Made by a program: the position numbers and the translations under genes. The notes below the pieces were generated by a model that was not told the DNA's origin, searched no databases, and saw only the letters and a program-made list of their open reading frames with translations. 64,000 bases of DNA from positions 55,764-119,763 of the forward strand of contig CALXOY010000012.1 of NCBI GenBank assembly GCA_944390145.1. The letters are read 5' to 3'. Position 1 is the first letter of the stretch. Each line of letters starts with the position of its first letter. This document shows, in pieces, positions 1 through 64,000 of this stretch. The stretch comes from an uncultured Duodenibacillus sp. (GTDB taxonomy: Bacteria; Pseudomonadota; Gammaproteobacteria; Burkholderiales; Burkholderiaceae_F).

Positions 1-206
1 CGGCCATATCGGCCGGAAAGTCCGAGTGGTCAGAAACAACAGGGCGCAAACTGTCAGCATATTTGATCTCTTGAGCGGAGAACGGATGCGGGCAAGTTAC
101 CACACTTTAATTGAGCCTGCCGCCCCTCGGAAAAAGAAATCCGGCCTCCCCGCGTTCCTGCGAACGCCGAAAGACCGGACTTTTCGTCTTTTAAGAAAGA
201 TGGCGG

Positions 207-1142
207 TTACGGCACCATCTCCTGCACCTCATCCTTCTTGATGGGCTTCACGAGATCCTCACGCTTCACGCCAAGGTACATGGCGATGGCGGCGGCCACG
301 AACACCGACGAGTAAACGCCCAGCATGATGCCAATCGTAAGCGCCAGCGCAAAGTAGTGCAGCGCGGGGCCCCCGAAGAAGAACATCGCAAGCGTCATCG
401 CAAGCGTTGAGCCGTGCGTGATCACCGTACGCGAAATCGTCGCGGTGATGGCCGAGTTGATCACCTCCACCGTGTCGGCGCGGCGCATCTTGCGGAAGTG
501 CTCACGGACGCGGTCGAAAATAATCACCGATTCGTTCACCGAGTAGCCCAGCACCGCGAGCACGGCCGCGAGAACCGGCAGCGAGAACTCCCAGTTCATC
601 ACGGCGAAGATGCCCACCACGATCACGATGTCGTGCAGGTTGGCGATGATGGCTGCGATGGCGAACTTCCACTCAAAGCGCATGGAGAGGTAAATGATGA
701 TGCCCGCCACGACAAGCAGCAGCGCCGTCAGACCGTCGGTTGCCAGTTCCTCGCCCACCTGCGGGCCCACAAACTCGTTGTTGACCATCTTCACGTCAGG
801 CGCCGTCTGCTGCAGTACGGCCATCAGTTCCTTTGCCATCTGGCCGGACGTTTCGCCCTCCTTCATCGGCAGACGGATCATGATGTCGCGCGCGGTGCCG
901 TAGTTCTGCACGGCAGCCTCGACGCCAAGCTTCGTCTGGATCTGCTCGCGGATTTGTTCGGTCTGCACCGCCTGCGGGTACTGCACCACAACCTGCGTGC
1001 CGCCCGTGAATTCAATGGAAAGCGAAAGGCCGTGGTAGAAAAGCCAGAAAACGGCAATCACAAATGAGATCAAGGAGATCGCGTTCAGGATATGCGAGTA
1101 GTGCATGAACGGGATCGTCTTGTGAATGCGGAAAAACTCCAT
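207..1142 (-). CDS. secF: Protein translocase subunit SecF
   Basis: 311 aa membrane protein with SIEFTGG, VGPQVG and GYSVNESVIIFDRVRE motifs; directly downstream of secD. Confidence 0.97.
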   Translation of the reverse strand: MEFFRIHKTIPFMHYSHILNAISLISFVIAVFWLFYHGLSLSIEFTGGTQVVVQYPQAVQTEQIREQIQTKLGVEAAVQNYGTARDIMIRLPMKEGETSGQMAKELMAVLQQTAPDVKMVNNEFVGPQVGEELATDGLTALLLVVAGIIIYLSMRFEWKFAIAAIIANLHDIVIVVGIFAVMNWEFSLPVLAAVLAVLGYSVNESVIIFDRVREHFRKMRRADTVEVINSAITATISRTVITHGSTLAMTLAMFFFGGPALHYFALALTIGIMLGVYSSVFVAAAIAMYLGVKREDLVKPIKKDEVQEMVP

Positions 1143-1162
1143 GATTTTCCTCTCTGTATTGC

Positions 1163-3058
1163 TTACTTCGACGACTGGACCTTAGCCGGATCCGGCCGCC
1201 AGACCTGACCAATGTGCACGCGCGTGAGCTTCTTCTGACGTCCGTAGATGAAGTTCACCATGCTGCGCGAGACGATCACGGAGGTAAATAGCGACGTCAT
1301 GATGCCCAAGCAATGCACCACGGCAAAGCCTCTCACCGGGCCCGAGCCGAAGATCAGCAGTGCAATGCCGGCAATCAAGCTTGTGACGTTGGAGTCGACA
1401 ATCGTCGCAAAGGCCATGCCGTAGCCTTCGCTGATGGCCAATTGCGGCGTTCGCCCGATGCGCAGTTCTTCACGGATGCGCTCGTTAATAAGCACGTTCG
1501 AGTCAACGGCCATGCCGAGGGTCAGAGCAATAGCCGCGATGCCGGGCAGCGTCAACGTGGCCTGCAGCATGGAGAGCAGCGCAATCAGGCACATCACGTT
1601 GCACATCAGGCTGATTGCGGTCACGATGCCGAAGACCTGGTAGTAGACCATCATGAAGACCGCCACAAAGCCAAAGCCGTAAAGCGTCGACCGGAAGCCC
1701 GCTTCAATGTTGTCAGCACCCAGCGACGGGCCGATCAGGCGTTCCTCCACGATTTCCATGGGGGCTGCCAAGGAACCCGCACGCAGCAGCAGCGCCGTGT
1801 CGGTGGCTTCCATCGTCGTCATGCGGCCGGAAATCTGCACGCGGCCGCCAGCGATCTCCTGACGGATCACGGGGGCGGTCACGACTTCGCCCTTGCCCTT
1901 TTCAAAGAGGATGATCGCCATGCGCTTACCCACATTGTCGCGGGTGACGTCGCGGAAGATGCGCGCGCCCTTGTTGTCGAGCGTGAGGTTCACCGTCGGT
2001 TCCTGCGTCTGCGAGTCAAAGCCCGGCTGCGCGTCGTTGAGGTTCTCGCGGGTGAGAACCACGCGGCGCTTCACAAGAATCGGGCGCTTTTCACGGTCGT
2101 AGTAAAGCTCGTCGCCAAAGGGGACGTTGCCCTGAGAGAGCTGCGTCAAGGCTTCGGGCGAGTCGTCCACCATGCGCACTTCAAGGGTTGCCGTACGGCC
2201 CAGGATGTCCTTTGCCTTGGCCGTATCCTGCACGCCCGGCAGCTGCACCACGATGCGGTCTGCGCCCTGCTGCGCAATCACGGGTTCGGCCACGCCGAGT
2301 TCATTGATGCGGTTGTGCAGCGTGGAGATGTTCTGCTTTAAGGCGTACTCCTGCACGTTTTGGATGGCGCGCTGCGAGAGTTCGGCCGAAAGAACGTATT
2401 TGCCGGCTCGCGTGCTTTCGGTCACCACCAGATCGGGCTGCGTGGAGCGCATCAGGTCGATGGCGCGTTCACGCTCCTGCTCGTCGTTGAAGGTCACGGT
2501 CACCGTATTGCCCTGACGCGAAATGCCGGCGTGGCGGATGCGCTTGTCGCGAAACTGCGTGCGCAGGTCGGCTGCGGTCGACTCGGCGCGCTTTTCAATG
2601 GCGGTGCGCATGTCCACCTGCAGCAGGAAGTGCACGCCGCCGCGCAGGTCAAGGCCAAGGTACATCGGCAGCGCGTTGATTTTCAGAAGCCACTCCGGCG
2701 TATTGGGCACGAGGTTCGGGGCCACGATGTAGGAGGGATCCTTCGGATCGGGGTTGAGCGCCCGCTCGATCACTTCACGGGCCTGCAGCTGCATTTCCGC
2801 CTGTGTGGGCTCAAAGCGCACGCGCACCGTGTTCTGCTGGGCGCCCTGCTCGTAGAAAACGCCGTTGGGCTCGATCTTGGCGTCGGCCAATGCCTTTTCC
2901 ACGCGGCTTAAGACCGTCTCATCGATCTTGACGGTCGATTTGCCGGAACTCACCTGCACGGCGGGCGATTCGCCGTAGAAGTTGGGAAGCGTATAAAGCG
3001 CCGCAATCAGCAGCACGATGCCGATGACGATGTACTTCCAAAGAGCGTATCGATTCAT
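1163..3058 (-). CDS. secD: Protein translocase subunit SecD
   Basis: 631 aa; LGLDLRGG, RINELGVAEP, IGPSLG and AVDSNVLINERIREE motifs. Confidence 0.97.
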   Translation of the reverse strand: MNRYALWKYIVIGIVLLIAALYTLPNFYGESPAVQVSSGKSTVKIDETVLSRVEKALADAKIEPNGVFYEQGAQQNTVRVRFEPTQAEMQLQAREVIERALNPDPKDPSYIVAPNLVPNTPEWLLKINALPMYLGLDLRGGVHFLLQVDMRTAIEKRAESTAADLRTQFRDKRIRHAGISRQGNTVTVTFNDEQERERAIDLMRSTQPDLVVTESTRAGKYVLSAELSQRAIQNVQEYALKQNISTLHNRINELGVAEPVIAQQGADRIVVQLPGVQDTAKAKDILGRTATLEVRMVDDSPEALTQLSQGNVPFGDELYYDREKRPILVKRRVVLTRENLNDAQPGFDSQTQEPTVNLTLDNKGARIFRDVTRDNVGKRMAIILFEKGKGEVVTAPVIRQEIAGGRVQISGRMTTMEATDTALLLRAGSLAAPMEIVEERLIGPSLGADNIEAGFRSTLYGFGFVAVFMMVYYQVFGIVTAISLMCNVMCLIALLSMLQATLTLPGIAAIALTLGMAVDSNVLINERIREELRIGRTPQLAISEGYGMAFATIVDSNVTSLIAGIALLIFGSGPVRGFAVVHCLGIMTSLFTSVIVSRSMVNFIYGRQKKLTRVHIGQVWRPDPAKVQSSK

Positions 3059-3369
3059 ACCAAAACTCCGGGCCGGCCGGCTCTGCTTCTTATTCTTGCG
3101 TCCCTTTGGGGTGATCGCTTTGCGTCAAGCCGGCGCCTTTCGTTGTTGAAACTGTCGGCGCAGCGTCCGGGAGGGCTCCGCGCCTGCAAAGTCCTCGGAA
3201 GAACTTTGCCCGCGCAAAAAGCGTTCAAGGGCTGTCAGCCCCGCCAGCGCCTTTGCGCAAAGAGCTGCAGAGGACTTTTGGCGTCCTGCTGCAGCGCATT
3301 TCAAAAAACAGCAAAGCGGGCGAGCTGCATTTGAGGCAATGCAGAGCGCCCGCTGCAAACACGCGTCAA

Positions 3370-3720
3370 TTACTTGTCGATTGACTTGAGCGTGCCGCGC
3401 GGCAGCACCGTCTGCACGGCCCCGCGCTGCATGGTGATCGTCACCGGATTGCCTTCGACGCGGCTGATTTCGATCACGATGTACTGTTCGTTCACGTCGG
3501 CGATGCGGCCCGCAAGCCCGCCGATCGTCACGATCTCGTCGCCCTTGGTGAGCGCTTCGCACATCTTCTGATGTTCCTTCTGGCGCTTTTGCTGCGGACG
3601 GATCAGGAAGAACCAGAACACAACAAAGATCAGAATGATGGGGATGATCTGCATCAGAAGGCCGCTCGTGCCGCCCGAAGCAGCTGCCGTCTGGGCCATG
3701 GCATCAGAAATGAAAAACAC
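3370..3720 (-). CDS. yajC: Preprotein translocase subunit YajC
   Basis: Single TM helix then IRPQQKRQKEH and GDEIVTIGGL; upstream of secD. Confidence 0.95.
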   Translation of the reverse strand: MFFISDAMAQTAAASGGTSGLLMQIIPIILIFVVFWFFLIRPQQKRQKEHQKMCEALTKGDEIVTIGGLAGRIADVNEQYIVIEISRVEGNPVTITMQRGAVQTVLPRGTLKSIDK

Positions 3721-3892
3721 TTCTTTCCTCTTTTTTCTCTTTTTAAATGAATCACGTCAACGCACGGGGCAGCCCCGCCGCGCCGTGCAAAACCCTTGGA
3801 TTATACGGAAAATCCGCAGCCGGCCTGAAAATCCGCATAGGATCTTTACCAAATTCCCGGCCGCGAAAACCCCGATGACATGCCTTTCACCC

Positions 3893-4963
3893 TCAGGGAA
3901 TGAGGGCGGGCATATCCAGGCCCGTTTTTTCATCGAGTCCGAAGAGAATGTTCATCGCCTGCACGGACTGGCCGGCAGCGCCCTTCACAAGGTTGTCCTC
4001 GACTGCAAGGATCACGATGAGGTCGCCGTTGCCCGGCCGATGCACCGCAAGCCGCAGGAAGTTCGAGCCGCGCACGCTGCGGGTTTCAGGGGTCGACCCC
4101 GCGGGCATCACGTCAACGAAGTATTCGCCCGCGTAGCGCTTCTCATAGAGCCCCTGCAAGTCGAGCTCCATCGAGGCGTCCTTGAGCCGCACGTAAATCG
4201 TCGAATGAATTCCGCGGATGGTGGGCAACAGATGCGGCACGAAGGTGAGCTTCACGTTCTCCGTGCCCGCAAAGAGCTTTAACTGCTGCTCGATTTCAGG
4301 CGTATGCCGGTGACCCTTCAAGCCATAGGCGTGAAAGTTGTCCGCCATTTCGGCGGTGATAAGCGACACGTCGGCTTTTCTGCCGGAGCCCGAGATGCCC
4401 GACTTGCTGTCAGCGATGATGTGTTCAAGATCAAACGTGCCCGGGTGCGCCTTCTCAAATTCGAGCAGCGGCAAAAGCCCCAGTTCAATCGAGGTGGGGT
4501 AGCAGCCCGCCATGCCGAGGATGCGCGCCCCCTTCATCTTTTCGCGCATCGTCTCGGGCTGTCCATAGACCGCCTCTTCTAGAAGCTCGGGGCAGGCGTG
4601 ATCGAGCTTGTACCAGGTCTTGAAGACCGCGGTGTCGCGCAGCCGGAAGTCGGCCGCCAGATCAATGATCTTGACGCCGGCGGCAACGAGCTCTCGCGCC
4701 ATGTTCATCGCAACGCCGTGGGGCGTGGCAAAAAAGACGACGTCGCAGTCGGTGAGCTTTGCTTCCTCCGGCGTTGAAAAGACAAGGCCGTCCATAAATC
4801 CCCTCAAGGAGGGGAACATCGCGGTCACGGGCGTGCCCGCATCCTTTCTCGAGGTGATCGCGGTCACGGTCACCTGCGGGTGGCGCGCTAAAAGCCGCAG
4901 CAGCTCCACGCCCGTGTAGCCCGTGCCCCCCACAATGCCCGCATTGATTGTTTTTTCCTGCAT
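3893..4963 (-). CDS. argC: N-acetyl-gamma-glutamyl-phosphate reductase
   Basis: [28 protein letters not shown] and [10 protein letters not shown] motifs; start placed at MQEKTIN (4978 is an alternative). Confidence 0.95.
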
Positions 4964-5207
4964 TGCTTTGACTCCCATTCTTTTCTTTTTCCGGCTCTCC
5001 AGAGCCTCCCCAGCCCTGCGGCAGGGAATATCCCGCCCGTAAAGGGGAAAGCTCCCCTCACGCCAGCCGGCGTTGTTTTCTTTTTGACGCAGACGAAAAA
5101 AGACCGCCGCCCGGGATCTCGGGAGACGGTCTCTTTGCCCGGACAATGCTTCTTCAAACCGAAGTTTGTCAAAGTATAGCGGGCAACAAATCCGAAACGC
5201 TGAGCAA

Positions 5208-5600
5208 TTAACGCTTGCTGAACTGCTTGGCGCGGCGGGCCTTGCGCAGACCAACCTTCTTGCGTTCGACTTCACGGGCGTCGCGGGTCACGAGACCGGC
5301 GGCCGAGAGAACGGGCTTCAGACCCGCATCGTAGTCGATCAGGGCGCGGGTGATGCCGTGACGGACGGCGCCAGCCTGGCCGGATTCACCGCCGCCCGAG
5401 ACGTTCACCATGATGTCGAACGTTTCGACGTTTTCGGTGAGCTGCAGGGGCTGCATGACGATCATGCGGCCGGTTTCGCGCTTGAAGAATTCGTTGAGGT
5501 CACGACCGTTGATCACGATCTTGCCCGTGCCGCGCTTGATGAAGACGCGAGCCACAGAGCTCTTGCGGCGGCCGGTGCCGTAGTTGTAGTTGCCGATCAT
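5208..5600 (-). CDS. rpsI: 30S ribosomal protein S9
   Basis: [13 protein letters not shown] ... KQFSKR. Confidence 0.99.
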
Positions 5601-5611
5601 GTTATTCCACC

Positions 5612-6040
5612 TTAAATGTCAAGAACCTTGGGCTGCTGTGCGGAATGCGGGTGTTCGGCGCCGGCGTAGATCTTGAGCTTCTTGATCATGGCGTAGCCGA
5701 GGCGTCCCTTCGGAAGCATGCCGCGCACGGCGATTTCAAGCGCACGGCCGGGGTGCTTTTCCTGCATCTCGCGGAAGGTGGTTTCACGCACGCCGCCGGG
5801 ATAGCCCGTGTGGCGGTAGTACGTCTTCTTGGTGTCTTTTTCAGCGGAAAGCTTCAGCTTTTCAGCATTGATGACGACGATATAGTCGCCCGTGTCGACA
5901 TGCGGCGTGTATTCGGGCTTGTGCTTGCCGCGCAGCCGCAGTGCGATTTCGGCAGCAAGGCGGCCAAGCACCTTGTCCGTGCCATCGACCACGTACCAGT
6001 CGCGCTGAACTTCAAGCGGCTTGGCAGAGAAGGTCTTCAT
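5612..6040 (-). CDS. rplM: 50S ribosomal protein L13
   Basis: MKTFSAK...WYVVD...[17 protein letters not shown]; start at ATG 6040. Confidence 0.99.
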
Positions 6041-6475
6041 TGTTATCACCTGATTCACAAAAAGACAACGCAGAATTTCATAAACCGCCTCGTACAGGGT
6101 GGCGCCCGTACTTTGCACAGGTTGGAGCTGCTGGGCAGTCTGCGTTCGTCAAAAACAAAAACGGGGCAAAAACGCCGGTGCCGGTCCCGCGCTCTAACTA
6201 CGCAGCCAGCTTCCTCCAGTGTCTTTTGCCGGAAATTTTCTGTTGATTTTCTTTTTGCCGCTTGTCGCCGTCAGTCCAGTGGAAATCGGGGAAACTGAAA
6301 GCACGGTGAAAATCAGACGCGCAATAATACACGATGCAGGCGTCTTTTGCCAACATCGCCAAACGGCCGGCTCCGCCGGGCTTCAACGCCACCGGCAGCC
6401 CGCCGCAAAAAGCGCGCTCTCCCGCCGCCCTTCTTCAAGAAAGAACGTGAAAGAAGGCGCGCGCCGCAAACCCGC

Positions 6476-6685
6476 TTATTCTTCGACGGGCTTGACGTGA
6501 GAAGCCTGCTTTCCCTTGGGGCCTTCGACCACCTCGAAGACCACCCTTTGGCCTTCCTTGAGGCTCTTGAAGCCCTTCATCTCAATGGCGGAGAAATGCA
6601 CGAACAGGTCCTCGCCGCCTTCGTCCGGCGTGATGAACCCAAAACCCTTGGCATCGTTAAACCACTTGACCGCGCCCTGCGCCAT
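6476..6685 (-). CDS. Cold-shock domain protein (CspA/CspD family)
   Basis: [12 protein letters not shown] (RNP1) and LFVHFSAI (RNP2). Confidence 0.95.
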
Positions 6686-7021
6686 ATGCCTGCCTCTTTG
6701 ACTTGTTGAAACGCTTGTTTTTCATCTGCGCACAAAGGCCCCGCCCTGCAGGGAAACGCCCCGCGCAGTCCCACTACATTACGCCGGCTGTCTGCGGCCA
6801 ACAGCAGCGGCGGCATCTTTTCCCATCTTGTGTGCATTTATTGATACAAAAACACACACAGCAACGTGTATTCTCTTTGTGCTCGTGCTTTGCGCGCTGC
6901 CGGTGCCGGTTTTCCCCCACGCTGCGGCGCGCAGAATGTAAATTCCCGCCCCGCCGTCCGCACGGGGCGTCAATATACGATATATTGCTTAGGGTATTTC
7001 TCTTATAAACTAACCGACACC

Positions 7022-7489
7022 ATGCCGCGATTTCTACCGGGACTGACGCTTTCGCTTGCCGCCTGCTCACTGATGGCTCAAAGCCTTGACGAAGTGCAGG
7101 CGATCCGCCTCGGGCACCAGATCATTGAGCTCGAAGTGGCCCGCACCTCCATCGAGCACCGCACGGGCCTCATGCACCGCGCCCATCTCGCCCCCAACCA
7201 CGGCATGCTCTTTGTGTTTGAAGCCCCGCGCCCGATTGCGATGTGGATGAAAAACACCCTGATTGACCTCGACGCCGCCTTCATCGACGCCTGCGGCCGC
7301 ATCACGCAGATCGAGACCATGAAAAAGGGAACGCTCGACCTGCATCAGTCGCGCGTGGATGCGGCAAGCGTCATTGAAATGAACGCTGGCTGGTTTGCGC
7401 AGCACGGCATCAAGGTGGGCGCCATCATTCCGGAGCTTGTCGACCGCAAATACTGCCGCAATGAATCGAACGCCGCCTCCCCTGATTAA
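7022..7489 (+). CDS. DUF192 family exported protein
   Basis: Signal peptide; GLMHR..L....GMLFVF, MWMKNTLIDLD and VIEMNAGWF motifs. Confidence 0.85.
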   Translation: MPRFLPGLTLSLAACSLMAQSLDEVQAIRLGHQIIELEVARTSIEHRTGLMHRAHLAPNHGMLFVFEAPRPIAMWMKNTLIDLDAAFIDACGRITQIETMKKGTLDLHQSRVDAASVIEMNAGWFAQHGIKVGAIIPELVDRKYCRNESNAASPD

Positions 7490-7577
7490 AGGAATGCGCC
7501 GCCCTTGAGCCTCTTTGCCGGTTTTTGCGGGATCCGTCCGCCGGAACCGCCGCCCTTGCCTGAGGCCGGCCCCCCGG

Positions 7578-8138
7578 TCATGGCAACCGCTGCGCAATGC
7601 GCTGAAGCTCCTCCACTTCCCGGATCTTTTCCAAAATGGCTTCAGCCTCGCCCCGGGTTCTGCCGTTTTTCACAAGGAGAACCTCAATGCCGATGGGGCG
7701 CCGCGCCCCGTTCGTCTCCTCCCACTCGGGGCAATAGCGGGAGTCGCGCAGTCGCTTCCCTTGGCTCACACCCGCGAAGGCGTCATAGACCGCGTCGAGC
7801 ACGGACGCTTCTGCCACAGAGAGCGCATCAAACGTGGCGAGCGGCTCCTTGGAGTCGACATGAACCGTGCTCTTGAGCGCACGTTCGCTGCTGCCGGAAC
7901 GCGTGATCCATGCGTCCCAATCCTCACTCCCGTTTGCAAGGCACGCAGAGGCCGCCGACATAGCCGGACCCTGCGGCAGGCAGACCATCCGGTCGCCTGT
8001 GAGCCGCTCGCCGCACTGCAGCAAAAACTGCTTCTCGGCAAGGTACAAGAGCCCCATGAGCTTTACAGAGGGCAGCCTGCCGCCCGCTCTCCAAAGAAGA
8101 AAGGCTGCGGCTTGTGCGGATTTCTGAGCGTCAAACAT
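7578..8138 (-). CDS. Panacea (DUF4065/SocA-like) domain protein, orphan antitoxin-like
   Basis: KSAQAAAFLL...KLMGLLYLAEK..L...GERLTGD......GP and C-terminal CPEW motifs; start at ATG 8138. Confidence 0.75.
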   Translation of the reverse strand: MFDAQKSAQAAAFLLWRAGGRLPSVKLMGLLYLAEKQFLLQCGERLTGDRMVCLPQGPAMSAASACLANGSEDWDAWITRSGSSERALKSTVHVDSKEPLATFDALSVAEASVLDAVYDAFAGVSQGKRLRDSRYCPEWEETNGARRPIGIEVLLVKNGRTRGEAEAILEKIREVEELQRIAQRLP

Positions 8139-8288
8139 CAAAGATCGTGTCAAAAAAAGCGGGAAAAGCACACACTTCCCCCGCCTTCTTATTTTTGGCC
8201 GTCGTCTTCTGCGCGCCGGCCCGACGCTGTCTACGGAAGGCTCCCGCCGGGTTTTCACGCCCGGCCGTGCCTTTCACCGCAAGCGCTC

Positions 8289-8945
8289 TTACTTGCTGCA
8301 GCCGCAGGAGCCGCAGCAGCAGCCCTCGCCCTCGCCGCGGCAGTCGCAGTCGCACGGTTCGCCGTTAAAGCGTCCCTGCACGAAGTCCCAATTCACCAGC
8401 TTCTCGAAGAAAGCCTTGATGTAGGCTGCGCGTGCATTGCGGTAGTCGATGTAGTAGGCGTGTTCCCAAACGTCGATCACCATCAGGGGCTTCAAGTGGT
8501 CGGTCAAGGGCGTGCCGGCGTTGGAGGTCGAGTAGATTTCCAGCTGGCCATCCAAGCGCTTTACCAGCCACGTCCAGCCCGAGCCGAAGTTGTTGTTGGC
8601 CTTGGCCGAGAAGTCGGCCACAAAGCCCTCGAAGGACCCCCACTGCTTTTCAATGGCCTGCAGGAGTTCGCCCGTCGGAGCGCCGCCGCCGTTGGGGGTG
8701 AGGCACTTCCAGTAGAAGGCGTGGTTGTAGCTCTGGGCGGCGTTGTTGAAGACCGGGCCCTGGCTCGTCTTGATGATTTCGCGCAGAGACTCCGCTTCGT
8801 ACATCGTTCCCTTGATGAGATTGTTGAGGTTGTTGATGTAGGTCTGATGGTGCTTGCCGTAATGGTATTCAAGCGTCTCCTTGCTGATGGCCGGGGCAAG
8901 GGCATCCATTGCGTAGTCAAGCTTGGGCAAAACGAACTGGCTCAT
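8289..8945 (-). CDS. sodB: Fe/Mn superoxide dismutase, probably Fe-type, with Cys-rich C-terminal tail
   Basis: [28 protein letters not shown] and DVWEHAYY motifs. Confidence 0.95.
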
Positions 8946-9164
8946 TGGAGTTCTCCACAAAGATCGTAATCGGCCGGATTTCTTCGGCTTTCGTTGGGGA
9001 CGCGTGCGCTTTCAGCTCTTCCTTCTTTTTACAAACTGCTGAAAGCGAGGCGGATCGCAAAAACGCGGCCCTGTCACTGACAGATGATAGTCCGAAATGC
9101 CCGCGTTTCTCCCCGCCAAATGCAAATGAGAACAAAATTTCGACCGGAGAAAACGAAATTTTGG

Positions 9165-10556
9165 CTATTTTGTGCGGGAAATCTCCTGCACTTGCGTGAG
9201 AACGCTGCCGTCGGCAAAGTGAATGTGAAGGGCGTCTCCCTTTTTCAAAGCCGCCGCCCCCGCCACGCGCCGCCCGCTTGCGTCGGTGGCAAGCGTAAAG
9301 CCCCGCCTTAAAGTCTGCGAAACATCGAGCGCATTGAGCGCTGCCGCAAGCTGCTCAAGCCGCGCGCTCTTGTCCTTTAAAGCATAGGCAAAGGCCGATG
9401 TCAGAAGCTGCTCTTTTTGCTGCAGGCTGAGGTTCAGGGCACCGGCCGCCGGCCGCGCGCGCTTTAGGCGCGCCTCAAGCACGGCCAACTGCGCCGCCCC
9501 GGTTTGCGTGAAGCCCCTTGCCGCCGCCTCAAGCGCCATCGCGCTGCGGTCAAGCCGTTCGGTCAAAAGGTCAAGCGCATGCTCGCACGAGCGCCGCAAA
9601 TCCCGCTCCTGGGGCAGCGCCGCCCGCAGCCGGACAAAGAGATTTGCCGCCGCGGCCCGCAGATTGCCCCGGCGCATGAGTTCGGCGCGCGCAAGCATCA
9701 GCCTGCTTTTAGCCTGCGCCGCAAGCCGGCGTTCAAGCGAGGCAAGTTCCTGCGGGGCCGCCGCCCAGTGCTGCAGCACGATCGAGCAGGCGGCAGTCGG
9801 CGTCGGCGCCCGAAGGTCGACCGCCATATCAGCGATCGTAAAGTCCGTCTCGTGCCCAACGCCGGTCACGACCGGCATCGGCATCCGCCGAAGGCGCCGC
9901 GCGATGGCTTCCGAATTAAAGCTCCAGAGGTCGGCAAGCGACCCGCCGCCTCTGACTAACAGCAGCACATCGACGCGATTTTCCCCGGCAGCCTTGTCCA
10001 ACGCCGCCAGAATCTCGGCTTCCGAGGCTTCGCCCTGCACGGATGCGTGGTAGAGCACAAAGGGCACCCAGGGGGCAAGGCGCGCCCGCGTCTTCATCAC
10101 ATCTTGGAGCGCCGCCGTCTCCGAACTCGTCACCACGCCCACGGCCCGCGGATAGCGCGGCAGCGGCTTTTTGACGGCCGCTTCAAAAAGGCCTTCGGCA
10201 AGAAGCTTGCGCTTTAGCGCTTCAAAGCGGGCGAAAAGAGCCCCTTCGCCAGCGTCCTCCACGTCGGTGACATTAAATTGCAGCTGTCCGCGGTTTTCAA
10301 AGACGTCGAGCGTGCCGGTGAGCACCACCGCCTGTCCCTGCCGCGGCAGGCTTTTGAGAGTGAAGGCCGTGCGGCGCCAGATCACGCAGTGCAGCTGCGC
10401 GTCGCCTTCACGATCTTTGAGGTCGAGGTAGACGTGCCCGGACGGATAGGGCTTGATGGAGTGGACTTCGCCTTCGATGCGGATAAAGCCCAGACGGTTT
10501 AATCCGCCCTTGATGCGGCGAAGAATGGAGGAGACGCTGACAGCGGGCGGGATCAC
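9165..10556 (-). CDS. xseA: Exodeoxyribonuclease VII large subunit
   Basis: SGHVYLDLKD, RGGGSLADLWSFN, GVGHETDFTIAD and RAPTPTAA motifs; probable GTG start at 10556 just after the upstream stop. Confidence 0.93.
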   Translation of the reverse strand: MIPPAVSVSSILRRIKGGLNRLGFIRIEGEVHSIKPYPSGHVYLDLKDREGDAQLHCVIWRRTAFTLKSLPRQGQAVVLTGTLDVFENRGQLQFNVTDVEDAGEGALFARFEALKRKLLAEGLFEAAVKKPLPRYPRAVGVVTSSETAALQDVMKTRARLAPWVPFVLYHASVQGEASEAEILAALDKAAGENRVDVLLLVRGGGSLADLWSFNSEAIARRLRRMPMPVVTGVGHETDFTIADMAVDLRAPTPTAACSIVLQHWAAAPQELASLERRLAAQAKSRLMLARAELMRRGNLRAAAANLFVRLRAALPQERDLRRSCEHALDLLTERLDRSAMALEAAARGFTQTGAAQLAVLEARLKRARPAAGALNLSLQQKEQLLTSAFAYALKDKSARLEQLAAALNALDVSQTLRRGFTLATDASGRRVAGAAALKKGDALHIHFADGSVLTQVQEISRTK

Positions 10557-10557
10557 A

Positions 10558-10869
10558 TCAGTGCCCGCGTCCGGCGGGGTGAAGAAGCTCAGGGAGCCCT
10601 GCGGCCGCCGCCCACTCGTCGACCTCAAAGTTTGCAATCAGGCCGGCCCTGGCATAGGGGTCGTTTTTTGCAAAGTCCTCGACCTCGGCACTTGAATCCG
10701 CATAGCAGAGGATCAACGCCGCGGGCTCCTTCGGAAGAACGCCAGCGCCGAGCACAAAGCCCTCGTCGACTTTTTGCTGGATCCGGGCGAGGTGTTCGGC
10801 ACGGAAGGCGTTGCGCCTTGCCATATAGTCGGCAACATAGTGATAAATGAGCACGTAGTGCTTTTTCAT
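10558..10869 (-). CDS. YciI-like protein
   Basis: R..FRAEHL and FAKNDPY..AGL motifs; 103 aa from ATG 10869. Confidence 0.85.
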   Translation of the reverse strand: MKKHYVLIYHYVADYMARRNAFRAEHLARIQQKVDEGFVLGAGVLPKEPAALILCYADSSAEVEDFAKNDPYARAGLIANFEVDEWAAAAGLPELLHPAGRGH

Positions 10870-10897
10870 GGCGCGGCCTTCCTGCTTAAAAAAAGAA

Positions 10898-11161
10898 TCA
10901 ACGGCGGCGGTTCTGGGTGTTTGCCGAGGGCGCCGGACGTCCTTCGATGTGGCGGAACGTGATGCGGCCCTTGGTGAGGTCATACGGGGAGAGCTCGAGC
11001 GACACCTTGTCGCCCGCCAGAATGCGGATGTGGTGCTTGCGCATCTTGCCGTTGGTGTAGGCAATGAGCTCGTGGCCGTTGTCAAGCCGCACGCGATAGC
11101 GCGCATCGGGGAGAACTTCGAGCACCTGGCCCGACATTTCAATCAGATCTTCTTTTGCCAT
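10898..11161 (-). CDS. infA: Translation initiation factor IF-1 (extended paralog type)
   Basis: [16 protein letters not shown]...[32 protein letters not shown]. Confidence 0.95.
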
Positions 11162-11546
11162 AAATCCTGCTGCCGCACAGCGCACTGCAGTCCGCATCGT
11201 CGCGCGCGGCGTTGTTGTTTTCAAAAAGGAGATTTCCGGGTGATGCCGACGCCCGCCGCAACCATCATGCGCACGCAGCAACATCGTCTTACAAAACCCG
11301 GCAAGGAATGCGCCATTTTAGACGGGCGGATGCCGTTTTTCCAAGCGCTGCGGCGAATTTTGTTGTGGTGATCCGCCCGCCCCGAACCGGCCGTTTGCGC
11401 CCCATTGGCTCTGTCCGCAGCCGCAAAAATCCGACTCCGGCAGCAGGCTACGATAGAATTCCCGCTGAAATGCGAAGGGCCGGGCGCAGGAATCCGGCCG
11501 CAGGGCAAGTTGCGCGCCCGAAAAAAGCGAAGCCCCGCAAGGAAAT

Positions 11547-12128
11547 ATGGAAACCGTAATGACTCATCACGTTCTCGTTGCTTATCACAGCCACGCCGGC
11601 CACACGGCCCGCATCGCCCGCACCATCATGGAAACGATTGTCGCCGAAGGCCACGCCTGCGACATGATGGACATGATGGAGGCCGTCCGCGAAGGCGTCG
11701 ACTGGGCGCGCTACGACATCGTGATCGTGGGCTCGCCCATCGTCTACGGCGTCTACAACAAGATCGTGTGGGAGTTCTGCTCGCTCTACAAAAACGAGAT
11801 CGAGTCGCGCCCCAACAGCTTCTTCAACGTCACGGTGGTGGCGCGCACGCCGGAAAAGGCCACGCCCGAGGGCAACCGCTACCTGCAGAAGTTTGTCAAG
11901 CGCAGTCCCTGGAAGCCGCGCGACCTCAAGTGCTTTGCAGGCAAGGTCGACTACCCGCACTGGAACCTTTTTGAGCGCACCATGATCCGGCTCATCATGC
12001 GCATCACCAACGGACCCACCGATTCCGCCGTGCCGATCGACTACACCGACTACAACGACGTGAAGGCCTATGCGCGCCACTGCCTGCAGCTTGACAAACT
12101 CCAGGCCCGCCGCTCGCCCCGCCGTTGA
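11547..12128 (+). CDS. hemG: Menaquinone-dependent protoporphyrinogen IX dehydrogenase (flavodoxin-like)
   Basis: GHTARIA, FFNVTVVARTPEK, N.YLQKF...SPWKP, MIRLIMRITNGPTD and YTDY motifs. Confidence 0.85.
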   Translation: METVMTHHVLVAYHSHAGHTARIARTIMETIVAEGHACDMMDMMEAVREGVDWARYDIVIVGSPIVYGVYNKIVWEFCSLYKNEIESRPNSFFNVTVVARTPEKATPEGNRYLQKFVKRSPWKPRDLKCFAGKVDYPHWNLFERTMIRLIMRITNGPTDSAVPIDYTDYNDVKAYARHCLQLDKLQARRSPRR

Positions 12129-12248
12129 CAGCCTCCCCTTCTTCTGCTGACGGCGTCCTTTTAAAAGCGCCGTCAACGCAGAGAAGAACGCGCCTGCTTT
12201 CCCTTCCCCTTTTCGCGGGCGCCCCCTTTGAAAAAGGATCCTTCCTTT

Positions 12249-13946
12249 ATGTCCGAACTCTCCCGCCCCTGGCTCAAGCACTATCCCGAAGGCGTGCCCG
12301 CTGAAATCAATCCGGACACGTTTGCCTCCATTCCGGCGCTCTTTGACGCCACGGCCGAACGCTTCGGCAGCCACCCGGCCTTCATCTGCATGGACCATGC
12401 GCTCACCTACCGGCAGGTCTGCGACCTGTCGCGCGACTTTGCGGGCTACCTGCAGTCGCTGCCCGGGATGAAGCCGGGCGACCGCGTGGCGCTCATGATG
12501 CCCAACCTCCAGCAGTACGTGATCGGCCTTCTGGGGATTCTGCGCGCTGGGATGATTGCAGTAAACGTCAACCCCCTTTACACCTCGCACGAACTCGGGC
12601 ATCAACTGGTGGACAGCGGCGCCAAGGCGATCGTCATCATCGAAAATTTTGCGAAGACCCTGCAAAACACCTTGTCCGAGACGCCGGTGAAGCACATCAT
12701 CACCACCAAGGTGGGCGACATGCTCCCGTGGGTGAAGCGCACCGCGACCGAACTCGTCGTGCGGTATGTGAAGAAAATGGTGCCCGACTTCAACCTGCCC
12801 GGCCACGTCAACTTCCGCAAGGCGCTTGCGATCGGCCGCAGCCGGGGCTTTAGGCCCGTGGAGCTGAAAAACACCGACGTGGCGCTGCTGCAATACACCG
12901 GCGGCACCACGGGCGTGGCCAAGGGCGCCATGCTCACGCACCGCAATGTGCTCGCCAATGTCGAGCAGACCGGCACCTGGATCAGCCAGACCTTTGAGAT
13001 GGGTAAGGAGGTGGCGATGACGGCGTTGCCGCTTTACCACATCTTCAGCCTCACCGCGACCCTGTGCTTTTCCAAATTCGCCGCCACACAGGTGATGGTT
13101 CCCAACCCCCGCGACATTCCGGGACTGGTGGCGCTCATCAAGAAGTGGGACTTCTCGATCATTCCGGCGGTGAACACCCTGTTCAATGCCCTTGTGAACA
13201 ACAAGGAATTCCGCGCGCACACCTTCAGCCGGCTGAAGATGACCGTGGGCGGGGGCGCGCAGGTGCAAAGGACCGTGGCCGAGAAGTGGTACAAGGCAAC
13301 CGGCTGCCATATTCTGGAGGCCTATGGCTTGACGGAAACGAGCCCGGGCGTGTGCGGCAATCTGCCGGGCGCAGCCTGGGACGGATCGGTGGGCTATCCG
13401 CTGCCCTCCACTGACGTCACGATCCGCGGCGAACGGTTTGTCGACCTTGGCATCTGCACCGATCCGGAAAGGGTCGATCAATTCACGGGCGAAATCTGCG
13501 TGCGCGGTCCGCAGGTGATGGCAGGCTACTGGGAAAAGCCCGAAGAGACGATGAATGTGCTTGTCGACGGGTGGTTGCGCACGGGCGACGTGGGCTTTAT
13601 GGACGCGCGCGGCACGGTCACCATCACCGACCGCAAGAAGGACCTCATCATTGTCAACGGCCTTAATGTCTACCCCAACGAAATCGAAAGCGTGATCGCC
13701 TCGATGCCGGGCGTGCTCGAGTGCGGCGTGGTGGGCGTCAACAACCCGCGCGTGGGGGAAATGGTCAAGGCGGTGATCGTCAAAAAGGACCCGGCGCTGA
13801 CGCGCGAAGATGTCGTCAAGTACTGCCGCGCACGGCTCACCGGCTACAAGTGCCCGCGCACGATTGTCTTTGTAAAGGCCCTGCCGAAGACCGCCGTTGG
13901 AAAAATTCTGCGCCGCAGCCTGCGCGACATGAAGGAAACGGATTAG
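12249..13946 (+). CDS. fadD: Long-chain fatty acid-CoA ligase
   Basis: LQYTGGTTGVAKGAML, EAYGLTETSP, GWLRTGD and PKTAVGKILRR motifs. Confidence 0.9.
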   Translation: MSELSRPWLKHYPEGVPAEINPDTFASIPALFDATAERFGSHPAFICMDHALTYRQVCDLSRDFAGYLQSLPGMKPGDRVALMMPNLQQYVIGLLGILRAGMIAVNVNPLYTSHELGHQLVDSGAKAIVIIENFAKTLQNTLSETPVKHIITTKVGDMLPWVKRTATELVVRYVKKMVPDFNLPGHVNFRKALAIGRSRGFRPVELKNTDVALLQYTGGTTGVAKGAMLTHRNVLANVEQTGTWISQTFEMGKEVAMTALPLYHIFSLTATLCFSKFAATQVMVPNPRDIPGLVALIKKWDFSIIPAVNTLFNALVNNKEFRAHTFSRLKMTVGGGAQVQRTVAEKWYKATGCHILEAYGLTETSPGVCGNLPGAAWDGSVGYPLPSTDVTIRGERFVDLGICTDPERVDQFTGEICVRGPQVMAGYWEKPEETMNVLVDGWLRTGDVGFMDARGTVTITDRKKDLIIVNGLNVYPNEIESVIASMPGVLECGVVGVNNPRVGEMVKAVIVKKDPALTREDVVKYCRARLTGYKCPRTIVFVKALPKTAVGKILRRSLRDMKETD

Positions 13947-14004
13947 GATTCGCACTTTCCTTCACTTTCCAACCGGCCTGCTGCAACGCAGGCCTTTGAC
14001 AAAC

Positions 14005-14379
14005 ATGATTCTCACCATCGCCCTGCTGCTGTCCTTTCAGCTCGCAGGGCTTCTTCTCGTTACTTTGCTGGGGCTTCCCGTGCCCGGTCCCGTCATGGGC
14101 ATGGTGCTCTTTTTATTCGCCCTGATGACTGTGGACGGCCTGTTTGAAAAGACGCTTCCGGTTGTCAACGTCCTGCTTGCCCACTTCGCCCTTTTGTTTG
14201 TCCCCGCGGGCGTGGGCATCATCGAGCATTTCGACCGCATTGAGTCCGAGTGGGCGGCGATTTCCGCCTCCATCGTAGGCTCCTCGATTCTTGCCATGGC
14301 CGTGACGGTGCTTGTGACGCGCCTTGTGTTAAAGCTCACCGCAGGCAAGTCAAAGACGGGAGGCAGCCGTGCTTCATAG
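14005..14379 (+). CDS. CidA/LrgA family membrane protein
   Basis: PVPGPVMGM and LLFVPAGVGI motifs; overlaps the lrgB-like gene. Confidence 0.9.
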   Translation: MILTIALLLSFQLAGLLLVTLLGLPVPGPVMGMVLFLFALMTVDGLFEKTLPVVNVLLAHFALLFVPAGVGIIEHFDRIESEWAAISASIVGSSILAMAVTVLVTRLVLKLTAGKSKTGGSRAS

Positions 14380-15109
14380 CCTCTGGGAGCGGATTGCCGG
14401 GACGGTGCATGCGCTTTTGGCCGACCCCTCGATGTGGCTTTGCGCCACGCTTCTGGCCTACGCCGCCGGCATGTGGATTTATAAGAAAAGCGGCTACAAG
14501 ACGATCTGCACGCCGCTGCTCATTGCCATCGTGATTCTCGTGGCCGTGCTGGAAGCGACCGGCGTTGACTACAAGACCTATATCGAGGGCGGCCAGCACA
14601 TCAACTTCCTGCTGGGGCCGGCCACCGTCGCGCTTGCCGTGCCGCTTTACGAACAGCGCCTGCGCCTTGCGCGCATGTGGCTTGCGCTCACCTGCGGGCT
14701 TGCCGCCGGCGCCACGGTGGCGATTGTCTCGGCCGTGGTGATTGCGGGACTTTTGGGGGCGTCGCCTGAAACCATGATTTCGCTTGCGCCCAAGAGCGTC
14801 ACGGTGCCGATTGCCATGGCAGTGAGCGAACACCTGGGCGGCATTCCGCCTTTGACGGCAGCCTTCGTGGTCATCACGGGCGTGGTGGGGTCGCTGCTTG
14901 CGCGTCCCCTTCTGGCCCTTCTGCGCGAAAAGGATGATGCGGTGAGCGGCTTTGCCATTGGTCTTGCCGCCCACGGCGTGGGCACAGCCACCGCCTTTCA
15001 GATCAACCGCGACACCGGCGCCTTTGCGGGCCTTGCGATGGGTTTGACGGGGCTATTTACCGCCTTTGCGGCGCCCGCGCTGCTGCCCTGGCTTCTCTCG
15101 CTCTTTTAA
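14369..15109 (+). CDS. LrgB/CidB family membrane protein
   Basis: LLGPATVALAVPLY, LAPKSVT.PIA and AHGVGTA motifs. Confidence 0.92.
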   Translation: MLHSLWERIAGTVHALLADPSMWLCATLLAYAAGMWIYKKSGYKTICTPLLIAIVILVAVLEATGVDYKTYIEGGQHINFLLGPATVALAVPLYEQRLRLARMWLALTCGLAAGATVAIVSAVVIAGLLGASPETMISLAPKSVTVPIAMAVSEHLGGIPPLTAAFVVITGVVGSLLARPLLALLREKDDAVSGFAIGLAAHGVGTATAFQINRDTGAFAGLAMGLTGLFTAFAAPALLPWLLSLF

Positions 15110-15130
15110 GGACGCAGTCCTATGAAACTC

Positions 15131-15168
15131 AAAGAGGCGGTCTTTCGCAAGGAAAGCCGCCTCTTTTT
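15131..15168. terminator. Bidirectional intrinsic terminator
   Basis: AAAGAGGCGG...CCGCCTCTTTTT hairpin between convergent lrgB-like and rubrerythrin genes. Confidence 0.75.
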
Positions 15169-15192
15169 CAAGACCCATTCAAAGGCCGGGGA

Positions 15193-15732
15193 TCAATAGT
15201 TTTCCGCACGCACCTGCTGGAAGCTCTGCGGATGGGCGCAGACCGGGCAGATCTCGGGCGCGGTCTTGCCGATCACAAGATGCCCGCACTCGCGGCACTG
15301 CCACATCACTTCCTCGCTCTTTTCAAAGACCTTCTTCATCTGGACGTTGTCGAGAAGCTTCAGGAAGCGCTCCTCGTGGGCCTTTTCAATGGCGCCCACC
15401 GCACGGAACTGGGCGGCAAGCTCCGGGAAGCCCTCTTCTTCGGCCGTCTTCGCAAAGCCCTCGTACATGTCGGTCCACTCGTAATTTTCGCCGCTGGCGG
15501 CAGCCTTCAGGTTGGCCGCCGTATCGGCGATGCCTTCGAGGTGCTTGAACCAGATCTTGGCGTGCTGGCGCTCGTTCATGGCCGTTTCCATGAAGAGCTC
15601 GGCGATCTGCTCGTAGCCTTCCTTGCGGGCGACGCCGGCAAAGTAGTCGTACTTGTTGCGGGCCTGGGATTCACCTGCAAAGGCCGCCCAGAGGTTCTTT
15701 TCGGTCTGGGTGCCGGCAAATTTGTTCGTCAT
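15193..15732 (-). CDS. rbr: Rubrerythrin
   Basis: [12 protein letters not shown], diiron E..H motifs, C-terminal CRECG...CPVCAH rubredoxin domain. Confidence 0.95.
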
Positions 15733-15787
15733 CGGTTTACTCCTTTTCGATGTCAGGGTTGGGGCCGCCCGAAGGCAGCCCGTGCTT

Positions 15788-16936
15788 TTATGAGAAGAAC
15801 TTCTTCATCTTATCGAGAAAGCTCGTGCTCTGCGGCGAGTGCTTGTCGCCGCCCTCCTTGATCGACGCATCGAAGTCCTTGAGAAGCTTCTTCTGCTTGG
15901 CGGTGAGGTTCACGGGCGTCTCGATGAAGACGTGCACGTAAAGGTCGCCGTTGCCGCTGCCGTGCAGGTGCGGCACGCCCTTGCCGCGCAGGCGGAAGAT
16001 CTTGCCTGTCTGCGTGCCTTCGGGAATCGTGATGCGCGCCTCGGTTCCCATCGTCGGCACGCTCACTTCGCCGCCAAGCGCAGCCGTTGCGTAGCTTAAG
16101 GGGAGATCTGCATGCAAATCGTCTCCCTCGCGCTGGAAGATCTCGTGGGGCTTGATGAAGATCTGCACGTACAGGTCGCCGCAGGGGCCGCCGTTGGGGC
16201 CGGGTTCGCCCTTGCCCTGGATGCGGATTCTCTGGCCGTCGTTGATGCCCGCCGGGATATTGATCTCGAGCGTCTTCGTCTTGCGGTTGCGGCCGCGCCC
16301 CTGGCAGTCGGGACACGGATCGGAAATGATTTCGCCCGTGCCGTGGCAGTAGGGGCAGGTCTGCTGCACCTGCAGGAAGCCGCGGTTGATGTTGATCGTG
16401 CCGCGGCCGCCGCAGTGCGGGCAGGCCTTTTTCGAGGTGCCCGGCTTGCAGCCCGTGCCGTGGCAGGTTTCGCACTCCTCCCACACCGGCACGCGGATGT
16501 CGGTCTTTGCGCCCGAGACGGCCTGCTCAAGCGTGATCTCAAGCGAATAGTTCACGTCCGCGCCGCGGAACACCTTGGGACCGCCGCGCCGGCGGTCGCC
16601 CGCGGCGCCCCCTCCGAAGATTTCGGAGAAGATGTCGGAGAAGTCGCCGAAGCCCTCGCTTGCCTGACCAAAGCCGCCAAAGCCGCCGAAGCCGCCTGCA
16701 GCCGCGCTCGGATCAATGCCCGCCTTGCCGTAGCGGTCGTAGGCAGCGCGCTTCTGGGGGTCGCTCAAAATCGAGTAGGCCTCGCCCACCTGCTTGAACT
16801 TCTCCTCCGCCGCCTTGTCGCCGTTGTTGCGGTCGGGATGGTATTTCATCGCGAGCCGCCGGTAGGCCTTCTTGATTTCCTCGTCGCTTGCGCCGCGGGC
16901 AACGCCCAGTACCTCGTAATAATCCTGGTCAGCCAT
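15788..16936 (-). CDS. dnaJ: Chaperone DnaJ
   Basis: HPD J-domain, G/F-rich region, four CxxCxGxG repeats. Confidence 0.98.
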
Positions 16937-17064
16937 AGTGTGTCAATTGCTTACAGAAAAACATGGCAAGGGCCGAATCGCCAAATCGGCGGCCCGGCCC
17001 GTGCTTTTTGAGGCGTGCGCGGGCTTTATTCACCCGCACCCTTCCTCAAACAATGCCCGAAGAA

Positions 17065-19017
17065 TCAGTGCTTTACTTCGGTGTAGTCGGCATCGACCAC
17101 GTCGTCATTGCCGCCGTTGCCATTGCCGCCCTGCTGGGAAGCCTGCGAGGCGCCTGCCTGCTGCTGGGCGCCCTGGGCCTGCTGGCTCTGGGCGGCCTGC
17201 TGGTTGAGCTTCTCGCCGATCTTCTGCGCGGCGGCCATCAGCACTTCGACGCTCTTTTCAATGGCGGCCTTGTCTTCGCCCTTGATGCGCGCCTCAACGT
17301 CCTTGATGGCGCTTTCGCAGGCGGCGCGGTCGGCGCTGTCGACCTTGTCGCCGAGATCCTTCAGGGTCTTCTGCACCTGGGCGATCGACGCATCGGCCAT
17401 GTTGCGGGCCTGTGCGAGCTCAAAGCGGCGGTGATCCTCTTCCTTGTTGGCTTCAGCCGCAGCCACCATGCTCTTGATCTCCTCTTCGGACAAGCCGGAG
17501 CTTGCCTTGATGGTGATCTTGTTTTCCTTGCCGGTGGCCTTGTCCTTGGCGGTCACGTGCAGAATGCCGTTGGCGTCAATATCGAACGTCACTTCAATCT
17601 GCGGCAGTCCGCGCGGAGACGGCGGAATGCCTTCGAGGTTGAATTCGCCCAAGAGCTTGTTCGAAGCCGCCATCTCGTGCTCGCCCTGATAGACCTTGAT
17701 GGTCACGGCAGGCTGGTTGTCCTCAGCGGTCGAGAACACCTGCGAGTGCTTGGTCGGAATCGTGGTGTTGCGCTTGATCATCGCGGTCATCACGCCGCCC
17801 AAGGTTTCAATGCCAAGCGTCAGAGGCGTAACGTCGAGCAGCAGCACGTCCTTGCGGCCGCCCGAGAGCACCTGACCCTGAATGGCGGCGCCGATGGCCA
17901 CGGCTTCGTCCGGGTTCACGTCCTTGCGGGGTTCCTTTCCAAAGAACTCGCGCACCACTTCCTGCACGCGGGGCATACGGCTCTGGCCGCCTACCAGAAT
18001 CACGTCGGTGATGTCGGAGGTCGACAAATGTGCGTCCTTCAAAGCCTTGCGGCAGGGTTCGATCGTGCGCTGCACAAGGTCTTCGACCATGCTTTCAAAC
18101 TTCGCGCGCGTGATCGTGATGTTCATGTGCTTGGGGCCGGTCTGGTCTGCCGAGATGTAGGGCAGGTTGACTTCGGTTTCCTGACGGCTCGAAAGTTCGA
18201 TCTTGGCCTTTTCCGCGGCGTCCTTCAAGCGCTGCAGGGCAAGCACGTCGCCGCCGAGGTCAATGCCGTTGTCCTTCTTAAACTCTGCAATCAGGTATTC
18301 CACCAAACGACGGTCGAAGTCTTCGCCGCCCAGGAACGTATCGCCGTTCGTGGAGAGCACTTCAAACTGCTTGTCGCCGTCGATGTTGGCAATATCGATC
18401 ACGGAAATATCAAACGTGCCGCCGCCCAGGTCATAGACGCAGATCTTGCGATCTTCAGTGCCCATCTTGTCCAGACCGAAGGCAAGTGCAGCTGCAGTCG
18501 GTTCATTGATGATGCGCTTGACTTCCAAGCCGGCGATGCGGCCTGCGTCCTTCGTGGCCTGACGCTGGCTGTCGTTGAAGTAGGCCGGAACCGTGATCAC
18601 GGCTTCGGTCACCGGTTCGCCCAGGTAGTCCTCGGCGGTCTTCTTCATCTTGCGCAGCACTTCAGCGGAAACCTGCTGCGGAGCAAGCTTCTTGTCGCCC
18701 AGCACCTGCACCCACGCGTCGCCGTTGTCGGCGCGCACGATCTTGAACGGAGCGCGCTCGATGTCCTTTTGCACTTCGGCGTCGTCATAGCGGCGGCCGA
18801 TCAGGCGCTTGACGGCAAAAAGCGTGTTCTTGGGGTTGGTGACGGCCTGACGCTTGGCGGTGGCGCCGACAAGAATCTCGCCGTTTTCCATATAGGCAAC
18901 GATCGAAGGCGTGGTGCGGGCGCCTTCGGAGTTTTCGATCACGCGCACCTTGTCGCCTTCCATGATGGCCACAGCCGAGTTGGTGGTGCCAAGGTCAATA
19001 CCGATGATCTTTGACAT
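17065..19017 (-). CDS. dnaK: Chaperone DnaK (Hsp70)
   Basis: [19 protein letters not shown] and DLGGGTFD motifs. Confidence 0.99.
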
Positions 19018-19136
19018 TGTTCTTTATCCTCTTGATTCTCTGTTGGGCTGCGGTCCCGCCGCCTGCGGGCGGATCCCCAACCGTTTTCCAAAATTCCACT
19101 CTGCGCGAGGCTCTCGCTCTTCGCGCCATACTCCCC

Positions 19137-19164
19137 ATATGGGGACGCCCCGTGAAATTTCAAC
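19137..19164 (-). promoter_or_regulatory. Sigma-32 (RpoH) promoter of dnaK
   Basis: Minus strand GTTGAA-N14-CCCCATAT, close to consensus CTTGAA-N13/14-CCCCATNT. Confidence 0.75.
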
Positions 19165-19200
19165 GGGGCGTCCTGAAAAATTTTTGAATTTTTGCGTCTC

Positions 19201-19803
19201 TTAACCTTGGACCACGCTCACCATCGCGGGCCGCAGCACGCGCTCGTAAATCTTCCAGCCGCGCTGAAAGACCTGCGCCACGTCGCCCGCGCTCTTGCCT
19301 TCGGGCGCAGGCACCATCGAAATCGCCTGCTGGGTGTTGGGATCAAACTTGGCGTCCTGGGGATCGATCACCGACATGCCGCTCACTTCGAGCGCATGCA
19401 TGAGCTGCCGGTGCGTGGCCAAAAGCCCCTCGCGCATCGGCCCCTCGAGGTCTGCGGTCATCTCGAGCGCCTTTTCAAGCGAATCCATCACGGGAAGAAG
19501 GTTCTTCGCAAACTTCTCGATGCTGAACTTCTGCGCCTTGGAGACGTCTTCGGCCGCACGGCGGCGCACGTTTTCCATTTCGGCTGCGGCACGCACATAG
19601 AGGTCGTAGTTTTCAGCGGCCTTGGCCGTCATCGCGGCAAGCTCCTCCTGTAGGGCCGTCGCCGCCTCGGGCTGCATGCCGATTTCAGGGGCCGCATCGG
19701 GCTGGGCTGCGCCCTCCTTTTCCGCCGCTTCGGCTGCCTGCGCCGCCTTCTTCAATTCTTCCGCAGGATTGACCTGTTCCTGACTTTTTTCTTCCTGGGC
19801 CAT
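19201..19803 (-). CDS. grpE: Nucleotide exchange factor GrpE
   Basis: RAAAEMENVRRR, LLPVMDSLE, FDP..QQA and RVLRPAMV motifs. Confidence 0.96.
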   Translation of the reverse strand: MAQEEKSQEQVNPAEELKKAAQAAEAAEKEGAAQPDAAPEIGMQPEAATALQEELAAMTAKAAENYDLYVRAAAEMENVRRRAAEDVSKAQKFSIEKFAKNLLPVMDSLEKALEMTADLEGPMREGLLATHRQLMHALEVSGMSVIDPQDAKFDPNTQQAISMVPAPEGKSAGDVAQVFQRGWKIYERVLRPAMVSVVQG

Positions 19804-19836
19804 TTTCTTGCTCAAAACAAAGGGATGATGCCGTTT

Positions 19837-19865
19837 ATATGGAGGCGCACCGCGCGTTTTTCAAG
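19837..19865 (-). promoter_or_regulatory. Sigma-32 (RpoH) promoter of grpE
   Basis: Minus strand CTTGAA-N14-CCTCCATAT overlapping the hemH stop. Confidence 0.65.
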
Positions 19866-20853
19866 CGTTGCGCAGCGCCTTGCGCACAAGCGCCGCATAA
19901 AGCTTTGCGGTGTCCTCTCCGGCATTCAAGCACGGGATGTAGTGAAAGCCGCTGCCGCCCGCCCTTTCATAAATTGCGCGCAGCTCCGTTGCAATTTCTT
20001 CCAACGTTTCCAGGCAGTCGGCGGCAAAGCCCGGACAGATGACGTCCAGGCGCTTTAAGCCGCCTGCCCCCAGCTTCGGGGCCGTGTCCACCGCAAAGGG
20101 CTCAAGCCACTTGGCGCGCCCGAACTTGCTCTGAAAGACTTGCACCACCTGTTCTTTTTTAAGTCCCAGGGCCAGGCGCAGCCGCTCGGCGGTTTGCTTG
20201 CACTGAACCTCATAGGGGTCGCCGCGCTCGCTTGAAACGGCCGGAATGCTGTGAAAGCTCATCAAAAGTTTGCCGTCTTCGCCCAGGCCCCCGATTTTCT
20301 CCCAGTGCGCGCGCACGCGGCCGGCAAGAGCCTCGATGTAGGCCTCTTCCTCATAGTAGTGCGGGATTTCAACGACCGGCGGCAGGGCGCATTTTTTCTG
20401 CACGCGGCGCACGGCATCAAAGACCGATTCCGAGGTCTGGGTGGCGTACTGCGCATAAAGCGGCAGCACCACGATGCGCGCGGGCTTTAAGGCAGCCAGT
20501 TGGGGAAGCGCCTCATCAATGCGCTTGACGCCGTAGCACATCGCCCAGTCGACGAGATAGTCGTCTCCGAGCTCCTCCTGCAGTCTCGCTGCGGTTTCCG
20601 ACGTTGCCGCCACCAGGGGGGAGCCTTTTTCCGACCACACGGTCTTGTAGCGGTCGGCCGAGGCCTGCGCCCGGCGCGGAATGACAATGCCGCGCAGGAT
20701 GGGCTGCCAGATGAGCGGGCTCATCTCCACCACGCGCCTGTCGCTTAAAAATTCCGCAAGGTATTTGGCCACCGCCTCGCGCGTCGGCGCGGCCGGGGAG
20801 CCCGTGTTGCAGATCAAAACAGCGGTCTTGGAGGAGTTGTTGCTGGCAGCCAT
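19861..20853 (-). CDS. hemH: Ferrochelatase
   Basis: NTGSP.AP, YLAEFLSDRRVVE, LMSFHSIP, FQSKFG...WLEP and FAADCLETLEEI motifs. Confidence 0.96.
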   Translation of the reverse strand: MAASNNSSKTAVLICNTGSPAAPTREAVAKYLAEFLSDRRVVEMSPLIWQPILRGIVIPRRAQASADRYKTVWSEKGSPLVAATSETAARLQEELGDDYLVDWAMCYGVKRIDEALPQLAALKPARIVVLPLYAQYATQTSESVFDAVRRVQKKCALPPVVEIPHYYEEEAYIEALAGRVRAHWEKIGGLGEDGKLLMSFHSIPAVSSERGDPYEVQCKQTAERLRLALGLKKEQVVQVFQSKFGRAKWLEPFAVDTAPKLGAGGLKRLDVICPGFAADCLETLEEIATELRAIYERAGGSGFHYIPCLNAGEDTAKLYAALVRKALRNA

Positions 20854-20919
20854 TGAAAAGGAAAATAAAAGCGGTTCTTGACGGCGGCCAATTTTGCCCG
20901 AGCCGCCTTAAGCGCCGCT

Positions 20920-21504
20920 TTAAGCCGCCGCCGTGTGCGGCGCCTCGCTGTGATGCAGACGGCGCCAGAGCACCATCAGGCCGCCAGCAATGAGGCTCAT
21001 CCAGAACTTACCGAGCACCTGGCCCGTCAAATACTCGATCGAGCCGAAGGCAAGCGAGAGAAAGATCGCTGAGTCGACAAAGGAGCCCGCCAGGCCCGAA
21101 GCAATCACGGCGCTTGCCGGAAAGCGCTTTTTCATGGGGGCGTAAACCGCAAAGTCCGCGAGTTCCGCAAAAAGGAACGCGCAGACGGAAGCCAGAACGA
21201 GCGAAGGCTCCGAAATAAAGCCCGAAAGGGCGGCGCCTGCGGCAATTGAGGCCAGCGCCCACTTCCAGCCGAGGCAATGGTGCACCACGTCGCGCAGCAC
21301 GAGGCTAAAGCCTGCGAGCAGCACGCCCGAGGGCGCCCACAGACCAGGCCAGACGGGAATCAGACAAGGCCCGTCCTTGGGACAGACAAGACCGACATGC
21401 ATGATCACCCAGTTGCTCAGGGGAATCATCAGCACAAACAAAACGAGCGAGAGCCAGCCGCTCAGGGGGCGTTTGACGCCGCCCAGCTCACCGATATGGG
21501 ACAT
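20920..21504 (-). CDS. VUT (YhhQ-like, vitamin/queuosine-precursor uptake) family membrane protein
   Basis: Multi-TM; LVLRDVV, AFLFAELADFAVY and VDSAIFLSLAFG motifs. Confidence 0.7.
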   Translation of the reverse strand: MSHIGELGGVKRPLSGWLSLVLFVLMIPLSNWVIMHVGLVCPKDGPCLIPVWPGLWAPSGVLLAGFSLVLRDVVHHCLGWKWALASIAAGAALSGFISEPSLVLASVCAFLFAELADFAVYAPMKKRFPASAVIASGLAGSFVDSAIFLSLAFGSIEYLTGQVLGKFWMSLIAGGLMVLWRRLHHSEAPHTAAA

Positions 21505-21583
21505 ATGGCTTCCTGAAAAAACCGCCACCGGCAGAACAATCCGGCGCAGCTGCAAAGGTTGGGAACCGCGATTTTACCGCACA

Positions 21584-22576
21584 CTAGACGCTTTCGACCT
21601 TCGGGTCAAAGGCCGAGAAAAACCGCATCACGCGCTCGGGCAGGTAGCCGAGGTCGCCCGGGGGATTGCCGCGGGGAAAGCCGATGTGGCCGCCCTCCTC
21701 GGGCTGCTCGAGGTAGACGAAGCTGCTCACGTCCTTTTCCGTGGGCAGCGCCCAGCGCGGCAGAAACGGATCGTTTTTGGCGTTGAGCAGCAGCAGGGGC
21801 TGCGCGACGTTTTTCAAATACCGCTTGGCCGAGCACAGCGTCCAATACTGCATGGCGCTTTCAAAATGATGAATTGGCGCCGTGTAGATCGCATCAAAGT
21901 CGTAGAGCGTGCGGCAGGCCTTCACCTTCTTGGCGTCGATGAGGTCGGGAAAGCGTTTGGCCTTGTCAAGCAGCTTTTGCTTGAGCGTGGACAAAAACAT
22001 CTCGTCGTAGAGTTTGTTCGCCCCGCGCGTCATGATTTCGCTGCCCGCCACCAGATCCACGGGCGCGCCGATCGCCACCGCCGCCGTCAGAAAGGAGGCG
22101 GCCTGCGGGCGGTCGCCCATGTACTTCGCAATGAAGTTGCCGCCGAGGCTCACCCCCACCGAGTAGATGGGAGCCGTGATGAAGCGCTCGTGCACGGTGC
22201 GCAGCATCCAGTCGCAGTCGTCGCTGTCGCCGGCGAAGTACGCGCGCGGCAGCCGGTTGGGAATGCCGCCGCAGCCGCGAAAGTGCGCCACCACTCCCCT
22301 CCAGCCGCATTTGGCGCACTCGTGCATCAGCGCTTCGGCATAGTGGCTGTGCGAGTCGCCCTCCAGACCATGAAAATGCACCAGCACCGGGGCGTTTAGC
22401 GCCGTGGGCTCGGGCTGCACCCAGTCGTAGATGATGAAGTCGCCGTCGGGCATGTCGGCGATTTCGCGCCGGTACTCGACGTGCGGACGAGGAAAAAAGC
22501 GCGCGGGCACAATGGTCTGCAGATGCGCCCCCGGCAGCCACCGGGGAGCCTTGTAGTCGGACTGAAGAAGCGGCAT
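21584..22576 (-). CDS. YheT-family alpha/beta hydrolase
   Basis: HLQTI, FHGLEG, GVSLGGN nucleophile motif, NAKNDPF and GGHIGF. Confidence 0.88.
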   Translation of the reverse strand: MPLLQSDYKAPRWLPGAHLQTIVPARFFPRPHVEYRREIADMPDGDFIIYDWVQPEPTALNAPVLVHFHGLEGDSHSHYAEALMHECAKCGWRGVVAHFRGCGGIPNRLPRAYFAGDSDDCDWMLRTVHERFITAPIYSVGVSLGGNFIAKYMGDRPQAASFLTAAVAIGAPVDLVAGSEIMTRGANKLYDEMFLSTLKQKLLDKAKRFPDLIDAKKVKACRTLYDFDAIYTAPIHHFESAMQYWTLCSAKRYLKNVAQPLLLLNAKNDPFLPRWALPTEKDVSSFVYLEQPEEGGHIGFPRGNPPGDLGYLPERVMRFFSAFDPKVESV

Positions 22577-22752
22577 GAAGAGCTTGGTAAAAAATAAGGA
22601 CTGACCGCTCGACAAATTACCACGCCAGGAGACGCTTGCGGCAACCAATACGAAGAATTAGTTCAAATTTGGATTTAGACAGGTCATTTCGGCGATCCTA
22701 AACTTCACGAAGGCAACAGAGTAGTAGACAAGGCTGCTACAAGGAGGAACTC

Positions 22753-24915
22753 ATGAAGAGTAGTCTGAAAAAAATTGTCCTGCCTTTCACAATGGCGCTG
22801 TTCGCCATGGGCGCAACTGCGGCCACTTACACACAAGTCGTTCCAGGACACAACGGTCCAATGACCGTGGAAGTAAACATTGACAACGGCAAAATCACCG
22901 CGGTGAAGGTTGTCAAACATAGCGAAACTCCGGGCGTTGGCACAAAGGCCATTGAGACGCTGCCGGCTCAAATCGTCAAAACCAATTCCACCAAGGTGGA
23001 CGCTGTCACGGGAGCCAGCGTTTCCTCAAAAGCCATCCTGATGGCTGTCAACCAAGCTCTTGATGCCTCACAAGGCAAAGTCGTCGGCAAGCCAAACTTC
23101 AAACCCGGCACTTACAAAGCCCGCGTGTACGGCAATAACGGATACCTAAACGTTGAAGTCACGGTGAGCGCAGACAGAATCACCGATATCAAGGTTCCTG
23201 GGAACCCCGAGACGGATTTGATGGGCGGAATGGCCATCCGCACCATGACCAAGGACATGATTGATTACCAAACCGTCAATGTTGATGCTGTCTCCGGCGC
23301 CACCGTAACCAGCGGTGCATTCAAGCGCGCCGTCATCGAAGCGCTGGAAAAAAGCGGCGTCAACCTTGCCGCGCTTCAAACTCCGGTTCCCGTCAAGATC
23401 AAGAAGTTCAACGGCACCAAAACGGAAAACTATGATCTTGTGATCGTTGGTTCCGGCGGCGCCGGTCTGTCCGCTGCTGTGACTGCGGCTGAAGCTGGCA
23501 ATTACAAGATCGTCGTGCTCGAAAAAATGCCCGTCATCGGCGGCAACACGCTCCGCTGCGCCAGTGCCTTCAACGCTGCCGACCCTGAACGGCAAAAACT
23601 GCTGCCGATGACCGACACGCTCAAGGATGCTGTGGTCAAAGCCCTCAGCGAAAAGCCAGTAAACGAGGATCACGCCAAACTCATCGCTGATGTCAAAGCC
23701 AAGTACGAGGCTTATCTGAAAAGCGGCAGCAAGACGCTTTTTGACTGCCCCGAATGGCATGCTCTGCAGACCTACAACGGCGGCGACAAGGTGGGGCATA
23801 TTCCTCTGATCCGTACCTATGCTGAAAACGTGCTTGATACGCTTCACTGGATGCAAAAGCACGGCACGCCTGTCATGGATCGCGTCAGTCAGGGCGCCGG
23901 AGCTTTGTGGCAGCGCACGCATCAGGTTGACGCGCCTGCCGGCACGGGTTTGATTGAGCCTCTGCTCAAAGCTGCGAACAAAGAAGGCGTCAAGATCATC
24001 ACCGGAATGCGGGCCCAGGAGCTCATCTACCGCAACGGTGAGGTTGTGGGCGTCAAAGCGAGCAACAAGGTCGGCAACTCATACGCCTTCAACAGCAAGT
24101 ACGGCGTGATCCTTGCCACGGGCGGTTACAGTCAGAACAAGGAAATGCGCCAGAAATCCTCGCCCACGCTGACGCCTGACATGGTCTCCACCAATCAGCC
24201 CGGCGCCACCGGCGACGGCATCATCATGGCCACCAAGATCGGCGCCGCGTTGACCGGAATGAACTACGTTCAGGTCTACCCGCTCGCGACACCCGGTTCC
24301 GGCGCATTGCAGGGACGCGCCCGCAAGATGTCCGGCCTTGACGACGTGATTGATGTCAACAAGAACGGCTTGCGCTTTGTGAAAGAAGACGCCCGCCGTG
24401 ACGAATTCGTCGCCGCCATCAAAAAGCAGCCGGGCGCCATGTGCTACGACATCAATGACTCGAGCATTGTGCAGAAGTTCAATTCCTTTGGAGAAAACGT
24501 CGAAACGCTGGTTCAGCTCGGCCGTATTTACAAGGACGACACGCTCGAAGGTCTGGCCAAGCAGCTTCGAATGCCACCTGAAAACTTGAAGGCGACCGTT
24601 GCTGAATTCAACAAGATGGTTGAGGCCAAGAACGATCCTAAGTTCGGCCGCAAGCTCTTTGACCGTAAAATCGAAAAGCCGCCATTTTATGCAACGCCTC
24701 GTGCTCCTTCCATCCACCATACGATGGGCGGTCTATACATCAACCCCAAGGCACAGGTTCTCGACACCAAGGGCCATGTGATCAAGGGGCTCTATGCCGC
24801 AGGTGAAGTCACCGGCGGCGTGCACGGCAGCAATCGTTTGGGCGGCAATGCAACAGCCGACGTTCTAACCTTCGGCCGCATCGCTGCCAAGACCGCACTC
24901 GGACTCAACAAGTAG
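22753..24915 (+). CDS. Secreted flavoprotein reductase with two FMN-binding (flavinylation) domains; fumarate reductase/urocanate reductase (UrdA) family
   Basis: Signal peptide; DAVTGAS and DAVSGAT flavinylation motifs; VGSGGAGLSAA FAD site; HHTMGG and NRLGGNA; QVYP (Tyr) where fumarate reductases have QxHP. Confidence 0.85.
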   Translation: MKSSLKKIVLPFTMALFAMGATAATYTQVVPGHNGPMTVEVNIDNGKITAVKVVKHSETPGVGTKAIETLPAQIVKTNSTKVDAVTGASVSSKAILMAVNQALDASQGKVVGKPNFKPGTYKARVYGNNGYLNVEVTVSADRITDIKVPGNPETDLMGGMAIRTMTKDMIDYQTVNVDAVSGATVTSGAFKRAVIEALEKSGVNLAALQTPVPVKIKKFNGTKTENYDLVIVGSGGAGLSAAVTAAEAGNYKIVVLEKMPVIGGNTLRCASAFNAADPERQKLLPMTDTLKDAVVKALSEKPVNEDHAKLIADVKAKYEAYLKSGSKTLFDCPEWHALQTYNGGDKVGHIPLIRTYAENVLDTLHWMQKHGTPVMDRVSQGAGALWQRTHQVDAPAGTGLIEPLLKAANKEGVKIITGMRAQELIYRNGEVVGVKASNKVGNSYAFNSKYGVILATGGYSQNKEMRQKSSPTLTPDMVSTNQPGATGDGIIMATKIGAALTGMNYVQVYPLATPGSGALQGRARKMSGLDDVIDVNKNGLRFVKEDARRDEFVAAIKKQPGAMCYDINDSSIVQKFNSFGENVETLVQLGRIYKDDTLEGLAKQLRMPPENLKATVAEFNKMVEAKNDPKFGRKLFDRKIEKPPFYATPRAPSIHHTMGGLYINPKAQVLDTKGHVIKGLYAAGEVTGGVHGSNRLGGNATADVLTFGRIAAKTALGLNK

Positions 24916-25085
24916 TCCTGCTGCTGCGTCATGAGCAGATGCCGAAGCGGGGCGCTCGCATGACTCCCGCTCCGGCGTTTGTGGTTTATCCGACTGACGT
25001 CAGAGGTCTGTCTGCGTGAGTCGGCGGGAGGATGTTAATTTCTCGAAACTAAGTAAAACGCCTGATTTCACGAGATTTTCTCGAT

Positions 25086-25114
25086 TTGCACTTCTTAAAA
25101 AGTTCGGGTAGAGT
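25086..25114 (+). promoter_or_regulatory. Sigma-70 promoter of leader peptide and DAHP synthase
   Basis: TTGCAC-N17-TAGAGT. Confidence 0.55.
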
Positions 25115-25169
25115 GACCGTCCGAGGCCTTCTGAAAAAAAGGCGCTCAACGAACACTGACAATCCTTTC

Positions 25170-25250
25170 ATGATGCTTTACACCGCACGATTTTATTTTT
25201 ACTCCTTTTATTTCGCCCTCCCGGCGGAAGGAGTACGTGCGCACGTGTAA
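25170..25250 (+). CDS. Phe/Tyr-rich attenuator leader peptide (MMLYTARFYFYSFYFALPAEGVRAHV)
   Basis: 26-codon uORF with 4 Phe and 4 Tyr, mostly clustered as FYFYSFYF, upstream of DAHP synthase; absent from the ORF track. Confidence 0.8.
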   Translation: MMLYTARFYFYSFYFALPAEGVRAHV

Positions 25251-25274
25251 CGCAGCAATTGAAAGGTACTGAGG

Positions 25275-25307
25275 GCCGCCGGGGAACAAAAATCCGGCGG
25301 CTTTTTT
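25275..25307 (+). terminator. Attenuator terminator
   Basis: GCCGCCGG-loop-CCGGCGGC-TTTTTT; its 5' arm is complementary to CCCGGCGG in the leader (antiterminator). Confidence 0.8.
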
Positions 25308-25401
25308 GTACCGGGTTTGACACGTTCCCCAATAAGGACTCTCTCAGAGCACGGCATAGAAACCGAAACTGCAAACCTGATACCTAGGGAGACAACACAC
25401 C

Positions 25402-26463
25402 ATGCGCTATACAACCGACGACGTCCGCATCAAAGAGATTCGCGAGCTGACGCCGCCCGCTCACTTGATCCGTGAGTTCCCCTGCGAGGAGCCGCTCGCC
25501 AAGACCGTTCATGCCGCCCGCATGGCCGCCCATGAAATCCTGCACGGCCACGACGACCGGCTGCTGGTAATCGTCGGTCCCTGCTCGATTCACGACCCGA
25601 AGGCGGCGATGGAGTACGCCCAGCGCCTAAACGAAGAACGGCGCCGCCTGGCGGGCGAACTGGAAATCATCATGCGCGTGTACTTCGAAAAGCCCCGCAC
25701 GACGGTGGGCTGGAAGGGCCTGATGAACGACCCGGATCTGGACGGCAGCTGCCGCATCAACCACGGCCTGCGCATTGCCCGCGAACTGCTCTGCGACATC
25801 GTGGGGCTGGGACTGCCGACCGGCGTTGAGTATCTCGACACCATCACGCCGCAATACATCGCCGACCTGGTGAGCTGGGGCGCCATCGGAGCCCGCACGA
25901 CCGAGTCGCAGTCGCACCGGCAGCTCGCAAGCGGCCTGTCCTGCCCCGTGGGCTTTAAAAACGGCACCGACGGCAACATCAAGATTGCGGTGGATGCGAT
26001 CGGCGCGGCCGAACACTCCCACTCCTTCCTCTCGGTCACCAAGGGCGGCATCTCGGCCATTGTCACGACGACCGGCAACGAGGACTGCCACATCATCCTG
26101 CGCGGCGGCAAGGAGCCCAACTACGACGCCGAAAGCGTCGCGAAAGCCTGCGATCTTCTCAAAGCCAACGGCCACCGCGAAATGGTGATGATCGACGCCT
26201 CGCACTCCAATTCGCGCAAGATCTGCCGCGAGCAGATTAATGTCGTCAACAACATCTGCGAGCAGGTTTCCTCCGGGAGCCAAGCCATCATCGGCGTGAT
26301 GATTGAGTCCAACCTCGTCGAAGGCAACCAGAAGATCGAGCCCGACAAGCCCCTGGTCTACGGGCAGAGCGTCACCGACGCGTGCCTGGGGTGGGAAGAC
26401 ACCGTGGTGCTCTTAAACAACCTCGCGCATGCTGTGAAGGACCGCAGAAGCCGCATGGATTGA
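25402..26463 (+). CDS. aroG: 3-deoxy-7-phosphoheptulonate (DAHP) synthase, class I-alpha
   Basis: GPCSIHD, RVYFEKPRTTVGWKG, IGARTTESQ, IDASHSNS and SVTDACLGW motifs; feedback specificity (aroG vs aroF) not determinable. Confidence 0.93.
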   Translation: MRYTTDDVRIKEIRELTPPAHLIREFPCEEPLAKTVHAARMAAHEILHGHDDRLLVIVGPCSIHDPKAAMEYAQRLNEERRRLAGELEIIMRVYFEKPRTTVGWKGLMNDPDLDGSCRINHGLRIARELLCDIVGLGLPTGVEYLDTITPQYIADLVSWGAIGARTTESQSHRQLASGLSCPVGFKNGTDGNIKIAVDAIGAAEHSHSFLSVTKGGISAIVTTTGNEDCHIILRGGKEPNYDAESVAKACDLLKANGHREMVMIDASHSNSRKICREQINVVNNICEQVSSGSQAIIGVMIESNLVEGNQKIEPDKPLVYGQSVTDACLGWEDTVVLLNNLAHAVKDRRSRMD

Positions 26464-26492
26464 CGGGATCCTGACAACGTCAAACCGCCATG

Positions 26493-26535
26493 AAAAAAGC
26501 TCCGCGAAAGGGTTTGATTCCCCGCGGAGCTTTTT
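26493..26535. terminator. Bidirectional intrinsic terminator
   Basis: AAAAAAGCTCCGCG...CGCGGAGCTTTTT between convergent aroG and tgt. Confidence 0.8.
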
Positions 26536-26558
26536 CTTTGTGGTGCCGGACGGGCCGC

Positions 26559-28783
<2,225 letters not shown>

Positions 28784-28920
28784 TTTGGCTTTACCGGCCA
28801 GAAAGTGAGAAAAAAGCGCATTCTACAGCGCAGCAAAAGGCGGCAGGAAGAATTTTTCGCCGTGAAATCAACGGTCAAGCGCGAGTTTTAACATTTTGTT
28901 GCAAATTACCCTGTGCAACC

Positions 28921-28951
28921 AATTGCGAATGATTCTCATTTAGGTTAAAGT
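28921..28951 (+). promoter_or_regulatory. Fur box overlapping a sigma-70 promoter
   Basis: TGCGAAT-G-ATTCTCA matches 11/14 of the 7-1-7 Fur consensus TGATAATnATTATCA; -35 TTGCGA (28923), 17-bp spacer, -10 TAAAGT (28946). Confidence 0.7.
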
Positions 28952-28957
28952 TCCACC

Positions 28958-29120
28958 AACTGAGAAACGCATGAGGCTTGAAGCCGAAGACAAGGGTCCG
29001 TTGGGGTCGGATCTGCTTCACAGACTCACGCAGGCGGTTTTCTCCTGTCGCTTGTGATGTTTCTTGGGGTTATCTTCCTTACGCGGCAACAGGTTTCAGG
29101 CTCCTGCTGCCGCTTTTTTT
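28958..29120 (+). ncRNA. Candidate Fur-regulated iron-sparing sRNA (functional analogue of PrrF/RyhB/NrrF)
   Basis: Fur-boxed promoter, no convincing ORF, anti-SD core CGGTTTTCTCCT, intrinsic terminator GCGGCA...TGCCGC-T7 at 29083-29120. Confidence 0.6.
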
Positions 29121-29163
29121 ATTTCGGGCGGCCTTCCTGCGAAGACCGCCCGGTTTTTGTGGA

Positions 29164-29391
29164 TCAATGCTCCTTGCGGATCACGTGCAGCGTTTTGCCG
29201 CCGGCCTGCGGCTCCTGGGAAACCATCGTGTGGCCGCCCTGCGTGCAGAAGACCTTGAGGTCCTCCAAGGCATGGGGATCGTCTGTGAGCACCTGCAGGC
29301 AGGCGCCCACCTCCACCCCCTTGAGGGCCTTTTTGGCCTTTAACACCGGCTGCGGGCACTTCAGCCCGCAGCAGTCAAGCACGCCGCTCAT
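29164..29391 (-). CDS. tusA: TusA/SirA-family sulfur carrier
   Basis: LDCCGLKCPQPVLKAKKAL (CPxP motif) and VLTDDP; start overlaps the alaS stop. Confidence 0.85.
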   Translation of the reverse strand: MSGVLDCCGLKCPQPVLKAKKALKGVEVGACLQVLTDDPHALEDLKVFCTQGGHTMVSQEPQAGGKTLHVIRKEH

Positions 29392-32033
29392 CAGGCAAGC
29401 TTTCCGGCAATCCAGCCGCGGGCGCTTTCCAGCGCCGCAGGCAGCGCCGCCAGGTCGGAGGCGCCGGCCATCGCCATATCCGGCTTGCCGCCGCCCTTGC
29501 CGCCGCATTGAGCGGCCACGAAGTTCACCAGCTCTCCGGCCTTGATCTTGCCCGTGAGGTCCTTGGTGACGCCGGCGCAAAGCTGCGCCTTGCCTTCGCC
29601 CGGAACAGCCAGAACAATCACGGCGCTGCCGAACTTGCTCTTGAACTTGTCCATCGTCTCGCGCAGGGTTTTGGCGTCGATGCCTTCGAGCGTGGCAACG
29701 AGCACCTTCACGCCGTTCACGTCCTGCGCAGCCGAAAGCGCTTCGTCGCCCTGCCTGGAGGCAAGCTTGGCCTTGGCCTCTGCCAGTTCCTTTTCCAGGC
29801 GCTTTACGGTTTCGCCCATGTGATCGATTTTTTCCGGCAGCTCCTCGGCGGGCGCCTTGAACTTCGCCGCGCTTGCCGCAAGCAGCGCCGCATTGTGCTG
29901 CATCAGGTGCAGGGCGTTGAAGCCCGTCACGGCCTCCACGCGGCGCACGCCCGCGGAGATGCCCGCTTCGCTCACGATCTTGAAGGCGCCGATGTCGCCC
30001 GTGCGGTGCACATGCGTGCCGCCGCACAGCTCCACCGAAGTGCCGATGTTGAGCACGCGCACCGTCTCGCCGTACTTCTCGCCAAAGAGCATCACCGCGC
30101 TCGTCTTGCGCGCCTCTTCAAGCGGCATCACGCGGCACTGCACCGGCGTGTTGGCAAAGATTTCGCCGTTAACGATCTCCTCGACGCGGCGGATTTCGTC
30201 GGCCGTCATCGGCTTGTCGTGCACAAAGTCAAAGCGGGTCACCTGGTCGTTTACGAGGCTTCCCTTCTGCGCCACGTGGCTGCCCAGCACTTCGCGCAGC
30301 GCCTTGTGCATGATGTGCGTGACCGAATGGTTGCGCATGATCGCTTCGCGGCGCTTGACGTCGACCATCGCCTTGAACGTGTCGCCCGTCTTCACTTCAC
30401 CTTCGCAGATGTGCGCGACGTGGCTGAAGACGCTTGCCTTGAGCTTCAAGCAGTCGCTCACCTTCAAGAGCGTCGTCGCGTTTTCCAGAATGCCCGCGTC
30501 GCCCACCTGACCACCCATCTCGGCGTAAAACGGCGTCTTGTCGAGCACGACGAGCACATCGTCGCCCGCCTGCGCCGACTCGACCTGCGTGCCGTCCTTG
30601 TAAAGGGCAAGCACCTTGGCGCCGTCGACCTCAAGCGTGTCGTAGCCCAGGAATTCGTTGTTGTCGCCGGTAAAGAGCACGTCGGCGGCGATCTTGAATT
30701 TGCCCGCGGCGCGCGCCTTGTTCTTTTGCTCGCGCATGCAGGCTTCAAAGCCCTCGGTGTCAACCGTAAGGCCCCGCTCGCGGCAGACGTCGGCCGTGAG
30801 ATCCACCGGGAAGCCGTAGGTGTCGTGCAGCTTGAAGGCGATGTCGCCTGCGAGCACGCCGTCGGTGCACTTGGCCATGGCATCCTCAAGGATCTGCATG
30901 CCGTTGGAAAGCGTCTGCAGGAAGCGCTCCTCTTCGGCGCGGATCACTTCGGCGATCTTCGGATTCTTGATTTCCGGATAGATGTCGCCCATTTCACGCG
31001 CAAGGGGCTCGACGAGCTTGTAGAAGAAGGGGCCGCGCGCGCCGAGCTTGTAGCCGTGGCGGATGGCGCGGCGGCAGATGCGGCGGATCACGTAGGCGCG
31101 GCCCTCGTTGCCGGGCTTGACGCCGTCGGCCACTGCAAAGCCGCAGGAGCGGATGTGGTCGGCGATCACCTTGAGCGACGGGCTCTGCGGATCGACGTTT
31201 TCGGCGCCCGCCGCCTCCACCGCTTCTTTTGCAGCGCGCATCAGGTTCTGGAAGAGGTCGATGTCGTAGTTGGTGTCAACGTCCTGCAGCACGGAGGCGA
31301 GGCGCTCCAGGCCCATGCCGGTGTCGATGTTCGGACGCGGCAGGCGGTTCATGTTGCCAGCGGTGTCGCGGTTGAACTGCGTGAACACCAGGTTCCAGAT
31401 TTCCATGTAGCGGTCGCCGTCCTCGTCGGGGCTCCCCGGAGGGCCGCCCTGAATGCGCGGGCCGCGGTCGTAGAAGATTTCCGAGCAGGGACCGCACGGG
31501 CCCGTGTCGCCCATCATCCAGAAGTTGTCGGACATGTAGCGCGCGCCCTTGTTGTCGCCGATGCGCACGATGCGGTTGGCGGGCACGCCGATTTCCTTGT
31601 TCCAGATGTCGTAGGCTTCATCGTCTTCGACGTAAACCGTCACCCAGAGGCGGTCGGCGGGCAGCTTGTAGACCGTGGTGAGAAGCTCCCAGGCCCAGGT
31701 GATCGCTTCGCGCTTGAAGTAGTCGCCGAAGCTGAAGTTGCCGAGCATCTCAAAGAAGGTGTGATGACGGGCCGTGTAGCCGACGTTGTCAAGATCGTTG
31801 TGCTTGCCGCCCGCGCGGATGCACTTCTGCGCCGTGGTGGCGCGCTTCAAGCGCTTGTCAAGGCCGAGAAAGTTGTCCTTGAACTGGTTCATGCCCGCGT
31901 TGGTGAAAAGCAGCGTCGGGTCGTCCTGCGGAACCACGGGGCTCGACGCAATGATCGGGTGTCCCTTGCTTTCGAAGAACTTCAAAAAAGCCGAGCGGAT
32001 CTCGGCTGCCGTCATATAGGTGTCGGGTTTCAT
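29391..32033 (-). CDS. alaS: Alanine-tRNA ligase
   Basis: [33 protein letters not shown], editing HSVTH and ELCGGTH, GGKGGG tail. Confidence 0.99.
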
Positions 32034-32131
32034 AGACGTTGAGAGTTTCAATGGAACGCGCGCCCCGGCCTTTTTCCGGAGCGCGGCAAAACGGCGGGCG
32101 ACCGCCCGCGTCAATTCGGGCAATTTTACAG

Positions 32132-33466
32132 TTAATCCAGAGCCTGAGCCATGGCTTGGGCAAGCTCCCGGGCAAGCGCCTCGTCTGCGGCCTCCACCAT
32201 GATGCGCAGCAGCGGCTCGGTACCCGAAGGCCGGATCAGCACGCGGCCGGCTTCGCCCAATCGAGCCTGCGCCTTTTCGACCGCTGCCATGAACTTCGCG
32301 TTGTCCTGCCAGTCGTAGCCCTTCACAATGCGCCGGTTGATCATCACCTGCGGCATGAGCTGCAGGCCGGCTGTGAGTTCTTCGAGCGTCTTGCCGGACT
32401 TCACCACTGCGGCAAGCACCTGCAGCGCGCTCACGATGCCGTCGCCCGTGGTCTGGCAGTCAAGCGCAATCAGGTGCCCGGAGCTTTCGCCGCCGTAAAG
32501 CCACCCCTTTTGCAGCAGCCGCTCCATCACGTAGCGGTCGCCCACCTTGGCGCGCTCAAAGGCGATGTTCATTTCGGCAAAGCGCTTTTCGAGCGCAAAG
32601 TTCGTCATCAGCGTTCCCACCACGCCCGAGGCCTTGCCAAGCCCCTTGATGCGCTCGCAGGCCATCACATAGAGAAGCGCATCGCCGTTATAGACGTGTC
32701 CCTTGTTGTCGGCCATGATGAGGCGGTCGGCGTCGCCGTCAAAGGCTAGCCCCAAGTCGGCTCCGGCCCGCGCCGTGCGCTCGGCAAGATCGTCGGTGTG
32801 CGTGGCGCCCACGCCGCGGTTGATGTTAAAGCCGTCGGGCTCCACGCCCTCGCACACCACATCGGCCCCGAGTTCATGAAAGACCGCGGGGGCGGCGTGA
32901 TAGGCCGCGCCATGCGCACAGTCAAGGTAAAGCTTCATGCCCTTGAGATCCAGCCCCGTGGGAAAGGTGCTCTTGCAAAATTCGACGTAGCGCCCGCAGG
33001 CGTCGTCGAGCCGATGGGCTTTCCCGAGCGCGTCGCTTGAGCCGCACTGATAGCCCTTCAAAATCTCGGCTTCGATTTCCTCCTCCACCGCGTCGGGCAG
33101 CTTGGTGCCAGAGGCCGAAAAGAACTTGATGCCGTTGTCCTGATAGGGGTTGTGGCTTGCGCTGATCACCACGCCCGCGTCCAGGCGAAGCGCCCGCGTG
33201 AGATAGGCAACGGCAGGAGTCGGAACCGGGCCGCAGAGCACGATGTCGACGCCGGCCGCGGAAAACCCCGCCTGCAGGGCGGCTTCGAGCATGTAGCCCG
33301 AAACGCGCGTGTCCTTGCCGATCAAAACCGTCGCGCGGGCCGTCTTGCTGTGCCGCGCAAACACGCGTCCGGCAGCCTGCCCCAGCAAAAGAACGAAGTC
33401 CGGCGTGATAGGATATTCGCCAACGGTGCCGCGAACGCCGTCCGTGCCAAAGAATTGTCTTGTCAT
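32132..33466 (-). CDS. glmM: Phosphoglucosamine mutase
   Basis: [24 protein letters not shown] and RPSGTEP motifs. Confidence 0.97.
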
Positions 33467-33595
33467 TCTTTTTTTCCCTTCTTGTTTTGCTGCAAACCGC
33501 CGCCGCACTTCGCGCCCGCGCCTGCGGCTTGTTTTTTTCGAAATTCTAACTGCCCGCGTTTTTTCGTGATTTCAGGCCGCAAAAGGGCGGCCAGC

Positions 33596-34450
33596 CTACG
33601 GGCTGTCCTCGGCCGCAAGCCACACGTCAAGGGCTTCCTTTGTTTCCCGCACGTCGTGCACGCGCACAATCCGCGCGCCCTTTTGCACAGCGATGAGCGC
33701 CGCCGCCGCGCTTGAGACAATGCGGCAGGCGGGATCGGACTCACCCGTCACAGCGCCCAGAAAGGACTTCCTCGAGAGCCCTGCCAGATAGGGATGGCCG
33801 CTGGCGGCAAAGCGCGCGGTGTGCTTTAAAAGGCTCAGGTTGTGCTCCACCGTCTTTCCAAAGCCAAAGCCCGCGTCCCAGCAGATGCTCTCCGGGTCGG
33901 CGCCAAGATCCACCAAAGCCCGTGTTCTGCCGCGCAAATACGCCTCGATTTCGTCCAGAAGGTTGGCGTAGTCGGGCTTCTCCTGCATCGTCTGCGGCGT
34001 GCCCTGCATGTGCATGATCACAAGGCCCGCGCCGCTTGCCGCCGCCGTCTGCGCCGCGCCCGGCCGTTCAAAGGCGCGGATGTCGTTCAAGATGACGGCT
34101 CCCGCCTCAAGGCACGCACGCATCACTTCGGGGCTGCTCGTATCCACCGACACGGCGTGTCCCTTGCGGGCAAGCGCCTCAACGACCGGCACCACACGCC
34201 GCAGCTCAACTTCCAGCGGCACCGCGACTGCGCCCGGGCGCGTCGACTCGCCGCCCACATCCAGAATGTCGGCTCCCTCGCCAATCAACTTTTCGCCCCA
34301 GCGCACGGCCTCTTCCAGGCGATTGTGCGCCCCGCCGTCGGAAAAGGAGTCCGGGGTGACGTTGACAATGCCCATGATGAGTGGGCGCGATAGGTCAAAG
34401 ACGCGGCCGCCGCACTTCCAGCGGCGGGCTTTCGAGAAGTCAGAAGACAT
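33596..34450 (-). CDS. folP: Dihydropteroate synthase
   Basis: MGIVNVTPDSFSDGG, GGESTRPG, LSRKS and VRVHDV; start uncertain between 34450 and 34462. Confidence 0.96.
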   Translation of the reverse strand: MSSDFSKARRWKCGGRVFDLSRPLIMGIVNVTPDSFSDGGAHNRLEEAVRWGEKLIGEGADILDVGGESTRPGAVAVPLEVELRRVVPVVEALARKGHAVSVDTSSPEVMRACLEAGAVILNDIRAFERPGAAQTAAASGAGLVIMHMQGTPQTMQEKPDYANLLDEIEAYLRGRTRALVDLGADPESICWDAGFGFGKTVEHNLSLLKHTARFAASGHPYLAGLSRKSFLGAVTGESDPACRIVSSAAAALIAVQKGARIVRVHDVRETKEALDVWLAAEDSP

Positions 34451-34518
34451 GACCATGCTCATGAAAAAAGGCGGCGGACGAAGCAGGCCCACCGCCTTTG
34501 ATGTTGTTTGAAGTGTTT

Positions 34519-36450
34519 TTACTTCCCGCTGTCGTTGTCGGCGGGAGCGTCGTTTAAAGGCTTCATCTCGGGCTGTTCCTCGCGCGCGGGCTCCTCCTTG
34601 CGCGGTTCAGGCTTGGCAGAGCCTGTCACCGGCGCCTTGGGCGGACGCGGATCCCTGCCTGCGAGGATGTCGTCGATCTGATCGCCGTCGATCGTCTCCC
34701 ACTCGAGCAGCGCCTTGGCCATCTTGTGCATTTCCGCCTGGTGCTCCTCGATGAGCTTGCGGGCGCGGTTGTACTGCTCGTCGAGAATGCGGCGGATCTC
34801 GGCGTCGACCGCCTGCATCGTCTGCTCGGAAATGTGCGTGGTCTTTGTGACCGACCGGCCGAGGAACACCTCGCCCTCGTTTTCGGCGTAGACCATCACA
34901 CCCATCTTCTCGCTCATGCCGTAGCGCATCACCATGTCGCGGGCAAGCTGCGAGGCGCGTTCAAAGTCGTTGCTCGCCCCCGTGGTCATCTGGTGCATGA
35001 ACACCTCTTCGGCAATGCGGCCGCCAAAGAGAATCGCAATGCGGGTGAGCAGGTACTCCTTGTCATAGGAGTAGCGGTCCTCCTCGGGCAGCTGCATGGT
35101 GACGCCAAGCGCCCTGCCGCGCGGGATGATCGTCACTTTGTGCACGGGGTCGGACTTGGGCAGCAGCTTTGCGACCAGCGCGTGGCCGGACTCGTGGTAG
35201 GCCGTGTTGCGGCGCTCATCCTCGGTCATCACCATCGAGCGGCGCTCCGCGCCCATCATGATTTTGTCCTTGGCCAGCTCAAAGTCGTTCATTTCCACCA
35301 CACGTCCGTTGCGGCGCGCAGCAAAAAGCGCGGCTTCATTCACCAGATTAGCAAGGTCGGCACCTGAGAAGCCCGGCGTGCCGCGGGCGATCACATCAGG
35401 CTGCACATCAGGCCCCACGGGAACCTTCTTCATGTGCACTTTGAGAATCTGTTCACGGCCGCGAATATCAGGCAGCGGCACCACCACCTGGCGGTCAAAG
35501 CGGCCCGGGCGCATCAGAGCCGGGTCAAGCACGTCGGGGCGGTTGGTAGCTGCAATCACAATCACATTGGTGCCGGTCTCAAAGCCGTCCATTTCCACGA
35601 GCATCTGATTCAAGGTCTGCTCGCGTTCGTCGTTGCCGCCACCCAAGCCTGCACCGCGCTGACGACCCACGGCGTCGATTTCGTCAATGAAAATGATGCA
35701 GGGGGCATTTTTCTTGGCGTTTTCAAACATGTCGCGCACGCGCGCTGCACCCACGCCCACAAACATTTCCACAAAGTCGGAACCGGAAATCGAGAAAAAC
35801 GGCACGCCAGCTTCGCCCGCAATGGCTTTGGCAAGCAGCGTCTTGCCGGTGCCCGGAGACCCGACAAGCAGAATGCCGCGGGGGATGTGTCCGCCCAGGC
35901 GCTGAAAGCGCGAGGGGTCGCGCAGAAACTCCACCACCTCCTGCACGTCTTCCTTGGCTTCGTCGCAGCCCGCGACGTCGGAAAAGCGCACCTTGTTGGC
36001 CGAGTCGTCAAGCATGCGGGCCTTGCTCTTGCCAAAGGAGAACGCCCCGGAGCGGCCGCCCTGCATCTGGCGCATGAAGAACACCCACACGCCGATCAAC
36101 AGCAGCATCGGGAACCAGCTCACCAGAATCGTCTGCAGGAAGCTCGGCTCCTCCTCGGGCTTGCCGAACACCTGCACACCGTTCTTGCGCAAATCGTCGA
36201 CCATCCACAGGTCGCCTGGGCTCGTGATCACGTAGGCCTGGCCGTCGACCGGCGTCACCGTGATCTTGCGGCCCTGCACATCCACGCGGCGGATCTTGCC
36301 GTCCTTGGCGTCCTGCATGAACTGCGTGTAGCTGGTCTGTTCGGCCGGGACAGCGGTGGCCTCCGTGTTGTCAAACTGCCGGAAGACCGTAAAGAGAACA
36401 AAAGCAATCAGCAACCAGACCGCAACGCGGCCGATCATTCTGTTGTCCAA
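34519..36450 (-). CDS. ftsH: ATP-dependent zinc metalloprotease FtsH
   Basis: Two TMs, GSPGTGKT Walker A, IFIDEID, RPGRFDR, HESGH Zn motif. Confidence 0.99.
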
Positions 36451-36650
36451 GATAACCCTCAGTTGATGTCGGAAGCGGTCTGAAGGATGCCGGCTTCCGG
36501 TCTCGAATACATGAAATGAATTGACGCGCGCCCGTGAGACTTTCAGCGGGCGCTCTAGAGCATGCTAAGCCTAATGCAAAAGCGCGCGGCCTGCCGTGCA
36601 AAGAGCCTTTATTTCGCGCCGAATTGGTTAACAAAGTTTGCTTTGGCGCC

Positions 36651-37301
36651 TTATTTGGCCTTCAGGCGCCTTGCCACCACATACATTTCCGCGCTCGAGC
36701 TGCGGCTTGCCTCGGGCTTTCGCTGCGCAACGCTCACAAAAGAGCGCTTGCATTTTTCAATGAACTGCGAGTAGCCCGAGCCCTGAAACGCCTTGGTGAC
36801 GAAAACGCCCTCGGGTTTTAAGTGCTCCACGGCGAAGTCAAGCGCAAGCTCGTTTAAAAGCAGGCTCGCGTTGGCGTCGACCATGGCAATTCCGGAGAGG
36901 TTCGGCGCCATGTCGCTGATCACCACGTCGAGTTTGTCGCCGGCAAGAATCTCGTCGAGTTTGTCAGCGACCTCCTGCTCGCGAAAGTCCCCCTGCAGGA
37001 ACGTCACCCCGTCGATGGGATCCATCGGCAGGATGTCCATGGCGATGATGCGGCCCTTGAGCTCGCCGTCTTTGTCCGTGAGGCGCTCGCGCACGATCTG
37101 CGTCCAGCTGCCCGGGGCGCTGCCGAGATCGGCCACATTCATGCCGGGCCGAAAGAGATGTTCGGTGTCGTCAAGTTCGGTAAGCTTGTAGACGGAACGG
37201 GCGCGGTACCCCTCACGGCGGCTTTTTTTGACAAACGGATCATTGATGTGGCGTTCGATCCAGGCGCGGTTGGAGCGTAATTTCTTTTGAGATTTGGGCA
37301 T
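36651..37301 (-). CDS. rlmE: 23S rRNA Um2552 methyltransferase RlmE (FtsJ)
   Basis: GYRARSVYKL, DLGSAPGSW, SDMAPNLSG and SSAEMY motifs. Confidence 0.96.
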   Translation of the reverse strand: MPKSQKKLRSNRAWIERHINDPFVKKSRREGYRARSVYKLTELDDTEHLFRPGMNVADLGSAPGSWTQIVRERLTDKDGELKGRIIAMDILPMDPIDGVTFLQGDFREQEVADKLDEILAGDKLDVVISDMAPNLSGIAMVDANASLLLNELALDFAVEHLKPEGVFVTKAFQGSGYSQFIEKCKRSFVSVAQRKPEASRSSSAEMYVVARRLKAK

Positions 37302-37365
37302 GAAAACTTAAAATTGCGCCTCGCACTTTTTTGACGAACAAACTTAAAACAAGACGCAGACAACA

Positions 37366-37842
37366 ATGACAGAGCTAATTTTAGAGCGTAACGAAAGACT
37401 GCGCCTGCGCGCGCAGGCCCATCACCTGAGCCCGGTCGTCATGATCGGCGAAAAGGGCATGACGCCCGCCGTGATGAAGGAAATCGCCCGCGCGCTTGAC
37501 GACCACGGCCTCATCAAGGTGCATGTCGCGGGCGACGACCGCGAGGAGCGCACCGCCATCTACCAGAGCGTGGCCGACGACCTTTCGGCCGCACGCATCC
37601 AGATGATCGGCAAGATGCTCGTCTTCTACCGCGAGCCGCTGCAAAAGGAGGAAAAGGAGGAAGCCCTGGGGGCGTCCGCTCTCAGAGCGCGCGCTGAACT
37701 AGGCGCGCGCGGCATCAAAAAGGCGCCCGCGCCAAAGAAAAAGGCCGCAAGCGGCAAGCCCGCCAGCGCCAAGGACGCCAAGCGCAAGAGCAGGGCGCGT
37801 CTGGCGGCAAAGCGCAAGACGAAGAAGTCGCAGCTCTCTTAA
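37366..37842 (+). CDS. yhbY: YhbY (CRM domain) RNA-binding protein with basic C-terminal extension
   Basis: LRAQAHHLSPVVMIG..G, HGLIKV and QMIGKMLVFYR; divergent from rlmE. Confidence 0.9.
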   Translation: MTELILERNERLRLRAQAHHLSPVVMIGEKGMTPAVMKEIARALDDHGLIKVHVAGDDREERTAIYQSVADDLSAARIQMIGKMLVFYREPLQKEEKEEALGASALRARAELGARGIKKAPAPKKKAASGKPASAKDAKRKSRARLAAKRKTKKSQLS

Positions 37843-37974
37843 TACAAATTTAAGAATCTCCGCATCCCGGCTGTAAAAGACGCCTTTTCCCGGCGTCTGA
37901 CGTCCGGGATTTTTTCATGCCTTTTTCCCGCGTCCCGACAAGGACCTTCCCGCCCGCGCGCCTTCGAGCGCTTG

Positions 37975-37987
37975 TAAGTGCTTGATT
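37975..37987 (-). promoter_or_regulatory. Putative IHF binding site
   Basis: Minus strand AATCAA-GCAC-TTA matches WATCAANNNNTTR. Confidence 0.4.
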
Positions 37988-38017
37988 TTTGAGCGAAAAC
38001 AAAGCACCGGCAGATTT

Positions 38018-38057
38018 ATGACAACTTTGTCATTTTTGTCATCAAACTGTCATAAAT
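38018..38057 (+). promoter_or_regulatory. Pho box (PhoB site)
   Basis: TTGTCAT-CAAA-CTGTCAT-AAAT direct repeat with 11-bp period (38036-38057), plus extra TTGTCAT/ATGACAA half-sites, upstream of a phosphate transporter. Confidence 0.8.
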
Positions 38058-38090
38058 CTTTGCAACACTGCCCCGAGAGTTGTTAATCAA

Positions 38091-38101
38091 CCCCCCCCCC
38101 C
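38091..38101 (+). repeat. Poly-C homopolymer (11 C)
   Basis: C11 run 15 nt upstream of the transporter ATG. Confidence 0.9.
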
Positions 38102-38115
38102 GTGCTCAATCAAAA

Positions 38116-40446
38116 ATGTCTGACTTTTACCTGGTCGTCCTCGGCTTTTTAGCCGTGCTGGCGTGCTTTGACTTGTTCGTCGGCGTCAGCAACGACGCTG
38201 TCAATTTTCTCAATTCGGCCCTGGGCTGCCGCATCGCGCGATTTCGCACCACGATGTGGGTTGCAAGCCTCGGCGTGCTGCTCGGCGCCACCTTCTCCTC
38301 GGGCATGATGGAGGTCGCCCGCTCCGGCGTCTTTCATCCGCAGATGTTCACCTTCAACGAGATCATGATCATCTTTTTTGCGGTCATGGTTTCCGATGTG
38401 CTGCTGCTCGACGCCTTCAACTCCCTGGGGTTGCCCACCTCCACCACCGTTTCGATCATCTTCGAGCTTTTGGGCAGCGCGCTCGCAGCAGCCCTCTACA
38501 AGATCTACATCACCGACGGCAACTTTGTGTCGGTGGTCGACTACATCAACACCGCCAAGGCGCTCACCATCATCTCGGGCATTCTCATCTCGGTGGGCGT
38601 TGCCTTTGTTTCGGGCACGGTGGTGCAGTACCTGATGCGCCTGCTTTTCACCTTTCACTTTGAGGCGATGTACAAGCGCATCGGCGGCATCTTCGGCGGC
38701 TTCTGCCTCACCGCGATCTTCTACTTTCTCGTGATGAAGGGCGCCAAGGGGTCGAGCTTCATGCAGCCCGAGTGGATCGCCTGGATCGACGCCAACACGA
38801 CGGTGATCCTTGCCACGCTTTTTGTCGTGCTTTCGGTCGTCTTCTCCATCCTGCTGTGGACGATTCAGTTCAACATCTTCCGCATCGTCATTTTGAGCGG
38901 CACCTTCTCGCTTGCCTTTGCCTTTGCCGGCAACGACCTGGTGAACTTCGTGGGTGCGCCGCTAGCCGCCCTTGACGCTGCACTTGACTTCATGGCCAAC
39001 GGCACCGACGGCGACACGTACATGATGACGAGCCTTGCCGAGAAGGGAAACCGCGCCTCCACCATCTTCCTGCTGCTGTCGGGCCTCGTGATGGTGCTCA
39101 CGCTGTGGTTTTCCAAGAAGGCGCACCGCGTGGTGCAGACTTCGATCAATCTTTCCTCAAGCCAGCAGGGCGAGCACGAACAGTTCGGCAGCTCCCTGCC
39201 CGGCCGCATGATCGTGCGCAGCTCCATGACGCTCGGCTCGATCGTGCGCCAGATTCTGCCGGTGCGCCTGCAGGGTGCGCTGCACTCGCGCTTTAAGCCC
39301 CGCAAGCTCGAGCGCGGCGAACAGCCCCTTCCCTTTGACTACGTGCGCGCCTCCGTCAATCTGGTGATCAGCTCGATTCTGATTGCCTCGGCCACCAGCC
39401 TGCAGCTGCCGCTGTCGACCACCTACGTCACCTTCATGGTGGCCATGGGCTCGAGCTTTGCCGACGGCGCCTGGGACCGTGAAACCGCGGTCTACCGCAT
39501 CTCGGGCGTGCTCACTGTGATCAGCGGGTGGTTCCTCACGGCCTTCACCGCCTGCACGGCCGCGGCCATCGTCTGCCTGATGGTGATGATGGGCGGCAAC
39601 TACATGATGATTGCGCTCATGCTCTTTGTGCTCACGCTGCTCGTGCGTTCAAATTTCATCAAAAAGGGCGGCGATGAAGAGGAGGCGCGCCTGCTGCAGC
39701 ACGACGACTGCTACTCCGTGCGCGACGCGATCAACGACACCGTGGGTCCGCACCTGCAGCACACGGTGGAGCTCTATGAAGCCACCGTCAAGGCGTTTTT
39801 AAGCGACAACGAATCGGCGCTGCGCAAGATCAAGAGCGAGTCGACCGACTTCTTTGATCTCCTAAGCCGCGAGCGCAGCATCTACTACGACATGGCGCAG
39901 CAGCGCAAGTCCGACACCAAGCTCGACCGCGACGCGCGCTACTGCTACTACCGCGCCTACACTGGCATGCGCGAAGTGGGCAGCAACCTGCAAAAGCTCA
40001 CGACGATGGTCAAAGACCACATCGCCAACCGCCACCGCATCTACAAGGGCGAACTCAAGCGCAATCTGCTTTCACTTGCCGCCGACCTGCAAAAGCTCGG
40101 GCGCGCGGTGAAGGGACGCCACGCACTTGAAGTGGTCAAGCTCAACGGCAACGACATCATCGCCTCGATCGACCGGATGCAGGAAAACCTCCTCTCCTCG
40201 ATTGCCACCGAAAACATCTCGATGCGCGGCTGCGAGCTTTACCTCAACTTCCTGCAGTTTGCCCGTGAGCTTGTCAACCGCTACAGCATCGTTGCGGTGC
40301 TGCAGCGCGAGTTAAACGACCTGTGCGACCGCAATCCGCCGCCAAAGGAGGAGGCTTCCAGCAAACCGCCGGCCGAAAGCGGTCCGGGCACGACGCAGAT
40401 CATCCTCAAGGCCCTGCACGTGCCGGGATTCACCGGTAAATCGTAA
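38116..40446 (+). CDS. Inorganic phosphate transporter (PiT family) with C-terminal helical PhoU-like domain
   Basis: GVSNDAVNF, LPTSTT, AGNDLVNF and LPLSTT PiT signature repeats; soluble helical C-terminus; Pho box upstream. Confidence 0.85.
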   Translation: MSDFYLVVLGFLAVLACFDLFVGVSNDAVNFLNSALGCRIARFRTTMWVASLGVLLGATFSSGMMEVARSGVFHPQMFTFNEIMIIFFAVMVSDVLLLDAFNSLGLPTSTTVSIIFELLGSALAAALYKIYITDGNFVSVVDYINTAKALTIISGILISVGVAFVSGTVVQYLMRLLFTFHFEAMYKRIGGIFGGFCLTAIFYFLVMKGAKGSSFMQPEWIAWIDANTTVILATLFVVLSVVFSILLWTIQFNIFRIVILSGTFSLAFAFAGNDLVNFVGAPLAALDAALDFMANGTDGDTYMMTSLAEKGNRASTIFLLLSGLVMVLTLWFSKKAHRVVQTSINLSSSQQGEHEQFGSSLPGRMIVRSSMTLGSIVRQILPVRLQGALHSRFKPRKLERGEQPLPFDYVRASVNLVISSILIASATSLQLPLSTTYVTFMVAMGSSFADGAWDRETAVYRISGVLTVISGWFLTAFTACTAAAIVCLMVMMGGNYMMIALMLFVLTLLVRSNFIKKGGDEEEARLLQHDDCYSVRDAINDTVGPHLQHTVELYEATVKAFLSDNESALRKIKSESTDFFDLLSRERSIYYDMAQQRKSDTKLDRDARYCYYRAYTGMREVGSNLQKLTTMVKDHIANRHRIYKGELKRNLLSLAADLQKLGRAVKGRHALEVVKLNGNDIIASIDRMQENLLSSIATENISMRGCELYLNFLQFARELVNRYSIVAVLQRELNDLCDRNPPPKEEASSKPPAESGPGTTQIILKALHVPGFTGKS

Positions 40447-40532
40447 GGCCTTTGGTTCCTGTCACAGCGCTTCGTACAATTGCCGTGCGAAGCGCTTTTT
40501 TCTGGCGCTCTTTTTCGTAGGAGACCGACTGC

Positions 40533-41198
40533 ATGCGGGGACTCGTGTTGTTTGATCTGGACGGAACGCTGGTGGACAGCGCGCCGGGCCTTGCGCACTC
40601 AGCCAATGTGCTGCGCGAACGCCGGCTTTTAGCCAGGCTTCCCTATGAGGCGCTGCGCGAACACTGCGGCAGGGGCGCAGCGGGCCTTATCTGGGCGGCG
40701 CTGCGGCTCACCCCCGCAGCCCCCTGCTTTGAAGACGTGCGGCGGGAGTTCCTTGAAAACTACGCAACGGTCATGACCGGGATGAGCACCCCCTTTGCGG
40801 GCGTGCAGGAAATGCTCGCCGATCTCGCCCGCGCAGGATTTGCCTGGGGCGTGGTCACCAACAAGGCAATTGAACTTGCCCGTCCGCTTTGCGAAGCCAA
40901 GGGGCTTGCAGCCGGCGCCGCCTGCATTCTTTCGGCGCAAACGTTCGGCGCCCCCAAGCCCGCGCCCGACGCGCTGCTGCATGCCATGACGGAGCTTGGA
41001 TACAGCAGCAGGGAAACGCTTTATGTCGGTGACGACGCCCGCGACGCCCTGGCGGCGAGAAACGCGGGGCTGCCCTTTATCGCCGCAAGCTGGGGCTACA
41101 CCGCAAGCGGAGCGCAAATCAAAGACTGGGGAGCAAACGCCTGTGCCGGGAGTCCGGCGGACATCTGCCGGCTCGCAAGAACGCTTCTGGCAGGCTGA
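40533..41198 (+). CDS. gph: HAD-IA phosphatase (phosphoglycolate phosphatase-like)
   Basis: FDLDGTLVDS, VVTNK, KPAP and YVGDDARD motifs. Confidence 0.8.
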   Translation: MRGLVLFDLDGTLVDSAPGLAHSANVLRERRLLARLPYEALREHCGRGAAGLIWAALRLTPAAPCFEDVRREFLENYATVMTGMSTPFAGVQEMLADLARAGFAWGVVTNKAIELARPLCEAKGLAAGAACILSAQTFGAPKPAPDALLHAMTELGYSSRETLYVGDDARDALAARNAGLPFIAASWGYTASGAQIKDWGANACAGSPADICRLARTLLAG

Positions 41199-41199
41199 C

Positions 41200-43236
41200 T
41201 CAGCCTTCTTCGGAGCCTCTGCCGTCGGCGCCGAAGGCAAGGCGCTTGAGCGCTTCGAGTCTGTCGCGCAGCACCGCGGCCTGCTCGAAATCGAGGTCGC
41301 GGGCGCACGCAAGCATCTTCTTTTCGGTGTCCTTGATTTCCTTTAAGAGGCTCTTTTCGTCCTTGATCTCGAGCCCCTTCAAGGCATCCTTGCCGCGCTC
41401 GGTTGCGTCCGGCCGGTAGACGCCGTCGATGATTTCACGCACCTCCTTCACAATGCTTCTCGGCGTAATGCCGTGCTCCTTGTTGAAGGACTGCTGCTTC
41501 TCACGGCGCCGTTCGGTCTCGTCGATGGCCTCCCGCATCGAATCGGTGATTTTGTCGGCGTAAAGAATCGCCTTGCCCTTGACGTTGCGCGCCGCGCGCC
41601 CGATCGTCTGAATGAGCGAACGGGTCGAACGCAGAAAGCCCTCCTTGTCGGCGTCCAGGATCGCCACGAGCGACACTTCGGGAATGTCGAGCCCCTCGCG
41701 CAGCAGGTTGATGCCCACAAGCACGTCGAAAACGCCCGCACGCAGGTCCCGGATGATTTCCACGCGCTCGACGGTGTCAATGTCCGAGTGCAGATACCGC
41801 ACGCGCACATTGTGTTCACGCAAAAACTCGGTGAGCTCCTCGGCCATGCGCTTGGTGAGCGTCGTGATCAGGACGCGCTCGCCCGCCGCAGCCCGGTCGT
41901 TTACTTCCGAGAGCACGTCGTCGATCTGCGTGGTGGCAGGCCGCACCTCCACCTGCGGATCCACCAGACCCGTGGGACGCACCACCTGCTCGACCACCTG
42001 CGCGCTTTTTTCGAGCTCGTAGTCGGCCGGCGTTGCCGACACAAAGACCGAGCGGCGCATCTTGCGCTCAAATTCGTCAAAGCGCAGCGGCCGGTTGTCC
42101 AGGGCCGAGGGAAGCCTGAAGCCGTACTGCACCAGCGTTTCCTTGCGCGAGCGGTCGCCGCGGTACATGCCGCCGAGCTGGCCCATCATCACGTGGCTTT
42201 CATCAAAAAACATGATGCTGTCGGCAGGCAGATAGTCAATCAAGCACGGCGGCGCCTCGCCCGGCGCAAGTCCCGTCAAGTGACGCGAGTAGTTTTCAAT
42301 GCCCTTGCAAAAGCCCACCTGATCGAGCATTTCCAGGTCAAAGAGCGTTCGCTGCTGCAGGCGCTGCGCCTCCACGAGCTTGTTGTCCTTGTAGAGCTCT
42401 TCAAGCCGCTCGGAAAGTTCGGCCTTGATGCTTGTGATCGCACGCAGTATCTCCTCGCGCGGGGTCACATAGTGGCTTGCCGGGTACACCACAAAGCGCG
42501 GCACCTTCTGGCGCACCTTGCCCGAGAGCGGATCGAAAAGCACCACGGCTTCGACCTCGTCGTCAAAAAGCTCCACGCGCACGGCCACTTCGGCGTGTTC
42601 GGCCGGGAAGATGTCGATCGTGTCCCCCCGCACCCGAAACGTGCCGCGCAAGAACTCCATGTCGTTGCGCTTGTACTGCATCTTCACGAGCTGCGCGATC
42701 AGATCCTTGCGCTCCTTGATGTCGCCCGTACGCAGAATAAGGCGCATCTGCGTGTAGCTCTCGGGCTTGCCGATGCCGTAAATGGCCGAAACCGTCGCCA
42801 CGATGATGGTGTCGCGCCGCTCGAGAATGGACTTGGTGGCCGCAAGACGCATCTGCTCGATGTGTTCGTTCACAGCCGAATCCTTTTCAATGAAAAGGTC
42901 GCGCGCCGGCACATAGGCTTCCGGCTGGTAGTAGTCGTAGTAGGAGACGAAGTACTCGACGGCGTTGTTCGGAAAGAACTCGCGCATTTCGCTGTAGAGC
43001 TGCGCGGCCAGGGTCTTGTTGGGCGCCATCACGATTGCGGGCACCCCCACGCGGGCGATGACGTTTGCCATCGTAAAAGTCTTGCCCGAACCCGTGACGC
43101 CCAGAAGCGTCTGGGCGGCAAAGCCCTGCTCGAGCCCCTCGGTGAGCTTGGCAATGGCCTCGGGCTGGTCTCCTGCAGGCGCATAGTCGGCATGCAGCTC
43201 AAAGGGGGAGTGCGGAAAGGTGAGGATCTGCGTCAC
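41200..43236 (-). CDS. uvrB: Excinuclease ABC subunit B
   Basis: [32 protein letters not shown] and C-terminal UVR domain. Confidence 0.99.
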
Positions 43237-43419
43237 AAAAAGTTTCTCATGCTAAAGACCGGGCGCCTCTTGCGGCACGGCAAATTTCGTACCCGCCGCC
43301 GGTCTGCCTTCATTTCGAAGGTCTAATATTAGTTGCTGTCGCAGGCTCCGGTGCGTGTCGTGCACCGGACTGCTTCACCCATACACAAATCTCACAACAA
43401 CGATTACACAGGGATGCAT

Positions 43420-44622
43420 ATGTCTGATGCTTTGTTCAGCAGCCTCACCGCTGCTCCTGCTGATCCCATCCTGGGCGTGACGCAGCGCTTCCGCCAGGAT
43501 CCCCGCCCCCAAAAAGTCAACCTCGGTGTTGGCGTCTACATGACCGAGGAGGGCGTTACCCCCGTTCTTGACGTCGTCAAGGAAGCCGAAACGGCCCTTG
43601 CCGAAGCCTGCATTCCGCACAGCTACCTGCCCATCAGCGGCCTTGAAGGCTACGGCCTGCACGTGCAGCAGCTCGTGTTCGGCGCCGACAGCGAGATCGT
43701 GCGCAGCGGCCGCGCCGCCACCGTCCAGACGCTCGGTGGCACGGGCGCCCTGAAGGTCGGCATGGACTTCATGTACCACGTCTGCGGTGCACGCGTCGGC
43801 GCAACGTCGCTGCCGACCTGGGGCAACCACAACGCCATCCTCAAGATGGCGGGCTACGATGTCCGTCACTACAGCTATTACGAGGCTTCGACCAACAGCG
43901 TCAACTTCGACGCCATGCTCGCCGACCTCAAGGCGCTGCCGCCTGCAACGCTTGTTGTGCTGCACTCCTGCTGCCACAACCCGACGGGCTACGATCTTTC
44001 GCTGGATCAGTGGAAGGAAGTGATTGAGGTCTGCCGCGCCGGCCGCCTCACCCCGTTCCTCGACATGGCCTATCAGGGCTTCTGCCGCGGTCTGGAAGAG
44101 GATGCCGCCTCGATCCGCCTCTTTGCCGCTTCCGGCCTGAGCTTTCTGGTCGCTACCTCTTTCTCGAAGTCCTTCAACCTCTACAACGAACGCATCGGTG
44201 CGCTCACCGTCGTCTGCCAGAGCAAGGCCGAGGCCGACATCGTGATGAGCCAGCTCAAGGCCGTCATCCGCTGCAACTACTCCAACCCGCCCGCCCACGG
44301 CGCCTACATCGTCGAGCGCGTGCTCTCGGATCCGGAGAAGACCGAACACTGGCACGAAGAGCTCGCCGGCATGCGCAACCGCATCCTCTCGATGCGCAAG
44401 GCGCTCGCCGACGCCATGGCCGCCCTCGGCGCCAAGCGCGACTTCAGCTTTGTCACGCGCCAGGCCGGCATGTTCTCCTTCACGGGCCTTACGCCCGAGC
44501 AGGTTGACCGCCTTGCCGAAGAGTTTGGCGTCTATTGCGTGCGCAACGGGCGCATCTGCATCTGCGGCTTGAACACCCGCAACGTGCAGTACGTGGCCGA
44601 GTCGATCGCGAAGGTTCTCTAA
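43420..44622 (+). CDS. tyrB: Aromatic/aspartate aminotransferase (TyrB/AspC family)
   Basis: DPILG, NLGVGVY, CHNPTG, DMAYQGF and SFSKSFNLYNERIG PLP motif. Confidence 0.88.
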   Translation: MSDALFSSLTAAPADPILGVTQRFRQDPRPQKVNLGVGVYMTEEGVTPVLDVVKEAETALAEACIPHSYLPISGLEGYGLHVQQLVFGADSEIVRSGRAATVQTLGGTGALKVGMDFMYHVCGARVGATSLPTWGNHNAILKMAGYDVRHYSYYEASTNSVNFDAMLADLKALPPATLVVLHSCCHNPTGYDLSLDQWKEVIEVCRAGRLTPFLDMAYQGFCRGLEEDAASIRLFAASGLSFLVATSFSKSFNLYNERIGALTVVCQSKAEADIVMSQLKAVIRCNYSNPPAHGAYIVERVLSDPEKTEHWHEELAGMRNRILSMRKALADAMAALGAKRDFSFVTRQAGMFSFTGLTPEQVDRLAEEFGVYCVRNGRICICGLNTRNVQYVAESIAKVL

Positions 44623-44649
44623 AACCTCGCCGGCTCCCGTCCGACATCC

Positions 44650-44687
44650 AAGCCGCGGCCTCCTTCAAACGGGCCGCGGCTTTCTTT
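44650..44687 (+). terminator. Intrinsic terminator
   Basis: AAGCCGCGGCC...GGCCGCGGCTT-TCTTT. Confidence 0.75.
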
Positions 44688-44805
44688 ATGCGCAGCTAGT
44701 TTAAATTTCGATTGAAAGTCCTTTCATTTCAAAGGGTTACATTCCATTTTCAATCAGTCTGCGGGCCGAACACAGCATTTTTTCCGATTTTTTTCTCTCA
44801 AGGAC

Positions 44806-44834
44806 TTGCCAAAGCGCCAAAAGACCTATATAGT
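44806..44834 (+). promoter_or_regulatory. Sigma-70 promoter of tRNA-Asn
   Basis: TTGCCA-N17-TATAGT. Confidence 0.65.
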
Positions 44835-44847
44835 TCCGGTTCTGCAT

Positions 44848-44923
44848 TCCCCGATAGCTCAGTCGGTAGAGCAACGGACTGTTAATCCGTGGGTCGTTGG
44901 TTCGAGCCCAACTCGGGGAGCCA
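44848..44923 (+). tRNA. tRNA-Asn(GTT)
   Basis: 76-nt cloverleaf TCCCCGA...TCGGGGA-G-CCA, anticodon loop CTGTTAA, TTCGAG T-loop. Confidence 0.97.
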
Positions 44924-44960
44924 GCAGTTATCCTAAATGGTGAAAAATGGAATGTTTAGG

Positions 44961-44993
44961 GCATGGTAATCCTCTGGATTTCCATGCTTTTTT
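44961..44993 (+). terminator. tRNA-Asn terminator
   Basis: GCATGG...CCATGC-TTTTTT. Confidence 0.65.
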
Positions 44994-45007
44994 CTTTATC
45001 CGCCGAA

Positions 45008-46916
45008 ATCGAGTAGGTGGTAGGTGATTATTTCACCTACCGACCTCTCACACCACCGCCCGTACCAATCTGGTAGGCACCCCTTGCGAGGTGTTTTACG
45101 GCGGTTTCCATAATTCAGTCCCCAAACCCGTTGACCCGTGTTAATCCGAGCCAACACCATCCATGGGTCTTCAGGAATTCGTTGTTCAGGGTTGTGGCCA
45201 AAATGTGGCTATTCGCAATGTGCCAATAGCTCTTACGCGTATTAGCCCACTGGTAAGCCTGCTCATGCGAGCATCCGAGTCGTCGGAGCGCCGCATACCT
45301 CGTCCTTACCCGTTTCCACGTCTTCCATAAGAGTTGCCGGATCCGTCGCCGGATCCATTCGTCGGTTTGCTTTGCCCACTTCTCGTACTTCGCGTATTTG
45401 AAGTACTCGCACCACCCCCTCAACTTCTTGCGGAGCTTCTCCTTCACGCCGTCGATGCTCATCTTCCGGTTTCGGGAGAGAACCTCTTTGAGCGCGTTCT
45501 TGAGTCTTGCCCTCGATTTTGGGTGCACGGTGGGAAAGAATCCGTCCTTGGTTTTATAGAAACCATGGCCGAGAAACTTCACACCGGCCGCGATGTAGCT
45601 CACGGTGGTTTTGGCCTCATTGACTTTGAGCTTCATGCGTCCCTCGATAAACCGAGTGATGCTTGTCAAAGTCCTCTGAGCCGCCCGCTTGGATTTGCAG
45701 AGGATCACAAGGTCGTCCGCGTATCTTGCGAAGCGGTGTCCGCGCCTTTCCAGCTCCTTGTCAAGTTCATCCAGGTAGATATTTGCAAGAAACGGCGACA
45801 ACGGACCGCCCTGCATAAGGCCAACGTCCGACTTCTCCACCTTTCCGTCCGCGGATACGCCCGACTTGAGTATTCGCGTGATGAGCGAGATGACCCGCCC
45901 GTCCTTGATCCTCGTTGATAGTTTCCGGATCAGCCGACTGTGGTCGACCGTGTCGAAGAACTTCTCGAGGTCCATGTCGACTGCCCAGACGTTGCCTTTG
46001 TCGGCTTCGCCCATGACCTTGAAGATCGCGTCATGTGCGCTTCTTGTCGGTCGAAAGCCGAAGCTTGACATCGAAAAGGTGCTGTCGTAGCTGTATGAAA
46101 GCTTTTGTGCAACGGCTTGTTGCACAAGACGGTCGATGACCGTCGGGATTCCAAGATTCCTGAATTTCCCCTTTTCTGGCTTAGGTATGGTTACCCGCTT
46201 CACGGGAGCGGGGCGATATGTCCCCGACAGAATCGCACTCGTCAGCTCGCCGGGGTGGTCGAAAATGTACTTCCGAATTTCTTCGGTCGTCATTCCGCCC
46301 ACGCCTGGAGCACCTTTGTTGGCCTCGACGCGCTTAAGCGCCAGGGTCAAATTCTCGCGACTCAGTATCGCCTCGAGTGTGATCTCCGTAAATGCGGATT
46401 GGTCTTGTGCGGTGTTCTCCATTTCCATCTCGGCCGTTTGCGCCCTCTTGAACCCTTCTCCCCATTCCGTGGGTACCAAGCTCAAGCAGGTTTCGTTAAG
46501 TTTTCTGCGCCATGCGACTTTGTGTCTACGGCACCGTACTCCTATGAATTCAGTCCTTCGGCAGGTACTGCCCTGCTTACTATGACCTCTGCTGACTACT
46601 CACGGCAAGCTTTACTCCGTGCGCCCTGTCGGGCACGCGTCCGTGAGTCCTCCCCGGGTAAGAACGTGTTCTTTCCCACCATGCACCTTCTGCATCTACA
46701 CCTCGGGTTCCGTGTAGCTTTGGGCTTCATCTTGTTATGCAGACTTACCCGCCTTCGTATGCCTAATGCGGTTCCTGTTCGTAAGGTCAGTGGTTTGTCT
46801 CCGGCTTCCTTCAGATTCCGCCTCGCGACGGACACCCTTGCCTTTGACTATGCGCTTGGTGCTACCTCCTGCGCTCGGGACTTTCACCCGTTAGAACACG
46901 CCCATGCCGGGCGAAC
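45008..46916 (-). mobile_element. Group II intron, class IIC (full length, about 1.9 kb)
   Basis: 5' end GTTCGCCCGGCATGGGCG; 3' end with DV (AACCGCCG...CGGTGGT), DVI with bulged A and ...CCTACTCGAT; EBS1 ACAA matches IBS1 TTGT; inserted right after a terminator hairpin; encodes an RT/maturase. Confidence 0.93.
45115..46485 (-). CDS. ltrA: Group II intron reverse transcriptase/maturase, no endonuclease domain
   Basis: NKGAPGV, RNLGIPTVIDRLVQQA, DLEKFFD, QGGPLSP and RYADD; domain X LRGWCEYF...WIRRRIR; start codon uncertain. Confidence 0.95.
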   Translation of the reverse strand: MSLVPTEWGEGFKRAQTAEMEMENTAQDQSAFTEITLEAILSRENLTLALKRVEANKGAPGVGGMTTEEIRKYIFDHPGELTSAILSGTYRPAPVKRVTIPKPEKGKFRNLGIPTVIDRLVQQAVAQKLSYSYDSTFSMSSFGFRPTRSAHDAIFKVMGEADKGNVWAVDMDLEKFFDTVDHSRLIRKLSTRIKDGRVISLITRILKSGVSADGKVEKSDVGLMQGGPLSPFLANIYLDELDKELERRGHRFARYADDLVILCKSKRAAQRTLTSITRFIEGRMKLKVNEAKTTVSYIAAGVKFLGHGFYKTKDGFFPTVHPKSRARLKNALKEVLSRNRKMSIDGVKEKLRKKLRGWCEYFKYAKYEKWAKQTDEWIRRRIRQLLWKTWKRVRTRYAALRRLGCSHEQAYQWANTRKSYWHIANSHILATTLNNEFLKTHGWCWLGLTRVNGFGD

Positions 46917-46918
46917 AC

Positions 46919-46958
46919 AAAAAACCGCGAATCCCTTGATTTACAGGTATTTCGCGGT
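46919..46958 (-). terminator. tRNA-Phe terminator (intron target hairpin)
   Basis: Minus strand ACCGCGAA...TTCGCGGT-TTTTT immediately before the intron 5' splice site. Confidence 0.8.
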
Positions 46959-46997
46959 CATTGGCGGTGCCTTACGAGGCTTAACGAAAATCGCTTT

Positions 46998-47073
<76 letters not shown>

Positions 47074-47289
47074 AACAGAGAAGCGGAACTATATAGGCAT
47101 TTTTTGATTTTTGCAAGGGGTCGGGCGAAATTTTTCTGCTTCTTAAGTTTTTCAAAACATTTCTAAAGCATAATCCGCGCTGTCTTAAGATTAACCAACG
47201 TCGTTGTCGGCCGTGCAGGCGCCTTTTGCCGGACAAGAAGCACAACACCGCATAAAAGGTCCGCACGGCTCGTGAATTCCTTCTACCCC

Positions 47290-48573
47290 ATGCAGCTGCT
47301 TTGCCTTGGCCTCAACCATAAAACCGCTCCGCTTGCCGTGCGTGAGCGGGTTGCGTTCGGCCCTGAAGAAACCGGAGAGACGGTTGCCGTCATCAAGGCC
47401 CGCCTCGCCTCCGCGGATGCGGGCGGCGTCACGGAAGCCATGATTCTGTCGACCTGCAACCGCACGGAAATCTACTGCGCGGCCATGGATGCAGCCCGCG
47501 CCACCGAGTCGCTTCTCGAGCTCATCGAAGAGCTCAAGGGCGTGCGCGCCGCCGAGCTGCAGCCCCACACCTACGTTTACGAGCAGTGCGAAGCCGCCCG
47601 TCACGTCTACCGCGTCGTTTCCGGCATCGACTCCATGGTGCTCGGTGAAACGCAGATCGTCGGCCAGTTCAAGAAGGCCGTGACGGCCGCCCGTGAGGCC
47701 AAGGGCCTCGGGCTCATGCTCAACCACCTCTTTCAGGACGCCTTCACCGTCGCCAAGGAAGTGCGCTCGAGCACCGCGATCGGCTCGAACTCGGTGAGTC
47801 TGGCTGCCGCCGCCGTGCGTCTGTCGCTGCGCCTTTTCGGCAATCTCTCCGAATCCAACGTTCTTTTTGTGGGCGCTGGCGAAATGATCGAACTGTGCGC
47901 GGCGCACTTCTCTGCGCAAAAACCCCGTTCGATCACGGTTGCCAACCGCTCGCTCGAGCGCGGCCAGAACCTTGCCGCCCGCTACAACGGCAAGGCGATG
48001 CGTCTGCAGGATCTGCCGCAGGTGATCAGCGACTTCGACATCATCGTCTCCTGCACGGCTTCGGCCCTGCCCATCATCGGGCTCGGCATGATTGAGCGCG
48101 CCGTCAAAGAGCGCCGCCACCGTCCGATCTGCATCGTCGACCTCGCCGTGCCGCGCGACGTCGAACCCGAGGTCTCCCGGCTTGACGACGTCTACGTCTA
48201 CAGCATGGACGAGCTCGGAGCCGTTGTGGAGTCCGGCAAGGAAAGCCGCAAGGCGGCCGTCGTCAAGGCCGAGGTGATCATCTCGATGCGCGTGCAGGCC
48301 TTTGAAAAGTGGCTTGAGATGCGCGCGGCCGTTCCTGCGATCGCCCGCATCCGCAGCCGTGCGGAAAAGGCGCGCGAGGAGCTCACCGAAAAAGCGTTGC
48401 GCCAGATCCGCAAGGGCATGGATCCGGCCGAGGTGCTCGACCTTTTCGGCAAGGCCTTCATGCACAAGCTGCTGCACGATCCCACGGTGCTGCTGCGCAA
48501 CGCCGAGGGGCTCACCAGCGAAGAGCGCGAGCACATGACGATGATCGTCGGGCACTTCTTCGGGCCCCGCTAA
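47290..48573 (+). CDS. hemA: Glutamyl-tRNA reductase
   Basis: [29 protein letters not shown] and DLAVPRDVE motifs. Confidence 0.97.
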
Positions 48574-48691
48574 AGGCTCGAAAGGGCTTCTAAAACGGAC
48601 GCGTACAATTCCTGTCGCGTCCGCTGTTTTTTCTATTTTTTCCTTTTTTACAGCCCCCTCCGGTCGGGGCCGTGTTTTTTGTTGTTTTGTC

Positions 48692-49774
48692 ATGAAAGAG
48701 AACATCCGCGCAAAACTCCTCGGTTTGTGCCGCCGTCTTGAAGAACTTGATGCCATGCTCGCCGCACCTGATGCCGCCGACGACATGAAGCGCTTTACCG
48801 AGCTCTCGCGCGAGCGCGCCGAAATCGAGCCCGTTGTTCTCAAGACAAAGGAGTACGAGCGCACGCTCGAAGACATCGCCACGGCCGAGGAAATGGCCAA
48901 GGATCCGGATGCGGCCGACTTCGCCCGTGAAGAGATCCTGGCGGGCAAGAAAAAGCTCGAAGCGCTCGAGCAGGACCTGCAGGTGCTGCTGTTGCCGCGC
49001 GACCCCGACGACAACAAGAACACGTTCCTTGAAATCCGCGCCGGCACGGGTGGCGAAGAGTCCGCGCTTTTTGCCGGAGACCTGCTGCGCATGTACATGC
49101 GCTACGCCGAGCGCAGCGGCTGGAAGGTGGAGATTGTGAGCAAAAGCGAGTCCGACCTCGGCGGCTACCGCGAAGTCATCTGCCGCATCGTGGGCGAAGG
49201 CGCCTACAGCCGTCTGAAGTTTGAGTCGGGCGGCCACCGCGTGCAGCGCGTGCCGGAGACCGAAGCCCAGGGACGCGTGCACACCTCGGCCTGCACCGTG
49301 GCGGTGATGCCCGAGGCCGACGAAGTCGAAGCCGTCAAGATCAATCCGCAGGATCTGCGCATCGACGTCTACCGCGCCTCCGGCGCCGGCGGCCAGCACG
49401 TGCAGAAGACCGACTCGGCCGTGCGCATCACCCACCTGCCCACGGGGCTTGTCGTCGAGTGCCAGGACGAACGCAGCCAGCGCCAGAACAAGGAGCGCGC
49501 CATGAGCGTGCTCGCAAGCCGCCTGTACGCGATGGAGGTCGAAAAGCGCCGCAGCGAGGAGGCAAGCACCCGCAAGAGTCTCATCGGCAGCGGCGACCGC
49601 AGCGAACGCATCCGCACCTACAACTACCCGCAGGGGCGCGTGACGGATCACCGCATCAACCTCACGCTCTACAAGCTCGGCGCCATCATGGACGGCGACC
49701 TCGACGAAATCCTCACGGCGCTGCAAAACGAGCACCGCGCCGAGCTGCTTGCCTCCATGGGAGAGGCTGCTTGA
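48692..49774 (+). CDS. prfA: Peptide chain release factor 1
   Basis: PET motif (RVPETE), GAGGQHV and RIRTYNYPQ. Confidence 0.98.
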
Positions 49775-50586
49775 GCACAATCGCCGAAAGCCTGCGCCTC
49801 GTGCAGGGCGCCGTCAGCCGGCCGGAAGCCCGCCTGCTGCTTGCCTTTGCCCTTGGCAAGCCCAAGGAATTTTTGATTGCGCACCCCGAAGCGGAGGTTT
49901 CCGGCGCTGCGCTTGAGGTTTTCGCGCGCGCCGCGGCGCAGGCCCGCGCGGGCGTTCCCATCCCCTACATCACGGGCGTGCAGGAGTTCTGGGGGCGGCC
50001 CTTCAAGGTGACGCCCGACACCCTGATTCCGCGGCCCGACACCGAAACGCTCATTGAAGAGGCGCTTGCCATCCTCAAGGACAAGCCCACAAGCCGCGTG
50101 CTTGACCTCGGCACCGGCAGCGGCTGCATTGCCGTCACGCTTGCGCTCGAGTACCCCGCAGCCCGCGTCTGCGCCTGCGACGTGAGCCCCGCGGCCCTGG
50201 CTGTCGCCCAAGACAACGCCGCGCATCTTGGCGCAGCGGTGGATTTTGTGGAAAGCAACTGGTTTTCAGCCTTTGCGGGGCGCACGTTTGACCTCATCGT
50301 CTCCAATCCCCCCTACATTGAGGAGGGCGACGCGCATCTTGCAGCGCTGGCACACGAACCGATTTCGGCACTCACTTCCGGCGCCGACGGCTTAAACGAC
50401 ATCCGCATCCTTGCCCGGGACGCCGGCATCCATCTAGCCCCCGGCGGCTTTATCCTCGTGGAGCACGGCTACAATCAGGGCGAATCTGCTGCAAACATCT
50501 TCCGGTCGGCGGGCTTTTCCGAGGTGCACACCGTGCACGACCTCGGCGGCAATCCGCGGGTTTGCGCCGCAAGGCGCCTGCCCTGA
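49771..50586 (+). CDS. prmC: Release factor glutamine methyltransferase
   Basis: [19 protein letters not shown] and SNPPY; TTG start overlapping the prfA stop. Confidence 0.95.
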
Positions 50587-50626
50587 GAAAAGCGCCCGCG
50601 CCCGGGTTTTTCAAGAGGGACTCCCC

Positions 50627-51268
50627 ATGGACATTTTGAAGCTTCTGCAAACCCGCCACACCACCAAGAAGTACGAAGCAGGCCGCCGCATCAGCGACGA
50701 AGACCTTCACATCCTGCTTGAGTCCCTGCGGCTTGCCCCCTCCTCGGTCAATTCCCAGCCCTGGGAGTTTTTCATTGCCTCAACCAAGGAGGCCAAGGAC
50801 CGGCTGATGCCGGGCATCGCCGACTTCAACCGCCCGCGCGTCGAGGCCGCCGACCGTTTGATTGTGTGCGCAGCCCGCACCGAAATTGACGAGGACTATC
50901 TGCAGGCCCTCGACGACCAGGAGGAGGCCGACGGCCGCTACAAGGATCCGGCCTTTAAAAAGGAAAACGGCGAGCGCCGCCGCTTTTTCATCGGCAAGTA
51001 CCGCGACGCCGGCGAACTGCCCGCCTGGGCGGGCAAGCAGGCCTATCTCGCGCAGGGCTTTCTGCTTTACACCGCCGCGCTGTTGGGCATCAGCTCCACG
51101 CCGATTGAAGGGTGGGACGCCGACAAGATTGACGAAATCCTCGGCCTGCGTGAAAAGGGCCTGCACGCCCAGTATGCGGTGGCGCTGGGCTTCGGGGCGG
51201 CCGACGACAGCAATGCGGCGCGCCCGAAGTCCCGCTGGCCCGCTGGGCGCATCTTCCACACGCTTTAA
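50627..51268 (+). CDS. nfsB: Oxygen-insensitive NAD(P)H nitroreductase (NfsB family)
   Basis: RHTTKKY, APSSVNSQPWEF, STPIEG and PKSR motifs. Confidence 0.85.
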   Translation: MDILKLLQTRHTTKKYEAGRRISDEDLHILLESLRLAPSSVNSQPWEFFIASTKEAKDRLMPGIADFNRPRVEAADRLIVCAARTEIDEDYLQALDDQEEADGRYKDPAFKKENGERRRFFIGKYRDAGELPAWAGKQAYLAQGFLLYTAALLGISSTPIEGWDADKIDEILGLREKGLHAQYAVALGFGAADDSNAARPKSRWPAGRIFHTL

Positions 51269-51312
51269 AGCGCTGCGGCGCAAAGCGGATTGCAAACCCG
51301 AAAGAGACATCC

Positions 51313-52053
51313 ATGGACATTCGAGAACTCACCGCCAGGCTTGACGCCATCCTCAACCCGTCGGCCTACAAGGACTACGCTCCCAACGGACTGCAGGTGC
51401 AGGGCGCGCGCGACGTCAAGCGCATCGCCACGGGCGTCACCGCCTCGCTTGCACTGATTGAAGAGGCCGCCGCCTGGGGTGCCGACGCCCTGCTTGTGCA
51501 TCACGGCTGGTTCTGGCGGGGTGAAGACGCCCGCATCACCGGCATGCGCTACGGGCGCATCCGCCGCTTGATCGAAAGCGGGATGCATCTGATCGCCTAT
51601 CACCTGCCGCTCGACGACAACGCGGAGCTCGGCAACAACGTGCTCCTGGGAAAGGCGCTGGGGCTAGCCGCCGACCGGCGCTTTGGCGAATTCGGGCTCT
51701 CCGCGGCGCTTAAGGCCCCCGTTGGCGTGGAGCAGTTGAGCGAAACGCTCGAGGCGCTTTTAAAGCGCAAGCCCCTGGTGCTCGGTCGGACTGACAGGGC
51801 GATTTCCCGCATCGGCTGGTGCACGGGCGCCGCGCAGGACATGCTCGAAGAAGCGGCGGCCGCCGGCTGCGACGCCTTCATTTCGGGCGAAGTGAGCGAG
51901 CGCACCTTCCACGAGGCTTGTGAACTTGGAATCACTTATTTTGGCTGCGGACACCACGCCACTGAGCGCTTCGGCATCCGGGCGCTTGGCCAATGGCTTG
52001 CCGCGGAAACGGGCTTGGAAGTCCGCTTCATCGACATTGAAAACCCCGTGTAG
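51313..52053 (+). CDS. ybgI: Nif3/YbgI (DUF34) dinuclear metal protein
   Basis: DYAPNGLQV, VHHG, YHLPLD and GHHATERFG motifs. Confidence 0.92.
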   Translation: MDIRELTARLDAILNPSAYKDYAPNGLQVQGARDVKRIATGVTASLALIEEAAAWGADALLVHHGWFWRGEDARITGMRYGRIRRLIESGMHLIAYHLPLDDNAELGNNVLLGKALGLAADRRFGEFGLSAALKAPVGVEQLSETLEALLKRKPLVLGRTDRAISRIGWCTGAAQDMLEEAAAAGCDAFISGEVSERTFHEACELGITYFGCGHHATERFGIRALGQWLAAETGLEVRFIDIENPV

Positions 52054-52085
52054 GGAATCTGCCCCCGGAGGCCTTCAAACCGCCG

Positions 52086-52574
52086 TCAGGATTTTCTGGC
52101 GGCGTTTTCTTTGAGCAGGTCGCGGATTTCACGCAAAAGGGCGATGTCCTCGGGCGTCGGGGCGGGCTTTGCTGCTGCCGCCGCCTCTTCCTCCTTTTCC
52201 CTGGCCTTGGCAAGGCTCTCCAGACGGGCGCGCAGGCCGCTCACCACCTTGATGAGCCAGAAGATCACAAACGCCAGAAGCAGAAAGTGCACCACGGCCG
52301 TAAGAAAGGCGCCGTAGCCCAACACCGTGGCGCCGGCGGAGGTGAGCGCCTCATAGGTGCGCGGCCCCGTGTAGCCGGCCGGCTCCGAGAGCACCAGAAA
52401 AAGCCCCGTGAAGTCGGGCTTGCCAACCAAAAAGCCGAGCAGCGGATTGATGACGTCTTTCACAAGGCTGTTGACGATGGCCGAAAAGGCTGCGCCGATG
52501 ATCACGGCCACGGCCAGATCCATGACGTTGCCGCGGGAAATGAACGCCTGGAATTCCTGCAGGAATTTGCGCAT
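52086..52574 (-). CDS. mscL: Large-conductance mechanosensitive channel
   Basis: EFQAFISRGNVMDLAVAVIIGAAF ... LLREIRDLLK. Confidence 0.96.
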   Translation of the reverse strand: MRKFLQEFQAFISRGNVMDLAVAVIIGAAFSAIVNSLVKDVINPLLGFLVGKPDFTGLFLVLSEPAGYTGPRTYEALTSAGATVLGYGAFLTAVVHFLLLAFVIFWLIKVVSGLRARLESLAKAREKEEEAAAAAKPAPTPEDIALLREIRDLLKENAARKS

Positions 52575-52622
52575 GAAACGGTCTCCGGAAGATGGGCTGG
52601 ATTTTGGTGATTTTCGCTTTGA

Positions 52623-52635
52623 AATCAATGGGTTA
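52623..52635 (+). promoter_or_regulatory. Putative IHF binding site
   Basis: AATCAA-TGGG-TTA matches WATCAANNNNTTR in the mscL/sspA divergent region. Confidence 0.4.
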
Positions 52636-52753
52636 GCGTGAATTTTGAGCGAAAAGCCAGTGATTTCGATAAAATGTGTGTTCTTTTGTTTGTCGGCGCG
52701 CTTTGCGGTTTTGGATTCGGGCGCGCATCTTTGACTAGCGGGTTTTATATCAT

Positions 52754-53359
52754 ATGATGGTTTTGTACTCGGGCGCCACCTGCCCTTTTTCTCATCGTTG
52801 CCGTTTCGTTCTGCATGAAAAGAGCGGTGACTTCGAAGTTATTGACGTCGATCCGGCCAACCCTCCTGCCGAAATCACCAAGCTCAACCCCTACGGCGAA
52901 CTTCCCATCCTGATCGAGCGTGATCTGACGCTTTATCAGTCCACAATCATCAACGAATACATCGACGAGCGCTTCCCGCATCCGCAGCTCATGCCTGCCG
53001 ATCCGATCATGCGCGCCCGTGCGCGTCTGTTCATCTACACCTTCGAGCGCGAGCTCTTCAGCTTTGTGCGCCTGCTCGAAAAGCGCGACGCCGATGAACG
53101 GCGCAAGATGATCGCCCGCGCCCAGATCCGCGAGCAGCTCATCCAGCTCTCGCCCATCCTCTCGAAGAACAAGTATCTGATGGGCGACGAGTTCACCATG
53201 CTTGACATCACGCTTGCGCCGCTGCTGTGGCGTCTGGGCCTGTACGGCATCGACCTGCCGAGCTCGGCCGCGCCGCTGCTGAAGTACGCCGAAACGGTGT
53301 TCTCCCGCAACTCCTTCATCGATTCGATGACGCCCTCTGAAAAGGTGATGCGTCGTTGA
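52754..53359 (+). CDS. sspA: Stringent starvation protein A (GST fold)
   Basis: MMVLYSG..CPFSHR, NPYG, INEYIDERFPHPQLMP and TPSEKVMRR. Confidence 0.95.
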   Translation: MMVLYSGATCPFSHRCRFVLHEKSGDFEVIDVDPANPPAEITKLNPYGELPILIERDLTLYQSTIINEYIDERFPHPQLMPADPIMRARARLFIYTFERELFSFVRLLEKRDADERRKMIARAQIREQLIQLSPILSKNKYLMGDEFTMLDITLAPLLWRLGLYGIDLPSSAAPLLKYAETVFSRNSFIDSMTPSEKVMRR

Positions 53360-53379
53360 TTCTTTTTGAGGATTAAACA

Positions 53380-53790
53380 ATGAACAACAGAACCGTTGTC
53401 ATGCCTTTGCAGTGCGAGGACTTCCGCCCCTACCTGATCGAGGCCATCGTCAACTGGTGTGAAGGCCGCGGACAGACGCCCTACATGCTCGTAGAGATAG
53501 ACGACGCATGCAGCGTGCCGCGGCATCTGGCAAATCCGGACAACACGATGGTGTTCTGCGTTTCCGAAGAGGCCGTCAATCAATTCGTCATCGACGACGA
53601 TGCGATCACCTTCCAGGCCCGCTTCGGCGAAAGCATCAGCAACATCTACATTCCGATCAACCGCGTGGCCGCCGTCTACCCCAAGGAGGACACCAATCTG
53701 GTGACCTACTTCCCGGTAACGAAGACCCCGAGCAGTGCATCGCGCTCAAAGGATGCCCCGCCCGACATGCCGGTCTTTACGAAAGTCTAG
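53380..53790 (+). CDS. sspB: ClpXP adaptor SspB
   Basis: RPYLIEA..NWC....TPY and FQARFG motifs; follows sspA. Confidence 0.88.
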   Translation: MNNRTVVMPLQCEDFRPYLIEAIVNWCEGRGQTPYMLVEIDDACSVPRHLANPDNTMVFCVSEEAVNQFVIDDDAITFQARFGESISNIYIPINRVAAVYPKEDTNLVTYFPVTKTPSSASRSKDAPPDMPVFTKV

Positions 53791-53817
53791 GACTTGTCTG
53801 TATAATCCGCTTTCCCT

Positions 53818-53893
53818 GCCTCAATAGCTCAGTTGGTAGAGCAACCGCCTTGTAAGCGGTAGGTCGTCTGTTCGAGTCAGACTTGGGGCACCA
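53818..53893 (+). tRNA. tRNA-Thr(TGT)
   Basis: GCCTCAA...anticodon loop CTTGTAA...TTCGAG...TTGGGGC-A-CCA, 76 nt. Confidence 0.95.
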
Positions 53894-53901
53894 GCATTCT
53901 C

Positions 53902-53937
53902 AAAAGCGCATGGTTTGCTCCGTGCGCTTTTTCTTTT
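53902..53937 (+). terminator. tRNA-Thr terminator
   Basis: AAAAGCGCATGG...CCGTGCGCTTTTT. Confidence 0.7.
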
Positions 53938-54012
53938 GGCCAGCATCAGAGCGTTTAGTCGATTGAACAAAAATGCCATAAAACTGTTCAACAGATTGAA
54001 CAAGATGTGACG

Positions 54013-55301
54013 ATGATTTCTACCGAAATTCTCCGTCAGGTGCTGGCCGACAACCGCATCCTGGTCTCGCAAAAGAAGATTTTCCCCCGCGACATCAAGA
54101 TGGGAGAGTTTCCCCGCTGCGTCTTGGTGGGCGTCAGACGCTCAGGCAAGTCCTACTTGCTCTTTGACAAAATTCAAAAATTATTGGCGTCAGGCCGCAG
54201 CTGGGACAGCATTCTGTACATCAATTTTGAAGACGAGCGGCTGATGGGCTTTGATGCAGCCGACTTCAACAAACTCCTTGAAGTTCAGGCTGAACTGTCC
54301 GGCAAAGATGCTTTGCCGGCTTTGTTGAGATTCAGCTCATTGACGGCTGGGAGAAGTTTGCGCGCCGCATGGCCGACGCACAGACCGAAATCTACATCGC
54401 CGGATCCGACGCAAAGATGCAGAGCGTTCAGGTTGCTGCAGCGCTGGGCAGCCGGTTCTTCACCGTCAACGTTTTCCCGCTGAACTTTTCCGAGTACTTG
54501 AGAGCAAAAGGCATTGAGGTTCATGCGGAAACGTTGGCCTCGACGACAGGCAAAGCCCGCATTCGGCGCGAGTTCTCCGAATTTTTGAAATTTGGGGGCC
54601 TGCCTGAATGTGCGCAGCTCCCAAACAAGCTGGAGTGCATAAACAGCGTCTTCCAAAAAATCTACCTGGGCGACATCATCGTTCGAAACAAGGTGACAAA
54701 CGCCCTGCCCTTGCGGATTCTTCTGAAGAAAGTGGCCGAGAGCATCGGGCAGCCGGTTTCGTTCACGCGGCTGACGAATCTCATTCAATCGACCGGCATA
54801 AAGCTTTCCAAGAACACGTGCATCAGCTACTTGCAATATGTCTGCGAATCGTGTCTGGTGCTGCCGATCTCCAATATCGTCGGCAAGCTGCAGGATCGAG
54901 AAAGCAATCCAAAGTACTACTTCGTGGACAACGGCTTCATTCGCTTGCTCAAGACGGATCCCAAGGCCGACCAATTGGAAAACCTGGTTGCATTGCACTT
55001 GCTCAGGCTTTACGGCTTCAACGACCGCGTCTTTTTCTATCGCCGCGACAGCGAGGTGGATTTCTACCTGCCGGAAAAGGAAACAGCCATACAGGTCTGC
55101 GTCAATCTCGGCACGGATCCGAAGACTCTGGCTCGCGAGGTCGACGCCCTAGAAAAGATGTCAAAAGAGATGTCCGTGAAGCGGTGTGTGATTGTCACGA
55201 TGGACGAGGAGCGCACGTTGAAAGCAAACGGCCTTGCCATCGAGGTGGTGCCCGCCTGGAAGTGGCTGCTCACAGAAGACGGCAGCGGTCTTCTTCCGTA
55301 A
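54013..55301 (+). pseudogene. AAA_14 ATPase + DUF4143 protein, frameshifted near 54325
   Basis: Frame 1 has GVRRSGKS (Walker A) and YINFEDERL; frame 2 resumes EIQLIDGWEKFARR...GGLPE...KYYFVDNG...EVDF...IQV; the Walker B (F)LD residues are missing at the junction. Confidence 0.8.
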
Positions 55302-55651
55302 AAAGACCCCCGGACCAACGGCGACGATCTGCAGCTTGATCCACACAAGACCGGGGGAGCCAACTTTCCGGCAGCAGATTTCTGATCTTTTCCCTTATTT
55401 AATTAGCTGACTACATATTTCATGCATTGAGAGCAAAATCGCTGGTTGCTGAACGAAAGAAAGACAGGCTGGCTGGGCAGAAAGTGAGAGGCAATGCGAC
55501 GGCGGCGTCTGAGAGTTTGTTGAACAGCTCCGATACGCTGCGAAGGAGAACGGCTTCCGGGGCTGACCCAGGGATCAGGGAAAGGAAGCCGTTCGGTTGA
55601 AGGCGACTCTCGTGCAAAAGCCAGGTGACTAATGCAAATTAAGTGATATAC

Positions 55652-56929
55652 CTAAGCCTCTTGCATTCCCTTGAAAATTTCCGGATTTTCTGAAAAAAAA
55701 GCATAAAGCAATTTATGAATAACAGGAACGCTTACGGCATTACCCATTTGATGATAAGCGCATCTATCATCTGGATGCAATATATAGCTATCTGGATATC
55801 CCTGAATTCTCGCACATTCTCGTGGAGTTAGTCGTCGTAATCTATTATTATGAAAAATCCCTAACCGATTGCAATCAGAACTAGTCAGTGTGATGCTAAC
55901 CCCATCATGATCAAGAAATTTAAAAATTTCAAAGGTCATATTTCCAGATTTTAGGTTAAATAAATTACCTTTATCTAATCTTAAATAACCTTTTTTAAGT
56001 AAAGAATCCAATATTTCCTTAATATCATTTCCACGATAAAACGACTTTATTTGCTCAAGACTCAGAGCCTTTCCATCTTGATGCACGCCAAATTGGTGTT
56101 TTCGTCTATTTGCGACAATTAGATCAAGCAACTCTCGCTCTTCTTTAGTTGTTCTCCCTTTAAGATCGAGTTCCCAAGAATGAATAGAGTTACCATTTCT
56201 ACTATCTATGCATCTTCTTCCATCAATCTTTTTTAGATTACCGCAAAAATACCTCTCTAAAGCTTTTCGAAAAGCAGGAGAACAGTCATATTTCTTGTCG
56301 GGATCATCTTCAAGAATATCGCGAATATACTTATGGGATATAAACGAATTATCACTAATTGAGTGTGTATCTTTAGCGCCTAACAAATCAGGTATAGACA
56401 AATTAAAATCTTCGCCTAAAACAGCAATTCCGTAAAGACGAAACCTATTCTGAGGCACTCCCATTTCGCTTGAATTAATAATTCTCCATTTAACAAAGTA
56501 TCCTAGATCTTCAAGTGTATTTTTAATTGTCTCGAAAGTTCTTCCTCCATCATGAGTTGTAAGCCCTCGTACATTTTCTAAAAATAAAACCTTAGGGCGA
56601 TAATGCCTAGAAATTTCGGCAACATTAAAAAATAAAGTGCCTCTTGTATCTTCAAATCCTCGACGCTTTCCTGCATAAGAAAAAGCTTGGCAAGGGAAAC
56701 CAGCTAAAAGAACTTGAAAATTAGGCAGTTTATGTTCATTAACGAAATCAAATTTAGTTAAATCAATTGGCGCTTGCTTTTCAAAGTTTAATGAATAGGT
56801 CTCGCAAGCTTTTTTATTAATCTCAGCAGAAAATACACATTGCCCCTTAACGGATAAATCATTAAGTGCCTGTTCAAGACCAAGTCTAATTCCGCCCGTG
56901 CCAGAAAATAGATCTACAAAGTTAATCAT
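55652..56929 (-). CDS. C5-cytosine DNA methyltransferase (M.BanI/M.HgiCI-like)
   Basis: DLFSGTGG, GFPCQAFS, LENV, PQNR.R and MGNAVSV motifs; long TRD; AT-rich; overlaps the REase stop. Confidence 0.92.
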   Translation of the reverse strand: MINFVDLFSGTGGIRLGLEQALNDLSVKGQCVFSAEINKKACETYSLNFEKQAPIDLTKFDFVNEHKLPNFQVLLAGFPCQAFSYAGKRRGFEDTRGTLFFNVAEISRHYRPKVLFLENVRGLTTHDGGRTFETIKNTLEDLGYFVKWRIINSSEMGVPQNRFRLYGIAVLGEDFNLSIPDLLGAKDTHSISDNSFISHKYIRDILEDDPDKKYDCSPAFRKALERYFCGNLKKIDGRRCIDSRNGNSIHSWELDLKGRTTKEERELLDLIVANRRKHQFGVHQDGKALSLEQIKSFYRGNDIKEILDSLLKKGYLRLDKGNLFNLKSGNMTFEIFKFLDHDGVSITLTSSDCNRLGIFHNNRLRRLTPRECARIQGYPDSYILHPDDRCAYHQMGNAVSVPVIHKLLYAFFSENPEIFKGMQEA

Positions 56930-57944
56930 AAACTGCTGTCTTTACAAAACCGACTAACGACTCTAAGCCCTCATCAGACATATTGACACAACAATCACAG
57001 TATCTAATAAGTTTTCTTAATGCAGCTTCTCTTTGAAAACAACCTGCGCCATCAACAATATTTACAGAAAAATGCCCTTGCCTATGACATTGGTTATATC
57101 TATCCTCTGCTTCATTTGCCTTACGTTCAATAACAGAATTCGTTGTTATTTGAAACATAATTTCACATCCAAAGTGGACATGATCACTTTCACGAACAAT
57201 AACCGCATCAAATGAAACATCTTTATTATTACTTCTTACCCCTGGGATTGTGCCTTTATTAATAAGCTTATATCCCATAGGTAACATATTTTTTAATCTG
57301 TTGAAAACGGATGCTTCACAAACATATCCCGTATTGTTTGCATCTCTCCCCTTCAATATTGGAGAAATTTCAATATATCTTTGTTTTACCAATTGATCGA
57401 TTGCAGCTCCATTGCCAAGATATCGTCCAATCGTACACCGTTGCAATGATTCCGGTAACGCAGGATCATCGTTAAGTCCTGCAAAAAGAAGAACCATAAC
57501 AACATCCTCCATATCCGGGCTAAGTGCAACTGGGCTATCTATCTTGTCCTCTGATATATTTAATGACTTATTCGACCACTTTGGTTGCTTGTTCTGAAAG
57601 CTATATTTATAGCAAACGCCATTCCACCTATAGTTAAATGCCCCTTCAGGGAATAGCGTTTTAAAATTTGCAGCAATACGAGAAAGAGGTTCACCACCTA
57701 CATTTGCTAATACACACAAATGTTCAACAAAATAATTTGCAGAAATAGATTGTGTTTGTGATAAAACTGATTTCCAAGCTGAAGGCGATGAATTGGCAAT
57801 TTTTAAAATAGACAAAAAACTCTCTTGCGTGTTTGCCATTTTAGGGTAAATGCTTTTGCTTTTAACAACTCTTGCTAAACCAGGAGGCAAATATACCCAA
57901 GCTCTATCTTTTAATTCATCAATTGTTTTTATATTTTTAGCCAT
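56922..57944 (-). CDS. Type II restriction endonuclease, BanI/HgiCI-like
   Basis: Resembles recalled R.BanI motifs: HL.VL...GGEPL.R, RYI..S.I..G..AN..G, FD.VI, E..FQ.TTNS.IERKA and DGAG.FQR. Confidence 0.75.
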   Translation of the reverse strand: MAKNIKTIDELKDRAWVYLPPGLARVVKSKSIYPKMANTQESFLSILKIANSSPSAWKSVLSQTQSISANYFVEHLCVLANVGGEPLSRIAANFKTLFPEGAFNYRWNGVCYKYSFQNKQPKWSNKSLNISEDKIDSPVALSPDMEDVVMVLLFAGLNDDPALPESLQRCTIGRYLGNGAAIDQLVKQRYIEISPILKGRDANNTGYVCEASVFNRLKNMLPMGYKLINKGTIPGVRSNNKDVSFDAVIVRESDHVHFGCEIMFQITTNSVIERKANEAEDRYNQCHRQGHFSVNIVDGAGCFQREAALRKLIRYCDCCVNMSDEGLESLVGFVKTAVYD

Positions 57945-58047
57945 ACTAACTTTATAACCAATAATAAAACTTCAATCCCTTATTGGCCGAGACCTATAAG
58001 TAAAAAACTCTCGTCGTTTGATGTAATCGATTAGTATTTACTTAGTC

Positions 58048-60153
58048 CTAGGTGTTTTTTCTGAAAGGAGTTTCGCCAGCGTAATCTTTAGATTTCATAT
58101 ACCCATTGGAACGAAGATGTTCCAACAATTCATTCAATTTTTCCCCAGTAAATTCACTTATAATATTTAACCTGCTGTCTTTTCTGTCAATATCAGATAA
58201 AAGAACAGTTTTTAATATATCTAGATTTAGAATCTCCGCTTCTTTCAATATCTCTTGCCAACTTGCTAAACGTATATCGTTTCTTCTTTGTTGATTTTTG
58301 CTTATTCCAGAAATATCATGTCCAATTAGCAAACCTTCAATTTCAGAGTCAGGATATGCAAGCGCGATTTCATTAATATATTGACCTAGCTGATAATATT
58401 CTTTAGGTTGTAATGTTTTATTATATTCTGCACCCTTTAACTCAATCACAGCTATTTTTTTCTCATTTAAATCACTAAGATATACAAAATCTGGCCGTCT
58501 TGAGCCATTTTCAATTTGTTCTTCATTAGGGGACTCATCTATTTTTTCCACCACAGTTCGAATAGTTTGATTAGCTGTCAAGCATTCCCAATTTGGCTTT
58601 AAAAGCCAAGGAAAATCTTCAATTAAACGTTGCAGATGAGTTTCCGTCGCTCCCTTATTAACAATAGTACGCATTTGACGAACCGCATCAAGACGCATTG
58701 CGGCTGTGACACCTAGATCCAAAAGCTCTGGCATCAAGCAATTTCGTAGCTGCTTAACAATCTTTAAAAATGTTTGAATTTGAGGTTCAAGCATATTGGA
58801 ATTACCAATGCTAGCCCATAAATTTTTTAATGTTTCCCGCATGGGTCTCCTCACCCATGCGTCAGCCATGACCTTACAGGCTTTTTGTTGCAATTCTCGG
58901 TCGTTGTTTAGGCCAGGATAAATCTGCCTCAACAGCCCTTTCAAAGCATCAGTTTCCGCTGCGGATACGGAGCCGTAAATGTTGCTCTCTTTCACATCCT
59001 TATCAATTTCTTTGTCTAATAAAGCATTTCTGTACTCTTGATAACTTGAAGTCCACTCACCCATTTTCTTCTGCCCCCACCTCATCAAAGCAGCAGCAAG
59101 CGGATCATCCCAGTTGATGGAATTTCGATCTGTAGAAACAAGATCTGTTTCTACATCATCCAACCAGTCAGCATAGACAAAGCCGATGATATAGCGTGAA
59201 TAAATTTCTTTACCTACCGTTGAAAAGTAGAAGGGCCTTCCTTGCACAATTTTGTTGTGCGCATAGACAGCAATTCCAGCATCATCAATAGACCAAGGAA
59301 TTCCCTTGCTGAGTTTCACAAATCCGATCCAATACTTAACAATCTTTTTGATTCCATCTACTTCAACGTAGTCTTCTTTTAGTTCGTTTGGTTTTCCAAT
59401 ATAAAATTCTTGGAGATTTTGAAATCGTTTATTGCCTGTTAAAATTTCTCCATTAAATCGAAGTGTCATGTCTTCTTTAATAAGATTTAAGGCAAAACGA
59501 TCCTCTATCCCTTTCTTCAAACGATCTTCCGAGAAATTGTCAGCAAGACGGACATTCTGCAAAACGATACTCGTTCCACTATTTCCTTCCAGAAGATTCT
59601 TTTCAAAGCGAGATATGAATTCTGATTTAATCCCAGACTTCTTCAACACCTCTCTAAATTTAGATGGTTCTTCCTCTCCAACCACCTCAGGTTCATAGTC
59701 AACTGAGTCTCCGCTTTGTGATTCATTCAGAATTTTGTCAAGGTCGAACCGCAACCAATGGAACTGAATTGCTTTATCACTTTTCTTAGAGCAGGTTATG
59801 ACATCAATCCTTTTGGCAATACCAAAACCAGCTAGTTTACCAATGCCCTTTCGTCCCATCGCAAGCCGTCCTTTAGCAGCGCATACAGACTTAGACATTC
59901 GACGCCGATTAATACCGATGATAAGAAAACGATCTTTTAATTCCTCGACCGTCATACCTTCGCCATCATCAGTGATAACAATGGTATTCCCATCCTTTTC
60001 TCTATGTAGATCAATATCGACAGTAACGGCCCCTGCATCCCAACCGTTAGCAACATATTCAGCTACAACATTTGTTGGCTTATTCTGGTATAGCTTTACA
60101 CCAAGATGTTCAATAACATTATTAGCAAAGCGAAGTCTGTAGCTATTCGTCAT
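58048..60153 (-). CDS. GHKL (HATPase_c_3/MORC-like) ATPase fused to a C-terminal PD-(D/E)XK nuclease; R.HgiDII-like
   Basis: GHKL boxes AEYVANGWDA, DDGEGM and GRKGIGKLAGF; C-terminal E..LQRLIEDFPWLL, RRPDF...VIELK and QLGQY. Confidence 0.8.
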   Translation of the reverse strand: MTNSYRLRFANNVIEHLGVKLYQNKPTNVVAEYVANGWDAGAVTVDIDLHREKDGNTIVITDDGEGMTVEELKDRFLIIGINRRRMSKSVCAAKGRLAMGRKGIGKLAGFGIAKRIDVITCSKKSDKAIQFHWLRFDLDKILNESQSGDSVDYEPEVVGEEEPSKFREVLKKSGIKSEFISRFEKNLLEGNSGTSIVLQNVRLADNFSEDRLKKGIEDRFALNLIKEDMTLRFNGEILTGNKRFQNLQEFYIGKPNELKEDYVEVDGIKKIVKYWIGFVKLSKGIPWSIDDAGIAVYAHNKIVQGRPFYFSTVGKEIYSRYIIGFVYADWLDDVETDLVSTDRNSINWDDPLAAALMRWGQKKMGEWTSSYQEYRNALLDKEIDKDVKESNIYGSVSAAETDALKGLLRQIYPGLNNDRELQQKACKVMADAWVRRPMRETLKNLWASIGNSNMLEPQIQTFLKIVKQLRNCLMPELLDLGVTAAMRLDAVRQMRTIVNKGATETHLQRLIEDFPWLLKPNWECLTANQTIRTVVEKIDESPNEEQIENGSRRPDFVYLSDLNEKKIAVIELKGAEYNKTLQPKEYYQLGQYINEIALAYPDSEIEGLLIGHDISGISKNQQRRNDIRLASWQEILKEAEILNLDILKTVLLSDIDRKDSRLNIISEFTGEKLNELLEHLRSNGYMKSKDYAGETPFRKNT

Positions 60154-60154
60154 A

Positions 60155-61228
60155 TCAGCTGGCTCGAAGAAGGTTCATGCATTGCAATGCCATAATTTTG
60201 GCAAACAGTGGTGGAAGTGCATTTCCAATTATTTTGCAGACTGCATCTATAGAGGGTGTTTGAAAAATATAGCTAGGCGGAAATGTCTGCAAAAGCGCTG
60301 CTTCCAATACCGATATTGTTCGATTCTGTTCTGGATGTCCAAATCGCCCCTTGCTCAGCGTTGTGCATCCCCCAGTTATCGTTGGGGACGGTTCGTCCCA
60401 ACGCATTCTTCCATAAACATTAACAAAGCCCTTGTTATTGGTTTTATGGCAGGGCGGTCGAAGGTTTTCCGGCAAAGCCCGGCGATCTGCCCCACATGGC
60501 AGCGCTTTGAGACGTTCAACATTAATGGCTGAAATGCGGCGGACAACATTCCACATTAAATTGACAGGACCACCAACAGATTTGCGCGAATCAAATACTA
60601 CTGGCCTCGGCATGCCAGATATAGTGTCACGCACGGTTCTGTAGGGCTTCATCTTGCCATCAGCTCCGAATATCGGCATCGCAACTTTCAGGTTTGCATG
60701 CAAGGCACCAAGAAGCACTAGACGTTTTCTGTGCTGAGGGACACCATAGTCAGCCACATCGCAGATCCGAAAGTCGAGGCGATACCCTAGATTACGAAAT
60801 TTTCTTAAGGCTTCCTCAAAAAAAGCTTTTCCTCTACCATTTGCCAGTCCAGGAACATTCTCCATCATGATCATTCTCGGCCGAACCTCTTTGACCAGAC
60901 GAACAAATTCAAAGATCAGTTCATTACGAGCATCATCTCTTCGATATTTTGATGTCAGAGAACTGAACCCCTGACATGGAGGACAAGCAGCGATCAAATC
61001 GATGCGCCCTTCTGGCGAAGAGGCAAGAAGTTCCTCTCCAGAAATGTCGCGAATGTCTGAAGCAAAAAGATGCGCTGACGGATGATTGGCGTGGTAAGTA
61101 TCAGCAGCCACAGGATCCAATTCCACCCCTGCCACAACCACAAAACCGGCATCCTTAAGACCCTGCGTAAGACCACCGCCGCCGCAGAATAGATCTACGG
61201 CGAAAAACGCATCATTAGCTTCCCGCAT
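60155..61228 (-). CDS. C5-cytosine DNA methyltransferase (M.HgiDII-like)
   Basis: DLFCGGGG, CPPCQGFS, MENVPG, YGVPQHRKR, VYGRMRWD..SPTIT, GRFGHPEQNR and IGNALPP; alternative start 61264. Confidence 0.92.
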   Translation of the reverse strand: MREANDAFFAVDLFCGGGGLTQGLKDAGFVVVAGVELDPVAADTYHANHPSAHLFASDIRDISGEELLASSPEGRIDLIAACPPCQGFSSLTSKYRRDDARNELIFEFVRLVKEVRPRMIMMENVPGLANGRGKAFFEEALRKFRNLGYRLDFRICDVADYGVPQHRKRLVLLGALHANLKVAMPIFGADGKMKPYRTVRDTISGMPRPVVFDSRKSVGGPVNLMWNVVRRISAINVERLKALPCGADRRALPENLRPPCHKTNNKGFVNVYGRMRWDEPSPTITGGCTTLSKGRFGHPEQNRTISVLEAALLQTFPPSYIFQTPSIDAVCKIIGNALPPLFAKIMALQCMNLLRAS

Positions 61229-61410
61229 CTCGCTGATCCTTTTAAACAGCTGAGAAAATCGCAATTAAGGCAGATCCCAGCACAGACGAGTTATTGTAAC
61301 TAGTTCTTCTTTCTGTCTCTCAAAAACTCAGTAACACAAAAACTCAAGGCGAACATCCATCTATCAAATTAGAACCAAGAGTTAAGGCCTCAACACAAGC
61401 GCGGAAAGCA

Positions 61411-61469
61411 GAATCGACCCGCTGCGGACACCTCAAACTGACCCGCTTTGGACGCCAAATCAACCCGAC
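61411..61469. repeat. Three imperfect 22-24 bp direct repeats (IS21-end-like)
   Basis: GAATCGACCCGCTGCGGAC / AAACTGACCCGCTTTGGAC / AAATCAACCCGAC at the right edge of the AT-rich island. Confidence 0.4.
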
Positions 61470-61901
61470 AGCCCCTCACGCTCAGAATCACCGGTGTCCG
61501 CACGATGGCTGAGCGCCGCAGCGCTTGGATTTTGTGATACTCAAATATCGCGTAAACCCTATAGAATTCGCCGTTTCGGCTCAAAGTATCAACGAGGACT
61601 CCTGCCCGGCGCTCGTTGCCGCAGACGGCAATTCCTTTCATGGCTCCCGACAAAAACAGCCATGACAGCGAAACCGCCTCCATTCAAGACATTTTCCCTA
61701 GAAACAGATGCGTAGAGAATTTGCGCTGGGTTGAATTTTCCCCATGTTTTCAGAGGGTTGTCCGGTGGGAAACCTATACTTTAGGCTGTCGTTTTTTCTA
61801 CGCAAAAAGAACTACAAGGCCTTCAAAAGGCCAGACTGCATGGACCCCGGCACAGCGCCGGCAGGCTCCACGCAAATCAAACTCTCGGAGCCAAAGTCGT
61901 C

Positions 61902-63287
61902 ATGGACTTTCTAAATCATCTCGTCAGCGAGATCAACAGCGTCCTTTGGGGCGTTTTTTGTCTGATCCCCCTGCTTTGCGGCACGGGCATCTTCTACACC
62001 ATCAAGCTGCGCTTTGTACAAGTCCGCAAGTTCGGTCTTGCCACACGCCTTCTTTTTGGCGGCGCGACGCTTTTTGGCAAACGCGCAGACAAGACCGGCA
62101 TGAGTTCCTTCCAGGCTCTTGCCACCGCCATCGCCGCCCAAGTGGGCACCGGCAACGTGGCGGGCACCGCAACGGCCATCGTCTCGGGCGGTCCGGGCGC
62201 GCTCTTCTGGCTCTGGGTTGCCGCCTTCTTCGGCATGGCGACGATTTTTGCCGAGGCCGTTTTAGCTCAGACCTACAAGGGAAAGGACGCCAACGGCCAC
62301 GTTGTGGGCGGTCCGGCCTACTACATCACCAAGGGCATGGGTGAGAAATGGCGCCCGATGGCCGTGTTCTTCTCGATTGCCATCATCATCGCCCTGGGCT
62401 GCATCGGCAACATGGTGCAGTCCAACTCGATTTCCAACGCCATGCACACGGCCTTCGACATCCCGCTCGTTGTGACCGGCATTGTGACGGCTATTTTGTC
62501 GGGCGCGGTCTTTTTCGGCGGCGTCGCCCGTCTGGCCTCCGTCACCGAAAAGATCGTCCCCTTCATGGCGGCGATCTACATCATTGGCGGCACGTACGTG
62601 ATCGGCTGCCACATTAGCGAGCTCGGCAACGCCTTCCGCCTGATCTTTGTGGCGGCCTTTGATCCGCAGGCCGTCATGGGCGGCGCCCTGGGCCTCACGG
62701 TTGCCAAGGCCATGCAGTTTGGCGTTGCCCGCGGGCTCTTTTCGAACGAAGCCGGCATGGGCTCCACCCCGCACGCCCACGCCGTCGCCAAGGTCGAGCA
62801 CCCGGCCGAGCAGGGGCTCGTGGCCATCTTCGGCGTCTTTGCCACGCTCATCATCGTCACCTTCACCGGTCTTGTGATTCTGGTGACCGGCGTGCTCGAC
62901 TTCCAGAGCACCGGCATTGCACTCACCCAGAAGGCCTACAACGTCGGCCTAGGGTCGCTCGGCGTGAGCTTTGTGGCGATTTGCCTCTTCTTCTTTGCGT
63001 ACTCCACGATCATCGGCTGGTACTTCTTTGCCGAGCAGAACGTGCGCTTTCTCTTCTCGGAAAAGGCGCTTCTGCCCTACCGCCTCATCGTGTGCGTCTT
63101 CATCGTGATCGGCGCCACGCTCAAGGTTGATCTCGTGTGGGCCCTGGCCGACCTCTTCAACGGCCTGATGGTGATCCCCAACCTGATCGCTCTGATCGCC
63201 CTGCACAAGGTGGTTGTCAACAGCCTGGCCGACTTTGAAGCGAAGCTTGAGACCTACGAAAAGACGCAGCGCAGTCTTTCCAAGTAG
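61902..63287 (+). CDS. Alanine/glycine:cation symporter (AGCS family)
   Basis: AQVGTGNVAG, GGPGALFW, GGPAYYI, QSNSI, RGLFSNEAGMGS and NGLMVIPNLIAL. Confidence 0.93.
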   Translation: MDFLNHLVSEINSVLWGVFCLIPLLCGTGIFYTIKLRFVQVRKFGLATRLLFGGATLFGKRADKTGMSSFQALATAIAAQVGTGNVAGTATAIVSGGPGALFWLWVAAFFGMATIFAEAVLAQTYKGKDANGHVVGGPAYYITKGMGEKWRPMAVFFSIAIIIALGCIGNMVQSNSISNAMHTAFDIPLVVTGIVTAILSGAVFFGGVARLASVTEKIVPFMAAIYIIGGTYVIGCHISELGNAFRLIFVAAFDPQAVMGGALGLTVAKAMQFGVARGLFSNEAGMGSTPHAHAVAKVEHPAEQGLVAIFGVFATLIIVTFTGLVILVTGVLDFQSTGIALTQKAYNVGLGSLGVSFVAICLFFFAYSTIIGWYFFAEQNVRFLFSEKALLPYRLIVCVFIVIGATLKVDLVWALADLFNGLMVIPNLIALIALHKVVVNSLADFEAKLETYEKTQRSLSK

Positions 63288-63310
63288 CCAATCGTTTTTC
63301 TTCAGGCACA

Positions 63311-63350
63311 GGGCGCGTTTCTCTCACAGAAAACGCGCCCCGTTTGTTTT
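63311..63350 (+). terminator. Intrinsic terminator
   Basis: GGGCGCGTTT...AAACGCGCCC hairpin followed by a T-rich stretch. Confidence 0.6.
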
Positions 63351-63386
63351 CAGGAGCGCCGCTTCACCGCTGAAAGCAGCGGAGGT

Positions 63387-64000
63387 TCAATGCCCCAACA
63401 AGTCAAGAAGGTCAAACCCGTCGCCTCCGACATGAATGAAGGGCATGCCGGCAGCCTGTGCAGCCCTGGCGTCGGTCTGAAGATTGTCGCCCAGAAAAAC
63501 CAGTTCGTGCGGCGCCATTGCCAGATGCCGCGCCGCCTCCAGCACCAGCGCTGCAGCTGGTTTGCCGATCACGACGGGGTTGGAAGCCGGCTTGCGGAAA
63601 ACTTCGAGCATCCGCCAGAGGGCACCGGTTTCCAAGTGCACCCGTCCTAGCGCCGCTGGATGCGTCAGATCGGGATTTGCGAGCACCGGTGCGGCGCCGC
63701 AGCGCAGCGCGTTGGCTGCGCGCTCTAGCTTGGAAAAGGTGAGCGTCTCGTCGCGGCACACGAGCACCACGTCGACCGTCTCGGGCAAAGCCCTCTCGTC
63801 GACCAGGCAAAGCCTCTCGCGCGCAAGCGCAAGGACGTCGCCCGAAGCGAGGGCCAGCACCCGCGCCTGCGCAAACTTGCGCGCAATCACATCAACGGCA
63901 GTCTCTCCGGCCAGGAAAAAGTCTTCCTCGCCGGCACTCAGTCCGGTTTCTGCAAAAACCCGCGCGAGCGTCCTTGCCGTGTGTGTGGAGTTGTTGGAAA
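63387..64000 (-). CDS. HAD-IIA family hydrolase (NagD-like), 5' end outside the window
   Basis: SNNSTHT at the window edge; ANPDLTHP, ETGA, IGKP and LGDNLQTD motifs. Confidence 0.8.
   Translation of the reverse strand, partial: SNNSTHTARTLARVFAETGLSAGEEDFFLAGETAVDVIARKFAQARVLALASGDVLALARERLCLVDERALPETVDVVLVCRDETLTFSKLERAANALRCGAAPVLANPDLTHPAALGRVHLETGALWRMLEVFRKPASNPVVIGKPAAALVLEAARHLAMAPHELVFLGDNLQTDARAAQAAGMPFIHVGGDGFDLLDLLGH

Follow-up and report, generated by a model that had tools for sequence, protein, structure and literature searches.

Organization of the intron locus

The window, that is, the whole 64,000-nucleotide stretch of DNA from an uncultured Duodenibacillus sp. that was analyzed, contains a complete class C (IIC) group II intron on the minus strand, located behind a tRNA gene and its intrinsic terminator (Table 1). 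The intron starts 2 nt past the U-run of this terminator. Other introns of the same clade are likewise located directly behind terminators, and these terminators are unrelated to one another. The 5′ end was set by an alignment of 10 clade members with 9 relatives that have a normal domain V, all of which start right behind the terminator U-run. The 3′ end was placed at the point where the flanks of dozens of near-identical copies diverge. With this 3′ end, the branch point falls on A45014, at a distance of 6 nt from the 3′ splice site; the intron ends in CCUA-CUCGAU, where the A before the hyphen is the branch point, and its 3′ boundary is AU (consensus AY). IIC introns typically have both this 6-nt spacing and a 3-bp basal helix in domain VI (PMC4748821). 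An empty-site comparison with nine relatives from the host genus revealed no clean unoccupied site; only the tRNA at 44848–44920 was conserved, and the second tRNA did not adjoin it.

Table 1. Features of the intron and its upstream region, with positions in the window.
Feature	Position	Strand	Remarks
tRNA upstream of the intron	47073–47001	minus	
Intrinsic-terminator hairpin and U-run of the upstream tRNA	46958–46919	minus	Sequence reading
Class C (IIC) group II intron, whole	46916–45008	minus	About 1909 nt
5′ end of the intron, GUUCG	46916–46912	minus	G3U relative to the GUGYG consensus; alignment
Intron-encoded RT/maturase ORF	46485–45115	minus	RVT_1, GIIM, YADD
Domain V	45105–45052	minus	54 nt, three-way junction; sequence and ViennaRNA fold
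Helix 1, 5′ strand ACCGCCG	45105–45099	minus	Pairs with 45058–45052
Junction strand UAAAA	45098–45094	minus	Invariant across the clade
Inserted hairpin, helix 2	45093–45078	minus	Stem 45093–45088 with 45083–45078; GCAA loop 45087–45084
Helix 3, canonical distal part	45077–45059	minus	CC/GG (pairs 8–9), UACC/GGUA, pentaloop AGAUU
Domain VI	45011–45049	minus	3-bp basal helix (GAG/CUC), bulged branch A45014

Ribozyme domains I–IV were recognized by the Rfam models RF02001 (D1D4-3; 131.1 bits, gathering score 32) and RF01998 (D1D4-1; 45.8 bits, gathering score 35). The intron encodes a reverse transcriptase (RT) in which the Pfam domains RVT_1 (4.3e-41) and GIIM (1.9e-14) were found along with the YADD motif; no endonuclease or other Pfam domain was detected in this protein. 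Judging from its homologues, which are 435–449 aa long, translation probably starts at M20 (position 46428) and results in a protein of 437 aa.

The 5′ end of the window copy deviates from the consensus. All nine intact 5′ ends of the clade in the alignment read GUGCG, as does the 5′ end of a truncated second copy on the contig C69, whereas the window copy has GUUCG. For this reason, the window copy may be somewhat impaired. The RT frame, domain V and domain VI are all intact in it, and the deviating 5′ end has no bearing on the conclusions about the lineage.

The initial annotation had described a class C intron lying right behind a terminator, with an intact RT containing YADD and a bulged A in domain VI, and all of this was confirmed; the class C assignment is borne out by the Rfam matches of domains I–IV, by RVT_1 and GIIM without an endonuclease and by the class C features of domain V. 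It had ended the intron directly after CCUAC, which was corrected to the end given in Table 1. Its statement that the rest of the element looks functional goes a little too far for the window copy, given the G3U change at the 5′ end.

Structure of the branched domain V

Group II introns have their catalytic heart in domain V, which corresponds to the U6 stem-loop of the spliceosome. In IIC introns, domain V is highly conserved, contains a CGC triad and has a distal stem that is 2 bp shorter than that in IIA and IIB introns (PMC1702495). As a reference, 80 class C relatives were gathered from named genomes of Bacillota, Bacteroidota and others via the RT protein alone (47–53% identity). A domain V of normal size, without a branch, was present in each of these 80 introns. 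Its typical form is ACCGCCGUA-UACC-GAAC-GGUA-CG-UACGGUGGU (32 nt), and the variants include those with AGC triads.

The domain V of the window intron begins about 9–10 nt past the RT stop codon, and its sequence is exactly as it was first reported. It consists, in order, of ACCGCCG, UAAAA, CACCUC-GCAA-GGGGUG and CC UACC AGAUU GGUA CG GG CGGUGGU, followed by domain VI. The CGC triad (45103–45101) contains a G.U wobble formed by G45102, while the CG bulge (45062–45061) and the 4-bp distal stem are intact. In the lower helix, the 5′ strand is split between pairs 7 and 8, 2 nt past the triad, by an extra block of 21 nt (45098–45078). Pairs 8–9 are CC/GG, compared with UA/UA (or UG/CA) in a normal domain V. 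Thus, the CGC triad, the G.U wobble, the 2-nt bulge and the short distal stem of a class C domain V are all found, but in place of a single unbranched hairpin of about 32–34 nt there is a three-way junction of 54 nt. The joints of the junction measure 0 nt between helices 2 and 3, 0 nt between helices 3 and 1 and five nt between helices 1 and 2.

The folding of a 116-nt region using ViennaRNA led to the same three-way junction (MFE −51.2 kcal/mol, z = −4.97; 0 of 200 shuffled sequences were as stable). The view of the initial annotation that a 21-nt block with a GNRA hairpin turns domain V into a three-way junction is supported by this fold and by the contrast with the 80 normal relatives. The reverse assignment, with the GNRA hairpin as the true distal stem and UACC...GGUA as the insert, was considered and rejected: UACC...GGUA with the CG bulge matches the distal stems of normal class C introns, and it is therefore the ancestral hairpin, the GNRA hairpin being the new one. 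For example, the Clostridium intron L080 contains UACC-AGACC-GGUA-CG in its distal part, like helix 3 of the window intron.

A search with RF00029 (DV–DVI; gathering threshold 40 bits), which had been suggested as a check, gave no match for the window at E ≤ 1 and none for four other carriers of the insert. Two of three normal class C controls also scored below the gathering score, so the lack of a match was rejected as proof of abnormality.

Conservation and covariation of the inserted hairpin

RT homologues with 97–66% identity are abundant among metagenome proteins. The insert is kept in introns with 90%, 72% and 68% RT identity, where the stem sequences differ and stay complementary, and no close homologue examined lacked it over the range of 97% to about 54% RT identity. 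A metagenome scan for class C domain V flanks lying at least 5 extra nt apart, with the insert itself unconstrained, added many more carriers among the matches listed. In total, at least 19 distinct versions of the insert were obtained from independent metagenome and genome assemblies. Apart from the window contig, the same architecture was found in 7 species genomes and in at least about 55 independent contigs, drawn from several collections; it is accompanied by intact RT frames of 437–459 aa.

Nineteen distinct sequences were aligned to a covariance model of the junction, and the alignment is therefore model-fitted. In the inserted stem, all six pairs have changed on both sides, and 100% of the cells are standard pairs. 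The covariation score was 0.279, compared with 0.071 for shuffled alignments (0 of 500 reached 0.279) and at most 0.08 for slid registers. A plain MAFFT alignment of the 6-bp forms gave the same stem pairs as the model-fitted alignment. The covariation check that had been proposed for the inserted stem thus revealed compensatory changes throughout it. The flanking helices vary much less across the 19 sequences: the seven pairs of helix 1 are 100% paired, five of them being invariant, and five of the six pairs of helix 3 are invariant.

The inserted stem has 6 bp, except in one subclade with 5 bp, and domain V measures 52–54 nt across the clade. Six loop variants were found (GCAA, GCGA, GUGA, GGGA, GGAA and GAAA), all of the GNRA type. 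These six states need at least five substitutions, all of them at positions 2 and 3, and the chance that all would stay within GNRA is, as a rough estimate, about (1/3)^5. The UAAAA strand is invariant across the clade, in alignment columns 9–13 as well as in the matches from the host genus. Judged by these substitution patterns, the insert is under structural selection and was so while the lineage diversified.

Origin, hosts and mobility

The 19 carriers group together as one clade (SH-aLRT 100) in a tree built from 101 RT sequences, so a single gain of the insert suffices. Their nearest outgroup is a long-branch intron from a Burkholderiaceae MAG with a normal domain V. Within this sample of class C relatives, the window RT nests among introns with class C ribozyme features, and so does the carrier clade as a whole. 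The insert was present in every sampled RT with at least 54% identity to the query and absent at 53% and below, and no loss was seen in any clade member. When proteins were clustered at 50%, the clade fell into few clusters, with no useful intermediates between 54% and 53% identity.

Within the host genus, the motif is carried by 7 of 34 species genomes. It was found in none of 396 sampled genomes from 166 other genera of the same order. The contigs of the 5-bp-stem subclade have flanking genes that are only about 70% identical in DNA to those of the window genome, which points to a second, related host group. According to their source labels, the carrier runs and contigs are mostly gut metagenomes (chicken or human), and food and manure metagenomes were also among the sources listed. 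An unannotated copy was found in a human-faecal sequence that GenBank lists as "Bacteriophage sp.", and matches in a plasmid collection were restricted to the shared domain VI segment.

Near-identical introns were found behind many different terminators. An intron of the L085 type, with an identical DV–DVI region, has at least 12 different 3′ flanks. A complete-looking genome of the host genus (G024) contains seven copies of the intron, among them a copy of 1905 nt located behind a terminator with an open frame of 459 aa, a head-to-tail tandem, and three ORF-deleted derivatives (859–1116 nt) in which the branched domain V and the two intron ends are preserved. The family carrying the branched domain V thus appears, from its copies, to be still transposing. 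Given the many insertion sites of near-identical copies and the conservation of the structure, the ribozyme is almost certainly active and would splice and reverse-splice in vivo. The suggestion of the initial annotation that the ribozyme tolerates or uses a branched domain gains comparative support at the level of the lineage, which has many independent insertion sites.

Comparison with known introns and the spliceosomal core

Canonical class C introns, such as B.h.I1, O.i.I1 and GBSi1, also encode an RT with a maturase domain and without an endonuclease domain (PMC1702495, PMC4748821). The window intron shares with them the small ribozyme matching the Rfam D1D4-3 and D1D4-1 models, the CGC triad and 4-bp distal stem in domain V, the 3-bp basal helix of domain VI, a branch A located 6 nt ahead of the 3′ end and the insertion just past intrinsic terminators. 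It differs from them in having a branched domain V of 54 nt (52–54 nt in the clade) rather than an unbranched 32-nt hairpin, with the triad and the bulge on either side of the extra GNRA hairpin in the lower, catalytic helix. Hence, the element is a class C intron by every feature tested save the unbranched domain V of about 32 nt and, in the window copy, the third base of the 5′ end.

Lineage-specific RNA additions are known from other group II introns, namely the 3′ extension of class B introns ("domain VII", B.c.I4 type) and the 5′ insertions of CL1/IIB1 introns (PMC4424553, PMC4028801). In them, as in the clade described here, extra RNA is added to an otherwise standard mobile ribozyme, which is still active in the known cases and almost certainly so in the present one. 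However, those additions are terminal and lie outside of the core, whereas the present one is located inside domain V. A likeness to the U2/U6 core (a three- or four-way junction at the AGC triad and the U6 ISL) can also be noted, since there a triad helix and a bulge stem-loop, which are functionally equivalent to domain V, are joined by a multi-helix junction (PMC4424553). This likeness is topological only: U2 stem I leaves the strand opposite the triad in a bimolecular structure, whereas the present hairpin leaves the triad strand within a single chain.

Other enlarged forms of the class C domain V were found among the scan matches listed, with hairpins in the 5′ strand or at the tip and a normal domain VI behind them. 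The hairpin is located at the boundary of the lower and upper helices in L115 and L122, inside the distal stem in L096, L119 and L201 and after nt 8 in L108, which forms a separate long-branch clade with L107 in the RT tree; L112, L121, L149 and L209 have distal extensions. All of these differ from the present insert in position, sequence and RT lineage and have neither the UAAAA junction nor the GNRA cap, and they are independent of it. No structured insertion inside domain V was described in the group II intron full-text literature and reviews that were searched, a set that did not cover the curated intron database and some older papers, and the branched domain V is probably undescribed so far.

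Possible role of the hairpin

With a probability of about 0.6, the branch is a selected small peripheral element of a mobile class C lineage that holds domain V in place. Helix 1 holds the CGC triad, and the CG bulge lies in helix 3 together with the distal stem-loop. Helices 1 and 3 are most likely coaxially stacked, as the 3′ strand is uninterrupted between them and both have canonical sequences; such stacking would preserve the usual metal-binding geometry and the register of the triad and the bulge. The GNRA-capped hairpin of 14–16 nt, which departs from the 5′ strand between pairs 7 and 8 and is joined by UAAAA, would then point sideways. By the usual classification of three-way junctions, a third helix with such joint lengths (0, 0 and five nt) would stand roughly perpendicular. 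The A-rich junction would lock the stack of helices 1 and 3 by A-minor-type contacts, and the GNRA loop would bind a nearby helix in a sequence-independent way, or touch the maturase, and so help to seat domain V. The branch arose once and was then maintained while the lineage diversified and transposed, so it is most likely compatible both with splicing and with the reverse reaction.

A docking contact is suggested by the strictly GNRA-type cap; however, the free variation of loop positions 2 and 3 argues for a non-specific partner or for none. Close relatives (about 87–90% RT identity) already differ in their loops (GCAA, GCGA and GUGA), and this drift speaks against a sequence-specific receptor. 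When an alignment of domains I–III from 10 carriers and 9 normal relatives was inspected by eye, neither a GNRA receptor motif nor covariation linked to the loop was found. In the clade, the distal stem of domain III is short and ends in a GCAGUA loop, and domain II is a simplified hairpin; since these peculiarities are partly common to L059, the nearest relative with a normal domain V, they are not clearly coupled to the insert. The RT alignment revealed no clade-specific insertion, indel or extension.

The main rival explanation, which we consider less likely, is that the hairpin is a tolerated passenger, i.e., a neutral or slightly harmful block that was fixed once and is kept tightly folded, by a good stem and a stable GNRA cap, only to spare domain V, with no positive role. 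The covariation of the stem does not separate this explanation from a selected element, as it would also be expected if selection only kept a harmless insert folded, and to that extent it counts against a functional role. The freely varying stem sequence, the drift of the two loop positions and the failure to find a receptor or a co-change in the protein all fit a passenger, and the unrelated hairpins found elsewhere in domain V among other class C introns suggest that this class simply tolerates hairpins in the 5′ strand. However, a passenger would not readily account for five UAAAA nucleotides that stay invariant across a clade diverged to about 54% RT identity, for at least five loop substitutions confined to the positions that GNRA permits in all six variants, or for the fact that clade members without the insert were never seen.

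Another explanation is that the hairpin serves the retroelement and not the catalytic core, whether by contacting the maturase/RT, by acting on translation or stability, or as a switch that keeps domain V inactive until the protein binds. The proximity of the hairpin region to the RT stop (about 9–10 nt) is in line with this, as are the junction itself, two of whose joints have zero length and allow helix 2 to stack on helix 3 instead, and the need of IIC introns for the maturase for proper folding and branching (PMC4748821). We regard such a role as highly improbable: the RT has no clade-specific domain or indel, the hairpin is unchanged in the ORF-less derivatives and thus is not merely an expression signal linked to the ORF, and it is not followed by a U-run and thus is not a terminator. 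A dead copy or an assembly artefact confined to the window contig would agree with the GUUCG end and with the source genome, which is a fragmented MAG (98 contigs, 88% complete). This has next to no probability in view of the occurrence of the architecture in at least about 55 other contigs and 7 species genomes, the covariation and the intact RT frames, and for the lineage as a whole such a reading is, on this comparative record, untenable.

A more far-reaching version of the selected element can be imagined, in which the branch has become a functional new component of the active-site region. The invariant A-rich junction and the GNRA hairpin would form a lineage-specific clamp that, most speculatively, attaches to the G+C-rich terminator hairpin in the 5′ exon. 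IIC introns must recognize this hairpin, which adjoins the catalytic centre. We consider this version improbable.

Significance for group II introns

In reviews, domain V is treated as the one reliably conserved part of the ribozyme, and search pipelines anchor on it (PMC4028801, PMC8919778, PMC4424553). Across the introns compared here, the size of domain V in class C is evidently less fixed than textbooks hold. Surveys based on domain V (the RF00029 DV–DVI model, motif scans) would undercount introns, and the branched lineage, together with several other forms with an enlarged domain V, is common in gut and environmental metagenomes.

With activity judged from copy number and conservation, the lineage indicates that an insertion splitting one strand of the active-site helix is compatible with function. 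It provides a natural test case of how the triad and the bulge stay in register. The site of the hairpin is a candidate graft site that might accept foreign RNA modules (aptamers, cryo-EM scaffolds, switches) in gene-targeting introns.

If the clamp did dock on the 5′-exon terminator, this would be a natural group II ribozyme whose chemistry proceeds from a multi-helix junction, like that of U2/U6, and the GNRA loop would be a ready break point for splitting domain V into two RNAs. The branched domain V also lends modest support to the idea, needed by the fragmentation scenario of snRNA origin, that a catalytic hairpin made in one piece can turn into a junction during evolution.

Copies and target site in the source genome

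A second copy of the intron was found in the source genome, of which only the first 208 nt are left. This fragment is 98% identical to the window intron, has the 5' end GUGCG and lies behind a different terminator. It ends abruptly in unrelated sequence with a direct repeat of TTTAAATTGACCCCC. The same genome also contains a paralog of the terminator preceding the window intron (88% identity over 41 nt), which is located 3' of another tRNA and is unoccupied by an intron. It shows the intron-free target, namely …CGCGGUUUUUUGU/UGCC….

Derivatives of the branched intron and its neighbors

Three derivatives of the branched intron with a deleted ORF were found in G024, a genome of the host genus (loci L231, L233/L234 and L235; 859, 906 and 1116 nt), with the longest reading frame comprising 105–231 aa. 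Since both intron ends are retained and each derivative is located behind its own terminator, they are probably mobilized in trans. In addition, G024 contains a head-to-tail tandem in which the second copy begins immediately 3' of the end of the first one, and the same arrangement was revealed in locus L173.

One insertion of the L085 type of carrier, with an identical 3' flank, recurs in L086, L087, L088, L239 (the 1905-nt copy of G024) and L242 (GenBank MT839988.1, titled 'UNVERIFIED: Bacteriophage sp.' and containing no annotation). It adjoins a convergently oriented gene encoding IS605 OrfB/TnpB (Cas12f-like). Two carriers are truncated at the 5' end: L089 adjoins an IS110-family transposase gene, while L151 is fused with a 23S rRNA gene, whose 3' end meets the intron at a short shared sequence. 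The latter junction could be either a real insertion at the rrn end or an assembly chimera.

Enlarged domain V in other class C introns

Among the matches listed in the metagenome scan, other class C introns also contained an enlarged domain V, of kinds unlike that of the branched clade, and in many of them a normal domain VI was located 3' of domain V. In the RT tree, L107 and L108 form their own separate clade. The enlarged forms look like the results of independent origins.

Features of the source genome and enlarged class C domain V forms (metagenome scan, among the matches listed)
Feature	Locus	Source
Second intron copy	L002:126-333	G000 contig C69
Paralogous terminator	L003:1500-1580	G000 contig C27
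Enlarged domain V	L115, L122, L096, L119, L201, L197, L112, L121, L149, L209, L107, L108, L125, L103/L147, L126/L129	metagenome loci
Palindromic hairpin across from the bulge, where the lower and upper helices meet	L115, L122	metagenome scan
Hairpin within distal stem	L096, L119, L201	metagenome scan
Distal-tip extension	L112, L121, L149, L209, L107	metagenome scan
Hairpin after nt 8	L108	metagenome scan
Long domain V, 63-67 nt		metagenome scan

Coverage by the Rfam model

The gathering score of the Rfam model RF00029 (Intron_gpII, DV-DVI) was reached by only one of the three ordinary class C introns tested (L008 and L059 versus L032). Thus, surveys that require RF00029 will miss many normal IIC introns too.
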